64,000 nucleotides of DNA from Trichosphaerium sp. ATCC 40318 (GCA_038496445.1 JALMLS010000143.1:248001-312000); one strand, 5' to 3'. Positions 1-64,000 are shown, counted from the stretch's first letter. Numbers and translations are program-made. Notes: a model not told the origin generated them from the letters alone.

Positions 1-741
1 GCTCAACAGAAATCACGTTTCTGAAACATGGATTAACCATTGTCGTAATCTTTGAGTTTATCTCCCTTTCCGAGGGTGGATTTGGGCTAACAAGAATAGG
101 TTTCACGGTAACAGTATTACCTTTATTTTTTGTGTTAGAATTTGAATAAAAAATGAACAAATACACGCCATAAACCGTACCTCCGTTATCAATGATGATA
201 TCTTTTTCTTTTTTATGTATCTCCCTTAGTTTTAAAAGCAATTCTGGTCTTAACAGACGTCAGTAAAACACAATAGTGGAAAGTCCGGGAAACGACAGTG
301 CGTACAGCCATAGAAAGTATCGCGTAGCGAAAATCATGTCTATGAGACCTCTCGGACCGTAGATTGTTAGGTCTTCGCGTGTCACCTTCAATTCGTATGG
401 CAAATCTATATATGTGCTTAATACGTAGCCACAGTCGCATTTTTGAACTCTCTGTGCATTTAAAAGTTGTAAAACGCTGTACTAACCTGTAATTCCACTT
501 AAAACCGCCCAATCACACCTAGTTATAAACAGGTGGCTTATTTTACGCAACTTTACACCATTTGAAATCCAAAGCCGTTTAGCGCCTTCTCCTGAAGTAA
601 TAGTTAAGCGTAAATACGCACCACATTGCTAATACCGCTATTAAAAACCATTCTGAACTTCTGAAATACTACTTGGACACTAGGCATTGTATCCCTCTCC
701 TCAGAGGTTCCAAGAACCTGCACAAAACCTTGTCCACTCAT
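1..741 (-). CDS. ELAC2: RNase Z long form (ELAC2/Trz1-like), 5' exons only; runs off the window start
   Basis: Spliced translation MSGQGFVQVLGTSEERDTMPS...SGEGAKRLWISNGVKLRKISHLFITRCDWAVLSGITGLP...LTIYGPRGLIDMIFATRYFL matches the ELAC2 N-terminal pattern (LQVLG, GEGxQR, IFLTRxxW, YGP). Confidence 0.72.
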
Positions 742-915
742 TGCGTATGTTCTAAAATAACTTTTAATTAAGTTGTTATTTTCAGCTTTTCTTCCAACGG
801 AATTCTCAACTTGTTAGACACGTAATCAAGTACTTGTTAAGAATGGTAATGAAAACAGACATGTACAATATACTACGCTTCATTGCAATTACATTTGACA
901 CGTCAACATAGTTAG

Positions 916-1284
916 TTATTCTACACAAATTCCATCAACCCATATGTTTTGGTACTTTAATTTTCCACTTTTGTACCATATTTTACTTTTGCCATGTAGT
1001 TTACCATCAAGCCACATGGTTCGAAAATGTAGCTGTCCATTCTCATGCCACCCTTTACTTTCACCAGTCTTTTTACCATCAACCCATATGTAGCGGCACT
1101 TAAGTTGTCCACTTTTATACCATTGCATCCATATTCCTTTTTTGTGAAGCGTTTCATTAAAATGAGTATTAATTGCAGCTCTCTTTGATAGAGTGTGGTA
1201 TTTTGTGAATACTTCCTCATTGAAACTACAAATGTAAGTTTGTAGTTCACGTGGAATATCCAGTAAACTCAGGGAAGAACTCAA
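916..1284 (-). CDS. F-box-like plus MORN-variant (MORN_2/YwqK-like) repeat protein; start uncertain
   Basis: LLDIPRELQTYI...LSK F-box-like N-terminus, then three 24-aa units of the GxxKxWYxxGxLxxxxxWxDG type. No in-frame ATG; a CTAAC...AAAG acceptor-like site upstream suggests a further exon or decay. Confidence 0.65.
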   Translation of the reverse strand: MSSSLSLLDIPRELQTYICSFNEEVFTKYHTLSKRAAINTHFNETLHKKGIWMQWYKSGQLKCRYIWVDGKKTGESKGWHENGQLHFRTMWLDGKLHGKSKIWYKSGKLKYQNIWVDGICVE

Positions 1285-1897
1285 TTTACTATATTTCTGC
1301 TTGTGCTTGACATCAGCCTTTTCAAAATGTTAGTGTTCTAGCAACATTTAACACTATAAAATAATAGTTGCAAAAGCACAGACACAAAAGGCCAAAACTT
1401 GGAAAATGATTGCTTAGAAATCATGCCGAACTTCGTTAAATGCAGTGCAAACCCTTTTGGAAAATGTTTATAATAAGTCACATGGTCGCCTTCATTTGAA
1501 ACTGGGACATTTTTTATGACTCTTTAATAAATCTACAAAATTACACAGATCCAGTCAATCCCGTACGAGTTCGTTACAAAACTGAGCGCTAGCTGTTTAT
1601 GTGGTTTTTCGTACCATATGGCAGTAATAACTACGGATTTATTAAACTGCGGTTATTAGCGCAAGCTTAGGCTATGTGAAACTTGTAGAAGATTTATTGA
1701 GAAATGAGTCAATGAAGTTCGACCGGAAATAAACTAAAAGCCGCTAAGGGCACCCTCTATTTTATCAAATATGATACCGTTTGTCAGCGGAACACGTGCT
1801 AAATAGAATGAGTTTGACACTTGCTATTCAGTTAACAGTAATTTGATACGCAGATAGTGATAAGTGAACGCTATTTGTGTCTAATTACTTTCAACCA

Positions 1898-2376
1898 TAT
1901 TGTCCGTATCATTCAAGTTTGTAACAGGTTTGGCAGCTCTTATCAGTTCTGTTAGTTCTCGCAACAGCTTTGACAAATGTTGGCAAATGAGATTAAAACC
2001 TCAAAGAAAGTTCCAAGCGCTTCCAAAGTATCTTGCGCTGAGTGTACGGTATTAGCATAGCGTAATAATCCGTTTTAGAATATAGGAGACAACTGTTGGA
2101 TTAGAGGTCATCAGAGACGCCAACAGAACTACAATGCTAATGTACCAAATAAAATATAATTTGATGAAACACGTGGTCGCAATAATCTGTATGCGTTGTA
2201 CACTGGATTGTATTTCCTCCAGAACTGACAATATCCGTCAGATCTGGTAGTTTTAACAGATATTGCAACAACTAACAGAAGTTGCATGAACTGTCATATC
2301 TTACTAAACACGAAACCAAAAGTCACAAACATCAAAAAGTTGCAAAGGTTAGCAAACTTGAATGATACGGTCAATA
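1898..2376. mobile_element. Putative MITE (family A), TA-bounded terminal inverted repeats
   Basis: TATTGTCCGTATCATTCAAGTTTG (1898-1921) and CAAACTTGAATGATACGGTCAATA (2353-2376) are inverted, 23/24 identical. Subterminal short repeats (CTGACA/AGATCT/CTAACA); no ORF; related ends at 22726 and 43566. Confidence 0.65.
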
Positions 2377-2663
2377 GCGCCTATTTTATTAAGTACACTC
2401 ACTAATCTTCAAACACATGACAATGTCAGCACAGTCAGGGAATGATTTTTGGCCTAGGCGGACAACAAGATTAGAAATCAGCAATATTGCTAGGGTGCTG
2501 TCTAACGTTTTATTTAACAGAACTTTAAGAAAGAATTATACAAGTAATACCACTTTGTTCATCAGTTTTAATGTCACTTCTTTTTATCTGCAAAACTGCT
2601 AGGAGTTTTACCAATGTTGGCTTGGCAGCCGTTCCTTACTATTAATTTCAAAAGTTTCCTTCC

Positions 2664-3458
2664 TTAAGTGATTGCTTTCACTTTGACGCCATTGATGTAA
2701 TGGCAATGGCAAGCTAACATACCTGTCTTGTCCCACTGCCTATACTCACCATCATAATCACCGTTGACATAGTGATATTGTACAAACAATTGACTATTTT
2801 CGTACCACTGCTTGTACTCTCCATGACACTCACCGTTGACATAGTGACACTGTACACTAATTTGACCATTGTAATACCACTTTTTGTAGTCTCCGTTGTA
2901 CTTGTCATTACCAAAATGACGATGCTCTGCTAATCTTCCATTTTGAAACCATTTCTTGTACTCTCCTTCACGTTTACCATTGACAAAGTTACACAGGGTA
3001 GCCATTTTGCCACTAAAATACCAACTTTTAAACTCTCCTTCTATCTTACCATTTACATAAAAACTTTGTACCCGTAGTTCTCCACTTACATGCCATCTCC
3101 TCCATACCCCTTCAGGTACACCACCAACGAAATTGTGCTCGTACTTTATCAGACCACTGTAAAACCAATTCTTCCATACCCCTTCTTTTTCTCCATTTAC
3201 ATAGTTACCTTGCTTATGCCGTCTACCGTTTTTATACCAAGATTTGTACTCTCCATGTTCCTGGCCATGTACCCAATATTCGTGGCATCCCCCTCTTGAG
3301 TGTTGTTTTAGCCACTTGCCGTGTTTGTTCAATTCGTTATCAAACCTTGATGTACTTGCCGTGTATTTTGATAATAAAGGCCACTTGTAATACACTTCCC
3401 AGTCTTGCTCAACGATAGCAAGGTGTAATTCGGTGGGTAATAGAAAAAGTGTATTCAT
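2664..3458 (-). CDS. Intronless F-box-like plus MORN-variant repeat protein, 264 aa
   Basis: MNTLFLLPTELHLAIV...WPLLSK N-terminus followed by 8 regular 24-aa units (e.g. EGEFKSWYFSGKMATLCNFVNGKR). Confidence 0.85.
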   Translation of the reverse strand: MNTLFLLPTELHLAIVEQDWEVYYKWPLLSKYTASTSRFDNELNKHGKWLKQHSRGGCHEYWVHGQEHGEYKSWYKNGRRHKQGNYVNGEKEGVWKNWFYSGLIKYEHNFVGGVPEGVWRRWHVSGELRVQSFYVNGKIEGEFKSWYFSGKMATLCNFVNGKREGEYKKWFQNGRLAEHRHFGNDKYNGDYKKWYYNGQISVQCHYVNGECHGEYKQWYENSQLFVQYHYVNGDYDGEYRQWDKTGMLACHCHYINGVKVKAIT

Positions 3459-3758
3459 TGTTTACGTCTCCTTGCGTGTAGAGTTACGTATTGTATAATT
3501 AACTTGGATTGAGATGGCTATGCCTTTTTCTTTAATTTTGAATAAAATTACACGTGCGTGAACGACTTTTTTTGACTCTTCGTACTATGCAATTCTATCT
3601 TGCCCAATGTTGTCGCTCATGATACTCAAAATATCCACTGGTTTGCTTGACACGCATACATTACAGATCAAGAAATACAAGCTATTGGAGCTTTTATCAA
3701 CATGAGGTTTGAGATTGAAAAATATACATTGTTTTTTTATTGGTTTTTTGTTTTCTTC

Positions 3759-5997
3759 TCAGTACGAATCCATGAGAGGTTGATTTACTGCTGTATTTGG
3801 CCTTGGTGTTTCTTCCATGCTTGATTGCTGTCTTACAAAGCACTTATTCCATAACCAAGTCCACGATTTAGGACCAACAATAAGGTATATAATGAATGAT
3901 AGGTAAAGCTGTCCAAGAACAGTGAGTAAAAATATTACCCACCAGCTTATTTCGACAGATGTGTTTACAATATCCCATGCAATGTATAAGTTGATTGCAA
4001 TCACTGCAAGAGCGATACCCCAAAGAGGATAACGAATCCATTTATTAGTAGCAAATTTACCCATAATAGCTACACTTCCAGTGAAAGTAAGCACTAGCAC
4101 AGAATGTTAGACAACGAATGAAAAGCAAACTTAGAAAAAAAAAAGGATGCGAAAGAATGTTTGGGTTTTTTGTTTAACGTACCAGGGATCAAAGCAAAAG
4201 GTAGCTGAATACTCTGTAGTACGTTCAAGTACTCATCTAGAACATCAAGTTGATCTGTTATGATCACGTTAGACTAAGTAGACAGCACAACTTTACAACG
4301 TACTTGATTTCAACAGTGCTACGAAAATTGCAGGAATGATAGCAATAGACCGTGTAATGAGTACACGCTTCCATGGAGCGAGTTTTATTTTAATGAAACC
4401 TTCCATGACGAATTGACCAGCATAAGTACCAGTCATTGTTGAAGATTGACCAGCTGCAAGCAAACCTATTTAAGAAAAAAGTAAGAAACAAAATACGAGT
4501 TGCTTTCTACTCATTACCTAGTGCCCAAATATACCTCGCCGCTGTACCATACTTCTCCCCCAATAATGTTCCTGCTTGAGATAATCCAATATTCTTTACT
4601 TTGAAAGTAGTTGCAGCAAATACACCAACAACAAACAAGTTTACTATGAAAGAAACAAAAAGTGCAATTCCAGATTCGATTGCGTTGTAGAAATTTCCTT
4701 CTTTGACTTCAATAGGTTTCTTCACATTTACTTTTCTTGAGAGTACAAGAGCGGAATGAAGGAATAAATTATGTGGCATAATCACAGCACCAACTGTAGC
4801 AACAGCTTGAGCGACTGGCGTGGTGTTGATACCTTCTCTCTTTGCAGGAATAATAGGTATAACAATACCCTAAAAAACAAATTTAGCACGAAGTATACAG
4901 CTAGAGCGTTGTAAATCGTACTTTGATAACTTCTAGGTTATTAGGTTTCGCCATTATATACTCGACGCCAAAAGTTATTACCATGACGGTAATGAGGAAC
5001 CCGAAAAAGATTTCAAGTTTTCTGATACCCTTTCGCTCCAAAAGCAAAAAAGTAAATGTATCAAGAGCAGTGATTAATACACCACCATATAGAGGTATGT
5101 GACCAGCGCTTAGTAAATTTATAGCTATAGCACTACCAACTACTTCTTGTATATCACTCCCTTCAATCACGTGTTAGAACTTAAAAAAAGCAAAAAAAGC
5201 GAAAAAAAGTGAGAACACAAAAAACAAGTAAAGTGTACCAATAATCGCTGATTCTATCATCAACCATAGTATAATACGTGGTACAATAGGATACTGATCT
5301 CGACAAACAACCGCAAGATGTTTCCCTTCGAAAGAGTAAAAACAGAGAGCACAAAGAAGACGGAAAGAGTACCTGTAGAAACACCCAAACGTGCAGATAA
5401 AAGTTGTAAAACAAAACCAATCACTGTACTCCAAAAAAGAACCCAAAGCAGTGAATAACCAGTATTCGCGCCCATTTGTAGATCTGACTCGATATTACCA
5501 GGATCAAGGTATGCAATGGACATCAAAAAACTAAAACAGAAATCAGAATGGAATTGTCACTCTGTGACGAAACTAAGCCAGAAAACGCGTCGATTGACGC
5601 TGGTTTTGTGTAAAATACCATAAATGTGAGCTGAGAACGAAAAAAGGAAAAGGTACGTAAAAGTAATTATAAAACCGTTCATAGGCTGTTCAGAGTGTTA
5701 GTACGTACCCTGGGCCAGTAAACGCCCATAATTTTCTGAAGGAGAAATGTCTCCAAACAGAATACTCCTCAAAAGAAGTATAAGACATGTGCTTGCTGTC
5801 TTCTTCATCGTGAGGGACATCTACTAGATTACCGAAAGATTGGTGCGCTACACTTATTAACACCTCACCACACTATAGAATAACACGAAAGAGAGCGTTC
5901 AAGTGAGAAATTAGCGCAGTATACCTTGTTCAACTACAGCACCATTCCCGTTTTCTGATGGTTCGTCTCCCATAGACAAGGGATCATAAGCTGCCAT
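3759..5997 (-). CDS. NRAMP: NRAMP/SLC11 divalent metal transporter, multi-exon
   Basis: [53 protein letters not shown] and [19 protein letters not shown] signatures; exons join through GT-AG introns. Confidence 0.96.
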
Positions 5998-6389
5998 TGG
6001 GTATGTACGACTTCAAAACTAAACGAATTTTCCGCTGTTTGCCACGCGATGTGTGCTGTTGCCTTCTTTTAGACAGAGTAAAGCGTGGAGAGAATGTTAC
6101 AGTGACAAGTTGGTACAAAAACGGGTGTTAGGGATTAAGTTCTCACGACAAGTATGAACACATGCTTTTTCTTTTTTTTTTCGACTCCTTCTAAATTGAA
6201 TTACGTTCACACATTACAAGCAATCCTCCAGAATACTTTCACAGGTACACGTGTATGTAATCTATATAAGGGATAACTAATGATGGCAATACTTTAAGGC
6301 GTTTGGTCTCAATTTTAACAAACTCTTACTAAACAAACGATTTTGTTTATTTTAAAACAGCGCTCAGAAAAGAGTTCTTTTCTTGCTTT

Positions 6390-8453
6390 TTACTCGCCCT
6401 TTATCTTATTAATAACACTACGTCCTTTGAAGTCATCCATGCTATCATTTACACCAAAAGCTCCAGCAATAAGATCGCACCTAAGAAAGTTTAACGAATG
6501 ACACCATCAAAAAAATTTGGCAACACAAAGCAAAGTGTCCAAATATTTCATCACGTACCATTCAGCTGGGAACAAAGCACGTGCAAGGAATGTAAGTTTT
6601 ACGGTAAATGGTAGGTAGATGCACTACATGGTATTAGGTCATAGTAATTGCGGTAACATATTGTCCTTAAAACGAGCATTTGATGCTGAGAAAAACGGGA
6701 AAAAAAAGGTTTTGTGCCACCTCCTTGCACGATAAACTCCATAAGAAAAAGGTTTCTGACGTAAAGCCAAAGGAGAGTAATAGTAAAAGTAACATACGGC
6801 TTCATCACATCTAATAGCATCGACAATACGTTTACCAACGTAATCTTCTGTGAGAATTGGCAAAATAAATGGCAATTTGCTCTTGGCACCTTCAAACATG
6901 CCTGAACCCATGGTCAGTCAAAATACAATGAAAATCATTTCGTAGCGAAGAGGGATATTTGTATAAAATTGCTAAGTACCTGTGTTGATGTAGTAAGGAC
7001 ATACGCAAGTGGTATTAATGCCGTTCATCTTTTTCTTTTTGATTTCCATTCTCAATGCTTCAGCAAAGCCAAAAGCTGCAAATTTAGATGCACAATAGTC
7101 TGTCATGTTAGCTATATGTGTGTAAGCGCATATCGTGATAGTAAATAAAGGTATTGTAAAACCGTGGATAATGTTTTTGGAAAACTTTGGTCGCAAGAAA
7201 AAAGTCGACAAAAAAAGCAAAACGTTGCTTCGCGTACCAATACCAGTGGTGCCAGCAGCGGATGCTACAGTGCAAATATGTCCAGAGTTACGTTCGTACA
7301 TAGCTGGGAGGAAAGCCTAGAAGGAAAGGAAAAGCTTAGAACTAAGAAAAACTACAAAATACAAGAAATTTTTTGTTTGGTTTTTTTTCTCCGTACTTTG
7401 ACTGTCCAAAATTGGGCGATAGTGTTCACCTAAATTAAGAATTAACAACCCATAAATACTATTTTAATAGCTCTATAGTTAATGCTAGTAACCAATATAA
7501 TACCTTCAAAGTCAACTCGATTGCTTTATCTCTAAACGAAGCAATTAGTTTTAGGAACAAGCACAATTTTCTGATTATTCTAAAATAACAAAAAAAAAAC
7601 CGAAAAAAATCGTTTCGGTTGACTTCTTTTGAGGTTAACGTACGGAATGTCAAGTAATGATTTACCCGAGACTACACCTGCGTTGTTTACAAGAATATCT
7701 AAACATATTTTAAGCACTTGTTTTTGGTTTTTTTTCATTTTCTAACAAATCAAGGCCTTAACGCACCGACAAAGCCGTGTTCTTCTTGGACTTTCTTAGC
7801 AACAGCGTATACTGTTTCTCTATTACAAAATAAGCGCATTTTAAAACAACAAAAAATGACTAAAAAGTCACAAAAGCCATCACAACACAAGAAGCCACAA
7901 TAAAACGTGAAAAACGGGTTTACTGTAGCTAGAAAATGTCTGTCAACTAGTGAGTCTGTTTTTTGGTTATTTCCATGCCATCCTGTCGTACCTGTCAGTA
8001 ATGTCGACCTTGTAACATGCGGATGAACCACCTAGAGCTTCAACTTCTTTGGCTACACGAATATAACGTTAGACGCATGCGAATCGTAGTTGTAAAAACG
8101 ATGTGAGGCTGTTTTGGTCGGGGAATAACGACAAGGTTTTCTTTTTGGGTTTCGTACCGACTTTTTGCATGCCAGCCTCGTTTACGTCCCAAATAATGAC
8201 TTTGCATGAGTCTTTGGCAAAGTTGAGAGCAGTCTGTACAATGCGTTAGCTGAGTACAAATACGCTGGTAGGTGTACCTGGCGGCCAATACCACTGGCGG
8301 CGCCTGTAATGAGAACAGTTTGGCCGGTGATGTCCTTTGGCGTGAACCATTTGATGCTTTCGTTGTATTTAGCGAGTTTGTAACAAAGTTGGAAACGAAC
8401 CAGTAGTGAAACACCAGAATCATCGTAAAGATTAACACGATGGCGAATAACAT
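6390..8453 (-). CDS. Short-chain dehydrogenase/reductase, SDR16C (retinol dehydrogenase/HSD17B11-like), N-terminal membrane anchor
   Basis: VLITGAASGIG, DILVNNAGVVSG, VNTIAQFWTVKAFLPAM, YCASKFAAFGF, CPYYINTGMF across GT-AG introns. Confidence 0.93.
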
Positions 8454-8689
8454 GTTGAGGGAATAGTTGTAAACTCAAGCTTGTTTTTGACGAAGAAAAT
8501 GGTTCTTCTCTGGTAAAACAAGTTCTTCAAAATCGTCCACCTTTGGCGGTAAAGCGCCTCTCAACAGTTCGCATGGGTACGAATAGTATGTAATTAGGAG
8601 GTTTTTTTACACTCACCTACTAACTGAAAATGAAATCGATTTCTCTTACTTACGCTGTAACAGTATTTGTGATGTAGTAGACGCAAACC

Positions 8690-11600
8690 ATGGACTTCAG
8701 GTCAAGAAATAGACAAAAACGAGCAAACAGCCTAAAGTCAGGTAAGAATAATACTTTAAACAACCTTATTAGCCATAACGCTGTAGCACCAAATTTGTAA
8801 CTCGTAGTTCTTGAGTCTAAACACGAACTAGTTCGTTAAACCTACTGCGCTACACTAAAATAGAGACAGCGATTTATAGCGTATTTCATAATTACATTAT
8901 TACCTTTTCGTGCAATATCAAAAGTTGTTCTTGAAAAAAAAAAGCAAATCCCTCTATCGAAAAAATGTAACACCCCGCAAACACTTTTTTTTTATTTTGT
9001 ACCAAATTTTTTTTTTTTTGGAGCGTATGGCAAGAAAAAAACAAAATATCCAAAATAACTACCTTATTTTCGTAACTATTCCTAATACGACCTTTTTTTT
9101 ATATAGTTCTTTACTATGATGCATCAGCAGCAACTGATAGTGAGGTATCTATCAAAGATAAGAAAAAAAAACGTGCAAAGAAGAAATCTCCACGGATAAA
9201 AGGGCACAAGAGCACAATGTCCTTGATAACATCAGACTCTCCTAGACGTCGTTTCAAAGTGAAATCAAAACTGGATGTGAGCCCTGGAGTACCTCGTACG
9301 CCACCGCGCCAAAGGAGAAAAGTCGCAGGGAAGGGAAAATCGAGATCAAGAGGTAAATTACCAGGCGCTGCCGAAAAGTTCAAAAAAGGAAATTTTGTTT
9401 TTTTTCCTTTATTTGTTTAGTCGTAAATATACCTTACTGTTTCTTTAAGCGCGTTCTCAAGAGGATGTTATAGATGTCTTAGTACCATTGAAGCCAAAAA
9501 GATCTCATAGTAGTAAATTTAAACAACACAGTGCTCGTCAGAACAAAGTAAAGCGTAGCAACTCGATGGCAGTTCCTATGTCTCCTCGTAGATTGCCTTC
9601 ACCAAAACACAGTCCAGAGGGTTACATGGTCGATGATAGCTATGTGCCTTTACGAATGCCTAGACGGAGTGTATCAGTTACCAATAAGATAGTGAGCAAT
9701 ACAAACTCTCCGAGATTTAACAGACCAATCCGTCAATTTCCGCACAGCAGTCCTGTTCTAAATCAAGTACGAAGACCTTAGCTTCAATCTTTTGTTATTT
9801 GCTCTTTTCTTCCTTAATCTCTTACTCACATACTCTAGCCTATTGTCAGTCCTCGGCCTAATCCCTCTGGTACAACACCTATAAGGCTCGTTGATATTGG
9901 TTTGGTTTCAGGGGACTTTAAGGGTCTTGATGATCCTGCTTTATCTGCAGAGTTCAATGTACGTTCTAGAGTCTCTAAGCATAGTATTATAGTCTTCATT
10001 GTAGTAACAATACTTATAGTTGAACATGCGTAAATTAAAGGCACCTACGTTTAAAGCCACTGAAATAAAAAGTGCGAAAAAACCAAGCAAATCAGGATCG
10101 CCTTTAAAGTCAACAAGGCAAGTGTTTGGTTAATTTCTTCGATTCCTTCTTTGTTTTATCGATCCTAATACACTGTAATAGATCCTTACAGCCTTTTTAT
10201 ATTTACATACCGAATCAGAAACAAGCTGGTACGTCAAACAATCGAAAAAAAAGACTTTTTTTGACACGTTATTTTTTTTCTTCGTCTTTCTGGATGTATT
10301 CGTATTATAATAGTGTGAAACTACTTTTAACAGGTTCTAATGCCTCCATAGAAATCTTATACAACCCTTCGCTAAAGCTCAGGCGTGTACTAAAGAAAGC
10401 AACGCAACGTGATGTTAAACTCGACAATTTTCTTATTGTAGACGCCAAGCGTAACCCAGTCGATCTACACATGCGTTTGCGTGATATAGAAGGCTATGAG
10501 GTTCACCTCATACCAAAGACACGAGTACCAGTGCCAAACAATAAAATCAACATGCTACGCATTAATTTGCCTGGCGAACGATTCTCCTCCATACAGAGGA
10601 AGCCACAACAGCTTCAGGTAGCTATTAAACGTATAGCAGATGCAAGATCACTTAATATGGGTACACCTTCACTTTTTTGTTTTTACGACCTACAACTTCC
10701 TCTGTACACCACTTTTCTATTGTATTCCGCATTTATGGACTTTAAAGACATCAAAGAGATAGATATTATTAGTGAAATTATCGGTTTTGTGGTTCTAGAA
10801 TGACTTCAGTTTGATCAAACTTTTTTTTTGTTCTTTTTTTTTGTGGCTAACTTTTTTTACAAGAACATCTTATTGTTACAAATGTACAAGGGAAAGCAAT
10901 AGATACTACGCTATTAATTGAAGATATTCCAGATGATGAGATTGTTTTAGATTTTAAGACTCCATATAAAGCTGCTGCAGCTTTCAAACCACCGAAAGAA
11001 TTATCAATTTTATTACCTGACGGAGTTTCTCATTTTTTTCCTTGGCGGGGTGACGCTCTTCTTCGTGACTTGGTTGATAAATTCCCATATGGAGGTAGAA
11101 AACCTCAAGATATGAAAGGAAAGTACCTGGATTCTACGAAGACTCTAGGAGAGCTTTGTGTTGGCCAGATTTCTTATGGTAAGCAAAAAGCCTGCAAACT
11201 TTTATCAAAAAAAAAAGACATACCTTTTTTGTTTGACACGTTTCTTAAGGTATCAATTTGAAGAACTATAAAAGAAAAAGGAAAAGATTGAGTACGTAAC
11301 GATTATCACCTGACATCGTGAGTTTTATTGATTTTTTTATAGATACCTTGGGTAGTTCTCCACAGAGTAAAGTTCAAGCTGCCGTTAAGAATAATCTTTT
11401 TAAAGTACATCTTCCACAGAACCAGAAACACTCTTTTTTCTACGATCCAAAGACACAGTGGTCAGATACAATCATGACTGTTCTAAGAAACGCAGTTAAA
11501 CTACGTACACATCTATCTCTTGATATGCCAGTGACAGATATGAGTGGACATAAGATAGATAGAAACACAAAGTTATGTAAAGTTGCTAAACTTGAAATTT

Positions 11601-13556
11601 GCTTTGGTGTTAGTGCTGTAGAAGTTAGAGAGTTAAAGAAGAAAGAGAAGGAAGAAAAACGTCGTAGTAAGAGACTAGAGATGGAGAAGAGAAAGGAGAA
11701 GTATCTTATTGTTAGATTACCTGATGACACATACTGTACTAAGCAGTGGGAACCAGATATAAGTTTATCTGCTATTCTTGATCTTATACGCCGTCAAAGA
11801 CCCGGTTTAGTCTTTTCTAGCGTATTAAGGGATGCTCAAGGAAAGATTTTATCGTTAGATAAGACATTAGGACAGTTAGATGTTTATGAGATACTGTCTG
11901 GTTCAAGGTAGGTTTCGTGAACGCTTTTTGGGACAGCTGTTCTATTTTATTTAATTCGAAATCTCTTTTGTACTGGCCTATATTTGTTGCTCATGGTTCT
12001 TTTTTTAGAAGCACTTCGAATTCTGCTCCTAGTACGCCTAAGGCATTGAGGTTTGGACCAAAATCTCCAATGCGACGTAATTATAAATCTATTGTTACTG
12101 TGGAAGTAGAACCAGAAGCAGCATCTCCAGCTCACGTACGAAACATAACCAAATCAAAAGTGTTTCTTACTTACTGGTTTTTTAAAAATAGATTCCAAGA
12201 CGGTTCACGGTGTTTATGCCAAATAATGAGGTGTCAAGTAATCTAGTAAAGGCAACAGAGGTCCTAGAAGACCTATTGATGAAGATTCGTGATAAACGAG
12301 ACTATCAATTTAATAGCAGTTACATTGCAACAGATATGACTGGAATGCCTCTTAATACACGCCAAACTATTGGTGAACTTGGTGTAGATGCTATTTGGTT
12401 TGGTCATAAGTTCGAAATGGCTACTATAGATAATAACCCATTAAGAGAACTTGATAGAAGTGTTGACTTTCGTACGTTTAAAATTCGATTTTTTTCTTCT
12501 TCTTTTCTGAGCTCTCTTGGGGTAATTCATTGAATGGTGTTTATCGTTTACGCGCACTTTTTTGAGCGCGTAGTGAAGTGTTCTTGGGAGTTTCGTGTTT
12601 ATTTACTTATTTATATTAGATACGGCTGAAATTGGTGGTAGAGATATTATGAGAGGTCAAGATACAAGAAGGAGTCTTGATTTTTGCTTATATGAAGATG
12701 ATAGTCTCCTTGAGACAATCGGAGGGTTAAAGTCAGTTCATAGTAAAGACTTATTGACACTTCTTCCTGTACGTCACTCAACTGAGATTTTCACAAAATT
12801 CAAGAAAATTTCCCCTCGAGCCAGCGTTTAACGCTGTAGGCCAACTTGTCTTCCTGGTTACTGTGTTATTTATGTTTTCGTATAGGATGGTGGAAGACCA
12901 ATGAGAATGCAACGAGTGGGTTCAAGAGGACACCAGAAGGTGATTACAGGGTTTACATATGACGATCTAAAAGGAGACAGGTATGCTTGCATTCATCACA
13001 AAATAAAAACGACGTTATACTTACGTATTCCAAGAAATCGCCGAACTCTTATTTCTCATATTAAACATGAGAACAAGCGCATTCAAAGGAAGTCAAAACG
13101 TCAAAGTAGTGCTCGATCAAGGTAAGTTTTTTTTGGATTTTTTGGGGTTTTTTTTGGATATCTTAGCGCTAATTAACGTTTATTTAGGAAGCGTGTTGAG
13201 TGTTTTACAAGTAGAGCTAATGCTCATGACATGACAGATATGGCATTATTTGATCTCTGGAGAGAGAAAGAGACAGATTTTGCTACCTTTCGAAATTCCA
13301 CAACACCTTTCAATTATGCCATGGCTAATGTCCCAGTACATACACATACTTCTGTAATAGATGTCTCCCCCAGGAGACGTTCTTCTATAGCTTCAGATAC
13401 AAGAACTTCAGAAGCACCATTACGTTATGAAGACTATTATGATGTAAGTGATATCTTTCTTATTTTATTAACACTTTTTTCTCATTAATTTCGTTGTACT
13501 CACTCTTTTAACAGCACATGACCAGTCTTGTACGTCGAACAAAGAAGATGCGATAG
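8690..13556 (+). CDS. Large multi-exon protein: basic Ser-Pro-rich N-terminus plus six tandem RBD-like (beta-grasp) domains
   Basis: Repeated pattern hxhxLP...L..hh......D..G..h....hh..h...hxhG seen six times between about 10180 and 12405. Start 8690 and stop 13554-13556 inferred from in-phase splicing of the terminal exons. Confidence 0.65.
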
Positions 13557-14064
13557 CACGGTTTTTAGAAAAGTTATATAAAATAGTGACATGTATACCA
13601 GTGTACACGTGTAGTATAGATGAGGTTGTACATACCTGTTTGTTTTCAAAAAAAGAAACAACAGGTTATTCTGCAAAAAAAATACAAAATAAAAAGTACA
13701 GCCATTAAATTTTAACACAAGAGACTAAATTTATGATAATACAGTACTTCAATAAATTACTAAATCAAACATTAGGTGGTTTAATATAACGAGAAATACG
13801 AAGTAGTTTTGTGGGTTTTTTTTTCATAACAATCTTTTCACATAAAACGAGTTGAAAACTTAAGTATTAGAAAGCTTTGACGTAATTTGTGGTCATACGA
13901 CTTATGCAAAATATTGTTTGAGCTCTTCACAGTTCCGGAACTAGAAATTCGCGCATTTTAGTAAAATAGCAGTTGACTTGGTAGAGGCGAACAGTCCAAG
14001 ATTGTGATGAGAAAATTACTTCTGGGACAGAGAACGAAACTTGTTTTTATTCTTTACGTTTAAA

Positions 14065-14391
14065 TCAATACAACGAAGCTTTAAGTTTAGCAAAGTCTTT
14101 CCCTAATAGGGCTAGTTTCATTTGCCTTTCGAAATCAGTCTTAGTTTCCCTGCAATACTTAGCACTTTCCTTGGCCCCTTCACATTGATTATCTGCATAC
14201 ATTGGTCGTACAACAGTGTAGCAATCTTTGGCACTTAAGCTATAGGTTCCTGACTTCTGTCGGAGAAGTTCCTTTAAAAGCTTCACTTGTTCACCACGTG
14301 AAGCCTTTCTGACTGCATTTGCGATAGCTTTCACCTGAGAATCTGAAATGCGGGGGCTTGGTTTCGAAAGGTACTGTCCTACGCGTGGCAT
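14065..14391 (-). CDS. Small predicted helical protein of unknown function (108 aa or more)
   Basis: Clean ATG-to-stop ORF with protein-like composition; the 5' end may extend by splicing; no firm family motif. Confidence 0.45.
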   Translation of the reverse strand: MPRVGQYLSKPSPRISDSQVKAIANAVRKASRGEQVKLLKELLRQKSGTYSLSAKDCYTVVRPMYADNQCEGAKESAKYCRETKTDFERQMKLALLGKDFAKLKASLY

Positions 14392-15680
14392 TCTGCTTGA
14401 GTGGTATGATGCTGGTTGTTTGTAAATTATGATTGTATGTACAGCAAGAATTTACTAGACTTTTTTTAGACTTTACAGTAAAACACTTACCGTAAACGTT
14501 ATTCGCTCAATCCACAAATATTGCTGATGCGCGTTTTAGGATAAATGTCAGGCAAGTAGTTGCTTCCTTGTATGATATAACCACAATACAATAGTCACCA
14601 AAAAAGCATGGATACAGTCTATTTTTTTTCGCTGTTTTGTCTCTGAGACAATGACTAGGCGTGTTGGGTATGTTTTGGTGTTTGCGTTTTTACAACATTA
14701 CATGACCATTACTTGAATATTTCTTAGCTAAAAAAGAGGAATAACGTAGATAAAAAATATTGCTGGTGTTGTCCACGTGATAACTTGGTCTTCTTGATCA
14801 ATAGTGGTAATTATCAAAAACTACACAACAGCTAGTCAGAAAATACCAAACTATCTGTAAGGTTCTGAGGATTAAAATAAGAGAAACGTAAGCTGCCACT
14901 CAGGATTCAATGTAAGTACGTCGTGTCTATTTATTGTAATACTACATTCCTTTTTTGTTTTGAATGTGTTGACCAACTGTAAGGATAAATGTGCTCGCCA
15001 TGGAATGATCAGTGTCAACACCAATATCAAAATTACAAGAATAGCTACAACTATAATTTCTATCACTTCTGGTAGCACTGGAAAATCAGAGCCACAATCC
15101 GATTGTGTTGAACAGGATTAAGAAAATAAGATGACTAAACTTGTTGTTATTATGCACTTTGTTTAAAGTCTGCAAGTGATACGTTTTATTATCAATTTCC
15201 AATCACGAAGTAATTTAAGTGGCATTTTATCTGCATAGATTTGAGTGAAACGTCTTTTTTTTCTTTTGAGTTTATTAATATAGCGATTGTTCCAAACGTA
15301 TAGATGTACAAATTGGATAAAAAATAATATCTCAGTTTTTTCGGATATGGCTAAATTACGGCCTTATAACTGTCCTTCAACCATTTTTTAACATCCTCAC
15401 AACGTATGAGACAATTTTCAGTCAAAGGGACGATCAAAACTACAAAATTATGTTAAAATGTTTTACCTCAAGCGCTGGCTATTTCTACGCATCGAAAGTA
15501 ATAAAAAGTGGTTTTGCGGCGACAGTAAAAAAAAAATCACGTGGCGGGCATATTGTCAAAAAAACGTCACCACTATCATTGTCAACGTATTTCTCTGTTT
15601 ACCGTACAGTACTGTAGTTGCTGCATATTTTTATAGACAACGAAGCTACAGCCTACCGCCAAGCCAAGTATTACAACAAA

Positions 15681-16951
15681 ATGAAAAGCGCTCATCACAT
15701 ACGTCATTTATTAGATTCGATTAATCTGGTTAGCACAGAAAAAGGCGTATTTGACCTTATTTCACTTCCAGTCGAATTAATAGTTCATATTCTGAAGCAA
15801 GGGACATATACACTCCCTGCAGCCCAAACTTGCCACTTTCTCCATGATATCGTTCATATCCATGTTGGATACAATGAAATCATCGTTAATAGCGACCACG
15901 AAGTTTCATTGCTTTCTGGTAGTCCGTTACTGCAAAATACACCAATTTGTTTTGGACCATTTAACCCAACTGACTGTGACTTGCGTTTATTTGCAGGAGT
16001 ACACACTATTAACCTCATGTTTTGCTCTGAAATAACAGGTGAGGGTGTCAAAGCATTAACTGGAGTACATGATATTAATTTGGAACTTACAAATGTTGTA
16101 GATGAAGGTTTGAAGTCATTGGCAGGAGTACACACTATTGACCTCAGGTTTTGCTCTGAAATAACAGATGAGGGTGTCAAAGCGTTAGCTGGAGTACATG
16201 GTATTAATTTGAAATGTACAAATGTTACAGATGAGGGTGTCAAAGCATTAACTGGAGTACATGCAATAAATTTGGAACAAACAAACGTTACAGATGAGGG
16301 TGTCAGAGCATTAACTGGAGTACATGAAATAAATTTGGAACATACATATGTTACAGATGAATGTTTGAAGGTATTAGCAGGAGTACACACTATTAAACTC
16401 AGGTTTTGCCGTGAAATAACAGATGAGGGTGTCAAAGCATTAGCTGGAGTACATGAAATTAACTTGTCAAATACAAATATTTCAGATGACAGTTTGAAGG
16501 CGTTGGTAGGAGTACACACTATTAACCTCAGGTTTTGCTCTGAAATAACAGATGAGGGTGTCAAAGCATTAGCTGGAGTACATGAAATTAAAACATACAA
16601 ACATTACAGATGAAGGTGTGAAGTCATACATAACATTAGCAGATGAGTAGGTGATGAAGGTCATTGGCAGGGATACATACTATTTGTTTGTGTAATTGTA
16701 CAAGGATAACAGATGAGGGTATCAAAGCGTTAACCGGGGTATATGAAATAAATTTGCAAAGTACAAATGTCACAGATGAGGGTGTCAAAGCATTAGCTGG
16801 AGTACATAAAATTAACTTGTCAAATACAAATATTTCAGATGACAGTTTGAAGGCGTTGGTAGGAGTGCACACTATAATATTGAAATTCTGCCGCTACATA
16901 TCAAATAATGGTATAAAGGCCTTGGTAGGCACAGACTATATATTAACATAA
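15681..16951 (+). pseudogene. F-box plus LRR array gene with a frame disruption at about 16590-16660 (or a truncated CDS ending at 16613)
   Basis: FDLISLPVELIVHIL F-box-like motif; 21/22-aa units such as LAGVHTIDLRFCSEITDEGVKA; the array resumes in ORF 16664-16951. Confidence 0.8.
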
Positions 16952-18362
16952 ACACATCAAGACAAGGCAAATTGTTTAAAAGACAAAAAAAACACAACAT
17001 AAAATATATATTGTATTTAATAGAATGGTTGTACGAGTGGGTTACAAATATATGGTTCAAGTGATTCAACTAATCTACAAACAGAAATACCAGATAAATC
17101 TGATTTGAAAAACATACAATACAATAAATAGAGCCATTCCAACAAGCCATAGTTTGAATATTTAAAAGAATTGTATCTCTAAAACGAAAATCTTTCATTT
17201 TCTTTTCACCATCAACGTCTAATTTAAAAGAAGCAAAAAATCCATTAGAAAGACTCCATACAGCCACTATATTTGATTCTCCATCATCGTAGTGTTTTGG
17301 CATTCTTGATGCTACAGCAAACTCACCATAGCAACAAGATTTAGAAGATGAAGACGACTTTTTGTGTTACTCCGTTTGTGATACCTATTAAGATATAATA
17401 AACACCTCCAGGCCCGGTTCAATCACTGCTCCAGCCAATACAACACCAACTTTACTTTTACTTTTATTTGTCTGCATTGCATCGGACGACCCAATTGCAG
17501 ACTAGCTTACATTGGAGCTAGTCAAGGGTTTACATAGGAGTTGCACCTACTGCTCTCAACGCGGGAAGAGCAAGACACCTCATTAGTCTTCCGTGAGGAC
17601 TGTAATTGTGCGTTTGTGAGCCTGCCACCCAGATATGATCATGTCAAGCTGAAAAAGCTGACCAAGTTCGTAGAAAGTTGGATATAATGTTGGATTTGAT
17701 GAACGCCTGTAAGTGTTCTTGTTTGAACCTGTAGAGAAAGTTTCTTCGGGAGCACATGCTACTACTGTGATGTATGTTGTTGTATTCAAGCCATACCATG
17801 TGTAAAAGGACTAAGATGTATAGTGTGGATGGAGTGTGTACTTAAGCTTTTCAGCAGCACACAGTATACTAGCAAGGTTTGCGTGAGGCGATTGGAACAG
17901 GATCCAAGTGATAGTAATTTGTGGAGTGTTGTATGAGCACTTGTGTTATTGTAATTTTTTGATATTTCGTTTTAGGTTTGGTTTTTTCTTTGCTTTATTA
18001 TTTTTTCAGTAAGAGTGCGGATGATCGCACGATGAGCCAGATCACGTAGCAAGGGGAGATATGTCCAGAAGGGTTCTTGTAATACAATACAACCAAAGAA
18101 AAAGTAGCTGCCATTGCTGCTGCCAAGAAGGCATGAGCAAGTACGGACTATAACATGGCTTTTTAACAAAGCGCAATACCATTAGTAGATTGTCTTCACA
18201 ATACAACAATAAGTAGTAAAAAGATCTCGAATATACAGTGATCTTGTTTAGTATTTTGGCTTCTCCGTTCCTTCATCTCGTAACTTTTAGTGGAAAACCA
18301 GTTTAAACAAATACTAAACTTTATTTGTCCCAAAGCACTTTTTAGTACTTGAATGGTTGAAC

Positions 18363-18727
18363 TAACGCCCTTCCGTTATGAATGAATAATTTGAATATTC
18401 AAATACAGCCTACATTCACAAATATTCACGACTAAAAAAATTCATTCATTATTCATGCACACAGTAAACGGTCGAAAATTGTGCAATTTATGGCTGATTT
18501 TGACTGGATTTGTGGGTTTTGGTGTTCTGTTGACTATTCCGATTCGGTTTTCAAATGCAACTTTTTGAATCTATCCATTTGGAACATCGCTAGGTGCTAC
18601 AAACCAAAAGCTCCTCAACTTCCTGACTCGCCAAACGCCCATGAATATTCATGAATGAATATTAATGAATATGGCTTACGGGACAATGAATATGAATATT
18701 GCTTGTATTCATAACGGAAGGGCGTTA
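18363..18727. mobile_element. 365-bp MITE (family B), perfect 21-bp TIRs and 8-bp target site duplication, hAT-like
   Basis: TIR TAACGCCCTTCCGTTATGAAT (18363-18383) and ATTCATAACGGAAGGGCGTTA (18707-18727); GGTTGAAC flanks both sides (18355-18362, 18728-18735); many subterminal ATGAAT/ATTCAT motifs. Confidence 0.9.
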
Positions 18728-19033
18728 GGTTGAACTTGTTTATTTAGTGTCATTTAGTTTCTCGTCAATTGTTTGGACTTAACACAAGCTGTAGCAATGA
18801 TCCATGTTATACTTTATAATCTACTAACGTTATACAATCCTCTAGTCTCTTCTCACCAGAACAAATAAGTCGCTGCAAGAGAAACTTTAAGTGTTGTACT
18901 TATTCACTTAATACTCGACCGAGACTTAATAGAAGTAATCAAGCGCTCCGCCACGTCATCTCAACTTACTGGAGTGTAACGATATTTAACTTTGAGGCAA
19001 AAGATCAAGCTATTCTTCCGTAGTTGTATTGTT

Positions 19034-20130
19034 ATGTTTAAAAATACGCACTGTGCTGTATTCGCACTTGTTTTGTGCCATGTACATTGTTTACATCCAA
19101 AGCAATGCTAACACGTCCTTAGGTCTTTGCTACAGCTTTCTACACGAAGACAACAGGCAGTGTAGCTGATGACGACCTTGCTATTTACTTTTATGATGCT
19201 GGAGGCGTCGTTTCGCCGTTTCATGATATTCCCACATGGGCAGACGAAGAAAAAGGTAAGTTCAAAGTGACTAATAAAGTCGCTTTATCTCGAAGTTTTT
19301 TTAACCCTTTGAGTCATAGGAATTGCCAATTTTATTGTAGAGATACCAAAAGGTGATAAATTGAAGCTTGAGATATCAAGAACAGTGGAGTTTAATCCTA
19401 TTTTACCCGACAGAGAAGATGGTATGGACGACTTTTCTAGTTGCTGATCTAATTCTGAGCGTGTTTCTGTAGGTGAGATCAGGTATTCTTCTTTACAGTA
19501 TCCGGTAAACTATGGCGCATTGCCTAGGACATGGGAGAATCCTACTGTTGTTGATGAATGGACACAGCAGTTTGGTGATAAAGATCCTATTGATGTTTGT
19601 GAAATAGGAAAGATTGTAAGAACACCAGGTGATATTGTACCTTGTAAGGTAAGTATTAACGCCCATTGGTATTATTGTTATTATAATGTATGTAAACACT
19701 TTTAGGTACTGGGTACATTTGCATTAATAGATGGAGGAGAAACAGATTGGAAGGTTGTTTGTATTGGAACAGATGAAGAAATAAGTGCTAAACTTAACTC
19801 AATTGCTGATATTGAAGAGCACTTACCAGGTGACCTTTTCTTGCATCGTCATAATCTACCCTACTAATGCTTTTAATAGGAAAACTTAAAGAGATTCATG
19901 ACTACCTTCGTGACTATAAAATCCCTAAAGGAAAACCTGCAAATGTTTTTGCTTTTGAAGGAGAATTCAAAGACTCAAGCTTTGCAAATGAAGTTATTAA
20001 GTCAACACAGAGAGAATGGAGACGTTTGCTTAATGGTGAAGTACCTACAAAAGGAGAGAACTACGAGATAAATGTCAAGACAATGAGAACAACAGATTCA
20101 GTGTACTACCAAGAACACAATGAATTGTAG
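19034..20130 (+). CDS. Family I soluble inorganic pyrophosphatase with putative signal peptide and C-terminal HNEL
   Basis: VSPFHDIP, VEIPKGDKLKLEI, YPVNYGALPRTWE, GDKDPIDV, IDGGETDWK, DYKIPKGKP; spliced N-terminus MFKNTHCAVFALVLCHVFATAFY. Confidence 0.93.
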
Positions 20131-21322
20131 ATTAACAAGTGTATTTTATTTAAACATGACAAAACCAAGGCTGCTATTGTTCACCCAAGCAATAATTATG
20201 TTGAGATGAATGTGTTAGAGAACGATAGGCTAGTTAATTAAGTATTCCATTGTTGCCAAATCATAGTGTTCAACATTAACTCTTGTGCTGTCAAACTACA
20301 ATAAAACAGGAAACTAATAGTTGTGGAATCTTTGTTACAAAAATGCACAAAGTAGAGTGCACTACAAAAAATTGCCGTTAACGCACTGATCGTGGTAAAC
20401 GGGTACATGTTTTCTTCTATGAGGTTGTCAACCATAACTACATGGACAAGTCATTCTCATGCCAGTTTATATGACTCCAAACTATTCCACCCAAAGCCGA
20501 TTGAAAACAAATTCCATAAAAGGGAAATAAACCCAGATTGTTTACAGAGTTCACTACAACTGAGCTTCCTGTTTACGTCCCATACGAAGTAAATAGCCGG
20601 TGGATGGTATTATAAAGTGTGTTTAGAATGATATACACAACTTGGGGAATGCCGTTTTTTCACACGTGCGACGAACTCTGACTTTGTGCAATTAGTTACC
20701 TCAAAAGTATGCATCATGTCTCGTATGTACCACTACACGTCTGGTAAACAAGGATCAAGCCGCATAGGCGTATGCTCAATAGTACATCTGGTAAAAGCCT
20801 GGACGAACTATATTCAGGTAAAGTAAGTGTCTTGCGCAACTGAGTTCTCGCATAAAACAACTTTTGGAGCTATCCTTAATGCTAAATCATTCGTTTCTAA
20901 GAATACAGGTGTTAGTTCAAGCTTCACAGATGCTTCTAACTCCAACTTGTAATAACAATAATAAAGACCTTTATCACTGCAGTACGGACATTCCTACTTA
21001 ACATCAACTGTTTCATTAGATATCCAGTATGGATAAAACTGTTTCAAGTGCAAAACAACCCGCTGAATTGCTGTGCTAGGCCGAAGACCCAATTGTATTC
21101 AGAAACCAAACATTGCTTACACTGAAAATATATACGTGTCTTATTCTTCACGCCTTACCCGCTTCTATACCATCAAACCTGTTCGATAATTGTCCAATAA
21201 AAAACAGCTAAAAAACAATGACAATGGCTAGCAAAGTATCACAAGAAAATTCTTTATTGTTGTCTACAAGAAGTTCATTAAGTCTTACATCACAATATGT
21301 TGTTAAGGCACACGTATACTAT

Positions 21323-22276
21323 TTATGACTTGTACATTGTAAGATTTACAATGTTGCTATGTATCAACGCAGAGTGTCCATAAACTTCTTCACAGTACCT
21401 TTCTTTATAGGTTTTTACCTGAAAAAATACTTGGAGCGGAAACACATCAGGTGTGTTAGCATCTGCAACATGAGTGTGATAATCTTTTGCTTGAAGAGAA
21501 AAGATACCCGTATACCTAATTAAAGGCATACAAGCTATTGGTCTGGGTGCCATGGCAATATTAAACAAGAAAGGTATTTCAAACTTTTTTTTTTCTCCTG
21601 CCTTCAAAATGGCTGAAAAATCTTGCATTCTTGCATCAGGCGAATGGTAACTTGGTCCATAAAAATCCTTTTTGTTATTGAGATAACTACGTGGGTCACT
21701 GACAGTAGGTTTCCATATATATAAAGCACTTCCGCCTTCAATAACAGAACATTCATCAAAAATAAAATCGTGACCGTGACCAAGAAAAATGGTTTCTTCA
21801 TTTTTACCAATATTCTCAAGTACGAGCTTGAATGTTACTGTCTCTCCTTTATGAATATTTGTCTTATCGCTAGTCAGCTCTGATACAATATTAGGAACAA
21901 GTCTATTTTTATACTTCTCTTTCCACGTGCTAGCATCAACATTATACAAAGTCGGTGGCATTTCGAAAGTCGTTGTCAGTGGCGAGTATCCATCGTTTAA
22001 ATTTTTCTTAAGCTTCTCCTCTATTATGTCGTGGACTAGAGTCTCTATTTCTTCGGCGTCGGTACCCCATTTCTGATGGTACAACCGTTTGTAGATGTAT
22101 TCTTCGTCGGTTCGAATTATTTCGTTTAGAAAGTGGTTTGATTGTTGTAGTGAAGCTAAATCTTGCCACGAGAGGTTGTTACTCACAATAATATTTGAGA
22201 GTATCTCGAGAGGCAATGAAAATAACTTTGCGCTGTAAGTACATTCCGGAGAAGGAGGAGCACGCTTCGATTCCAT
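21323..22276 (-). CDS. Intronless F-box protein with a C-terminal beta-sandwich-like region, 317 aa
   Basis: LFSLPLEILSNII...LSWQDLASLQQSNHFLNEII F-box, WKEKY motif, then ELTSDKTNIHKGETVTFKLVLENIG. Confidence 0.85.
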   Translation of the reverse strand: MESKRAPPSPECTYSAKLFSLPLEILSNIIVSNNLSWQDLASLQQSNHFLNEIIRTDEEYIYKRLYHQKWGTDAEEIETLVHDIIEEKLKKNLNDGYSPLTTTFEMPPTLYNVDASTWKEKYKNRLVPNIVSELTSDKTNIHKGETVTFKLVLENIGKNEETIFLGHGHDFIFDECSVIEGGSALYIWKPTVSDPRSYLNNKKDFYGPSYHSPDARMQDFSAILKAGEKKKFEIPFLFNIAMAPRPIACMPLIRYTGIFSLQAKDYHTHVADANTPDVFPLQVFFQVKTYKERYCEEVYGHSALIHSNIVNLTMYKS

Positions 22277-22725
22277 TTCAGTGTAGTTTTCTAAAGACTT
22301 TTCAGTGACTGTTGTTGACCAAAAAACCTCGTGACTTTCTTATTAAGTAAAATGCGAATTTTCACAGAACAAGGAAGGTTAAAAACCTTTAGATTTTTAA
22401 ATGCAAGTCCAAAAAAGCGTTGCGAGTAATCGAAGCTATTTTTTCAAATCAAAACAATTCAAAACATAGTTGGTTCAAGCTGATAAACTGTTTATTTTTG
22501 TGTTTTACACACTTCTTCACAATGTAAGACGCCGTCTAAAACAACTACAGCCGGGAAGTTTTATCTATTTACTAGATATTTTTTGTATGGCTGGTGATGG
22601 CCTTTACCAGGTGTTGGACACGTGGCAGAGGAGTTAAACCTCGGTTTTGCATTGAAAAATCGAAAGGTTGGATTTCACTACCAAATTCGTGTATTCTGTT
22701 AAATACTCGGATGTAATTCGCTTTT

Positions 22726-22897
22726 TATTGTCCGTATCATTCAAGTTTGCGACAGGTTTGGCAGAAGTATCAAAGTGTAAGATCTTGCAAGAACTAACAA
22801 AACTGACAGATCTTGTAACTTCTGCTAGTTCTTGCAAGTTCTGTCAGATTTTGTCAGTTTTGATAGTTCTTGCAAGAACTGACAAAGGTTTGATACT
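22726..22897. mobile_element. Family A MITE left end or truncated copy
   Basis: Begins TATTGTCCGTATCATTCAAGTTTG, identical to 1898-1921, followed by the same subterminal CTGACAGATCTTG/AGAACT repeats; no matching right TIR found. Confidence 0.65.
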
Positions 22898-22967
22898 TGT
22901 GGAACCGGTGCAATGTGAATGCATCACATTCTATAACTCGTGACAACGTACCCTGCTTGCCGTCCTT

Positions 22968-23354
22968 ATGTACATTAAGGCAAGATGAAAAAGCACTGTT
23001 CAAAGTCATATCATCTAACAAGACGATCGCAGTATTTTACTTAGGTGCGCTAGAATAGCAACTTACAAAATTATGTAGATATCCGTTACTTGTAAGGAAT
23101 ACGCGTCAAAGGCATCAAAAGTTCTACCAGCGGTACAAACCACGCTTGACGTACCCAAGTAAGCAAAATAGCGGTTTATGCGCATTAACTAAATACAGAC
23201 AAAACCATCTGATTTGGCTGAAATTGTGGCTGCAAACGATGGGAAATTCGCTCGTTCACCATACCGCTCAGCAGCAACAGTTATAACGGTTAACGGCAAA
23301 ACTTCAACAGAGGCTTTGCAAGAAGGGGATGTCGTTCAATTTAGGCCAGAATAA
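22968..23354 (+). CDS. Small MoaD/ThiS-like beta-grasp protein lacking the terminal Gly-Gly
   Basis: Last exon TKPSDLAEIVAAN...VITVNGKTSTEALQEGDVVQFRPE* resembles the VNG...LxxGDxVxFxP pattern. The model needs a GC-AG first intron (AAG|GCAAG); the second donor is ambiguous. Confidence 0.5.
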
Positions 23355-23459
23355 GTGAAAATAACGCCCCAAGTAGAAGGAAGAACAACTTAAATTAGAA
23401 AAACATTTATTATTAAAACAACGGCGATTATAGTAGGAGTACGGAAAAAAACGAAAGCT

Positions 23460-24616
23460 TTAGGTGAACTTTCTTGAAGGGTAAACGTAATCCTTTGCAG
23501 AAACTTGCTTACGCCTAATATTACGAACAGTGTGGCTCTCGTGCTATTTGAAAAACGTCAGAATTTAACACAGACAGCAAAATAAAAGTAACTAAAACAA
23601 AGAACAAAATGAAATAAAGTTTGTACCTGCTTGTTCATTTGTGTCCATTGTCTGAAATCGATCATGTATTGCCATTGACCAGAGTCTACAGCGTGTACAT
23701 CGCAAGCAGATGGCGTCTAGAAAAGAATTATGCGTCAGATTGATCAAAAAACGGAAAAAAATCCAAAAAAAATCCAAAAAATGTTTTTGTACCTTTTTGT
23801 ACGTCTGGTACATATCCTCAATCATCTCAGATGCTGTAAGATCGTAGTTATAGAAGCCGTTATCTTCGTATTGCCAAACCTAAATTTATCCGTTAAAATC
23901 GTTTTTACGAATTTTGTTTTTGTTTTTTTTGTTATTTTGCGATGTAATTCGCTTTAAACTCTTCTCTTACCCAGCGCAATTCACCTTCATCTTCTGATTC
24001 AACTTCTCTAGAGCCATTTGATCTCTTTGAGGCCTTTTTAGGAGTGGTCTTGCGTTTTTTTTTTGGTGATGCTCTTTTAGCTGTTCGCTTTGCTGGAGCT
24101 TTTCTTTTCTTGCCAGTACTCTTCTTGGCCTTTTTAGCTGCTGGCTTCTTTGTTCTTTTTGCAGTTTTCTTTTTCGTGGAAGCTCGCTTTTTCTTTTTTT
24201 TAGGTGCTAGTTGAGCCTAAAGCGTTGATCTTAGAATGTGGGTGCATAATTTCGGTTTAAAAAGAGTGTACCTTGAGTTTTGGTGTTGCTCGATAAGAAA
24301 GTTTGGTTTGGGCAAGCAAACCATCTTCTACGGCCAATTTGATGGCGTTGAGAACGAACCGTTTGAACTTTTCAGGTACTGGGTATGTCTCTTCAAGATA
24401 TCGACAAATAGCGACGTAACTAACAGCTTTTCGCTTCGAAGTCTCTTCTTGTACTGCGGAGATGGCATTTGCGATCATACGTAGGTAAGAAGGCTTTGTT
24501 TTGCGTGTTACAGCCTTTTTTTTCTTGACTGTTCTCTTCTTTACTAGTGTTGGCTTTGGGGCCGTAGCCTTAGGCTTCTTGTTCTTAACTTCGCGCTTTG
24601 GTTGCTTTCTTGGCAT
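23460..24616 (-). CDS. Linker histone H1-like protein (H15 globular domain plus Lys/Ala/Pro-rich tail) fused to a C-terminal WWE domain, 283 aa
   Basis: Five exons (24616-24272, 24216-23971, 23879-23793, 23716-23627, 23543-23460), all phase-0 GT-AG. H15: KPSYLRMIANAI...VSYVAICRYLEETY...LNAIKLAVEDGLLAQTKLSYR. WWE: WVWQYEDNGFYNYDLTASEMIEDMY...YMIDFRQWTQMNKQHESHTVRNIRR. Confidence 0.88.
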
Positions 24617-24965
24617 GCTTACTAGCCGTTAGATTGAAATAATTGCCAAATTTCTTTGTTGTATTTTTATCAAGTTTAAGGATAAGTTTGTAAATGTTCA
24701 CTGATACCGACTTCGAAGAAGTAGTTGACTACTAACGATTGTCGTTGTAAATACCGCTAGGATATTACCATTCGTTACGAAACTACCTTTGTATGTCGTG
24801 CAACTACAACTTAAATATGTGAGAATACTCGTTGTTCTATGAAGAATGTTGGAAGATCAAAAAAAATCTGCTTCCTATCAATATCAGAGCTCTAACGCAA
24901 TGTTATTGGTGACACCTTCGTCAGTTTCTAGATTGGTACAATACAAGAATTTTATTAGGGCTTTA

Positions 24966-25897
24966 TCATTTGATTGATTTCGAGTCTTTTTCGTAGTCTT
25001 CTTGGCTCACTCTATATGCCCAGTGTTGCAATGTCTGCCTTACTACAGGCGACACACTAGGATCATCATACGATTTTCCTGAATTTATTATCTTCTTTAC
25101 TAAGTTTCTTCGCCATCTACCACGTGGACCGCATACACCTATCGGAAATTTACTTAACGCAAAGTACAGTCTGAGTACCTATCCATCTTTCAATTTGTCT
25201 GTCATCGTCATTGGTGCGTCTTCCGTTATAGTACCTGCAATACCACTGAAACCATCCTCTGTAGTTATTAGTATAAAATTGTAGCTACACAACTAACCTA
25301 GGGTCTTGCTCTATTATCCATTTTTTACTTTCCCATTCGTTCAAGTCAGCACCACTTTTGACTTTGAAGAAATTTACATTTTTAGAGTATGAGGTATTTG
25401 TGACTTGCTTCTTAATATCCAAACCTTCAAACCTATGTTTCAGACGAGTTACTCCTTGGTCATTTGCTGTAATAGTACCAGTCTTGTGGAAGTTCTTTCC
25501 ATCCAGTATTTGGATCTTCTGCCTTCTCAACTTTGTTTGTTATCGTAGAATTGATCGTCCGAAAGTAGCCACCGCCAAAACTACCACTTTGTAGCACTTC
25601 TTTCGGCGTCTAAATAGAACATAAGTTGGTTTTGTTCAAAACCAATAGTTTCAACTTGATGTAGCCTATTCGCGTATTACACGCGTCTTCAAGGTGTAAC
25701 AGCAGTACCATATTGGGTTTGAAAGCCTTGCAATCAGGAAATACTATTTCACCTCTAGTATTACGCTCTGGCTCCACGCGGGGATCATTGTCACTATTCT
25801 CCGTGACTTTATACCTTTTTTGCCCCGAAGCGTTGCAAGTACGTCGTTTTAGTGAAGTATTTAATGCTAGGTGTCTAGCTCGTACAGTCAGTAGCAT
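24966..25897 (-). CDS. Conserved hypothetical protein with GWFQWYCRY motif
   Basis: Spliced: FKPNMTPKEVLQSGSFGGGYFR...FKVKSGADLNEWESKKWIIEQDPRGWFQWYCRYYNGRRTNDDDRQIERW...GPRGRWR...SPVVRQTLQHWAY. Confidence 0.85.
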
Positions 25898-26067
25898 CCT
25901 GAGTTCGAAGGTATGTTAGAATGGTGCACTTTCAACAAAAATCAAGATTTTGACACTTTATTGGTTACTAACGTGTGGAGTTCCAGAGCCTGGTACAGCA
26001 AGCTACCGATTGACAGGTGACTGGAATTGACTCATAACGAAATTAGCAATACGTTTGCTTGCATGTG

Positions 26068-29000
26068 ATGTACAAAGACAGTTATATCTGTAAAAGCGAT
26101 GAGTTGCTCTATGTATGTTTGGGTGTGTAATGTTGCTGATTTCTTGGTAGGGATCCTACGTTTATACGGAGCCGAAGTCTCCAAGCGGTTCCTATACGTA
26201 CCAAACGCCCGATAATTACCTTAGCCATTACGAAGGCGTAATACACGACAATTTATACAGTAGCGCAACTGCTGCTTATGGCATTCAGTCCAGTGAGCAA
26301 CAAACAACCCCTAGAAGGCAAAACAGCCGTAATTGGAGCCAAGAGTTTTATAATCTTCAAGTACGCGGTTTTTATTTAGCATCTTAGGCGCCAAAACTTA
26401 TAATAACGCGTTTAATAAAGGGAAAAGTGACGTTAGGCAGAAACAGCACGGACAGACAACCAAACGCCAACACAGTACGAAGCAACAGTTAACAGCAATG
26501 TCAATTGAGACTTGGCTCTGTTTTCTATTTGTCACGCTTCTCTTTTGCCTCAAGTATTACCAACACATTACGTTTTAGGTCAGCGGACTTTGTGACATTC
26601 AATCAGCATTCGCTGCACGTGCCACTGAAATAGGAAAAATAATAATTGCTGAGAGATTTGTACCTCTAAAAGATCGCAAAATTAAGCCTGTAGATGTTGG
26701 CGGTACGTCTCAATTTAATCTTAATTTGAACTGATATTTTCTGAAGGGATAGCTGGCGGCTCTAAATTTATTGTTGAAGGTATTTTCTTCAAGTTTGCAA
26801 CTGATGGTAAGCTAAGAAATGTTTTATTGTTTTTGCTTTGTTGGTCTATTGTTAACTTGTATTTTTGTAGAAAGGAACCTGTACGGTGGTGATGAATACG
26901 CAATGAAGAGTGTAAACCATGAAGTGAAGGGTATTACAAGTCTGATAGATTGGCAGCTGGATACAGTTGGCTTACATCAAATCAAGTTCCCTATTTTGGT
27001 AGTAATTGATTATTTGGGATATCGTCTTTCGGCTTCTTCAGTCCTACCATTGGGAAAAGAAACATTAGTAATTGGTTCTGCTGATGGAGGTATTACCATT
27101 AATCAGCCAGGTGAAAATGCGAAGCAAAGCGCAAAGTATTTGAATGACCTTGTCCATCTTTGGTTGTCAAGGGTAAATCTCGCAAGTCATTGTATTATTA
27201 GTAGAAAGAACAAAACGAAAAGTAAGCCAATATTGGGTCCTTTTGATTTGGAAGGTCATGTTAGTTATGATGGACATTTGTATATATGCGATCTAGCACG
27301 ACTTTTTCCTCCAGCAGCAAGACAAAAAGGTAAATCTACTTCTGTTTGAGTACCTTCTTCGAAAACAAGAATTTTCTAAGATTAATTAAAAATTAGGTTT
27401 ACTTGGTTGCCACTTGTATAGATTACTCCGACCAGAGTTTTGCAAAAAGTACACATATCCTTTATGCTCAGACGGTAATAATCCACTAAAAAAAATCATG
27501 TAAACTATCCAGTAAATAATTGTTTAGCGTTCATTCCATTGGTAGAAAATGTGGATAAATTTAATAAAGATATCCGTATTGCTACTGAATATTTAGAGGT
27601 ACACGTGATTAATATTATTTTTTCTATACCCCATGTAGTTGTTAACTGTAAATTAAGGATGTTGTTTTACCCTGGAGTGCTGCTATTTTATCATCGTTCC
27701 CTTGTTTACCACCTTTACGTGTTTTAAGGGTACGTACCTACATTACTTCCAAGAACCTCAAGTTTCTTATTGTTTTATTGTTTAGCTCATTATCCATCAA
27801 CATGGATTAAATTACCGATATATATGGCTGCTTGCTCAATATGTTACCACACCAGCACTTAAACAAGCACTACTGACGGTACATTATTCACAACATGAGT
27901 TTGGGTTTTTTCTCACTGTTTTAAAGGAAGTAGTTGCACGCACTCTGAAGAATATCATTAGACACCGCTTACGCAAATCTGGTAATAATGCAGGTTAGTA
28001 CTCCTTCTTTATCTTGTCTTAGTCTCATATTGTTTTTTGTTAGCCTTTGGCAACGAAATGGGTAAAGTCCTATCTTTGGCGCTTACAGAATCAGATGCAG
28101 GAGATGCGTTTTGGGTGCAACTTCAAGCTGAAGTAAAAAAGAGGTTTGTTATAAGGAGTAAAGTACCAGAGAGTGTAAAAGAGATGCACGCCCTTGCGAA
28201 AACTGTATCTCCAAGACGTTTAAATGAGACTATAACATCATACATCTACGCTCTTGCCATTAATGATGAACCCAAGGTATGTTTTGCAACTCCTTGTTTG
28301 CCTGAGTTATTGCAATACTACTTCTAATCACAATGAATAGGATTCACCTTTAGGCGATATTGTTGTTGTAAAGCGGAGTGATTTATCTCCATCATTATTG
28401 ATACATAGCCTTCAAGAATTGTTGTCGTTTTCGTTTAAACAATCATCACTTGAACGGTTTGAACGTATTTTTAGTGGGCAACCAGGTGAGCCTTCTCCTA
28501 AGAAGAGTGTTACTTGTGAATGTGGAAATCCGGCAATATCCAGAAGTGTAACAAAGGGTCCAAACAAAGGTAAGTTAATACTGTATAGTTAAATGCTGAT
28601 TCATATTTGTAGGGCGCTCAATGTGGTGTTGTGCAAAAATTATAAATGATAAATGTAATTTCTTTGAGTGGGTATGCGAAGATAATTCACGGAACAAGTT
28701 TATTGTTACAGCTGATGATATTGAAGCAAGTTGGCCAAAGTACTAAACCACAAACAAATGTTTGTTGCTTTGTTTTTAACCTCCTTTGACCTTAGAGTCC
28801 GTAAGAGCTATCTCTCATATTTTCAAGACGCCGTACAATTCAAATCAGTTGCAGACGCAGCAGAAGATTTTCACTCTCACGAGTTATACCTGAAGAAAGC
28901 AGCCGGTAAGTACTTTTTTTTGTTTAACTATTTTCTTTCTTATTTTTTCTTATTTAGACTGTTACATGTCTTGCTTGGAAATCAATACACGGAATGCTTT

Positions 29001-29657
29001 TGCTCTTCATAATCTTTCACGTATATTGAAAGAACTATCAGCTTTTAGTATACACTTGCCAGATATAAGTTTCGAGTATAGTTTCCTTTCAAAGCGGTTT
29101 AACAGCTTAGCGAACAAACTTAAGCCAGAACTAAAAAATTTCAAAGCTGATGTTTATCGCAACAGTGACATACGTAAAGATGATAAAGTACGCAACTGAT
29201 ATTAATTTGATAAATAAGTGCTAAGCGGGTGTTTTTATTCAGGTAGTAGAAGTGCAAGCGGGTTTTTGGTGTCGATTGGGTGTTGTCAAGAGTGTTGCTG
29301 TTATTTTTCATGAATGTCACAATCTCAAGGTTTTAATGGTCAGTGAACCTGATACATTCAGATCTTTCGGTGATGAGATATGGACTGCACTTTCTTTACA
29401 CTATGGAGACAGACTTCCATTGCGTTTGACACATCAGGTAGACCAGATAACGAAAATCCAAAAGCAATTCTGATTTTTTTCTTAAGGTTTGGTGTACACT
29501 TGATGTGTTTCTTGGTATTCAAGCAGTTCAAGGTTTTCACTTTACTGCATTATTTCAGCAACTGACTTTATCTAATTCTGATGTAAATTTTTCTACTTGG
29601 TCGTCTATGGTTGATGTATTTGTAAAACATTTGTATATTAGAAGTTTACGAACATAA
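26068..29657 (+). CDS. CLU (clustered-mitochondria-like) domain protein with an internal GRF-type zinc finger
   Basis: RNWSQEF, GGIAGGSKF...GIFFKFATD, IDYLGYRL, GSADGG, DLEGHVSYDGHLYICDLARLFPP, LYRLLRPEF; zinc finger CECG...SVTKGPNKGRSMWCC...CNFFEW at about 28513-28671. Ends approximate. Confidence 0.85.
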
Positions 29658-29994
29658 AACTGTAACTACTAAACCCTTTGTAGTTTAAGTATTTCTTTAT
29701 GTTCAAACACCTCAAGATTAAGTAATACATACACTTGTGGGAAACCATCTTATGCTTGAACTTGTGATATGAAAAAACGTTTAAGGCAATCATTGACTGA
29801 ACTAGAAATATTGCTGAAGGTAAATGTATTCAATGACGTAGGTCAATATCTATAGGTATTCAAGATTTGCTACTACTTTTCTGTTGAATAGCTACTTTTG
29901 TAGAGACCCAACGCGTAAACTTTTGCACTAGAAGACCCAACGCGTAAACAACCAAAATTTTTGAACTAGTTCTTATTTCTTATACTGGATTCAA

Positions 29995-30475
29995 CTATTT
30001 ATCAAGAAAATTTTCAAACGACCACTCTTGGTTACACAATGGACAGACGTTCCTAAATTAGACACATATTAGTTCGATAACAACCAAACTAGTTTGAAAC
30101 TAACCTTATTTTTAGCCACCGTTTCATGCAACAAAAATGAAACGAATGTCCACAACTTCCCATCACTGAACGACAGCCTGCGTGATGAATTGGCGTACGA
30201 ATATTTTTAGGATAAACGCTTGACGTACAGGGACCACAATCAACATTCTTTCCCATTTCAGCTTGATTGGTTATACAATTATCCATAATATGATTACGGC
30301 ATATGGCACAGTTCTGTACTCCTCCTCCTAGGTATATGTAAAAGGTATATACGCCAATAAGGTTCTTTGTACAAAAAAACATACCAGACCAAACCCACAC
30401 AGCAACAGCGTTCCATTTTTTGATTGTAAACTTTTTTTTATGTTCTCGTTGTGAGCACTTTACTGTGGAGATCAT
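29995..30475 (-). CDS. RBX1/ROC-like RING protein (divergent)
   Basis: [57 protein letters not shown] across three introns. Confidence 0.9.
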
Positions 30476-30908
30476 GAGATGTATGATAATTTATTTTAAA
30501 TGTGTGGCGACTTGTTGCGGTTGTTGTAATAATGTTAACTGGAAGGATCTTGTTTTAGACCATTCAGAGAATATCAAAATAAAGACGCTACTTTCTGTTT
30601 CCATGAAGATTTACTCCCTTGGGTCGTACGCCATGAAGTGACAGATTTCATAAAGCTGTATTGTGTGTAGAGATTACAATATGGCTCAGGCAAAACAATC
30701 AATCGAAAACAATGCATCATGTAGGAAGTGTTCGAAATAATCCATTGCTGTATTTTGGTTTAGCTGCTAGCAGACTTCCATATCTTCAGGACCTTTTTTG
30801 CAATAAAGTAAACCATCCCTATATTGCAAGTCCGTATTGTCAATGATATTATTTGTCACCGTTATTAAAGGTTCACAATCCACCAAAGAAAATAGCAACA
30901 ACATTTGT

Positions 30909-32123
30909 TTATTGTTTTTTTTCATTATATTTCGCTAACAACTCTCCAATGACATTCTCAATTGACATTGGTTCATATTTTTTTACCTCATTCGTTTCAA
31001 CAATACAATCCATTACGTAATCAGGCCTAGGTGATGCAAAAAAAGCAATTGACAAACGCTCCTACATCGCTTAGTTAGCTAACACTTTTTGACATTATGG
31101 AAACTAAAAAAAACATACAGCTTCATTTGGTGCCCATCTTACTCTGTGTGGTGTTGGTCTCCATTTATCGTTTGTCCACCTACCCATTACCAAACCAATG
31201 TTTATAAAAAAAGCATCAGGAACGTAATCAGCGAATACCTAAAGGAATATAAATCAATGTCTTTCTTTGCTGTTGTTGGTTTTTAAGTCATCTCTTACCC
31301 ACTCATTGTTCTTTTTCTTGACCTCTAACGATTCTTTTACATCGGTCATTGCTAGAATAGTAATAGAAGTGTAGTCAAAGTGCTCAGGCATTCTTAGTTG
31401 ATTCTCTTTAGGCTTCACTTTTGGATACTTGTACGCTTTCAACAGCAATCCTCCGTCTTTGTGCGAATCAATAAGATCCTTTGGGTCAACTTTTAAAGCC
31501 TGAGCGGATATTCTGCAGAGAGCACATGATAAGTAATAGATCTACAAGGGAGGCCGTACCTCAATAATGTAAACATTAAATTCTTAACGGCATAGTAGTA
31601 GTCACGTGTTGCAACATCGTATTCATGAGATTTGGGTGGTATGTTACGAGCATAAAATAAATGATTATCTAACCCTTCTGGAGGTATTGCGTATGGACCA
31701 ACACTAAATTTTTCAAGAGGATCATTTGGTAATCCAGGTTTTCCCTAGTATTTCAACAGTGTTAGAAAACGGTCAATACAAACCATGGCAACGTACAAAT
31801 GCGAAATTTATGTTTTCAGATTCTATTGGACAATAGCCAGGTCCAAAACTTTTCGTATTTACCACTTTCATCTTTTCATTGAGTGGCTTGTTGAAGAACT
31901 TTGCTGATTGCTCCATCATACCTTCGACTACACTATTATCTATACCATGACCTGTTATATAAAGACATCCGATATTGGTAAAGGCTAAAAGGAGTGTCAA
32001 ACGTGACATGAAAGAGAACCAGATTTTTTTTTTGATTACCATTTTCGATGGCATTAACTACTTCTTGTTTTTTCTCTGGAACACCAGAGAAGAAAGGAGA
32101 TATATCTACTACAGCGAGACCAT
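30909..32123 (-). CDS. 2-oxoglutarate/Fe(II) dioxygenase (DIOX_N/IPNS-like)
   Basis: VVDISPF...IGCLYITGHGI N-domain; HFDYTSITIL (HxD), TPHRV (distal His), RLSIAFF (RxS). Confidence 0.92.
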
Positions 32124-32469
32124 TATCTAAGATACCTTTAAACCGTATTAGTTAGTGGTACACGTCATACCGAAAAAATTTCGTACGACAGACAGGCCGT
32201 TGACTATTATTTGAGGACATGAGGATGTGTAGAGTATTTGTTGGTTATAAAAGCCAAATTAAGAGGTAAGTCAAAAAATCAATCTAAATAAGTCTAAAAC
32301 GTAATCACGTGCTAGGTGTACGCGTAGTACTTAATCTTACAGTCAAATTTTGTATTTTACCTGAATTTTTTACCAGACAACCTTTTGAGTAAACATGCAC
32401 CAATTATTGGGTTCTAAGACTGTACTCTCTTCTCCATTTAGATAATTATACTCATTGTGTACCACCTCT

Positions 32470-33214
32470 GGTGTTCATCGATTTACCATTAATTGTTGAG
32501 GTAGCTATATTGTGGCTCTCGTGAACGTTTCTCTTCAATACTCTTGACGTAGGCAACAATACTGTTATTTTTGATTGACATCTTTATTGACAAATATTAT
32601 GTGGTTAAATAGGATCATGAATCTGTACTAAGATAATGTAACCGACAATACCATTCTAATATCGCGTGTTGACAGCAATTTAATAACCTCAGACTCAAAA
32701 ACAAGCACTTGGTATAGTGCCCAGGCACCCATCAGAAGAGTCAGCAAAATACACCTTGAAAGTCATGCTTTTCTCTATAAAATGACCATACGTTGAAAAT
32801 GACAAGCGCTGTTATGAAAGAACCAATAGATGTAATCACAGAGTTTCTTATTTTTGTATAAATATAAACGGTGAAGAGAATGATTAAACCAGGGAATATC
32901 CAAATGTGTGGAGATAGTTTACAGATTGCTATGTGTAAGAATATTACTGGGTCATGAAAAGTATTGCAGGAGTACATACAATCGATTTAGCAGCCACAAA
33001 TGCAACAGATGAATGGATTAATCCACTACTTTCTAGAGTAAAGGTTTTAAGTATTTATGGTTGTAAACTGATTACAAAAAAATATATTGGCACTCTTAGC
33101 AACACTAACATCAGATTGATAAATGATTTATGCGAATGGCATTTCTTTTCGTTTACTTCTAGTTCTAAAGACTTACAAATAGAAAGTTTTAATAAAAGTT
33201 ACAGGTGGTGGTGA
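32470..33214 (+). pseudogene. Decayed F-box/LRR family relic
   Basis: FIDLP-like start near 32475 and LRR remnants IAGVHTIDLAATNATDE and VKVLSIYGCKLIT; interrupted frames. Confidence 0.55.
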
Positions 33215-33505
33215 GTTCATGCTGTATCTTAAGTTCTATTTACTAGTAATACTCCATACACTTTTATCATGTAAACTATCGTATATATACCGGCCATGAG
33301 ACACCACTCGATGATAAAATTCGTGCAAGGCAATTACCCGCTAAACACCCAAAGTCATTTTCGGTTTGTACCTCCAATGGTCAACGAATTAATCAATTGC
33401 TTTCTTTTATAGTCACACAAGACCGACACAACAAGGTCAAAGATGCAACAACAAGTCAATTATTGTCGCAATATATTCAAACCACGGCCGACGAAGAATA
33501 AACAC

Positions 33506-33720
33506 GTGGTTTGAAAGCGTTGGGAAATGTACACTATCAATTTGGATTCTTGTAAATTGATAACAGATGAGGGTGCAAAAGCTTTAGCAAGAGTACATAC
33601 TATCAACTGAGCCGGTGTTACAGAATAGCAAATAAGGGCATAAAAGCCATGGCTGGAGTACATAAAATTGATTTACAATTTACCAATGTTACCAAGGGAG
33701 GGCGTTCACACCATCAACTT
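33506..33720 (+). pseudogene. LRR fragment, near-copy of 38636-38820
   Basis: About 180 bp closely similar to 38636-38820 (INLDSCKLITDEG, GVHKIDLQF) with the same frame breaks. Confidence 0.75.
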
Positions 33721-33746
33721 GCACCAGTACTTTTTTTAAAGCCTAC

Positions 33747-36700
33747 AAAACCTTGAAAACCACTATAGCTGTTGACGTGCGTCTAATATTATTACATAGA
33801 TACGCGTTCATCATCTGAAGTGGTCGGTATGTAAACAGGTCAACAAACAACTGAAGTGAAGTTATGCTTCATTGTCCTGTGACTATTGAAGTTATTGTAA
33901 CAAGTGACCCAAAAATGAAATTATATTTCTCTTTTTTTAATTCTTTGATTGCATCGTCTCTTCGGATTATCACCCACCATCCCGACTAAATTACAAACAC
34001 TAATAGAAAAAACAAACAAACAACTCAAAATCAAACTGGATTGCAAGTCACGTGCCAAGATGACGGTTTACATCTCAAATTACTCTAAATGGTTTATTCT
34101 TTGTAAGTGGCTATAATTGTATGACCGGTAGAATAAATAAGGGGCAGTCCAATTATACCCTACATAGAGTATTTTGTAACGCAGTACAATAACAGCTTAT
34201 AAAGTTTTTTTTATGACTTGGAGAAAAACAAAAGTCTTATCTGATAAAACAACATTGTTATTTTATTTGAAGCACACTGTACTTTTAAGGCAAGTTCATG
34301 ACGTATTCCTTCATGGCTGCGAATTTAGGACTTCCCCATCCTGAGACTGCATCCCATCCTTCTACAGCACCTAATAAAACGTAAGAAGGTGAACTGACAA
34401 GTACTACTTCAAAAGCTTACCGTAACCATATTGGCAACATCTACCTTGAGTACATGTGTTGTCACCGACAGTAATATCGGTAAAGTATTTTGATTGGTCT
34501 TCACCCATCTTATATAGGACTTGGTTCAAGAAACCTAAAGGTTGCTTACCAGCTTCCATACGCGCATCGTTCAATAAAGAGACCTAGAAACAAAACTCAG
34601 ACTTCGCGAAAACTAGGAAGTAAAAAAACTAATTTTCTTACGATTGCGGCGATAGTTGGTGTCGATGCTGAGGTACCAGCACTTTGAGAAGTTTTTCCAT
34701 TTTGAATGATCAAGATACGAGACCCAGTAGCGGAGATATCAGGGTATCCACGGTTAGTCTTGGTCCAGTATTGGTTTGGTGGAAGAATAGCATTTGAGGA
34801 GGTATATTTAGCAACAGCAGCTTGTTGCCATGATGGTGTTGCAGTGATCTCAGAGAATCCACCTCCAGTTGTCCATCGGAAAAGGGTGTTGTTCTATAAA
34901 GGACAATTAGAATTTTAAACATACAGACTATTTTGAGTACGTACAAACATGCAAGGATGCTCAAGTTTTGCTGTTGTGCAAGGATACCCTTGGTTACAGA
35001 TTGAAGGAGTGCTTGTGCTTCCACTTCCAATAACGGTAGTAGCACTGTATAGATATTATTAGTTTTGAAATACTAAAGAAACGTACGAAGTAGTGGTAAC
35101 CCAGTCAGAACTAGCAGGGTAGATACCAAAGACAGGATGAGTTGTATTTAGACAACCTTAAAAGTTATGTTACTTCAGTTTCTCCGCAAGAGAGGTACCT
35201 GTGTTCAAGTTTCCTGCAGCACCTTGATCACCCTAAATTCTACACGTAAGATAAAATACGTTAGAGCGCTGATTTATACGTACAGAAGCAACAATCCATG
35301 ATACTCCAGTAGCACTCACTTTTTGGATTTCTGTGTTGGCACGTGCAATGTAAGCTTTTACATCACCATTATCACATTTTGCGTGTGTAACGGAAGCTTG
35401 GCATGTTGCGACTTCAGGCCATCCGTATGATACAGAGACAACTTGTGGGCGACTGTCATGATTGAAAACCTCAAGAGCAGCTTCGTATAGCCATCCGTCT
35501 TCAATAGACCAATACCTTAGGTATCACGTGTTAGAGTACAAAATTTTACAAAAAAAAGAGCAATTGTCTTACCAGTTCTTAACTTTACTTCCTAGACCCA
35601 TTACGATTTCAATATCAAGAGTACTTTCACCATCGAAACCTTAAAACAATAAGTCAATCACGTTTTTGTTTCAACAAAAAGGGTTGAGTACTTACCGCCT
35701 TGTTGGTATTTTCCTACAATTGTAGTAAAGTTTGTAAATACTTCATCAGCTTCCTTGGCGTATGTTGCCATGTCTGAGGAAAGTATTAAGTAATATATTT
35801 CAAAGAATGTTCTCAAAAACAAGCAAGGGAAAGAGGAAAAAGGTGAAGTACGAGCCTGTGAACAATGGTCCTGCTACAGGAAGAAATTCAAGAATACATT
35901 GAGCTGTCTTGTCATTTTGGGCTGCCTTTGAACAAGTCAGTGGATTACGGGATACAAACTACGTACCAAGTGTGGTGGAATACCATAAAGGCTGCGAACA
36001 GTAGATGTGACGACGGAACCGTACGAATACGGATCAACGTTCTTAGAGGTATCGAGTTTGTCAGGGTAGATTGGGAAAGCAGTCAATCCAGTGACAATAT
36101 CAACGTGTTCTGAGATTTCTTTTGGGATGGTGGCACCACCCAATTGTCTGAAGGCTCTGTAACCTAACAGATATTGTAAGATAGGCACGAAAAGTAAACA
36201 GAAGTTTCAAACAGCATTGGTTCACGAAACTCACCTTTGTTAATGTGCTCGAACTCATGTACTCTAGTGTTGAATATATCCTCTACAGCCGCAGTAGTAG
36301 CTTCAATCTTCAAAGCATCACCTAATTCAAGAACACTGACGCCTTTGAACATTGATTAAAAAGTAATGTCACGTTATAATTGATGTACCATCGAACTGGG
36401 TAAAAAAGGCTGATACTTTGTCCATTACCTCTTGAGGTGGAGATATAAGATCCATAACCTCTTTTGTGGTCACGTGCTTGCTGTTGGAAAAGTTAGGCGA
36501 CATTCATTTTGGTAAACAATACCATAAACGTTGGCAGGTACCAACGCATTATTAAAAATAACCGGTTGCACAGCAGGAAAAAAGTGAACAAAGTTTTCTT
36601 ACCTGAAATTAGGAGATTCTGGGTCGCTTCTGTCAAGAACGATAGCCTATGAGATATCAGCTGTACAGTATAAATCTAGCGCACCTCTAACATCTTCAGG

Positions 36701-36923
36701 TTTCTTTGCTTCAAAGCCACGTGAAAGCGCATCTCTACATCACACGTGATTAAATGGCGAATACAACGGGATTAGACGTACTTTCAACATTACTGCGCGC
36801 ATGGCGCAAGCGACGCCAATCTTCTGGCTTTGTAGCAAATGCTACTGCGATAACCAAAACTAGAACAAGAAGAGCTTGCTTCATTGTGTAGTATCCGAGG
36901 TAAAAAACTTGTTAGATTTAAGG
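33747..36923 (-). repeat. Left arm of a 3.2 kb inverted duplication (partner 47879-51049)
   Basis: Reverse-complement match over exons, introns, about 40 bp of 5' flank and about 540 bp of 3' flank. Confidence 0.95.
34285..36884 (-). CDS. Sedolisin (S53) / tripeptidyl-peptidase I-like protease, copy 1
   Basis: Signal peptide MKQALLVLVLVIAVAFA, prodomain, GESTLDIE (ExxxD), SGDQG, GTSASTP (catalytic Ser), GWDAVSGWGSP. Confidence 0.95.
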
Positions 36924-38399
36924 GCGTCATCTCAGATTAGTGTTTACTAAATTGTACATGCTTTGATTTACTTTAAACTTTTGCCACACTACAAACACGT
37001 GTATACACAGCTCTGTGTAAAAAGTTGGCTTTGAATATGAACTTCGAGCATTATGATGTGCTTTTTTTAGCAGTTTTTTTTATCTCAATTGTACATCCTC
37101 AGATTTTCCTTAAACTTTATATTCAAAGTCTGCACACATATTTAAGGTGTTTTTGGCAATATCAGCTTCGAATATAAGGTTTAGGGATTGAATTTTTCTT
37201 ATTTTGGAAAGTAAATCTTAATTTAGTATTTTTTCTTTTTTGCAGATGCTTGAATTTGCTTAATACGCTGATATACGGTTAATGTATGTGTGCTAAGTGC
37301 AGTCATCAAAAATGAACTTCAAATACAGGTTTTGTCTTTAGTAATAATGTAAAATAGCCTAAAATGTGTTTATATGATAGTAAAACGCGTTTTAGACACT
37401 TTTCGGTTTTGGCACATCAGTTTAAGCAGTTTTTTTTTTCAATTTTTCAAAGGCGACCTGTGTTGCTCTAAATCGCTATGGAGGATGCTTTGTGTGTCTG
37501 GAATGCATTGTGTAAAAAGTAGCAAATTCTGTACGCTGGGTCTAATCTGAGAGGACGCCCTTAAGAGATGACTTAAAGCCGCAGAAACGCACTTTGTGTG
37601 ACGTTGTTTCCTATCCGTTCCCGTAATCTCGTTAATTTGCTAACAACAAGGCGATCAAGAATAGTTCGTTATATTTTAGAGATGGCAGAAATACCAGTCC
37701 GGGACTGGTTACAGACCGAAACGCAAAAGACGGTTTGTAAACGTCCAAACGGTGCGCTGTCAAAGGAGTACCCTTGGAAAATCGGAAAAATAGCCGAAAA
37801 AGGATTTTTGTCAAAGGGACTCCCCACATAGTTCCATCACATATTTTGGAACCTGTCAAACGTAAAACAATCATAACATGCAACGCACAATGTGAAACTT
37901 TAGTCTTACTTTCGTCAGGCGTCTTTTCACTCTTTTCTTCCCTAAAATGTATTATCCTTTTTTTGAGGTCGTTTAAATTATTGCTTAGGCTCTGTTTGCT
38001 TCAGACAACTGAATTTAACCACAAGTTTACCACGTCTATCTATAGTAGTGAAATTGCTTTTTTTAATTTATTGTTTATTGGTCCTCACCTAAACGCAAGC
38101 GCAACAAAAGCACCAGCGGTTTGGGAAGTTACCAGTACCTCGTGAATAGTCACGTGTTTTCTACATTCTGGTTTATTCTAAGTACGCACCTGGCTCAACG
38201 TTGTTGATCTACCTTTCTTCCAAACCATCCTCACAACAATAAACATAAAAACCACCATAGCTTTATAAAATACATAACTCTCGTAGCAAAAGGTTAAACC
38301 TACCCAATTAAAATCATAAACTATTGCAATAAAATAAATAACACACAAGATAGCCGAAACTATCATGACAGGAGATGGTTTATCAGTGAGAACCGAAGG

Positions 38400-38900
38400 T
38401 GAAGTAAAAGTTCTTTATGTTAGCCCATTACTGAAAAATACGACAATTTCTTTGACACGATTTAAACTGGACGGTCACCATCCTGCATTTATTTGTTAAT
38501 GTACATACTATCGACTTAAGTGAATGTAGCTTGCTAGCAGATGTGGGTATCAAGGCATTGGCTGGTGTCCATACACACATATGAGTAACAAGCTATGGTT
38601 TGAAATCATTGGCTGTTGTACGTATATAGCAGACAGTGGTTTGAAAGCGTTGGCAAATGTACACTATCAATTTGGATTCTTGTAAATTGATAACAGATGA
38701 GGGTGTAAAAGCATTAGCAAGAGTACATACTATCAACTGAGTCGGTGTTACAGAATAACAAACAAGGGCATAAAAGCTGGAGTACATAAAATTGATTTAC
38801 AATTTACAGTTACCAATAAGGGTTTGAAAGCATTGGCAGGCGTTCACGGCATCAAAGCAGTTGGCGTGCATAAAATCAATTTGATGAATGAAGATGTGGA
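38400..38900 (+). pseudogene. Decayed F-box/LRR family relic
   Basis: SPLLKNT (compare SPLLQNT in the 15.7 kb gene) followed by GIKALAGVH-type units with frameshifts. Confidence 0.7.
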
Positions 38901-39009
38901 ACATTTCAAGGTCAAGTCTTATTGGAAGGACAAGAGCCTATTCCAGCGACAGACTGTACGTGTGTTTGCTTTGCTATCTACAACATGCCAAAATGTGTCC
39001 ATTTAATTA

Positions 39010-40143
39010 CCTGTACAGTTGGATTTTGCCTTTCTGTACCACCTAACCTAAACACAACACAACTGAATATTACCCTTGGGTACGCTCTTGTTTCTCCGGG
39101 TTTTTTTTCCAACTTAATGCTATTTCTTGTCTCAAGAGCTTGAGTTCAATCTTGTTCACATCATTATTAGTGGCATTTATAGTTTTGAAATCGGTGTAGA
39201 TTCTCTTCCGTATACAACATTACTTCCAGATCAGATAGGTAGCGTTACCTTTATTTCCGCATTTTGTAGAGATGTTGTTTGGCGTTTGCTTTTGATGATG
39301 TCTTTGTATGGATTTATTTACCAATTTTTAGGGTGTCAGACTTTTAGCTGTGAAAATGATACACAATATAGACGGTACTCTTGACGGTGAAATAATAATA
39401 GGAGATACTATATTAGTAAGAAGTGATCTAATAATTAATGGAAACTTCTCTGTTTTAGGTACGAAACCTTGTTATCATTGTAGTTGCAATACTTATATTT
39501 ACAAGAACGGACAACGATTTTTGAAAGAAGCATCAAATCACGTGATTAATTTTACACCTAGGAGCAATCATTATTGAGTCAAATGATACAATTCTTAATA
39601 TTAAAGGATGTTTAGACGCGACAGATGGTGTTAATATACAATTGAAGAACAATGAAACGTATGTTCAAGATCAAAAAATAATTGAGATATTAACACCATG
39701 TGATGTCGAAGTAAGTCAACAAACATTGAATTTAAGTTTTATTTTACCTTACACCCACCTTTCTTGTAGAATACCACTTTCTCTCTAATTGGTGGAAACA
39801 CAAGTATTGTAGGATGAGTGTTCAGAGTTAAGAGCTAAAAAGACAAAAACATCAAGTGGCATTGCTCTTACTATTGCAATTTATACAAATGGTTGTGGTG
39901 GTAGCTCTTCTTCATTGTCATCAACCCAGGGTAATACTTTAGAAATTGTACTTCCAGCCGTTTTTGCTTATGTGGTTGTTCTGGCATTGGTAGTAACGGC
40001 AGTGATGTACTTTATTAGGTACCTTGAATTTCTTTTTGCAACGTTATTCTTCTCCACCTCTTATTAATTGTGATTCTTAGGTGGCGTAGATTTCACTCAC
40101 TCCCGGCATTTATTACATCATGGTCATCACGGTCTTAACTTGA
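39010..40143 (+). pseudogene. Single-pass membrane protein pseudogene, copy 1
   Basis: Exon chain CLSVPPNLNTT...DSLPY...SCEND...GNFSVL...CSELRAK...hydrophobic segment PAVFAYVVVLALVVTAVMYFIR; frameshifted relative to the copy at 44629-45251. Confidence 0.65.
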
Positions 40144-41169
40144 AGTTGTGAAAGCCTTTTTTTTATGCAATAAAAGCAAGCCAACTATCAACAAGCAACA
40201 TTGATATTTGACTGTCATTAAAAAGAAGAGTTTGAAGCACTCTTCGCTTCTGCCTCAACAAGGGTAGTTGGGGTTTTACAACACATGGTCGTGATAGACG
40301 TGAATGTGTTGGTATTCTTTGATGTCACTTTATTCCCTGTACAAAAACGTTTACTATTTACATGTACAAATATGCGCAAACCATACGGATGGAACGTAAT
40401 TTGTATATCTAAGTATGACTAGCATTGGTCCCGATGAGGTAACTAGCGACGAATACAAACTTGTTTCGCCAACATATAGTCACGTGCTCAAAGTGGGTTT
40501 TTTTCCGTGTCAATACGAGCGGCTATGATCAAGAAGGTGGAGTTATGCAGTTTACTTTTTATGCTGTACAACACTAATAGTACTCTACTAATGGTTGGGT
40601 GGCGTCATTAGGCTTTGTTTAAAAAGTCCTTCTATCTGCATTCGAAATTCCGTTCATAGTAACCGATTGTAGAGCATCCGGGTGTCAGCATATCGCAGTA
40701 TAATAGCTGTGACTTCATGTTAATCTTTTTAGTCCCGAAAATCACACAAGATTATGTTCATCAACCTCTTTTTTATTACTAAACTAGTTGTTACGATAAA
40801 CACCACAGATGTTACGACTGCTTTTAGTTGTTTCATTTGCTCAGCTGTCTTAAGGGGTAAAGTAGCCAATGAAACAAAATCCTGAAAACCCAATAACATG
40901 TTATGTAGGTAATGAACAAAGCTCGCTTTCTTCTTGGTTATAAAACTTAATGCTCTGACAATAAAATATACCCTCCTGGTAACACAACAGGGTTTGACAT
41001 GTTATTACACTTCAATTTATACGTCACCGGATTCACTAACGGTAAGTGGGACAAAGTTGAAACAGAAATAGCACTTTTATGAAATCTGCTAACAATTCGA
41101 ACATAGACACATTACCCGTTGCAATCTTCCCAAAATTCCTTTTTACAATAGACAACGTGTATCTATCTT

Positions 41170-42126
41170 TACGTGTTTTGAATACGAGTAATAACGAATA
41201 AGCTTCTGGATCATTATATGATATGACAACTCGTTGGTCAGAAAATACCACGTGGGAATCCTTTCCTGACAATAAAGGCGTGAACACTATGATTCTGGAA
41301 TGACAGGATCTTATTCTGGCATTAAAAAAGGACAATATGCTAATATAACTATTATCTCAGATTGGAATAGTCTTGATATCATAGCGACCAAAGGTTGGCT
41401 TATTAAGCAAGGTGAGGTGATGGTAAAATTTGTACAATGAAGCCTATACTCGAAGTCAACCTTAGCCTAGCGAATAATGAACCTTACTATTTGTGAACTG
41501 ATTTTAATCACAGATAATACTCATGACTTTTATCCGTGTGACTCTAAGTATCCGCCTTCAATTACAGTGGCTTACATACTTGTAAGTGAATATATAGGGA
41601 TTAAAACCGAGCTGGGTTGTGCAACGTACAAAGACCCACGTACGAAGTTTTTATGAGTAATCCTCAGTTGTCATTTACTGGTATTAAATTGTTGCTAGTT
41701 GGCGAAATACCTTACCCAAAACCTTTCGTAGCGTATACACGTCTTTGCTTTTTCTGTGGTTTGTCGATTCCTTTACCAGGTTTAGTTTTAAAAAGCGGCT
41801 ATGGAACTATCAATGGCGCTGACGTCTATTTTACTACTGTTCCACCTATTCCAAGCAAAGTTTGTATGTATATTTTTTTATTCATTGCTTTGCTCTACAC
41901 CCTACCAATATGTAGCGATTTAATGTTCTGTCACAGTTGGATACTGCTTCTCTGTTCCGCATAATCTAAACACAACACATCTGAATATTACCCTTGGGTA
42001 CGGTCTTTCTGCCGTATTCTTTTTCAAGATTTTAAAGTAACATCTTGTCTGTCCTTTTCAACCTTGAGTGGCGTTTCTAGTGTTGAAATTGGTATAGATT
42101 CTCTTCCATATACCCAGATCAGATAG
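41170..42126 (+). pseudogene. Membrane protein pseudogene copy 2, 5' part (cut by inversion); left limit approximate
   Basis: 41935-42126 parallels 39015-39238 (CFSVPHNLNTTHLNITLG; GIDSLPY; CCAGATCAGATAG). Confidence 0.6.
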
Positions 42127-42141
42127 GCAGGCTTATCTTTA

Positions 42142-43370
42142 ACTTACTACCGCACTCTTGTTTTGATGACTATTTTCAACTGACCAGTCATTGAACCTTT
42201 GAGGTTTTAATGTATTCAGTTCGAGATCATCACTGAGGTCAATGAGTGATTTAAGCACATTGTTTTCAGAGCACATGGATGGATTATTATTGCATATAAC
42301 AGTCACACAGAATAGCCTCGCCTTGTTTTTACCAAAAGAAAGCCAAACTGGATCTATATCTATCCAATCCGGCAATGTATCTATACCTTCTAACCACATA
42401 CTCCATGCTTGTCTTACAACACAAGAAAATGGTTGCCAGCATACTTCTCCCATTAGCATTTGGTCGGTATATTCATTGTCGGTTGCCACTAATGAGTGTG
42501 GTTGGTACGTTGTACGGCTTGTGAAGCTGTAAAACAAGGGATAAAGCAATACCAAAATTACCTCCTCCGCCTCTTGACGCCCAAAACAACATTTTCATTT
42601 GCTGATGCTTTTACTACAGTTCCATTTGCAAGCATAAACGTGACCTCTAGCACATTGTCAGAACCAAGTCCATAACTGCGTGATAGAAAAGACCATCCAC
42701 CTCCTAGTAGAAACCCAGCCACACCAACTAAAGGGCATCCAAGAACTACCCAAGAAGTATTTTGAAGACGACGATAAATGTCATCCCAACAAACTGTAAC
42801 GGAACAGTTGTAACGTTGATGTAAGTTCTAATTTATTAATATTTACAAGTTAAGTAGGATAGATAAGTGATAGAAAACAGATAGAAATTTATGGGAAATT
42901 TCATATATTTTCTACTTCTCATTGAGAGTTCCTCAAGTAATTCCATACGAGTTCTATCGGAGTTCTATAGGAATTCTTAGCGTTACACGAACACCAGCGC
43001 CCACGTGCATCGTACCGTTTTCGTAAAGCACTATATTGTTAAAGTATGTACGAAGTTGTAGGACTACACCACCATCATTTAAACTGTATCTGCGGCTTGT
43101 TGTTAGCATTTGAAGAATGTTATTTCTCACTAACCCTTCTGCGGAATGACCTCCACTTAGCGTTGAGAACGTAGTGTTACAATGTTGTACAGCGCTTACC
43201 GCATCAAAGTCCTCTGGGATATAACTAATGCTGGTGCCTTTTGCGCGAGCGCATTGTCTATTTTGAAAGGCGTTGTTGTAAATGACACTACCAGGGTACG
43301 AAATTGTGCCTGTCCAATCATCATTCGCGTTCAGTTGATCAGTAACACAACTGCACGTGACCTTATATGA
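42142..43370 (-). pseudogene. Berberine-bridge-enzyme-like FAD oxidase, 5' part, frameshifted
   Basis: SGGHSAEG, VGAGV, GCPLVGVAGFLLGGGWSFLSRSYGLGSDNV, then a frameshift before LFWASRGGGGNFGI. Confidence 0.85.
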
Positions 43371-43565
43371 GTTAGTCAAACATGAAAAGTGTCCTAAAAC
43401 AGGTAAAGTGTCCCAAAATTTTTTTTTCACAAATGGAGCTCTAGCTAATCAAAACGAGGTCACCGCACAAACAACGTGTTTGATGCGGTAAAATTTTGAA
43501 GTTGATGAAATGAGGAGCCTGATATGTCACGGAACCTAGTTTTAAGTGGAGAAGGTGCACGCTTA

Positions 43566-44346
43566 TATTGTCTGTTTCATTCAAGTTTTGAAACAGACTG
43601 ACTTTTAGCAAAAAAAATCCAGTTTCTGCCCGATCTGTCAGATCTGACGGATTTGACACTTCTGACAGATCTTGCAAATTGTCATTTTTTTAAATGTGAT
43701 CTACCTTCACGCCTGTCCAGTGAATCCAACCGTTTCAAACCCACGTGATTTAACAAACCCCAGAGCAAACTTTTTTATTTACATATTTGACGCCTAGCCG
43801 TAAGAAGTAGCGGCGTTTACAAAGCCTACAGCAACGCTGGTGGTGTTTTGGGGCGGTTTTGACGTTGTTACACCTTCATTGCTGCTTGGATGCTACCATA
43901 GCGCTTCTGTTAGCGTGGGGTAGGCGCTAGCGTAGCGCTAGTAAGTTATACACGTACGTTGATTTTTTGAAGCAAAACATACAGCAAACAGTGTTTGAGG
44001 CATTCATACCGTGTTTGGCGGTAATGCGATAGCTTTGTAGGACATCATACCTTTTTAATTCGCTTTTAGCGCACCTCTGTGGTTTGATCGTACCGTGTAC
44101 AGTTGGCGTAGGTAAAATACTGCGATCATCTTCCATGGTCTGTTGAAACTTACATTGAAAATTTTGCTATCACTTACCGTAAGGTACCTAAGTCATACAA
44201 TGAAGGACAACATTGTAACACAAATAGTTCACATTGTGATAGATCTACACCATTTGACAGAAGTGTCAGATCTTGCTAGATCTGCTAAAAGTGCTAAAAA
44301 CTCACTTTCTAGAAAATATTAGTAAAACTTGAACAACAGGTAAATA
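43566..44346. mobile_element. Degenerate family A MITE-like element
   Basis: Left end TATTGTCTGTTTCATTCAAGTTTTG, degenerate right end AAAACTTGAACAACAGGTAAATA; inverted subterminal blocks TGACACTTCTG / CAGAAGTGTCA. Confidence 0.5.
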
Positions 44347-44628
44347 ACACATGTTTTGACCAAACGGTTTTACCCGAAAACATACAAAGACAAGATCCTA
44401 CACCAAGGGTTTTGTAGAAAGCTATACACAAATTAAGAAGCCCTCTCGCGCTATTTAATGAACGTATAAGACGTCCTATGCCAAGTTCACCCATTTATCA
44501 ACAAATCAAAGTACCAAAATTCTGTTGACAAACTTGAATAGAAACAAATATTAGAGTCTGACAACAAGGAACCTACACAGGCGCATGTTGATAATAAGTT
44601 GGGTTGTTTTTATCAGCACATAAAGCTT

Positions 44629-45251
44629 TCAACTGTTAAGACCTTGACGACCACGATGTAATAAATACTGGGAGTGAAACCTACGCCACCTAAATTCAAT
44701 TAATGTATGTAGATTCATCAACAACTGGTACCTAATAAAGTACATCACTGCCGTTACTACCAATGCCATAACAACCACAGAAGCAAAAACGGCTGGGAAG
44801 TACAATTTATAAAGTATTACCCTGGGTTGATGACAATGAAGAAGAGCTACCACCACAACCAGTTGTATCAACTGCAATAGTAAGAGCAATGCCAATTGAT
44901 GTTTTTGTCTTTTTAGCTCTTAACTCTGAACACTCATCCTACAATACTTGTGTTTCCACCAATTAGAGAGAAAGTGGTATTCTACAAGAAAGGTGGGTGT
45001 AAGGTAAAATACAACTTAAATTCAACGCCATCTGTCGCCTTCTTGAATGTTCAAAACTATGTCATTTGACTCAATAGTGATTCCGCCTTCCAGCACATTA
45101 ATTCATATTTTCAGGCTCTTTGTACCTAGCACAGTGAAGTTTCCATCAATTGTTACATCACTTCTTATTAATATAGCATCTCCTACTATTTGGCCATCAA
45201 GAGTACCGTTTATATTGACTGTATCATTTTCACAGCTAAAAGTCTGGCACC
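44629..45251 (-). pseudogene. Membrane protein pseudogene copy 2, 3' part (inverted)
   Basis: VPDFSCENDTVNINGTLDG...PAVFASVVVMALVVTAVMYFIRWRRFHSQYLLHRGRQGLNS*; reverse-complement similarity to 39330-40143. Confidence 0.7.
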
Positions 45252-45257
45252 CTAAAA

Positions 45258-45670
45258 ACACAAATGTAACGTCTGCTCAAAGAGGTTACTTATACTTGAC
45301 TTCTGGTTTCCTCAAACCTGGAGCATTCAATCTTGATCTAGTAGACATGTTAATGAATTCGCTTGTCTTTTCCTAATCCTAGAAATCTTGTGCTGTTTCA
45401 CGTGGGAGGTGGAGCAATAACTAGAATCTCTTCAAACGCTACAGCATTTTATCATAGAGACAGCGCATTGCTTATCCAGATCAAGGCAATTTGGGATGAT
45501 CCACAACATGAACAAGCTAACATTGATTGGGTCATGTTACAACAGTAACAAGCAAATATTAAAACTGTAGTTAGATTGATTTTTTCTTTATGTAGTACAT
45601 GTTTTCTCGGCAGTACATTTAAACTCCATTTTATATCTCTTAACTAACGCTCTATAGATCAACTTCCTAC
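45258..45670 (+). pseudogene. BBE-like FAD oxidase, 3' part, frameshifted and truncated
   Basis: LFHVGGGAITRISSNATAFYHRDSALLIQIKAIWDDPQHEQANIDW matches the GG...TAFxHR...W motif of BBE-family C-terminal halves. Confidence 0.8.
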
Positions 45671-46582
45671 GCCACTGCCAACCCTCACTCCAACCGCACC
45701 TCCAACAAGCCGGAATTGCCGTATTATCGGCGAAAAGTATAATATAGTACAAAAACTTTATTTTTGGCATCACCGTGCGTAGGTGATACTACTGTAGCAC
45801 TATTTTCGTTTTGCAACAAAGAGCAAGGGATAACAATACGGACGATACAATCACGTCACAGTTGATGTAAACACTAAAGCTTTTGATCTCTCTGCAACTC
45901 AAGTCTATTTACCTTGTTAGTGCAAGTTTAAACGCCACACAATCCGTATTGTGATAACACCACTAATACAACGTGTACACAACTGCAGCTAACAATGAAC
46001 GAAACCAAACATAAAAATGAAAGGTCCAACCAAAAAAACTACCGTTAAAGAAAAGTCATGACTTTGCTTCTTGTTGAGGAAGACCTAAAGCTGCAACAAC
46101 ATAGGGGTATTGGCTTGAACTCTGTTTGGCCTTTATTGTAGAGGTATCCCATTCGTAGGTGATAAGGGTTTACTGTTACCTCGTGCAGCTCCGTTGTGGT
46201 TTTTAGTCTTATCTCCATCGCCCATACCCAATACTCTACCTGGCGTCCAAACGACATAAGGTAACCTAAATTAAATTTTCTTGTGCAACTTCTCATCTTT
46301 GTCAGTAGCACAGCGCTCATTACTATACAGCACCTAGTGATCCTTCTTTTGAGGCTCTCGCTCAAAACCACTTGTTATTATGTCCTGTTTTGTTTTGAGG
46401 TTACAACGCTCATGGTGCACGCATATACAGTGCTGGCATTGCGTTGAGTGGTATTGCAGAACCAGTTGGTTTTTTTGTGTCTAATAGTCACACGCGTGCT
46501 GAGGGTTGCTACGGTGTTAGTTGAGCACAAAAGCTCAAAGGCGTTTTGTTGCAGTCACAAGTTGCTTTATGCATGCAACTGG

Positions 46583-46897
46583 TCACGTAACTGAAACCAA
46601 CCACAGTACTACTTCATTACTCTCATACCATTCTTTACTCTCTCCTTCACGTTTACCGTTTACAAAGTCGCAATATCTAATAACTGGGGTTGGCGGGGGA
46701 GGGTCGACGCCAAAAATGTGCAGGTCAATGTATCGCTTCTGCCATTTGCCATGTTTCTCAAAGTTGTCATCAAACCTTGTTATCTTCGCAGAGTACTTTG
46801 ATAAGAGAGGCCATGTGACATACTCTCTAAAGTCTAAGTCGGTGATATAAAGATGTGACTCAATAGGAAGCTGTAATAAATAACATGTATCGCCCAT
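46583..46897 (-). pseudogene. Truncated F-box-like plus MORN-variant paralog
   Basis: LLQLPIESHLYI...WPLLSKYSAKITRFDDNFEKHGKW aligns with the 2664-3458 protein; only about one repeat (FVNGKREGESKEWY) remains. Confidence 0.75.
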
Positions 46898-47878
46898 GAT
46901 AATTATCTAATGTATGAATTAATGACGGTTATTATTAATGAAACAAACGCTATTTAATGATGTATTATTGTGACAATAAATACCGAAGTGGTTTTAAATG
47001 AGTTATTTGGGAGAGTGCCGTAACGCACATGATGAATTTTTAGTTAAATTCGGTTGTCTTACGAAGCAAACGGAGCCTAAGCAATAATCTAAACGACTTA
47101 GAAAAAAGATTCGTTTTAAGGAAAACAAAAGACTGAAAAAATAACTGACGAAAGCATAGCCCAGTAATCTTGAAATTAATTGCTATTCCTACTTAGACAA
47201 GGCCAGTTTAGGTTGGCAGGAACCAAGAAGTGTAAAACTTGTCACGTTGGGTATTGCATCGACTGCGCGATTTTTGCTAAACAAACCAATTGAATAAACT
47301 TTGTTGTTCTTGTATTCTCACGTGTTTACAGTATGGTGTCAGTGAACATAAAAAGAAATGTAGTAAATTAGGTTCTTCAACAAGTGCACATGGAAACATG
47401 AAGAGCGGTACAAGAATGGACAACTAAAGTATGCTCGCATATCTGTTGATGGTAAAGAACATGGTAACAGTAACGGATGGTATAAAGTTTCATATTAGGT
47501 ATGTTGATGGTAAAAAACATTTCAAAGTAAAGAATGGTATGAGAAGGACAACTAAAGTTTCGCATTGTGAGTTGCACGTTTAGATTGTTTACGTGTTGAC
47601 AGGTTTCCAAATAAGTGACGGAGCTATGCCTACTTTGTTCGTTTTTATTGTCACTTAAAACAACTAGCAACAACAAGGTAAAACGTTATATCATTGTTGA
47701 CACTTATCCTGCTGTAAGTTACGTTGTTCATGCTCATTGGTGTAATATGATATGGTATTGTGATTGCTTGGTACTAGGACTTTCTTGCGCGTGTCACTTA
47801 CATTCGCAAATTAACGAGATTACGGGAACGGATAGAAAACAGTGTCACACAAAGTGTGTTTCTCCGCTTTTAAGTCAA

Positions 47879-50800
47879 CCTTAAATCTAACAAGTTTTTT
47901 TACCTCGGATACTACACAATGAAGCAAGCTCTTCTTGTTCTAGTTTTGGTTATCGCAGTAGCATTTGCTACAAAGCCAGAAGATTGGCGTCGCTTGCGCC
48001 ACGCGCGCAGTAATGTTGAAAGTACGTCCTAATCCCGTTATTTTCGCCGTTTAATCACGTGTGATGTAGAGATGCGCTTTCACGTGGCTTTGAAGCAAAG
48101 AAACCTGAAGATGTTAGAGGTACGCTAGATTTTATACTGTACAGCTGATATCTCGTAGGCTATCGTTCTCGACAGAAGCGACCCAGAATCTCCTAATTTC
48201 AGGTAAGAAAACTTTGTTCACTACTTTTTTCTGTTACCAACCTATTTTTAATAATGTGTTGGTACCTGCCAACGTTTATGGTATTGTTTACCAAATGAAT
48301 GTCGACTAACTTTTCCAACAGCAAGCACATGACCCCAAAAGAAGTTATGAATCTTATATCACCACCTCAAGCGGTAATGGATAAAGTATCAGCCTTTTTT
48401 ACCCAATTCGATGGTACACGAAGTTATCACGTGACATTACTTTTAATCAATGTTCAAAGGCGTCAGTGTTCTTGAATTAGGTGATGCTTTGAAGATTGAA
48501 GCTACTACTGCGGCTGTAGAGGATATATTCAACACTAGAGTACATGAGTTCGAGCACATTAACAAAGGTGAGTTATCCTCGTAAACCATGTTAATTGAAA
48601 CTTCTGTTTACTTTTCTCGTACTAATATCGTTAGGTTACAGAGCCTTCAGACAATTGGGTGGTGCCACCATCCCAAAAGAAATCTCAGAACACGTTGATA
48701 TTGTCACTGGATTGACTGCTTTCCCAATCTACCCTGACAAACTCGATACATCTAAGAAAGTTGATGCTCCTGACGCCGAATACGGTTCTGTCGTCACATC
48801 TACTGTCCGTAGCCTTTATGGTATTCCACCACACTTGGTACGTAGTTTGTATCCCGTAATCCACTGACTTGTTCAAAGGCGGCCAAAAATGACAAGACAG
48901 CTCAATGTATTCTTGAATTTCTTCCTGTAGAAGGACCATTGTTCACAGGTTCGTACTACACCTTTTTCTTCTTTCACTCCCTTGTTTTTGAGAAACATTC
49001 TTTGAAACTAACTTAATCTTTCCTCAGACATGGCAACATACGCCAAGGAAGCTGATGAAGTATTTACAAACTTTACTACAATTGTAGGAAAGTACCAACA
49101 AGGCGGTAAGTACTCAACCTTTTTTTGAAACAAAACCGTGACTGACTTATTGTTTTTAAGGTTTTGATGGTGAAAGTACTCTTGATATTGAAATCGTCAT
49201 GGGTCTAGGAAGTAAAGTTAAGAACTGGTAAGACAATTGCTCTTTTTTTTGTAAAATTTTGTAGCTCTAACGTGATACCTAAGGTATTGGTCTATTGAAG
49301 ATGGATGGCTATACGAAGCTGCTCTTGAGGTTTTCAATCACGACAGTCGCCCACAAGTTGTCTCTGTATCATACGGATGGCCTGAAGTCGCAACATGCCA
49401 AGCTTCCGTTACACACGCAAAATGTGACAATGGTGATGTAAAAGCTTACATCGCACGTGCCAACACAGAAATCCAAAAAGTGAGTGCTACTGGAGTATCA
49501 TGGATTGTTGCTTCTGTACGTATAAATCAGCGCTCCAACGTATATTATCTTACATGTAGTATTTAGGGCGATCAAGGTGCTGCAGGAAACTTGAACACAG
49601 GTACCATAACTTTAAAGCGAAGTAACATAACTTCTATTAAGGTTGTCAAAATACAACTCACCCTGTCTTTGGTATCTACCCTGCTGGTTCTAACTGGGTT
49701 ACTACTACTTCGTACGTTTCTTTACTATTTCAAAACTAATAATATCTATACAGTGCTACTACCGTTATTGGAGCTGGTACCACAACAACTCCTTCAATCT
49801 GTAACGCATACCCTTGCACAACAGCAAAGCTTGAGCATCCTTGCATGTTTGTACGTACTCAAATTAATCTAAGGTTAAAGGTCTAACTGCTCTACAGAAC
49901 AACACCCTTTACCGATGGACAACTGGAGGTGGATTCTCTGAGATCACTGCAACACCATCATGGCAACAAGCTGCTGTTGCTAAATATACCTCCTCAAATG
50001 CTATTCTTCCACCAAACCAATACTGGTCCAAGACTAACCGTGGATACCCTGATATCTCCGCTACTGGATCTCGTATCTTGATCATTCAGAATGGAAGAGC
50101 TTCTCAAAGTGCTGGTACCTCAGCATCAACACCAACTATCGCTGCAATCGTAAGAAAATTAGTTTTTTTGCTTCCTACTGTTCGCTTCTGAGTTTTGTTT
50201 TTAGGTCTCTTTATTGAACGATGCACGTATGGAAGCTGGTAAGCAACCTTTAGGTTTCTTGAACCAAGTCCTATACAAGATGGGTGAAGACCAATCAAAA
50301 TACTTTACCGATATTACTGCCGGTGACAACACATGTACTCAAGGTAGATGTTGCCAATATGGTTACGGTAAGCTTTTGAACTAGTACTTGTCAGTTCATC
50401 TTCTTACGTTTTATTAGGTGCTGTAGAAGGATGGGATGCAGTCTCAGGATGGGGAAGTCCTAAATTCGCAGCCATGAAGGAATACGTCATGAACTTGCCT
50501 TAAAAGTACAGTGTGCTTCAAATAAAATAACAATGTTGTTTTATCAGATAAGACTTTTGTTTTTCTCCAAGTCATAAAAAAACCTTTATAAGCTGTTATT
50601 GTACTGCGTTACAAAATACTCTATGTAGGGTATAATTGGGCCGTCCCTTATTTATTCTACCTGTCATACAATTATAGCCACTTACAAAGAATAAACCATT
50701 TAGAGTAATTTGAGATGTAAACCGTCATCTTGGCACGTGACTTAGAAACCCGTTTATTTCAACTTTTTTTTTGTAGTTTCTGTTAGTGTTTGTAATTTAC

Positions 50801-51049
50801 TCGGGATGGTGGGTGGGTGATAATCCGAAGAGACGATGCAATCAAAGAATTAAAAAAAGAGAAATATAATTTCGTTTTTTAAGTTACTTGTAACAATACT
50901 TCAATTGTCACTGCTACGAAGGACAATGAAGCATAACTTCACTTCAGTTGTTTGTTGACCTGTTTACATACCGACCACTTTAGATGATGAACGTGTATCT
51001 TGTAACAATATTAGACATGCGTCAACAGCTATAGTGGCTTCAAGGTTTT
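47879..51049 (+). repeat. Right arm of the 3.2 kb inverted duplication
   Basis: Reverse complement of 33747-36923. Confidence 0.95.
47919..50503 (+). CDS. Sedolisin (S53) / tripeptidyl-peptidase I-like protease, copy 2
   Basis: Same exon structure and catalytic motifs as copy 1; ends FAAMKEYVMNLP*. Confidence 0.95.
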
Positions 51050-53057
51050 TTGCACCATATTCATTCTTCAGTCCCATTTCTTAGCTGCTCATTAACTGGG
51101 CAAGAATTTGCTACTGCCCTATTCCGGAACCACGCCACAGCAGCTCTCACAGTATAGAAAATCGTCTTAACACATGTAGTAAAGTCAAGTGCCTTCAACT
51201 TTTTGGTTTTTTTAGATACAACTACGATGCACGATATATTACCGCAGGCTATCACCAGTTTTACCCTTTCAATTGCTATCACTGGTTTAAGACTACTTCA
51301 CATTCTGGGTGAGTGCGTTCATATGGTTGTGGAGGTTATCCATGATTGCAAGTGTTTTTTAACATATTCAATAGGTTTTTTCCGCATATAACACTTGCAT
51401 GTGTAATGCATCTCTAATAGGCTCAAGGAACACTTGCCAGTACAAGACAATATAATTTATACTAGCAGAATCTCAATTTAAACAGTCATAAACACTTGAC
51501 TTTATTCTTCAGAAACACTAGCAATGCAAACACCTAATGCTAAAACCTTTACTGCAACAAACAGTATTAAGTGTTATGGTGAAAGACATCAACTTACTAA
51601 TCTACACTGATGTTATGATGTCCTACACTTTTCTTGTTTTAAAACAGAGTAAATAGTAAAAATGCACATGTCAATAGCGTTTGAGCCAAAAGTACTCACA
51701 AAGACATTTTTTTTCCCAACATTAACAATCAATTTACTATATCTGGTATTGCTTTGGGTATCCTTACACAAGTGCAAGTGATGGATTTAGCATGGCACGT
51801 TTATGTGATGCAAAAATGGTCAGTTTTCTATGTAGAGTTTTCTTAAAAACACATATTATAGGCTAGGGCCAACACGGTCCAAACAACAAATAGCTGTAAC
51901 TGGAAGAATGGGGTTAGATATGCGTAGCAGAATATAATTAAGGTAGCCTACGTGAGTTTTATCTTTTTTATTACCTTTTTGTTTTAAACGGTGTTTTGTG
52001 CAAACCCACACTCCCTTTACGCATAATTAACTGTGTTTAGAGTATTGTTGCTCGATTTTAGAGAGCAAACCGTTTTTTCAGCCAATAACTGCTGTACAAT
52101 GACTATAACTTCTGGTTCCACCTAAATGGAGCTTGGTATACGTATGGCGAGACTGAGGTCATGAGCAAGTGCTCAAGGAACATACGCTTATTCCTTAAGG
52201 CAACAGTTCTTGTCTTTTTTAGTAAGTACTGTTTTTCACGCTTGCAACATAATTTTGCGCTTTGACACTCCGTATTCTCATTTAACAGTATGTTTTAAAG
52301 CCGATAAGCGTTGTGGATGCTTAGTAATCTAGCTCTTGCAAACAAACAGTGCTAGCACAATGGTATCATTCAATAAATGCTAGTTACCATGTTTAAAGTG
52401 GCCACAGCTACTTTGTGGACTACTAGGCTTGTATTCAATGAAACTTACCTTAAAACCACAAGTTTGTTCTACAAACCATACTACAGCGTTAAAACGCATA
52501 GGGAAAGCCGAATTGATCTTTAAACACGAGAAATAACGCCAGCGAACCAAAATGATCAAACTGTCTATGTTTTCCTACCTAGTAGTGTTGGCAGCGTCTA
52601 ATAGGTCATTAAAAGAGGTTTATGAAGTGTAATAACGAATGTCGAACTAAATCAGCCACAAACACAACAAATATTGTCTATTTTAATTTTACAGCGTATT
52701 ATATATAGAACAATGTAATGCGTGAAGGATATAAATGAAAGCAAATAAGGGCTCAGGTAAAAAAAAACCCAAAAAAACAATTCACAAAACCTAAAAAAGG
52801 AAAGTGAAAAATTTATTTGAAAAACGGGCTGAAAAGCTCGTCATATACGCACACATGTGTTGTTATAGCAGTAAAACAGTTACAACGTGTTGTGAATAAG
52901 GATAAGCGAGATATTCGCGTGTTTCACCGAATTGCGTATTAAGCTAAAATCGCCCAAAGCGCACAAAACAAATTGTGACTACCTGTATGGTATGCGCCAC
53001 ATCTAATAAACGCTATGGAGCGTATAAAACGAGAAATATGATGTTGTGAAGGTGCAC

Positions 53058-53071
53058 AAAAAAGCCAAAAA
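53058..53071 (-). terminator. Pol III terminator T-runs downstream of the tRNA
   Basis: T5 (53067-53071) and T6 (53058-53063) on the minus strand, starting 8 nt after the tRNA 3' end. Confidence 0.65.
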
Positions 53072-53078
53072 GGTTATT

Positions 53079-53149
53079 GGGCCTTGCCTGGAATCGAACC
53101 AGGGCCACTTGAACCCAAATCAAGTATTTTACCACTTAACTACAAGGCC
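53079..53149 (-). tRNA. tRNA-Pro (anticodon TGG), 71 nt, no intron
   Basis: Acceptor GGCCTTG/CAAGGCC, anticodon stem CTTGA/TCAAG with loop TTTGGGT, T-arm CCTGG-TTCGATT-CCAGG, discriminator C. Confidence 0.93.
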
Positions 53150-55926
53150 ACATTTGTTGTTTAGTCGGAAAACCTTTTATAAGAAACAAACGCTATTCAA
53201 TCATGGACTAGCTAGAACAGTTACACACAAGCACACGTAATTTAGAGGCTGATTTTCAGAGCTTACAAACGTTTTACAGTGCATACTACTTTTTTACGTT
53301 GAAACCCCTTATTTTTCCCAAAAACATAACAAAACGTAGTTAACAGTGTACAAAACGCCATTTTAGACATATAGGCTATGAAATTAACGCATTTTTTGCT
53401 TTTTTACGCCTAGTTGTGTTACAACCGCGTATTTGAACGATTTATTACCCCCACGTGCTTTCTAGAAAGTTTGCGCTGTTTTAATGCCATCAGCTTCTTA
53501 AACGCTCAGTAAATGGCATGAGAGCAGTTGGCACATGTAGACATACCGTTTACAGCAACTAAGTAAAAAGTACAACGGTTTGAACGCAATTGCGTAAAGC
53601 ACGTGCAAAAACACGTTTGATGGCAAAATACCCATTACCACGTGTGTTATCTAACTGAAACACAACTTTTCAGGTTTTTGTAACGTTTTTTTAAGTACCG
53701 CTTATATTTAAGCATGTGGAAGTCCATAGCGCATGCCAGTAACCTATACTTGTTACTGTAACCTTTTCAGCATTCATTAGAGCCAGAAAAACGGAAATGG
53801 TCCAAATAAAACAATACCATTGGCTACATACTTGTATACACTCAATGTATGTAGTGTATCATGTAAAACGTAGTTTTAGCAACTTGTTTACCACGTGCAC
53901 TCCGCATTTGTTGAAACGATTAAATTTACCTATCAGTACCTAGTGTGGTGACACTATTACACTCACGAACCATGACAGTGTTCTTTGTAAGTTTTTAGAG
54001 ATGTCTTTAAACTAAGTCTGTAAGGTGGTACTTATCCAGAAGTGCAAACCCTGTTGAGTGGAACACTGCGACAAGAGGTATCTCAAAGAAGCAGTTGGGA
54101 TAACGTGACACAAATTGCAGCTCTATTTGCATGGTAGCAGTACATGAAACGTCACTCTAATTCTTGGCAACCTTTTCACAACTGTTGTCTGGTTTTGCTG
54201 GAGGTATCATTAAACCAGATTGAGTGTGTACAAGCAATTGTGACTACACAGGTTGATTCAAAAGAATGTGCGCGTTTGGTACTTATCATGCAAATTTATG
54301 TACAAGACAGCCCATTTGATAATACCAAGCTTTTTTACTAGCGATTGTCATCATACATACTTACGACTGTCAAAAAAGCTTCATAAATGTAGTTAATTTC
54401 ATTTCTTCAAAGCTAAAGTCTTTCTTAAACAGCTGCGAGCCTGAACCCACCACCTCATAGTCTTCGCTGCCTAACCGCACAGCAAAATCAACGCTCTTGA
54501 CAAATGAAATGAGCGTTTCTGACATAAGTATACCACGAGCGGACTGGTTTAACAAACTAGTGAGAATAACTGCAACAAAACCAACATACATTAAAAAAAA
54601 AGAGTCGTACTGTTAACCCTATTTTGTTTCAGAATGGAGCAAATTGATGTCGACAGTTTCAATCGGTAGCTGCGACATTTTCAAATGACGAACTGTCCGA
54701 CAGCCAAGAGCTGTTTGCCATATGTCTCTTTGATCAGTTCAGCCAACTGGAAACGTACAATTACGTCAGCAAAAAAAGTGACATTGTCCAGATTAAAAGT
54801 AGTCGTGCCTCGGCCTACATCTATACCAATGCGTATTGCTTACTTACATTCATAGCGATTAGCTCTAGGATAGCAATTGCACCACATAGAGCCATCATCA
54901 TGGCTACATCTTCCAGCACTAGGTGTTAGTGCACCTTCTACCACAGTTTCTCTTGTTTGGGCAGTCATACTAAGCTTTAAATTGAGTGGAAAGTTGAATG
55001 TGTAGGAGATGAACAAGTATGTACACCATCATAATAGGTATCTGGGCATGTTCTCATTTACTAGCACAAAAAGTTCCAGCTTTACCATCTGCATGTTTGT
55101 AGAGTTTTGAAAATACAAGTTTTACTTGGGCGTCCTGAGTTATACTAACAAAAACTTACTACTGAGTTTTGTACTGTTTTCGTTCAATGAAAAGACATGT
55201 TTACCGTAAAAGTCACCAATCAATCAAGCTTATTTTCGCTTTAAACAACTTGATTGGGTATTAAAATGGCTCTAGAGTAACTTTCCGATATTAAATTTCA
55301 ATTGGTGTCCGCTGTGAACAAATCTCGAGATTTGAAAAACAAAGTTGCAAAAAAACAATCAACACTACTTTTAGAGGCCTACTGTTCAACCAACTTAACA
55401 ATTATCTTTAAACTAACTGAACCAACTCATTGTCGAGTATACTGTTGTAGATTACTATCTTGGTTACCTCAAGCCTAGTAAAGTTGGAGTCCGCTTCATA
55501 GATGATGAGGTTGTCTCCTTGTACTAAATTGAAAAATTGCACTCTTTTAATCAACATGGTACCAGGAGTGTCTTTAAAGATTCCTCTACTGGAGTCAAAC
55601 TAGTATTGGCGAAGTTAACAGAGGGAACAAAACTTTGGACTTCCAAAAACACGATATCTCACGGAGCTTAAAATCTCCTGTATTTCAGTTCTAGCATATG
55701 TTAGACATTGATTGTTTATCAGTAAAACGTATGAGACGTAACTGCCAAAGTACTCCCCGTGAAATGAGATTGTAGACCGAGCCAAATAGAGAAGTATTAA
55801 GTAGGTACCTACTTAATCTGTTTTTTTTATACATACGTGGAGTCTCCCGTTTCAGCTCGTAAGGTTTCCCTTTTTATCTACCAATAAAGTATTTATACGA
55901 TACCCTTAGAATTACTCCGAATAACA

Positions 55927-57164
55927 ATGGCCTCAGAACACTTTCGATTGTACCAGCAAAACGTGATTTCTTTTTTAATATTATTACTATCAATCTGTTG
56001 CTTTGGCCAACAAAGAGATTCTGGTATTATTTTTGATGATTTTGATACCGATACAGCAACTATACGAATAACAGAAACATCGTTTGAAACAGGTACACAT
56101 GCGAGTGCTTAAATTTTAATTTTCTTTGCTGGGCATTAGAATTCAAGAACGCCCACAATATTCTTTTGCTTATTTTTCGTAACACGTGATAAATTGTCTT
56201 TCATTACTGAATAAACGTTTATCTTTATTGTTTTGCTAACACCAATTTAGCCACTGATTTTATGACCTTTGAAAACTTTGCTAGTGCTTCTTTAGACGTG
56301 AGTGTAGCACTAAGTATGTACACATTATACTACTAAGTTTACTGACAATTTCAAAAAGTGTCGGTACCCGATGGATCAGCAATTGTTTATAGCCGAGGAT
56401 CTGATGTGCGAGTAAAGACCCACGATAACATGGAGATTTGCAGAGCCACATTTGCTAGTGAAAATTACATTGCCGGAAGCTTCGTTAATGACAACACTTT
56501 TTATACATACGATACAGTCAATCGTGTTTTCTTGCGTTTCACGCTTGATATCAATGCTACACCTTGTATTTCTGATCCAGTAGTATCATGTGGCTTTCCT
56601 CAAGATGAACTTTTCGATTGTACATAACACTTTACCTCTTTTTTTTTTACCAGTGTCTAAACACATGTTTTAAACTTTAATACTGTTTGCTAATAGATTT
56701 CATAGTCGATATAGATGGTGATAACTTATATATTTTTCAATCATTTGTGCGTGATGTGGTTAGGAATGCTCCACACTTATACGAAGCAAGCGCATTGTCA
56801 GGATCAAGTTGCACCTTCGTTAGTGATTTGACTACACAATGGGGTGGTGTTGCTATTGAGGAGCCTTTTGACATAGTTGTTGCTGATGGCGCTCCAATAG
56901 TAAGTTCTGGAGTGCGAGCCCGTCTTTATTCTGTTCCATCGGGTACAGCAACGCTTTAACCTTGCTTTGTTTAATATACACTGGTTCTTTCTAAACCAAC
57001 TTATTTCCATAGGTAGTATAGAAAGAACTTTAGGGGCGTCAGCAATTATTGATAATTTTGGAACCACAGAATTGGCTTTTTACCCTGGTTTCACCCCGCC
57101 AGCAACACTAGCACCTGTATATATAACTGGAAGAGAACGTTGTATTCGTAGACTATCTGAATAA
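55927..57164 (+). CDS. Predicted secreted beta-rich protein of unknown function, multi-exon
   Basis: Hydrophobic signal-like ISFLILLLSICCFG; successive acidic, beta-strand-like exons separated by GT-AG introns; no family motif recognised. Confidence 0.65.
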
Positions 57165-57464
57165 ATATCATTTAATGCCACTGTTGGCTGAATAATTTAT
57201 AAGTTTGTGTAATAGTTGTAATCTAACAACCAAAAAGTTGATAGCACTTGACCTTACTGCGTATGCATACCTTTGTGTATTGTTTGTAAACATATACAAT
57301 TACAACATAGCGTGGTTGATGAGTCAGCAAGACAACAATTGACATATATAGAGGAGTAGAAAAACGCAAGAAAAAGCTTACACTATTTTCGAAAAACTTC
57401 AATGTTGACGCACTGCATGACATAACACCGAAGCTATCACCAGTTGTACCCTTTCTTGGGGTTT

Positions 57465-57666
57465 ACGTAAAAAAGTAGTATGCACTGTAAAACGTTTGTA
57501 AGCTCTGAAAATCAGCCTCTAAATTACGTGTGCTTGTGTGTAACTGTTCTAGCTAGTCCATGATTGAATAGCGTTTGTTTCTTATAAAAGGTTTTCCGAC
57601 TAAACAACAAATGTGGCCTTGTAGTTAAGTGGTAAAATACTTGATTTGGGTTCAAGTGGCCCTGGT
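57465..57666 (+). repeat. 202-bp inverted copy of 53098-53299 ending in a truncated tRNA-Pro (57615-57666)
   Basis: Identical by eye to the reverse complement; the tRNA copy stops at CCTGGT and lacks the rest of the T-arm and the 3' acceptor strand. Confidence 0.92.
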
Positions 57667-58239
57667 GAAGAGTTAAAAAAAACACAAATCGCATTCCAAA
57701 AAACAGGGCGGCGCAAAACCAAGAAAAAAGTGAGAAGGCACAAAACGCCAGGTCCGTGACACGTGCAAAAAGCGGTCAGAACAAATTGTACAATGAAATA
57801 TCACCACCACCTAAAACTAGAAAACAGACACATAAACACAGCTTACACGTTGTTTTTGGTATACACGAAAAACTTGAACCAGATTTCATATATTGAAGTT
57901 TTACGCATTCCTGGTTTTTCCTGCTGTATGCTATTTATATTGTTGCACATCCCTCCATACTTGTTGCTTCTAGGAAAGGCTTTTACCATGAACGATATTG
58001 GATGTTGAGGTGTTGTTATTACTATCCTAATGGGCAAACTTTTGACTAACTTGTTGGTTTTGTTCTATTTGGGTACGTTTTGAACCGAAATACTAATTTC
58101 CAAAACAAATCTACAGATCTGGCTACCTATCAGTTAGGGAAAAATAATTGCAGTTACAAAAAGAGTACTTATGGCTCTGTAAAGTCACAAACCAGACGCA
58201 AAACAACTCAAGTTGAATGCTAGAATTTTTTTCTTTTAT

Positions 58240-60660
58240 TTACATTTCCAACTCTTCTTTTATTCTTGTAAGCAAACGTTTGTTGATTTTCTTTTTATCC
58301 AAAAGCTCATAGAATGTCTTACTGAATGTGACACAAAATTGCTTCAGTTCTGGACACTTATACTTCTCTGCAAACTCGTACATATCAGAAACGTTGTTTA
58401 CAGTAATATGCTTATTCAATAAACGCTCACTGCTTGATTTCAAGTGCTCCAGAAGGTATTTGTCTCCTAAAACAGCCAGATCAAGTATACTATCAGTTTC
58501 AAGGTCCTCAGTCACCAATACGCCTGTATAAAGGTATTCCAGCATAACTTTAAATACTGCGTAAGATGAATCTACAATTTTGATTTTATTCTCCACAGCT
58601 TCTTTCATACCTGACCTAACAAAACTTGAGTACTTACGACAGAAATGAAAACCACGTAAAGGAAAGTACTATGCGTAAAGGAATGGTTCATTGAAAATGA
58701 GAAGCACTTGTCTACGCGTACCGCAACATTGTTTTAAATCTCTCACATCGTGCTGCCAGTACGCCTTTATGTACGTGAATCTTCTTATTACCCTCATTAG
58801 GAAAAACAAAGCACATATCACTGAACTCCTTCTTGCCTAACATTCTTCTCATATCGCTATGGAATGTATTAGGCCTTGAGTCCAAGTATGTATCTAGGTG
58901 TTACGTGAGTTAAAACATGTCTAACAACAATATCATTGAGTACCGAAGCTATAGCTTTTTATATCATTAAAACAGTAGTTGTGTATGTTCTTACCACCAA
59001 ATATGTACATTTTACCTAGGTTCAAATCGAATAAGTAATTGAATGTTCTCAAAATTATGTACCATTTGAAACGAATGCAGAATGAAAGTAACGTGGTTCT
59101 ATGCCTTCAGCAGGTAATTTCGCCCATTGACAAGACGCTTTTTAAGAAAAAAACTGAGTTCACAGATAATAGTAAAATCAAGAAGTGACTTTGATTGAAC
59201 GAGAAAGAAATATGCCATACCTAAGTCAAATCGCCAAACATCTTTAAAGTTTATAACATTATCACAACCACCACAAAGAATAATTGAATCTTTTACAAGA
59301 GATGCTGTATGACCCCATCGCTTACTTGGTGGATTACCAAGTGTATAGAGTTTAGACCATGTCCTACTACCTAACAAACCACATTAAGCCAAAAGAAAAG
59401 CGCAAAATTGAAGGTATATAAGTTCGCTAAAACGAAACCTCATAGCACCACTGAACCCATGAACTGGGTTCAAGAGCTATGTAAAGGTATTTCACGTGAT
59501 AAAGTTAACAAGGTTGTTAAGGTGTTGTCAATAAGGACGTACCGAATCTATATTCATACATTTTATTATCTGGCTTCTCTTGTATCCCACCGAAGACATA
59601 CATGGTACCATTATTTACTACTGATATATGGTGAAAAGTTTCAGGTGCTTCACCATGGAATGTAATATTACGCCATTCTCTACTATCTTGAAAAAAAAAA
59701 TAAACAAATAAAAAAAAACGTGGAAAAGTCATCTTTGACTTGTCGTATTACTAGAGAACTTACCAAATCTATACTCATATAAATCATTGCACTTATACCC
59801 AAAATCATCATAACCACCGAAAATATACATACATTTGTTATGTATAACGGCTGTATGACCATAACGATTAGAAGGTGGTTTGCCTGAAAAATTGCCAAGT
59901 TTTTCCCAGCAAAATTCCTCTACGTCAAATGTCAAACAATAATAACAACAAGTAGCAAGTGTAATCACAAGATAAAATATACACGAAGCAAAAGCAAACA
60001 ATAAAAGACACTTGCAAACGTAGGAAAAGCAAGAATAAATTAAAAAAAACGCACGTAGATCAAGCCTGTGCAAGTCGTTCATGTAACCATTACTCTTTCC
60101 ACCAAAGACGTACATACCGCTTTCATATACAGATGCAGTATGAAAGTGTCTCTCTAAACATAAACTCAAAAAAAAACACGTGGAAGGCGTAAAAAAGCCA
60201 AATAAAGTAAAAGAATGAGACCAACTTTTGTGTACGTCAGTTAAAGAAAAAAAACTGTTTCAAACTCACCTGAAGGCGGTTTCCCTCGCACTTTACGTGT
60301 TTCCCATGTCTTGGTAGCTACAAATGGAGTAAGCGCGTGAGATTCTAAATTCCAAGTTGGCGTACCGACGTCAAATACCCATAAGGTGTTATGAAAAGTA
60401 TGGCCATGATCTAAACCGCCCATACAATAGATTTTGCCACGATATGTAACTATCGACTGGCCGTATAGTTCTGGAGGTCCTTAAACGATATGTCAACCGA
60501 TATAACGCAAAAAAACCGGTTTACCATCGCCTTTTGTTTTTGTAAGTTGAAAAGGGTCTAAAACGATAAGAACACGGTCCAAACATTATCGTGGCATACA
60601 TTGAGACGGATGGATGTCCGTTTTCTTTCTAGATCTACTAGGACGCGCCATTGTACTCAT
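58240..60660 (-). CDS. Kelch-repeat plus BTB protein (LZTR1-like architecture)
   Basis: Kelch blades (RHFHTASVYESGMYVFGG, RYGHTAVIHNKCMYIFGG, RWGHTASLV), BTB (FSDMCFVF...HVHKGVLAARC...MLEYLYTG) and a BACK-like tail. Confidence 0.92.
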
Positions 60661-60913
60661 GGAATTAACGTGTAGTTCTATTAGGCAAACAGCTATTTGT
60701 GCAAGTCAAACAAACGTCTACTGAGTAAAAACCACCCAAAACGGTTCAATAACTATTTGATGACAGGTCAACGCGACATTTTAAGTGTCACTGCAACATC
60801 AACGAAGTTCATTTCTCTATCGACCTCTTTATTCTGATTGGTACCAGGAAGTATAAAATTGGGCTATTCACAAAACACCACGAAAAAAAAAAAATAAAAA
60901 CGTGATTATCAGT

Positions 60914-62322
60914 CTACACTTTAGCTGCATTTGCTTCCTCAGGCAAGACCTCCGGCAAAGGCTTTGCCTCTTTTTCATGCATGGCTTGTATCTAATAAAA
61001 TGTGGTTAGGTAAAAACACTACTAGTAGATAGATGTACCTTTGTGTAAGTGTAGTAGAACACGCCAAGCTACAGAAAAAAACGAATTTAATAAATGTAAA
61101 AAATAAGATCATAAACAAGGTACCATTGTAAGAGACATCCCAAATATATTCATTCCGTCAATTTGCTGTCCAAATACAAGAAATGAACCAAGAACAACAG
61201 TAACTGATTTAGCTTGTCCAAGAATTTGATATGTCACAGGTGACACATTGCGCAATGTCAAGAAAATTGTGAGATTCACAGAAAACGCGAGCACCCCAGA
61301 TAAACACAAAACAAACTACGTAAAAAACAGTAAGACAACGCTAAATAAATCTGAGTGTATAGTCCAACAGAAAAACATACTATTGCTGTTGGTGTTGGCT
61401 CATAATTCAACAAACCTAAATAAAAACATCAATAAAGCATTTCCGGCTATCTATGTCACTATTTTTAGTTTCGCACCTTCGTCAGAAGAAACATCATCAA
61501 TAGCAGGAATAAATAAAGATTGTGTCACAATACTAATAGGTACAACATAAAGCATAAGTTGTTGACCAGTGACGCCAAGATCTGATTGTTTTTGCCGAAT
61601 CCACTAAAATTTCAAAATAAGCCTCCATTTCGCTTCTGAATTCGTACAATTTGGGCAAAGCATGACGTAAAAACGCATAAACAAGCCATTAATACGCCTA
61701 TGGCGTTTGTTTCTAGATCAGTGTTCCCAGCAACGAAAGCTCCGCCAAGAATAGGAACAACATAGAAAAGTTGCTTAAACTCAAGTTTCCCTTTATAAAA
61801 GAGGAACATAATAACTAGAGTTGCTGGTATAATCGTTACTTTAGAAATCTACAAAAAAAAAAAAGTTAACGTTTGACACGTAGATTATGTTGGAATGCTT
61901 TTGTTGTTGCGAATTATGTCGTACTTGGTAGAATCCGAGCGAATTGAAGCGTATTGATAAATTACAAAAAGGAACCGAAAGCGCATAAGCTACCGCTAGT
62001 ACTATGATTTCCATCACTGGTATTTGTTTGTACTGTCAATGCTCGTTAGCGATTTTTGGTTGTGCTATTTGATGTTTGGTACCTCAAACAGCCCAAAGTA
62101 TACGCAAGACCATAGACCAACGAAGGTGAAAGCAAAATGGACGACAGATAGTGTCGTGCCTAAAAAAGTGCCATGTTAGCCAAAACAGCAACAAAAAGAG
62201 CATTCAGTACCGAATTTAAAGCCGTGCCACTTGAAAAGCATTTTGTTGCAGAATACTATAGACACGGAAGAAAAGTAATTCGCACACATGTAGAAAGTGC
62301 CCCATGAGAAAGGCGTGCTCAT
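60914..62322 (-). CDS. Nucleotide-sugar / triose-phosphate transporter family (SLC35E3-like)
   Basis: SSVSIVFCNKMLF...GFKFGTTLSVVHF, NSLGFYQISKVTIIP, VSPVTYQILGQAKSVTV. Confidence 0.9.
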
Positions 62323-62594
62323 TGTGTGGATTCAATTATAAGATTTTGTTTAAAAACAGTATTTGACCAATCAATGGCTTTCTATACGCCAATACAAGCT
62401 ACCAAATAATTGTCAACGTGGTTGACACAAGCAGACTTATTAAATTGCTTGTTTTTTGCTTACGGTTAGGTTACCTGTTTATTTTTGGTGCTAAAGCTAT
62501 CTGGAATGCTTCTAAAGGTTATTATGACGTTTATGTAGCTTAATACGGTCAGCGTGAATTCTTGTCAAAATTTGGCAATAAACTCGAGGATACC

Positions 62595-64000
62595 ATGTAT
62601 TTGTTGGCGGTGATAGTCGTTACTGCTTTAATCCTCGTAAACCTCCTTTGGATACGCCGTATAAAGGTAACTAGTCTGAAGTTTGTTAAAAACCACTTTA
62701 ATCATATCTACAGATTCGATCAAACGCGCCAGGTGCGTCAAAATAGCTGTAGAAATTAAAAAGTTCGTTGTACAAATACAACTCACGTGAGACGCCAAAA
62801 AAGGCGTTATTAGGCAATTGAATATTGCTTCACGGTGCAGTTTGCTTTCTCAGATACAACGACAGGTGAAACTGCGAAAATTTTTAACTGTCTTCAACAG
62901 GGCCTTTTATTCCAATCGCTTTCTTTGGACCTTTATTTCATGAGTTATTTTTCTGGTGGTATGACTCTGCATCATTTATGACGAAGAGGAAGACTAATTT
63001 TCGTGTAGGTCATACAAAAATGAAGGACCATACGAACTTGCTATGAGATGGACGAAACAGGCAAGTCTCAACTTGATATTTTGGCTATTTTACTTATACA
63101 AACAAAGTATGGTCAAACTTTTCTTGTAAATGGAGCCACACAAGACAGCATGATGATCGTAGCTGACCCTGACTGCATCCGTCACATACTAAAGGACAAC
63201 TTCAAGAATTACATCAAAGGTAGTAATTTTTTGGCTTAGATCGTCATGATTACTTGATTAATTGATGTTGATCAAGGTCATCATTTCACATCTTCTATGA
63301 AAATATTCCTTGGTGAGGGTATATTCAACGTTAATCATGGTCTATGGCGTCAACAGCGCAAGACAGCAAGTCACTTATTCAAAACAAGAGAAATTCGAAA
63401 AATGTTTGAAATCTTTCATCAAAATGGAAACAAGGTAGACTATCTCGCAATGTGCACCTCACTAAATATTATACTTGAATAGGTTATGGCCATTCTAGAT
63501 AAGAGTGCTACAAGTGCTGAAACGGTCAATATTTCAGAATTGTTGTCTCGCTTCACTTTAGACTCCATAGGCGAAATTGCATTTGGTGTCCAATTGGTAA
63601 CAATCGTAGTACCTTTGTTTTTGTTTAATGATGTATTTCTAGGATAGCTTAAAACCAGGTACACTGCCAAACTTTGCTGTAGCTTTCAACGAAGCGACCA
63701 GGCTATGTGGAGAGTTATGGGTATCTCCTGTATTTATGGTATGAAATATTGAAAGTAACTTTGGCATTCATACAATCTTTTTCAGATGACAGGAACAGGA
63801 TGGTTGTCCGATTATTTGGTACCAGAAGTTCCAATAATAAAGAAGCACATGGCTGTACTTGATCAAACAGTATATAGAATTATTGAAGAGCGTAAACACG
63901 CTAAAGATATTGATCAACGAAGTGTGAGTTTTTTCGTTTGAAGGATCCCTCTAAAACCACGTGATAATACCAATAATATTTTCGCGGATGTTTATTGGTA
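62595..64000 (+). CDS. Cytochrome P450 (CYP86/CYP704-like), 5' part; runs off the window end
   Basis: N-terminal anchor; VADPDCIRHILKDNFKNYIKG, FLGEGIFNVNHGLWRQQRKTASHLF (WxxxR), RFTLDSIGEIAFG. Confidence 0.92.

What the first reader, a model, noticed from the sequence alone, without database searches (positions are those of the whole stretch)
23460..24616. Linker histone H1 fused to a WWE domain: candidate poly(ADP-ribose)-reading histone
Seen: five exons with phase-0 GT-AG introns give one 283-aa frame: basic N-tail, H15 winged-helix domain, a long K/A/R/P tail with SPKK and TPKK sites, a short acidic linker (EVESEDEGE) and a complete WWE-like domain (WVWQY...FYNY...IE.MY...YMIDF...QMN...RNIRR). 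Known: WWE domains of the RNF146/Deltex/PARP type bind iso-ADP-ribose using aromatic residues, Gln and a C-terminal Arg; H1 is normally a PARylation target displaced by PAR. Inference: this protein could couple linker-DNA binding to PAR sensing, for example in damage-regulated compaction. I do not recall this architecture being described but could not search.
Basis: partly seen in the sequence, partly recalled or inferred. Interest (0 to 1): 0.8.

Follow-up and report, generated by a model that had tools for sequence, protein, structure and literature searches.

The report
Amoeba linker histone carrying WWE domain
This is a real, expressed amoeba gene for a DNA-packing linker histone H1 that ends in a WWE domain, a module that in other proteins binds ADP-ribose; the combination was already noted in a giant virus and sits unnamed in databases, and its function is untested.

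Summary
A five-exon, 283-residue gene on the minus strand (24616-23460) is reproduced exactly. All four GT-AG introns are removed in assembled transcripts from four studies. Single contigs join the H1 exon to the WWE exons.

Exon 1 is a linker-histone H15 domain (Pfam E 3e-12). Its own model matches H1.0 and H5 at Z 11.9. A lysine-rich tail (net charge +36) follows, then a WWE domain.

The architecture is not new:
- About 72 proteins share it, including three named amoebozoans (Dracoamoeba, Filamoeba, Planoprotostelium).
- The clandestinovirus "H1-WWE" protein, described by Talbert et al. 2022, is 36% identical to a cellular member.

The family's WWE keeps the residues that contact ADP-ribose in TRIP12 and HUWE1. 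Reading of ADP-ribose on chromatin is therefore the likeliest function, but it is untested.

The window's copy has the most divergent WWE of 103 such domains. It alone has His at an otherwise invariant Arg. All five coding differences between runs are synonymous.

The same WWE subtype is also fused to histone H2A in amoebae, which I found described nowhere.

This scan had earlier noted other H1 fusions in this genome (TerD, vWA). None of its look-ups showed this fusion noted on other DNA.

The parts
24272..24616 (-). Exon 1 (residues 1-115): start codon, basic N-terminal tail (net +17 over 40 residues) and the H15 globular domain
   Evidence: Model. Pfam Linker_histone E 3.1e-12. Transcript contigs reach 24618-24628.
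24302..24496 (-). H15 winged-helix domain (residues 41-105)
   Evidence: Pfam match to residues 41-105. AlphaFold model of the window's own residues 37-109 has pLDDT 91.5. Best structural matches are H1.0/H5 globular domains in chromatosomes: Z 11.9, rmsd 1.2 A over 65 residues, 37% identity.
24217..24271 (-). Intron 1 (55 nt, GT..AG, phase 0)
   Evidence: Skipped in contigs of four runs.
23971..24216 (-). Exon 2 (residues 116-197): K/A/R/P-rich C-terminal tail with SPKK and TPKK, acidic stretch 185-196, and the first residues of the WWE domain (L195 R196 W197)
   Evidence: The H1 tail and the start of the WWE lie in the same exon, so the fusion is not read-through between two genes.
23880..23970 (-).
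   Evidence: Joint 23877/23969 (cut +2, i.e. 23879/23971) in four runs.
23793..23879 (-). Exon 3 (residues 198-226): WWE strands 1-2 and the helix. Holds Y201 (adenine-stacking position) and F206.
   Evidence: Pfam WWE 22.4 bits, profile 2-29. Alignment to the family and to TRIP12.
23717..23792 (-). Intron 3 (76 nt, GT..AG, phase 0)
23627..23716 (-). Exon 4 (residues 227-256): WWE middle strands. Holds H234 (Arg in all other family members), Y243, Q252 and N254.
   Evidence: Pfam WWE 19.2 bits, profile 34-57..
23544..23626 (-). Intron 4 (83 nt, GT..AG, phase 0)
23460..23543 (-). Exon 5 coding part (residues 257-283 plus stop at 23460-23462): last WWE strand with T261, R263, R266, R267, and a 15-residue C-terminal extension
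23390..23459 (-). 3' untranslated region with AATAAA at 23406-23411. Transcript contigs end at 23390-23397.

Best explanation
The locus is an intact, transcribed nuclear gene of an amoebozoan. It encodes a member of a conserved 'H1-WWE' family: a complete linker histone (basic N-tail, H15 winged helix, lysine-rich disordered tail) whose C-terminus is a specialised WWE domain.

Shown here: the gene model, the single mRNA, both domain identities, the H1-like fold of the window's own H15, the family's breadth, and conservation of the ADP-contacting residues.

Inferred mechanism: the H15 domain and basic tail seat the protein on the nucleosome dyad and linker DNA, as H1 does. The WWE at the end of the flexible tail binds the ADP-ribose moiety, either the terminal ADP-ribose or internal units of poly(ADP-ribose), placed on neighbouring chromatin proteins by PARPs. 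This would make it a histone with a built-in ADP-ribose reader, in the same way that macroH2A is an H2A with a macro domain. Binding could either hold this H1 on modified chromatin or help to release it; which of the two cannot be told from sequence.

The window's copy is the most divergent member in its WWE, so its ligand affinity or preference may differ from the family norm.
For: Gene and transcript.

H15:
- Pfam E 3e-12.
- The family profile matches H5/H1.0 over the globular domain plus basic tail, E 6e-16.
- The window's own H15 model has pLDDT 91.5 and matches H1.0 in a chromatosome at Z 11.9.

WWE:
- Pfam on exons 3 and 4; family HMM 106 bits.
- The model of homologue P0004 has WWE pLDDT 81-92 and matches TRIP12 (TM 0.80), HUWE1 (0.81) and RNF146-iso-ADPr (0.66).

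Ligand residues:
- The profile alignment to TRIP12 reproduces the residue numbers given by Munzker et al. 2024 (PMC11269756).
- It maps window Y201=W771 (Tyr107 in RNF146), Y243=Y809, Q252=Q818, N254=N820, S259=T823, T261=T825 and R263=R827.
- Five of the seven are identical; Y201 and S259 are conservative replacements.

Family:
- 103 proteins carry this WWE subtype, 72 of them with H15.
- Named amoebozoans are Dracoamoeba, Filamoeba and Planoprotostelium.
- 16 WWE positions are invariant across 29 members at mean column identity 54%, which indicates strong constraint.
- 5 of 5 coding differences between runs are synonymous.
Against: - No binding or localisation data exist for any member.
[quoted passage not shown] Which form of ADP-ribose, if any, is read is therefore open.
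- The window's WWE has the lowest family-HMM score of 103 (106 against a median of 131) and a long branch (0.98 against a median of 0.17).
- It is the only one of 86 with His at the invariant Arg (H234).
- Talbert et al. 2022 doubt that the viral H1-WWE condenses chromatin. The medusavirus H1 is reported not to act as a linker (cited in PMC12724268).
- The structure of the window's own WWE was not modelled.
Confidence: 0.6

Rival explanations
1. The H15 domain and basic tail serve only as a DNA or chromatin tether. The WWE acts as a protein-interaction module or binds a free adenine nucleotide (ADP or ATP) rather than protein-linked ADP-ribose. The protein would then be a chromatin-anchored adaptor, not a compaction factor that senses PAR.
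For: - Human WWE domains also bind ADP and ATP in crystals (PMC11269756).
- Talbert et al. raise this doubt for the viral H1-WWE.
- Unverified notes of this scan report H15 joined to TerD and vWA domains in the same genome, which suggests H15-plus-tail is used as a portable targeting module.
- The wing loop of the family's H15 is about five residues shorter than in H5.
Against: - The adenine-, phosphate- and ribose-contacting residues are the ones kept invariant.
- The full tripartite H1 layout is conserved and matches H5/H1.0 along the tail as well.
- The same WWE subtype sits on histone H2A, which points to a chromatin-intrinsic role.
Confidence: 0.2
2. The window's copy is a drifting or re-purposed paralogue. 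Its WWE pocket has been weakened or retuned by Arg-to-His at the invariant position, Trp-to-Phe at 206 and other changes, so it no longer behaves like the rest of the family.
For: - Lowest HMM score of 103.
- Terminal branch 0.98 against a median of 0.17.
- Unique His among 86.
- Its H15 is ordinary, ranking 45 of 73, so the acceleration is specific to the WWE.
Against: - All seven positions mapped to ADP contacts are kept: five identical, two conservatively replaced.
- The frame is intact and the gene is transcribed in four studies.
- 5 of 5 coding polymorphisms are synonymous.
- Phe at the Trp position occurs in 8 other members.
Confidence: 0.15
3. The gene was recently acquired from a giant virus, as an endogenised viral histone, and is not an old cellular gene.
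For: - Clandestinovirus encodes a 226-residue member of the family, 36% identical to P0004.
- LCPAC304 encodes another.
- Notes of this scan mention giant-virus-like genes in this genome.
Against: - The gene has four spliceosomal introns, one of which lies inside the WWE coding region next to the tail.
- GC is flat at 0.36-0.39 across the 64 kb.
- Members occur in at least three other named amoebozoan genera.
- One member is an intronless gene among cellular neighbours in Planoprotostelium.
- No relative was found in IMG/VR with the family's motifs.
Confidence: 0.04
4. Artefact: two neighbouring genes or a chimeric assembly misread as one gene.
For: None found.
Against: - Single spliced contigs in two runs span all five exons.
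- The tail and the first WWE residues share exon 2.
- About 72 homologues have the same layout.
Confidence: 0.01

Closest known systems
Clandestinovirus H1-WWE protein (CV_ORF99, UniProt A0A8F8PQR7, 'Bifunctional linker histone H1/H5'), and the H1-WWE of the pithovirus-like MAG LCPAC304
   Same: Same order of domains: H15, basic region, C-terminal WWE. It is 36% identical to the cellular member P0004 over 239 aligned columns, Foldseek E 2e-18. It is named 'H1-WWE' in PMC9145170.
   Different: It is viral and shorter (226 residues). The window's gene is cellular, has four introns and belongs to a wide amoebozoan family that the paper does not describe.
Planoprotostelium fungivorum PROFUN_10339 (PRP82131.1, UniProt A0A2P6NDX2, 'WWE domain-containing protein')
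   Same: Carries PF00538 plus PF02825, is 314 residues long, and has the same WWE subtype.
   Different: It is an intronless gene with a more divergent H15 (a faint Pfam hit). It is uncharacterised and not named as a histone.
Canonical linker histones H1, H1.0 and H5
   Same: Tripartite layout, H15 fold (Z 11.9, rmsd 1.2 A, 37% identity), lysine-rich tail with S/TPKK sites.
   Different: Canonical H1 ends in the basic tail. Here a folded WWE domain follows it. The wing loop is about five residues shorter than in H5.
WWE domains of TRIP12, HUWE1, RNF146, DTX1, ZAP and PARP11
   Same: Same fold (TM 0.66-0.81). Same adenine-binding Gln, stacking aromatic (Tyr, as in RNF146), and phosphate-binding Tyr, Asn and Arg.
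   Different: Only about 21-28% identical to P0004 (Foldseek), and the profile E-value is only about 1e-4. This subtype has extra invariant residues (D, R, S-G, H, R-R) and, by my recollection of the RNF146 sequence, a shorter first hairpin without an RNF146 Arg110 equivalent. It is attached to histones, not to E3 ligase or PARP catalytic domains.
macroH2A
   Same: A histone with a globular ADP-ribose-binding module attached by a basic linker. This is the functional analogy.
   Different: It is a core histone H2A with a macro domain, unrelated in fold to WWE, so it is not a relative. The closer parallel to macroH2A is the H2A-WWE fusion noticed in passing.

Membership tests
Linker histone H1/H5 (Pfam PF00538) | H15 globular domain recognised by the family profile | tested here: met
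   47 bits against a cut-off of 22.4, E 3.1e-12, residues 41-105.
Linker histone H1/H5 (Pfam PF00538) | Three-helix winged-helix fold like GH1/GH5 | tested here: met
   The window's own residues 37-109 were modelled at pLDDT 91.5. Top matches are all H1.0/H5 globular domains: Z 11.9, rmsd 1.2 A over 65 residues.
Linker histone H1/H5 (Pfam PF00538) | Tripartite layout with a long lysine-rich disordered C-terminal tail | tested here: met
   Residues 111-184 have net charge +36 and are 34% Lys, with SPKK and TPKK sites. The family profile aligns to the H5/H1.0 tails. The tail is disordered in the P0004 model.
Linker histone H1/H5 (Pfam PF00538) | Binds the nucleosome dyad and linker DNA, and compacts chromatin | not testable with these tools
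   Needs nucleosome-binding assays or localisation.
WWE domain (Pfam PF02825) | Match to the family profile | tested here: met
   Exon 3 alone scores 22.4 bits (cut-off 21.1). Exon 4 adds 19.2 bits on the next part of the profile. Full-length homologues score 41-56 bits. The spliced protein could not be scanned whole because it has no reference.
WWE domain (Pfam PF02825) | Half-barrel of strands with one helix | tested here: inconclusive
   Met for homologue P0004: strand-strand-helix followed by four strands, TM 0.80 to TRIP12 and 0.81 to HUWE1. The window's own WWE was not modelled. It is 55-59% identical to P0004 in tblastn over exons 3 and 4 and aligns without gaps.
WWE domain (Pfam PF02825) | Adenine-binding Gln, stacking aromatic, and phosphate-binding Tyr and Arg | tested here: met
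   Window Q252, Y201, Y243 and R263 (plus N254 and T261) align to TRIP12 Q818, W771, Y809 and R827 (N820, T825). Their roles are taken from PMC11269756.
WWE domain (Pfam PF02825) | RNF146-type iso-ADPr specificity: Tyr107 plus the positive Arg110/Trp114/Lys175 pocket | tested here: inconclusive
   The Tyr107 equivalent is present (Y201). The hairpin is acidic (E202 D203) with no Arg110 equivalent, and Phe replaces the Trp114 position. The RNF146 positions rest on my recollection of its sequence plus PMC11269756.
WWE domain (Pfam PF02825) | Binds poly- or mono-ADP-ribose | not testable with these tools
   Needs ITC, fluorescence polarisation or a PAR overlay.
Amoebozoan/viral H1-WWE family | H15, basic tail and C-terminal WWE in one polypeptide | tested here: met
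   One spliced mRNA. Full-length phmmer alignments to 23 representatives, E 1e-31 to 3e-58.
Amoebozoan/viral H1-WWE family | Subtype signature of 16 invariant WWE positions | tested here: not met
   15 of 16 are kept. The invariant Arg is His234 in the window, the only exception among 86. Three nearly invariant positions also differ (W to F, V to I, T to M). I still file it as a member because of the 106-bit HMM score and its placement in the tree.

The most novel reading that the evidence does not exclude
Amoebozoa may possess a system of 'reader histones' not described in any paper I could search. One highly constrained WWE subtype is built into both the linker histone (H1-WWE, about 72 sequences) and a core histone (H2A-WWE, 16 sequences, including Sappinia pedata). 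Nucleosomes themselves would then sense ADP-ribosylation, as a convergent counterpart of macroH2A. Giant viruses that replicate in amoeba nuclei (clandestinovirus) would have captured the H1 version to interfere with or exploit that signalling.
Probability: 0.35. Interest if true: 0.7.

Novelty: new member of a known kind. Interest (0 to 1): 0.5.

Why it matters
In animals, H1 is a target of PARP1 and is displaced from ADP-ribosylated chromatin. macroH2A is the one well-studied histone with a built-in ADP-ribose reader.

A conserved amoebozoan family in which H1, and separately H2A, carries a WWE module would show that chromatin-embedded ADP-ribose reading evolved more than once. It would offer a simple natural system to test how a reader tethered to the nucleosome changes compaction or repair.

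It also gives the viral H1-WWE a cellular family to be compared with. That bears on the debate over where giant-virus histones came from.

For this locus taken alone, the result is a solid annotation of a member of an architecture already on record.

Tried and rejected
Searches that found nothing useful:
- phmmer of single exons against PDB sequences gave nothing for exon 3, chance hits only for exon 4, and nothing for exon 1 at E 0.001. Profiles of the family were needed instead.
- An exact look-up of the exon-1 ORF found no record. The window's own protein is in neither protein database; the best relative is 42% identical.
- An IMG/VR scan with the WWE alignment found no confirmed relative.
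- The ESM Atlas returned only a histone H5 cluster at 0.75.
- Pfam on the neighbouring ORFs gave nothing useful.
- The Wang et al. 2012 paper on RNF146 is not held. I used Munzker et al. 2024 instead.

Full report
**Observation**

- The exons are 24616-24272, 24216-23971, 23879-23793, 23716-23627 and 23543-23460.
- All four introns (55, 91, 76 and 83 nt) are phase 0 and have GT..AG ends.

Public run contigs were laid on 22500-25500.
- All four introns are skipped in each of four runs from four studies.
- In runs X2 and X8 a single contig (943 and 917 nt) runs from the 3' untranslated region (23397/23423) to just upstream of the ATG (24618/24628) with every intron removed.
- Intergenic bins on both sides have zero depth. 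The runs therefore behave as transcriptomes, although their kind is only guessed in the record.
- No contig ends between the H1 and WWE exons.
- The K-rich tail, the acidic stretch and the first WWE residues (L195 R196 W197) lie in the same exon 2, so this is not read-through between two genes.
- An AATAAA lies at 23406-23411, and contigs end 9-16 nt beyond it.
- Five coding differences between runs are all synonymous.

**Domain identity**

H15 domain:
- Pfam finds Linker_histone in exon 1 (47 bits, E 3.1e-12, residues 41-105).
- An alignment whose first row is the window's own residues 37-109 (A3) gave an AlphaFold model at pLDDT 91.5 with three helices and a short hairpin.
- Its best structural matches are all H1.0/H5 globular domains in chromatosome structures: Z 11.9, rmsd 1.2 A over 65 residues, 37% identity.

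Tail:
- Residues 111-184 carry net charge +36 and are 34% Lys. They hold SPKK at 165 and TPKK at 173.

WWE domain:
- Pfam finds WWE in exon 3 (22.4 bits, above the 21.1 cut-off, profile positions 2-29) and in exon 4 (19.2 bits, positions 34-57).
- These are consecutive parts of one domain split by intron 3.

**The family**

A search of 1.84 billion representatives with exon 1 returned 53 proteins.
- About 23 of them align to the spliced protein from end to end (phmmer E 1e-31 to 3e-58).
- All seven of these that I scanned carry Linker_histone plus a C-terminal WWE in Pfam.

A profile search and a WWE-only search raised the count. A local HMM finds 103 proteins with this WWE subtype:
- 72 have H15.
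- 16 have a histone H2A fold.
- 15 are other or fragmentary.

Members with an organism name are:
- Dracoamoeba jomungandri (P0004);
- Filamoeba sp. ATCC 50430 (P0190, P0200);
- Planoprotostelium fungivorum (PRP82131.1 / A0A2P6NDX2, 'WWE domain-containing protein').

The rest are metatranscriptome contigs of about 1.1 kb. The Planoprotostelium gene is intronless and sits among ordinary cellular genes. All named carriers are Amoebozoa. Other notes of this scan call the window's organism a marine amoeba; I did not test that.

The WWE subtype is strikingly constrained. It has 16 invariant positions and 54% mean column identity across 29 members, whose H1 parts are only 32-46% identical to P0004 in the 23-member A1 alignment.

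**Structure of the family**

The model of P0004 shows:
- a confident H15 domain (pLDDT above 94);
- a disordered tail;
- a WWE domain at pLDDT 81-92, with a dip to 68 in the loop that holds the invariant D-V-R and S-G.

Foldseek matches:
- H15 to H5/H1.0, TM 0.78-0.89;
- WWE to TRIP12 with ADP (TM 0.80), HUWE1 (0.81), RNF146 with iso-ADPr (0.66), and also DTX1, ZAP and PARP11.

The family profile also matches H5 and H1.0 along the basic tail (E 6e-16). It shows a wing loop about five residues shorter than in H5.

**Ligand pocket**

The profile alignment to TRIP12 reproduces exactly the residue numbers that Munzker et al. 2024 give for ADP contacts: Trp771, Tyr809, Asn820, Thr823, Thr825 and Arg827, plus the adenine-binding Gln (PMC11269756). 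This validates the mapping.

In the window the equivalents are Y201, Y243, N254, S259, T261, R263 and Q252. All are kept or conservatively replaced.

| Feature | This family | Comparison |
|---|---|---|
| Stacking residue | Tyr | Tyr in RNF146, where its hydroxyl contacts the distal ribose of iso-ADPr; Trp in TRIP12 and HUWE1 |
| First hairpin | Acidic (E202 D203), no Arg110 equivalent | Like TRIP12 and HUWE1, which prefer terminal ADP-ribose |

The hairpin also looks shorter than in RNF146, but that rests on my recollection of the RNF146 sequence.

ADP-ribose binding is therefore well supported by sequence, but the preferred form is open.

**What is odd about this copy**

- The window's WWE has the lowest family-HMM score of 103 (106 bits against a median of 131).
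- Its terminal branch is 0.98 against a median of 0.17.
- It alone among 86 has His (H234) where all others have Arg.
- It also has F for W at 206 (as do 8 others), I for V, and M for T.
- Its H15 is average, ranking 45 of 73.
- I could not tell whether the invariant Arg faces the pocket. It sits at the start of the third strand, in the less confident loop of the model.

**What is already known**

Full-text searches found one paper that names this architecture.
[quoted passage not shown] They report an 'H1-WWE-like protein' in the MAG LCPAC304.
- They doubt that it condenses chromatin.
- The virus's own paper lists it simply as linker histone H1/H5, CV_ORF99 (PMC8383183).

Searching the P0004 model against viral structures returns that protein first: A0A8F8PQR7, 226 residues, E 2e-18, 36% identity over 239 columns. 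That identity is as close as cellular members are to each other, so the viral protein belongs to this family.

I found no paper describing the cellular family or any functional test.

**Origin**

- GC is flat (0.36-0.39) across the window.
- There is one copy in the window.
- The gene has four spliceosomal introns, and members occur in several amoebozoan lineages.

A cellular origin with capture by viruses is the simpler reading.

**Verdict**

- The structural interpretation is supported.
- The functional interpretation is plausible and specific but untested.
- The claim of an undescribed architecture is refuted.

The locus is a new, unusually divergent, cellular member of a known but unstudied kind. 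The more novel by-product is that the same WWE subtype is fused to histone H2A in amoebae (Pfam-confirmed in P0106 of Sappinia pedata, P0102 and P0178). I found this described nowhere.

**Limits**

The spliced protein has no reference. I therefore did not submit it whole to Pfam, the structure predictor or the database searches. Per-exon references, local HMMs and the homologue P0004 stand in for it.

Noticed in passing
Not in the window: proteins P0093, P0094, P0096, P0098, P0099, P0101, P0102, P0104, P0106, P0178, P0184, P0185, P0191, P0194, P0195: Histone H2A (histone fold plus H2A C-terminal docking segment) fused to the same WWE subtype. One is from the amoebozoan Sappinia pedata; the rest are from metatranscriptomes. 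Most form one well-supported clade in the WWE tree (11 of 15, support 97/95). This looks like a WWE counterpart of macroH2A, and I found no paper on it.
   Followed up: partly
Not in the window: P0001 (2451 aa, KAK2517653.1, Columba guinea) and P0002 (1561 aa): Giant proteins with 13-17 tandem H15-like repeats were the top-scoring hits to the window's H15 domain. They may be real poly-H15 proteins or an annotation merge of an H1 gene array.
   Followed up: no
Not in the window: P0112 (573 aa, Acytostelium subglobosum): EF-hand domains followed by the same WWE subtype. Small WWE-only models (P0108-P0111) on long contigs group in the tree with H15-bearing members, so they may be truncated gene models.
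   Followed up: no
runs X1, X2, X8, X12: The same spliced mRNA is present in runs filed under three different coded organism labels (A, B, F), with at most three base differences per contig. Either one organism is filed under several names, or it is carried along in other samples.
   Followed up: no
window 22726-23354, + strand: A convergent neighbouring gene ends at about 23354, roughly 40 nt from the H1-WWE transcript end. Spliced transcript pieces lie at 22726-23158, with loose ends at 23045-23051. Its last ORFs have no Pfam match.
   Followed up: partly
window 21323-22276 (-), 2664-3458 (-), 15618-16613 (+), 26819-27349 (+): Other long ORFs in the window: a 317-aa ORF with only a weak F-box-like hit (E 0.006), a MORN_2 repeat protein, an LRR_6 repeat protein, and an exon of a CLU (clustered mitochondria) homologue.
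   Followed up: no
Not in the window: P0055, P0056 (JGI): Two H1-WWE proteins are labelled 'DNA-directed RNA polymerase delta subunit' by their source. This is most likely a mis-annotation caused by the charged low-complexity tail.
   Followed up: no
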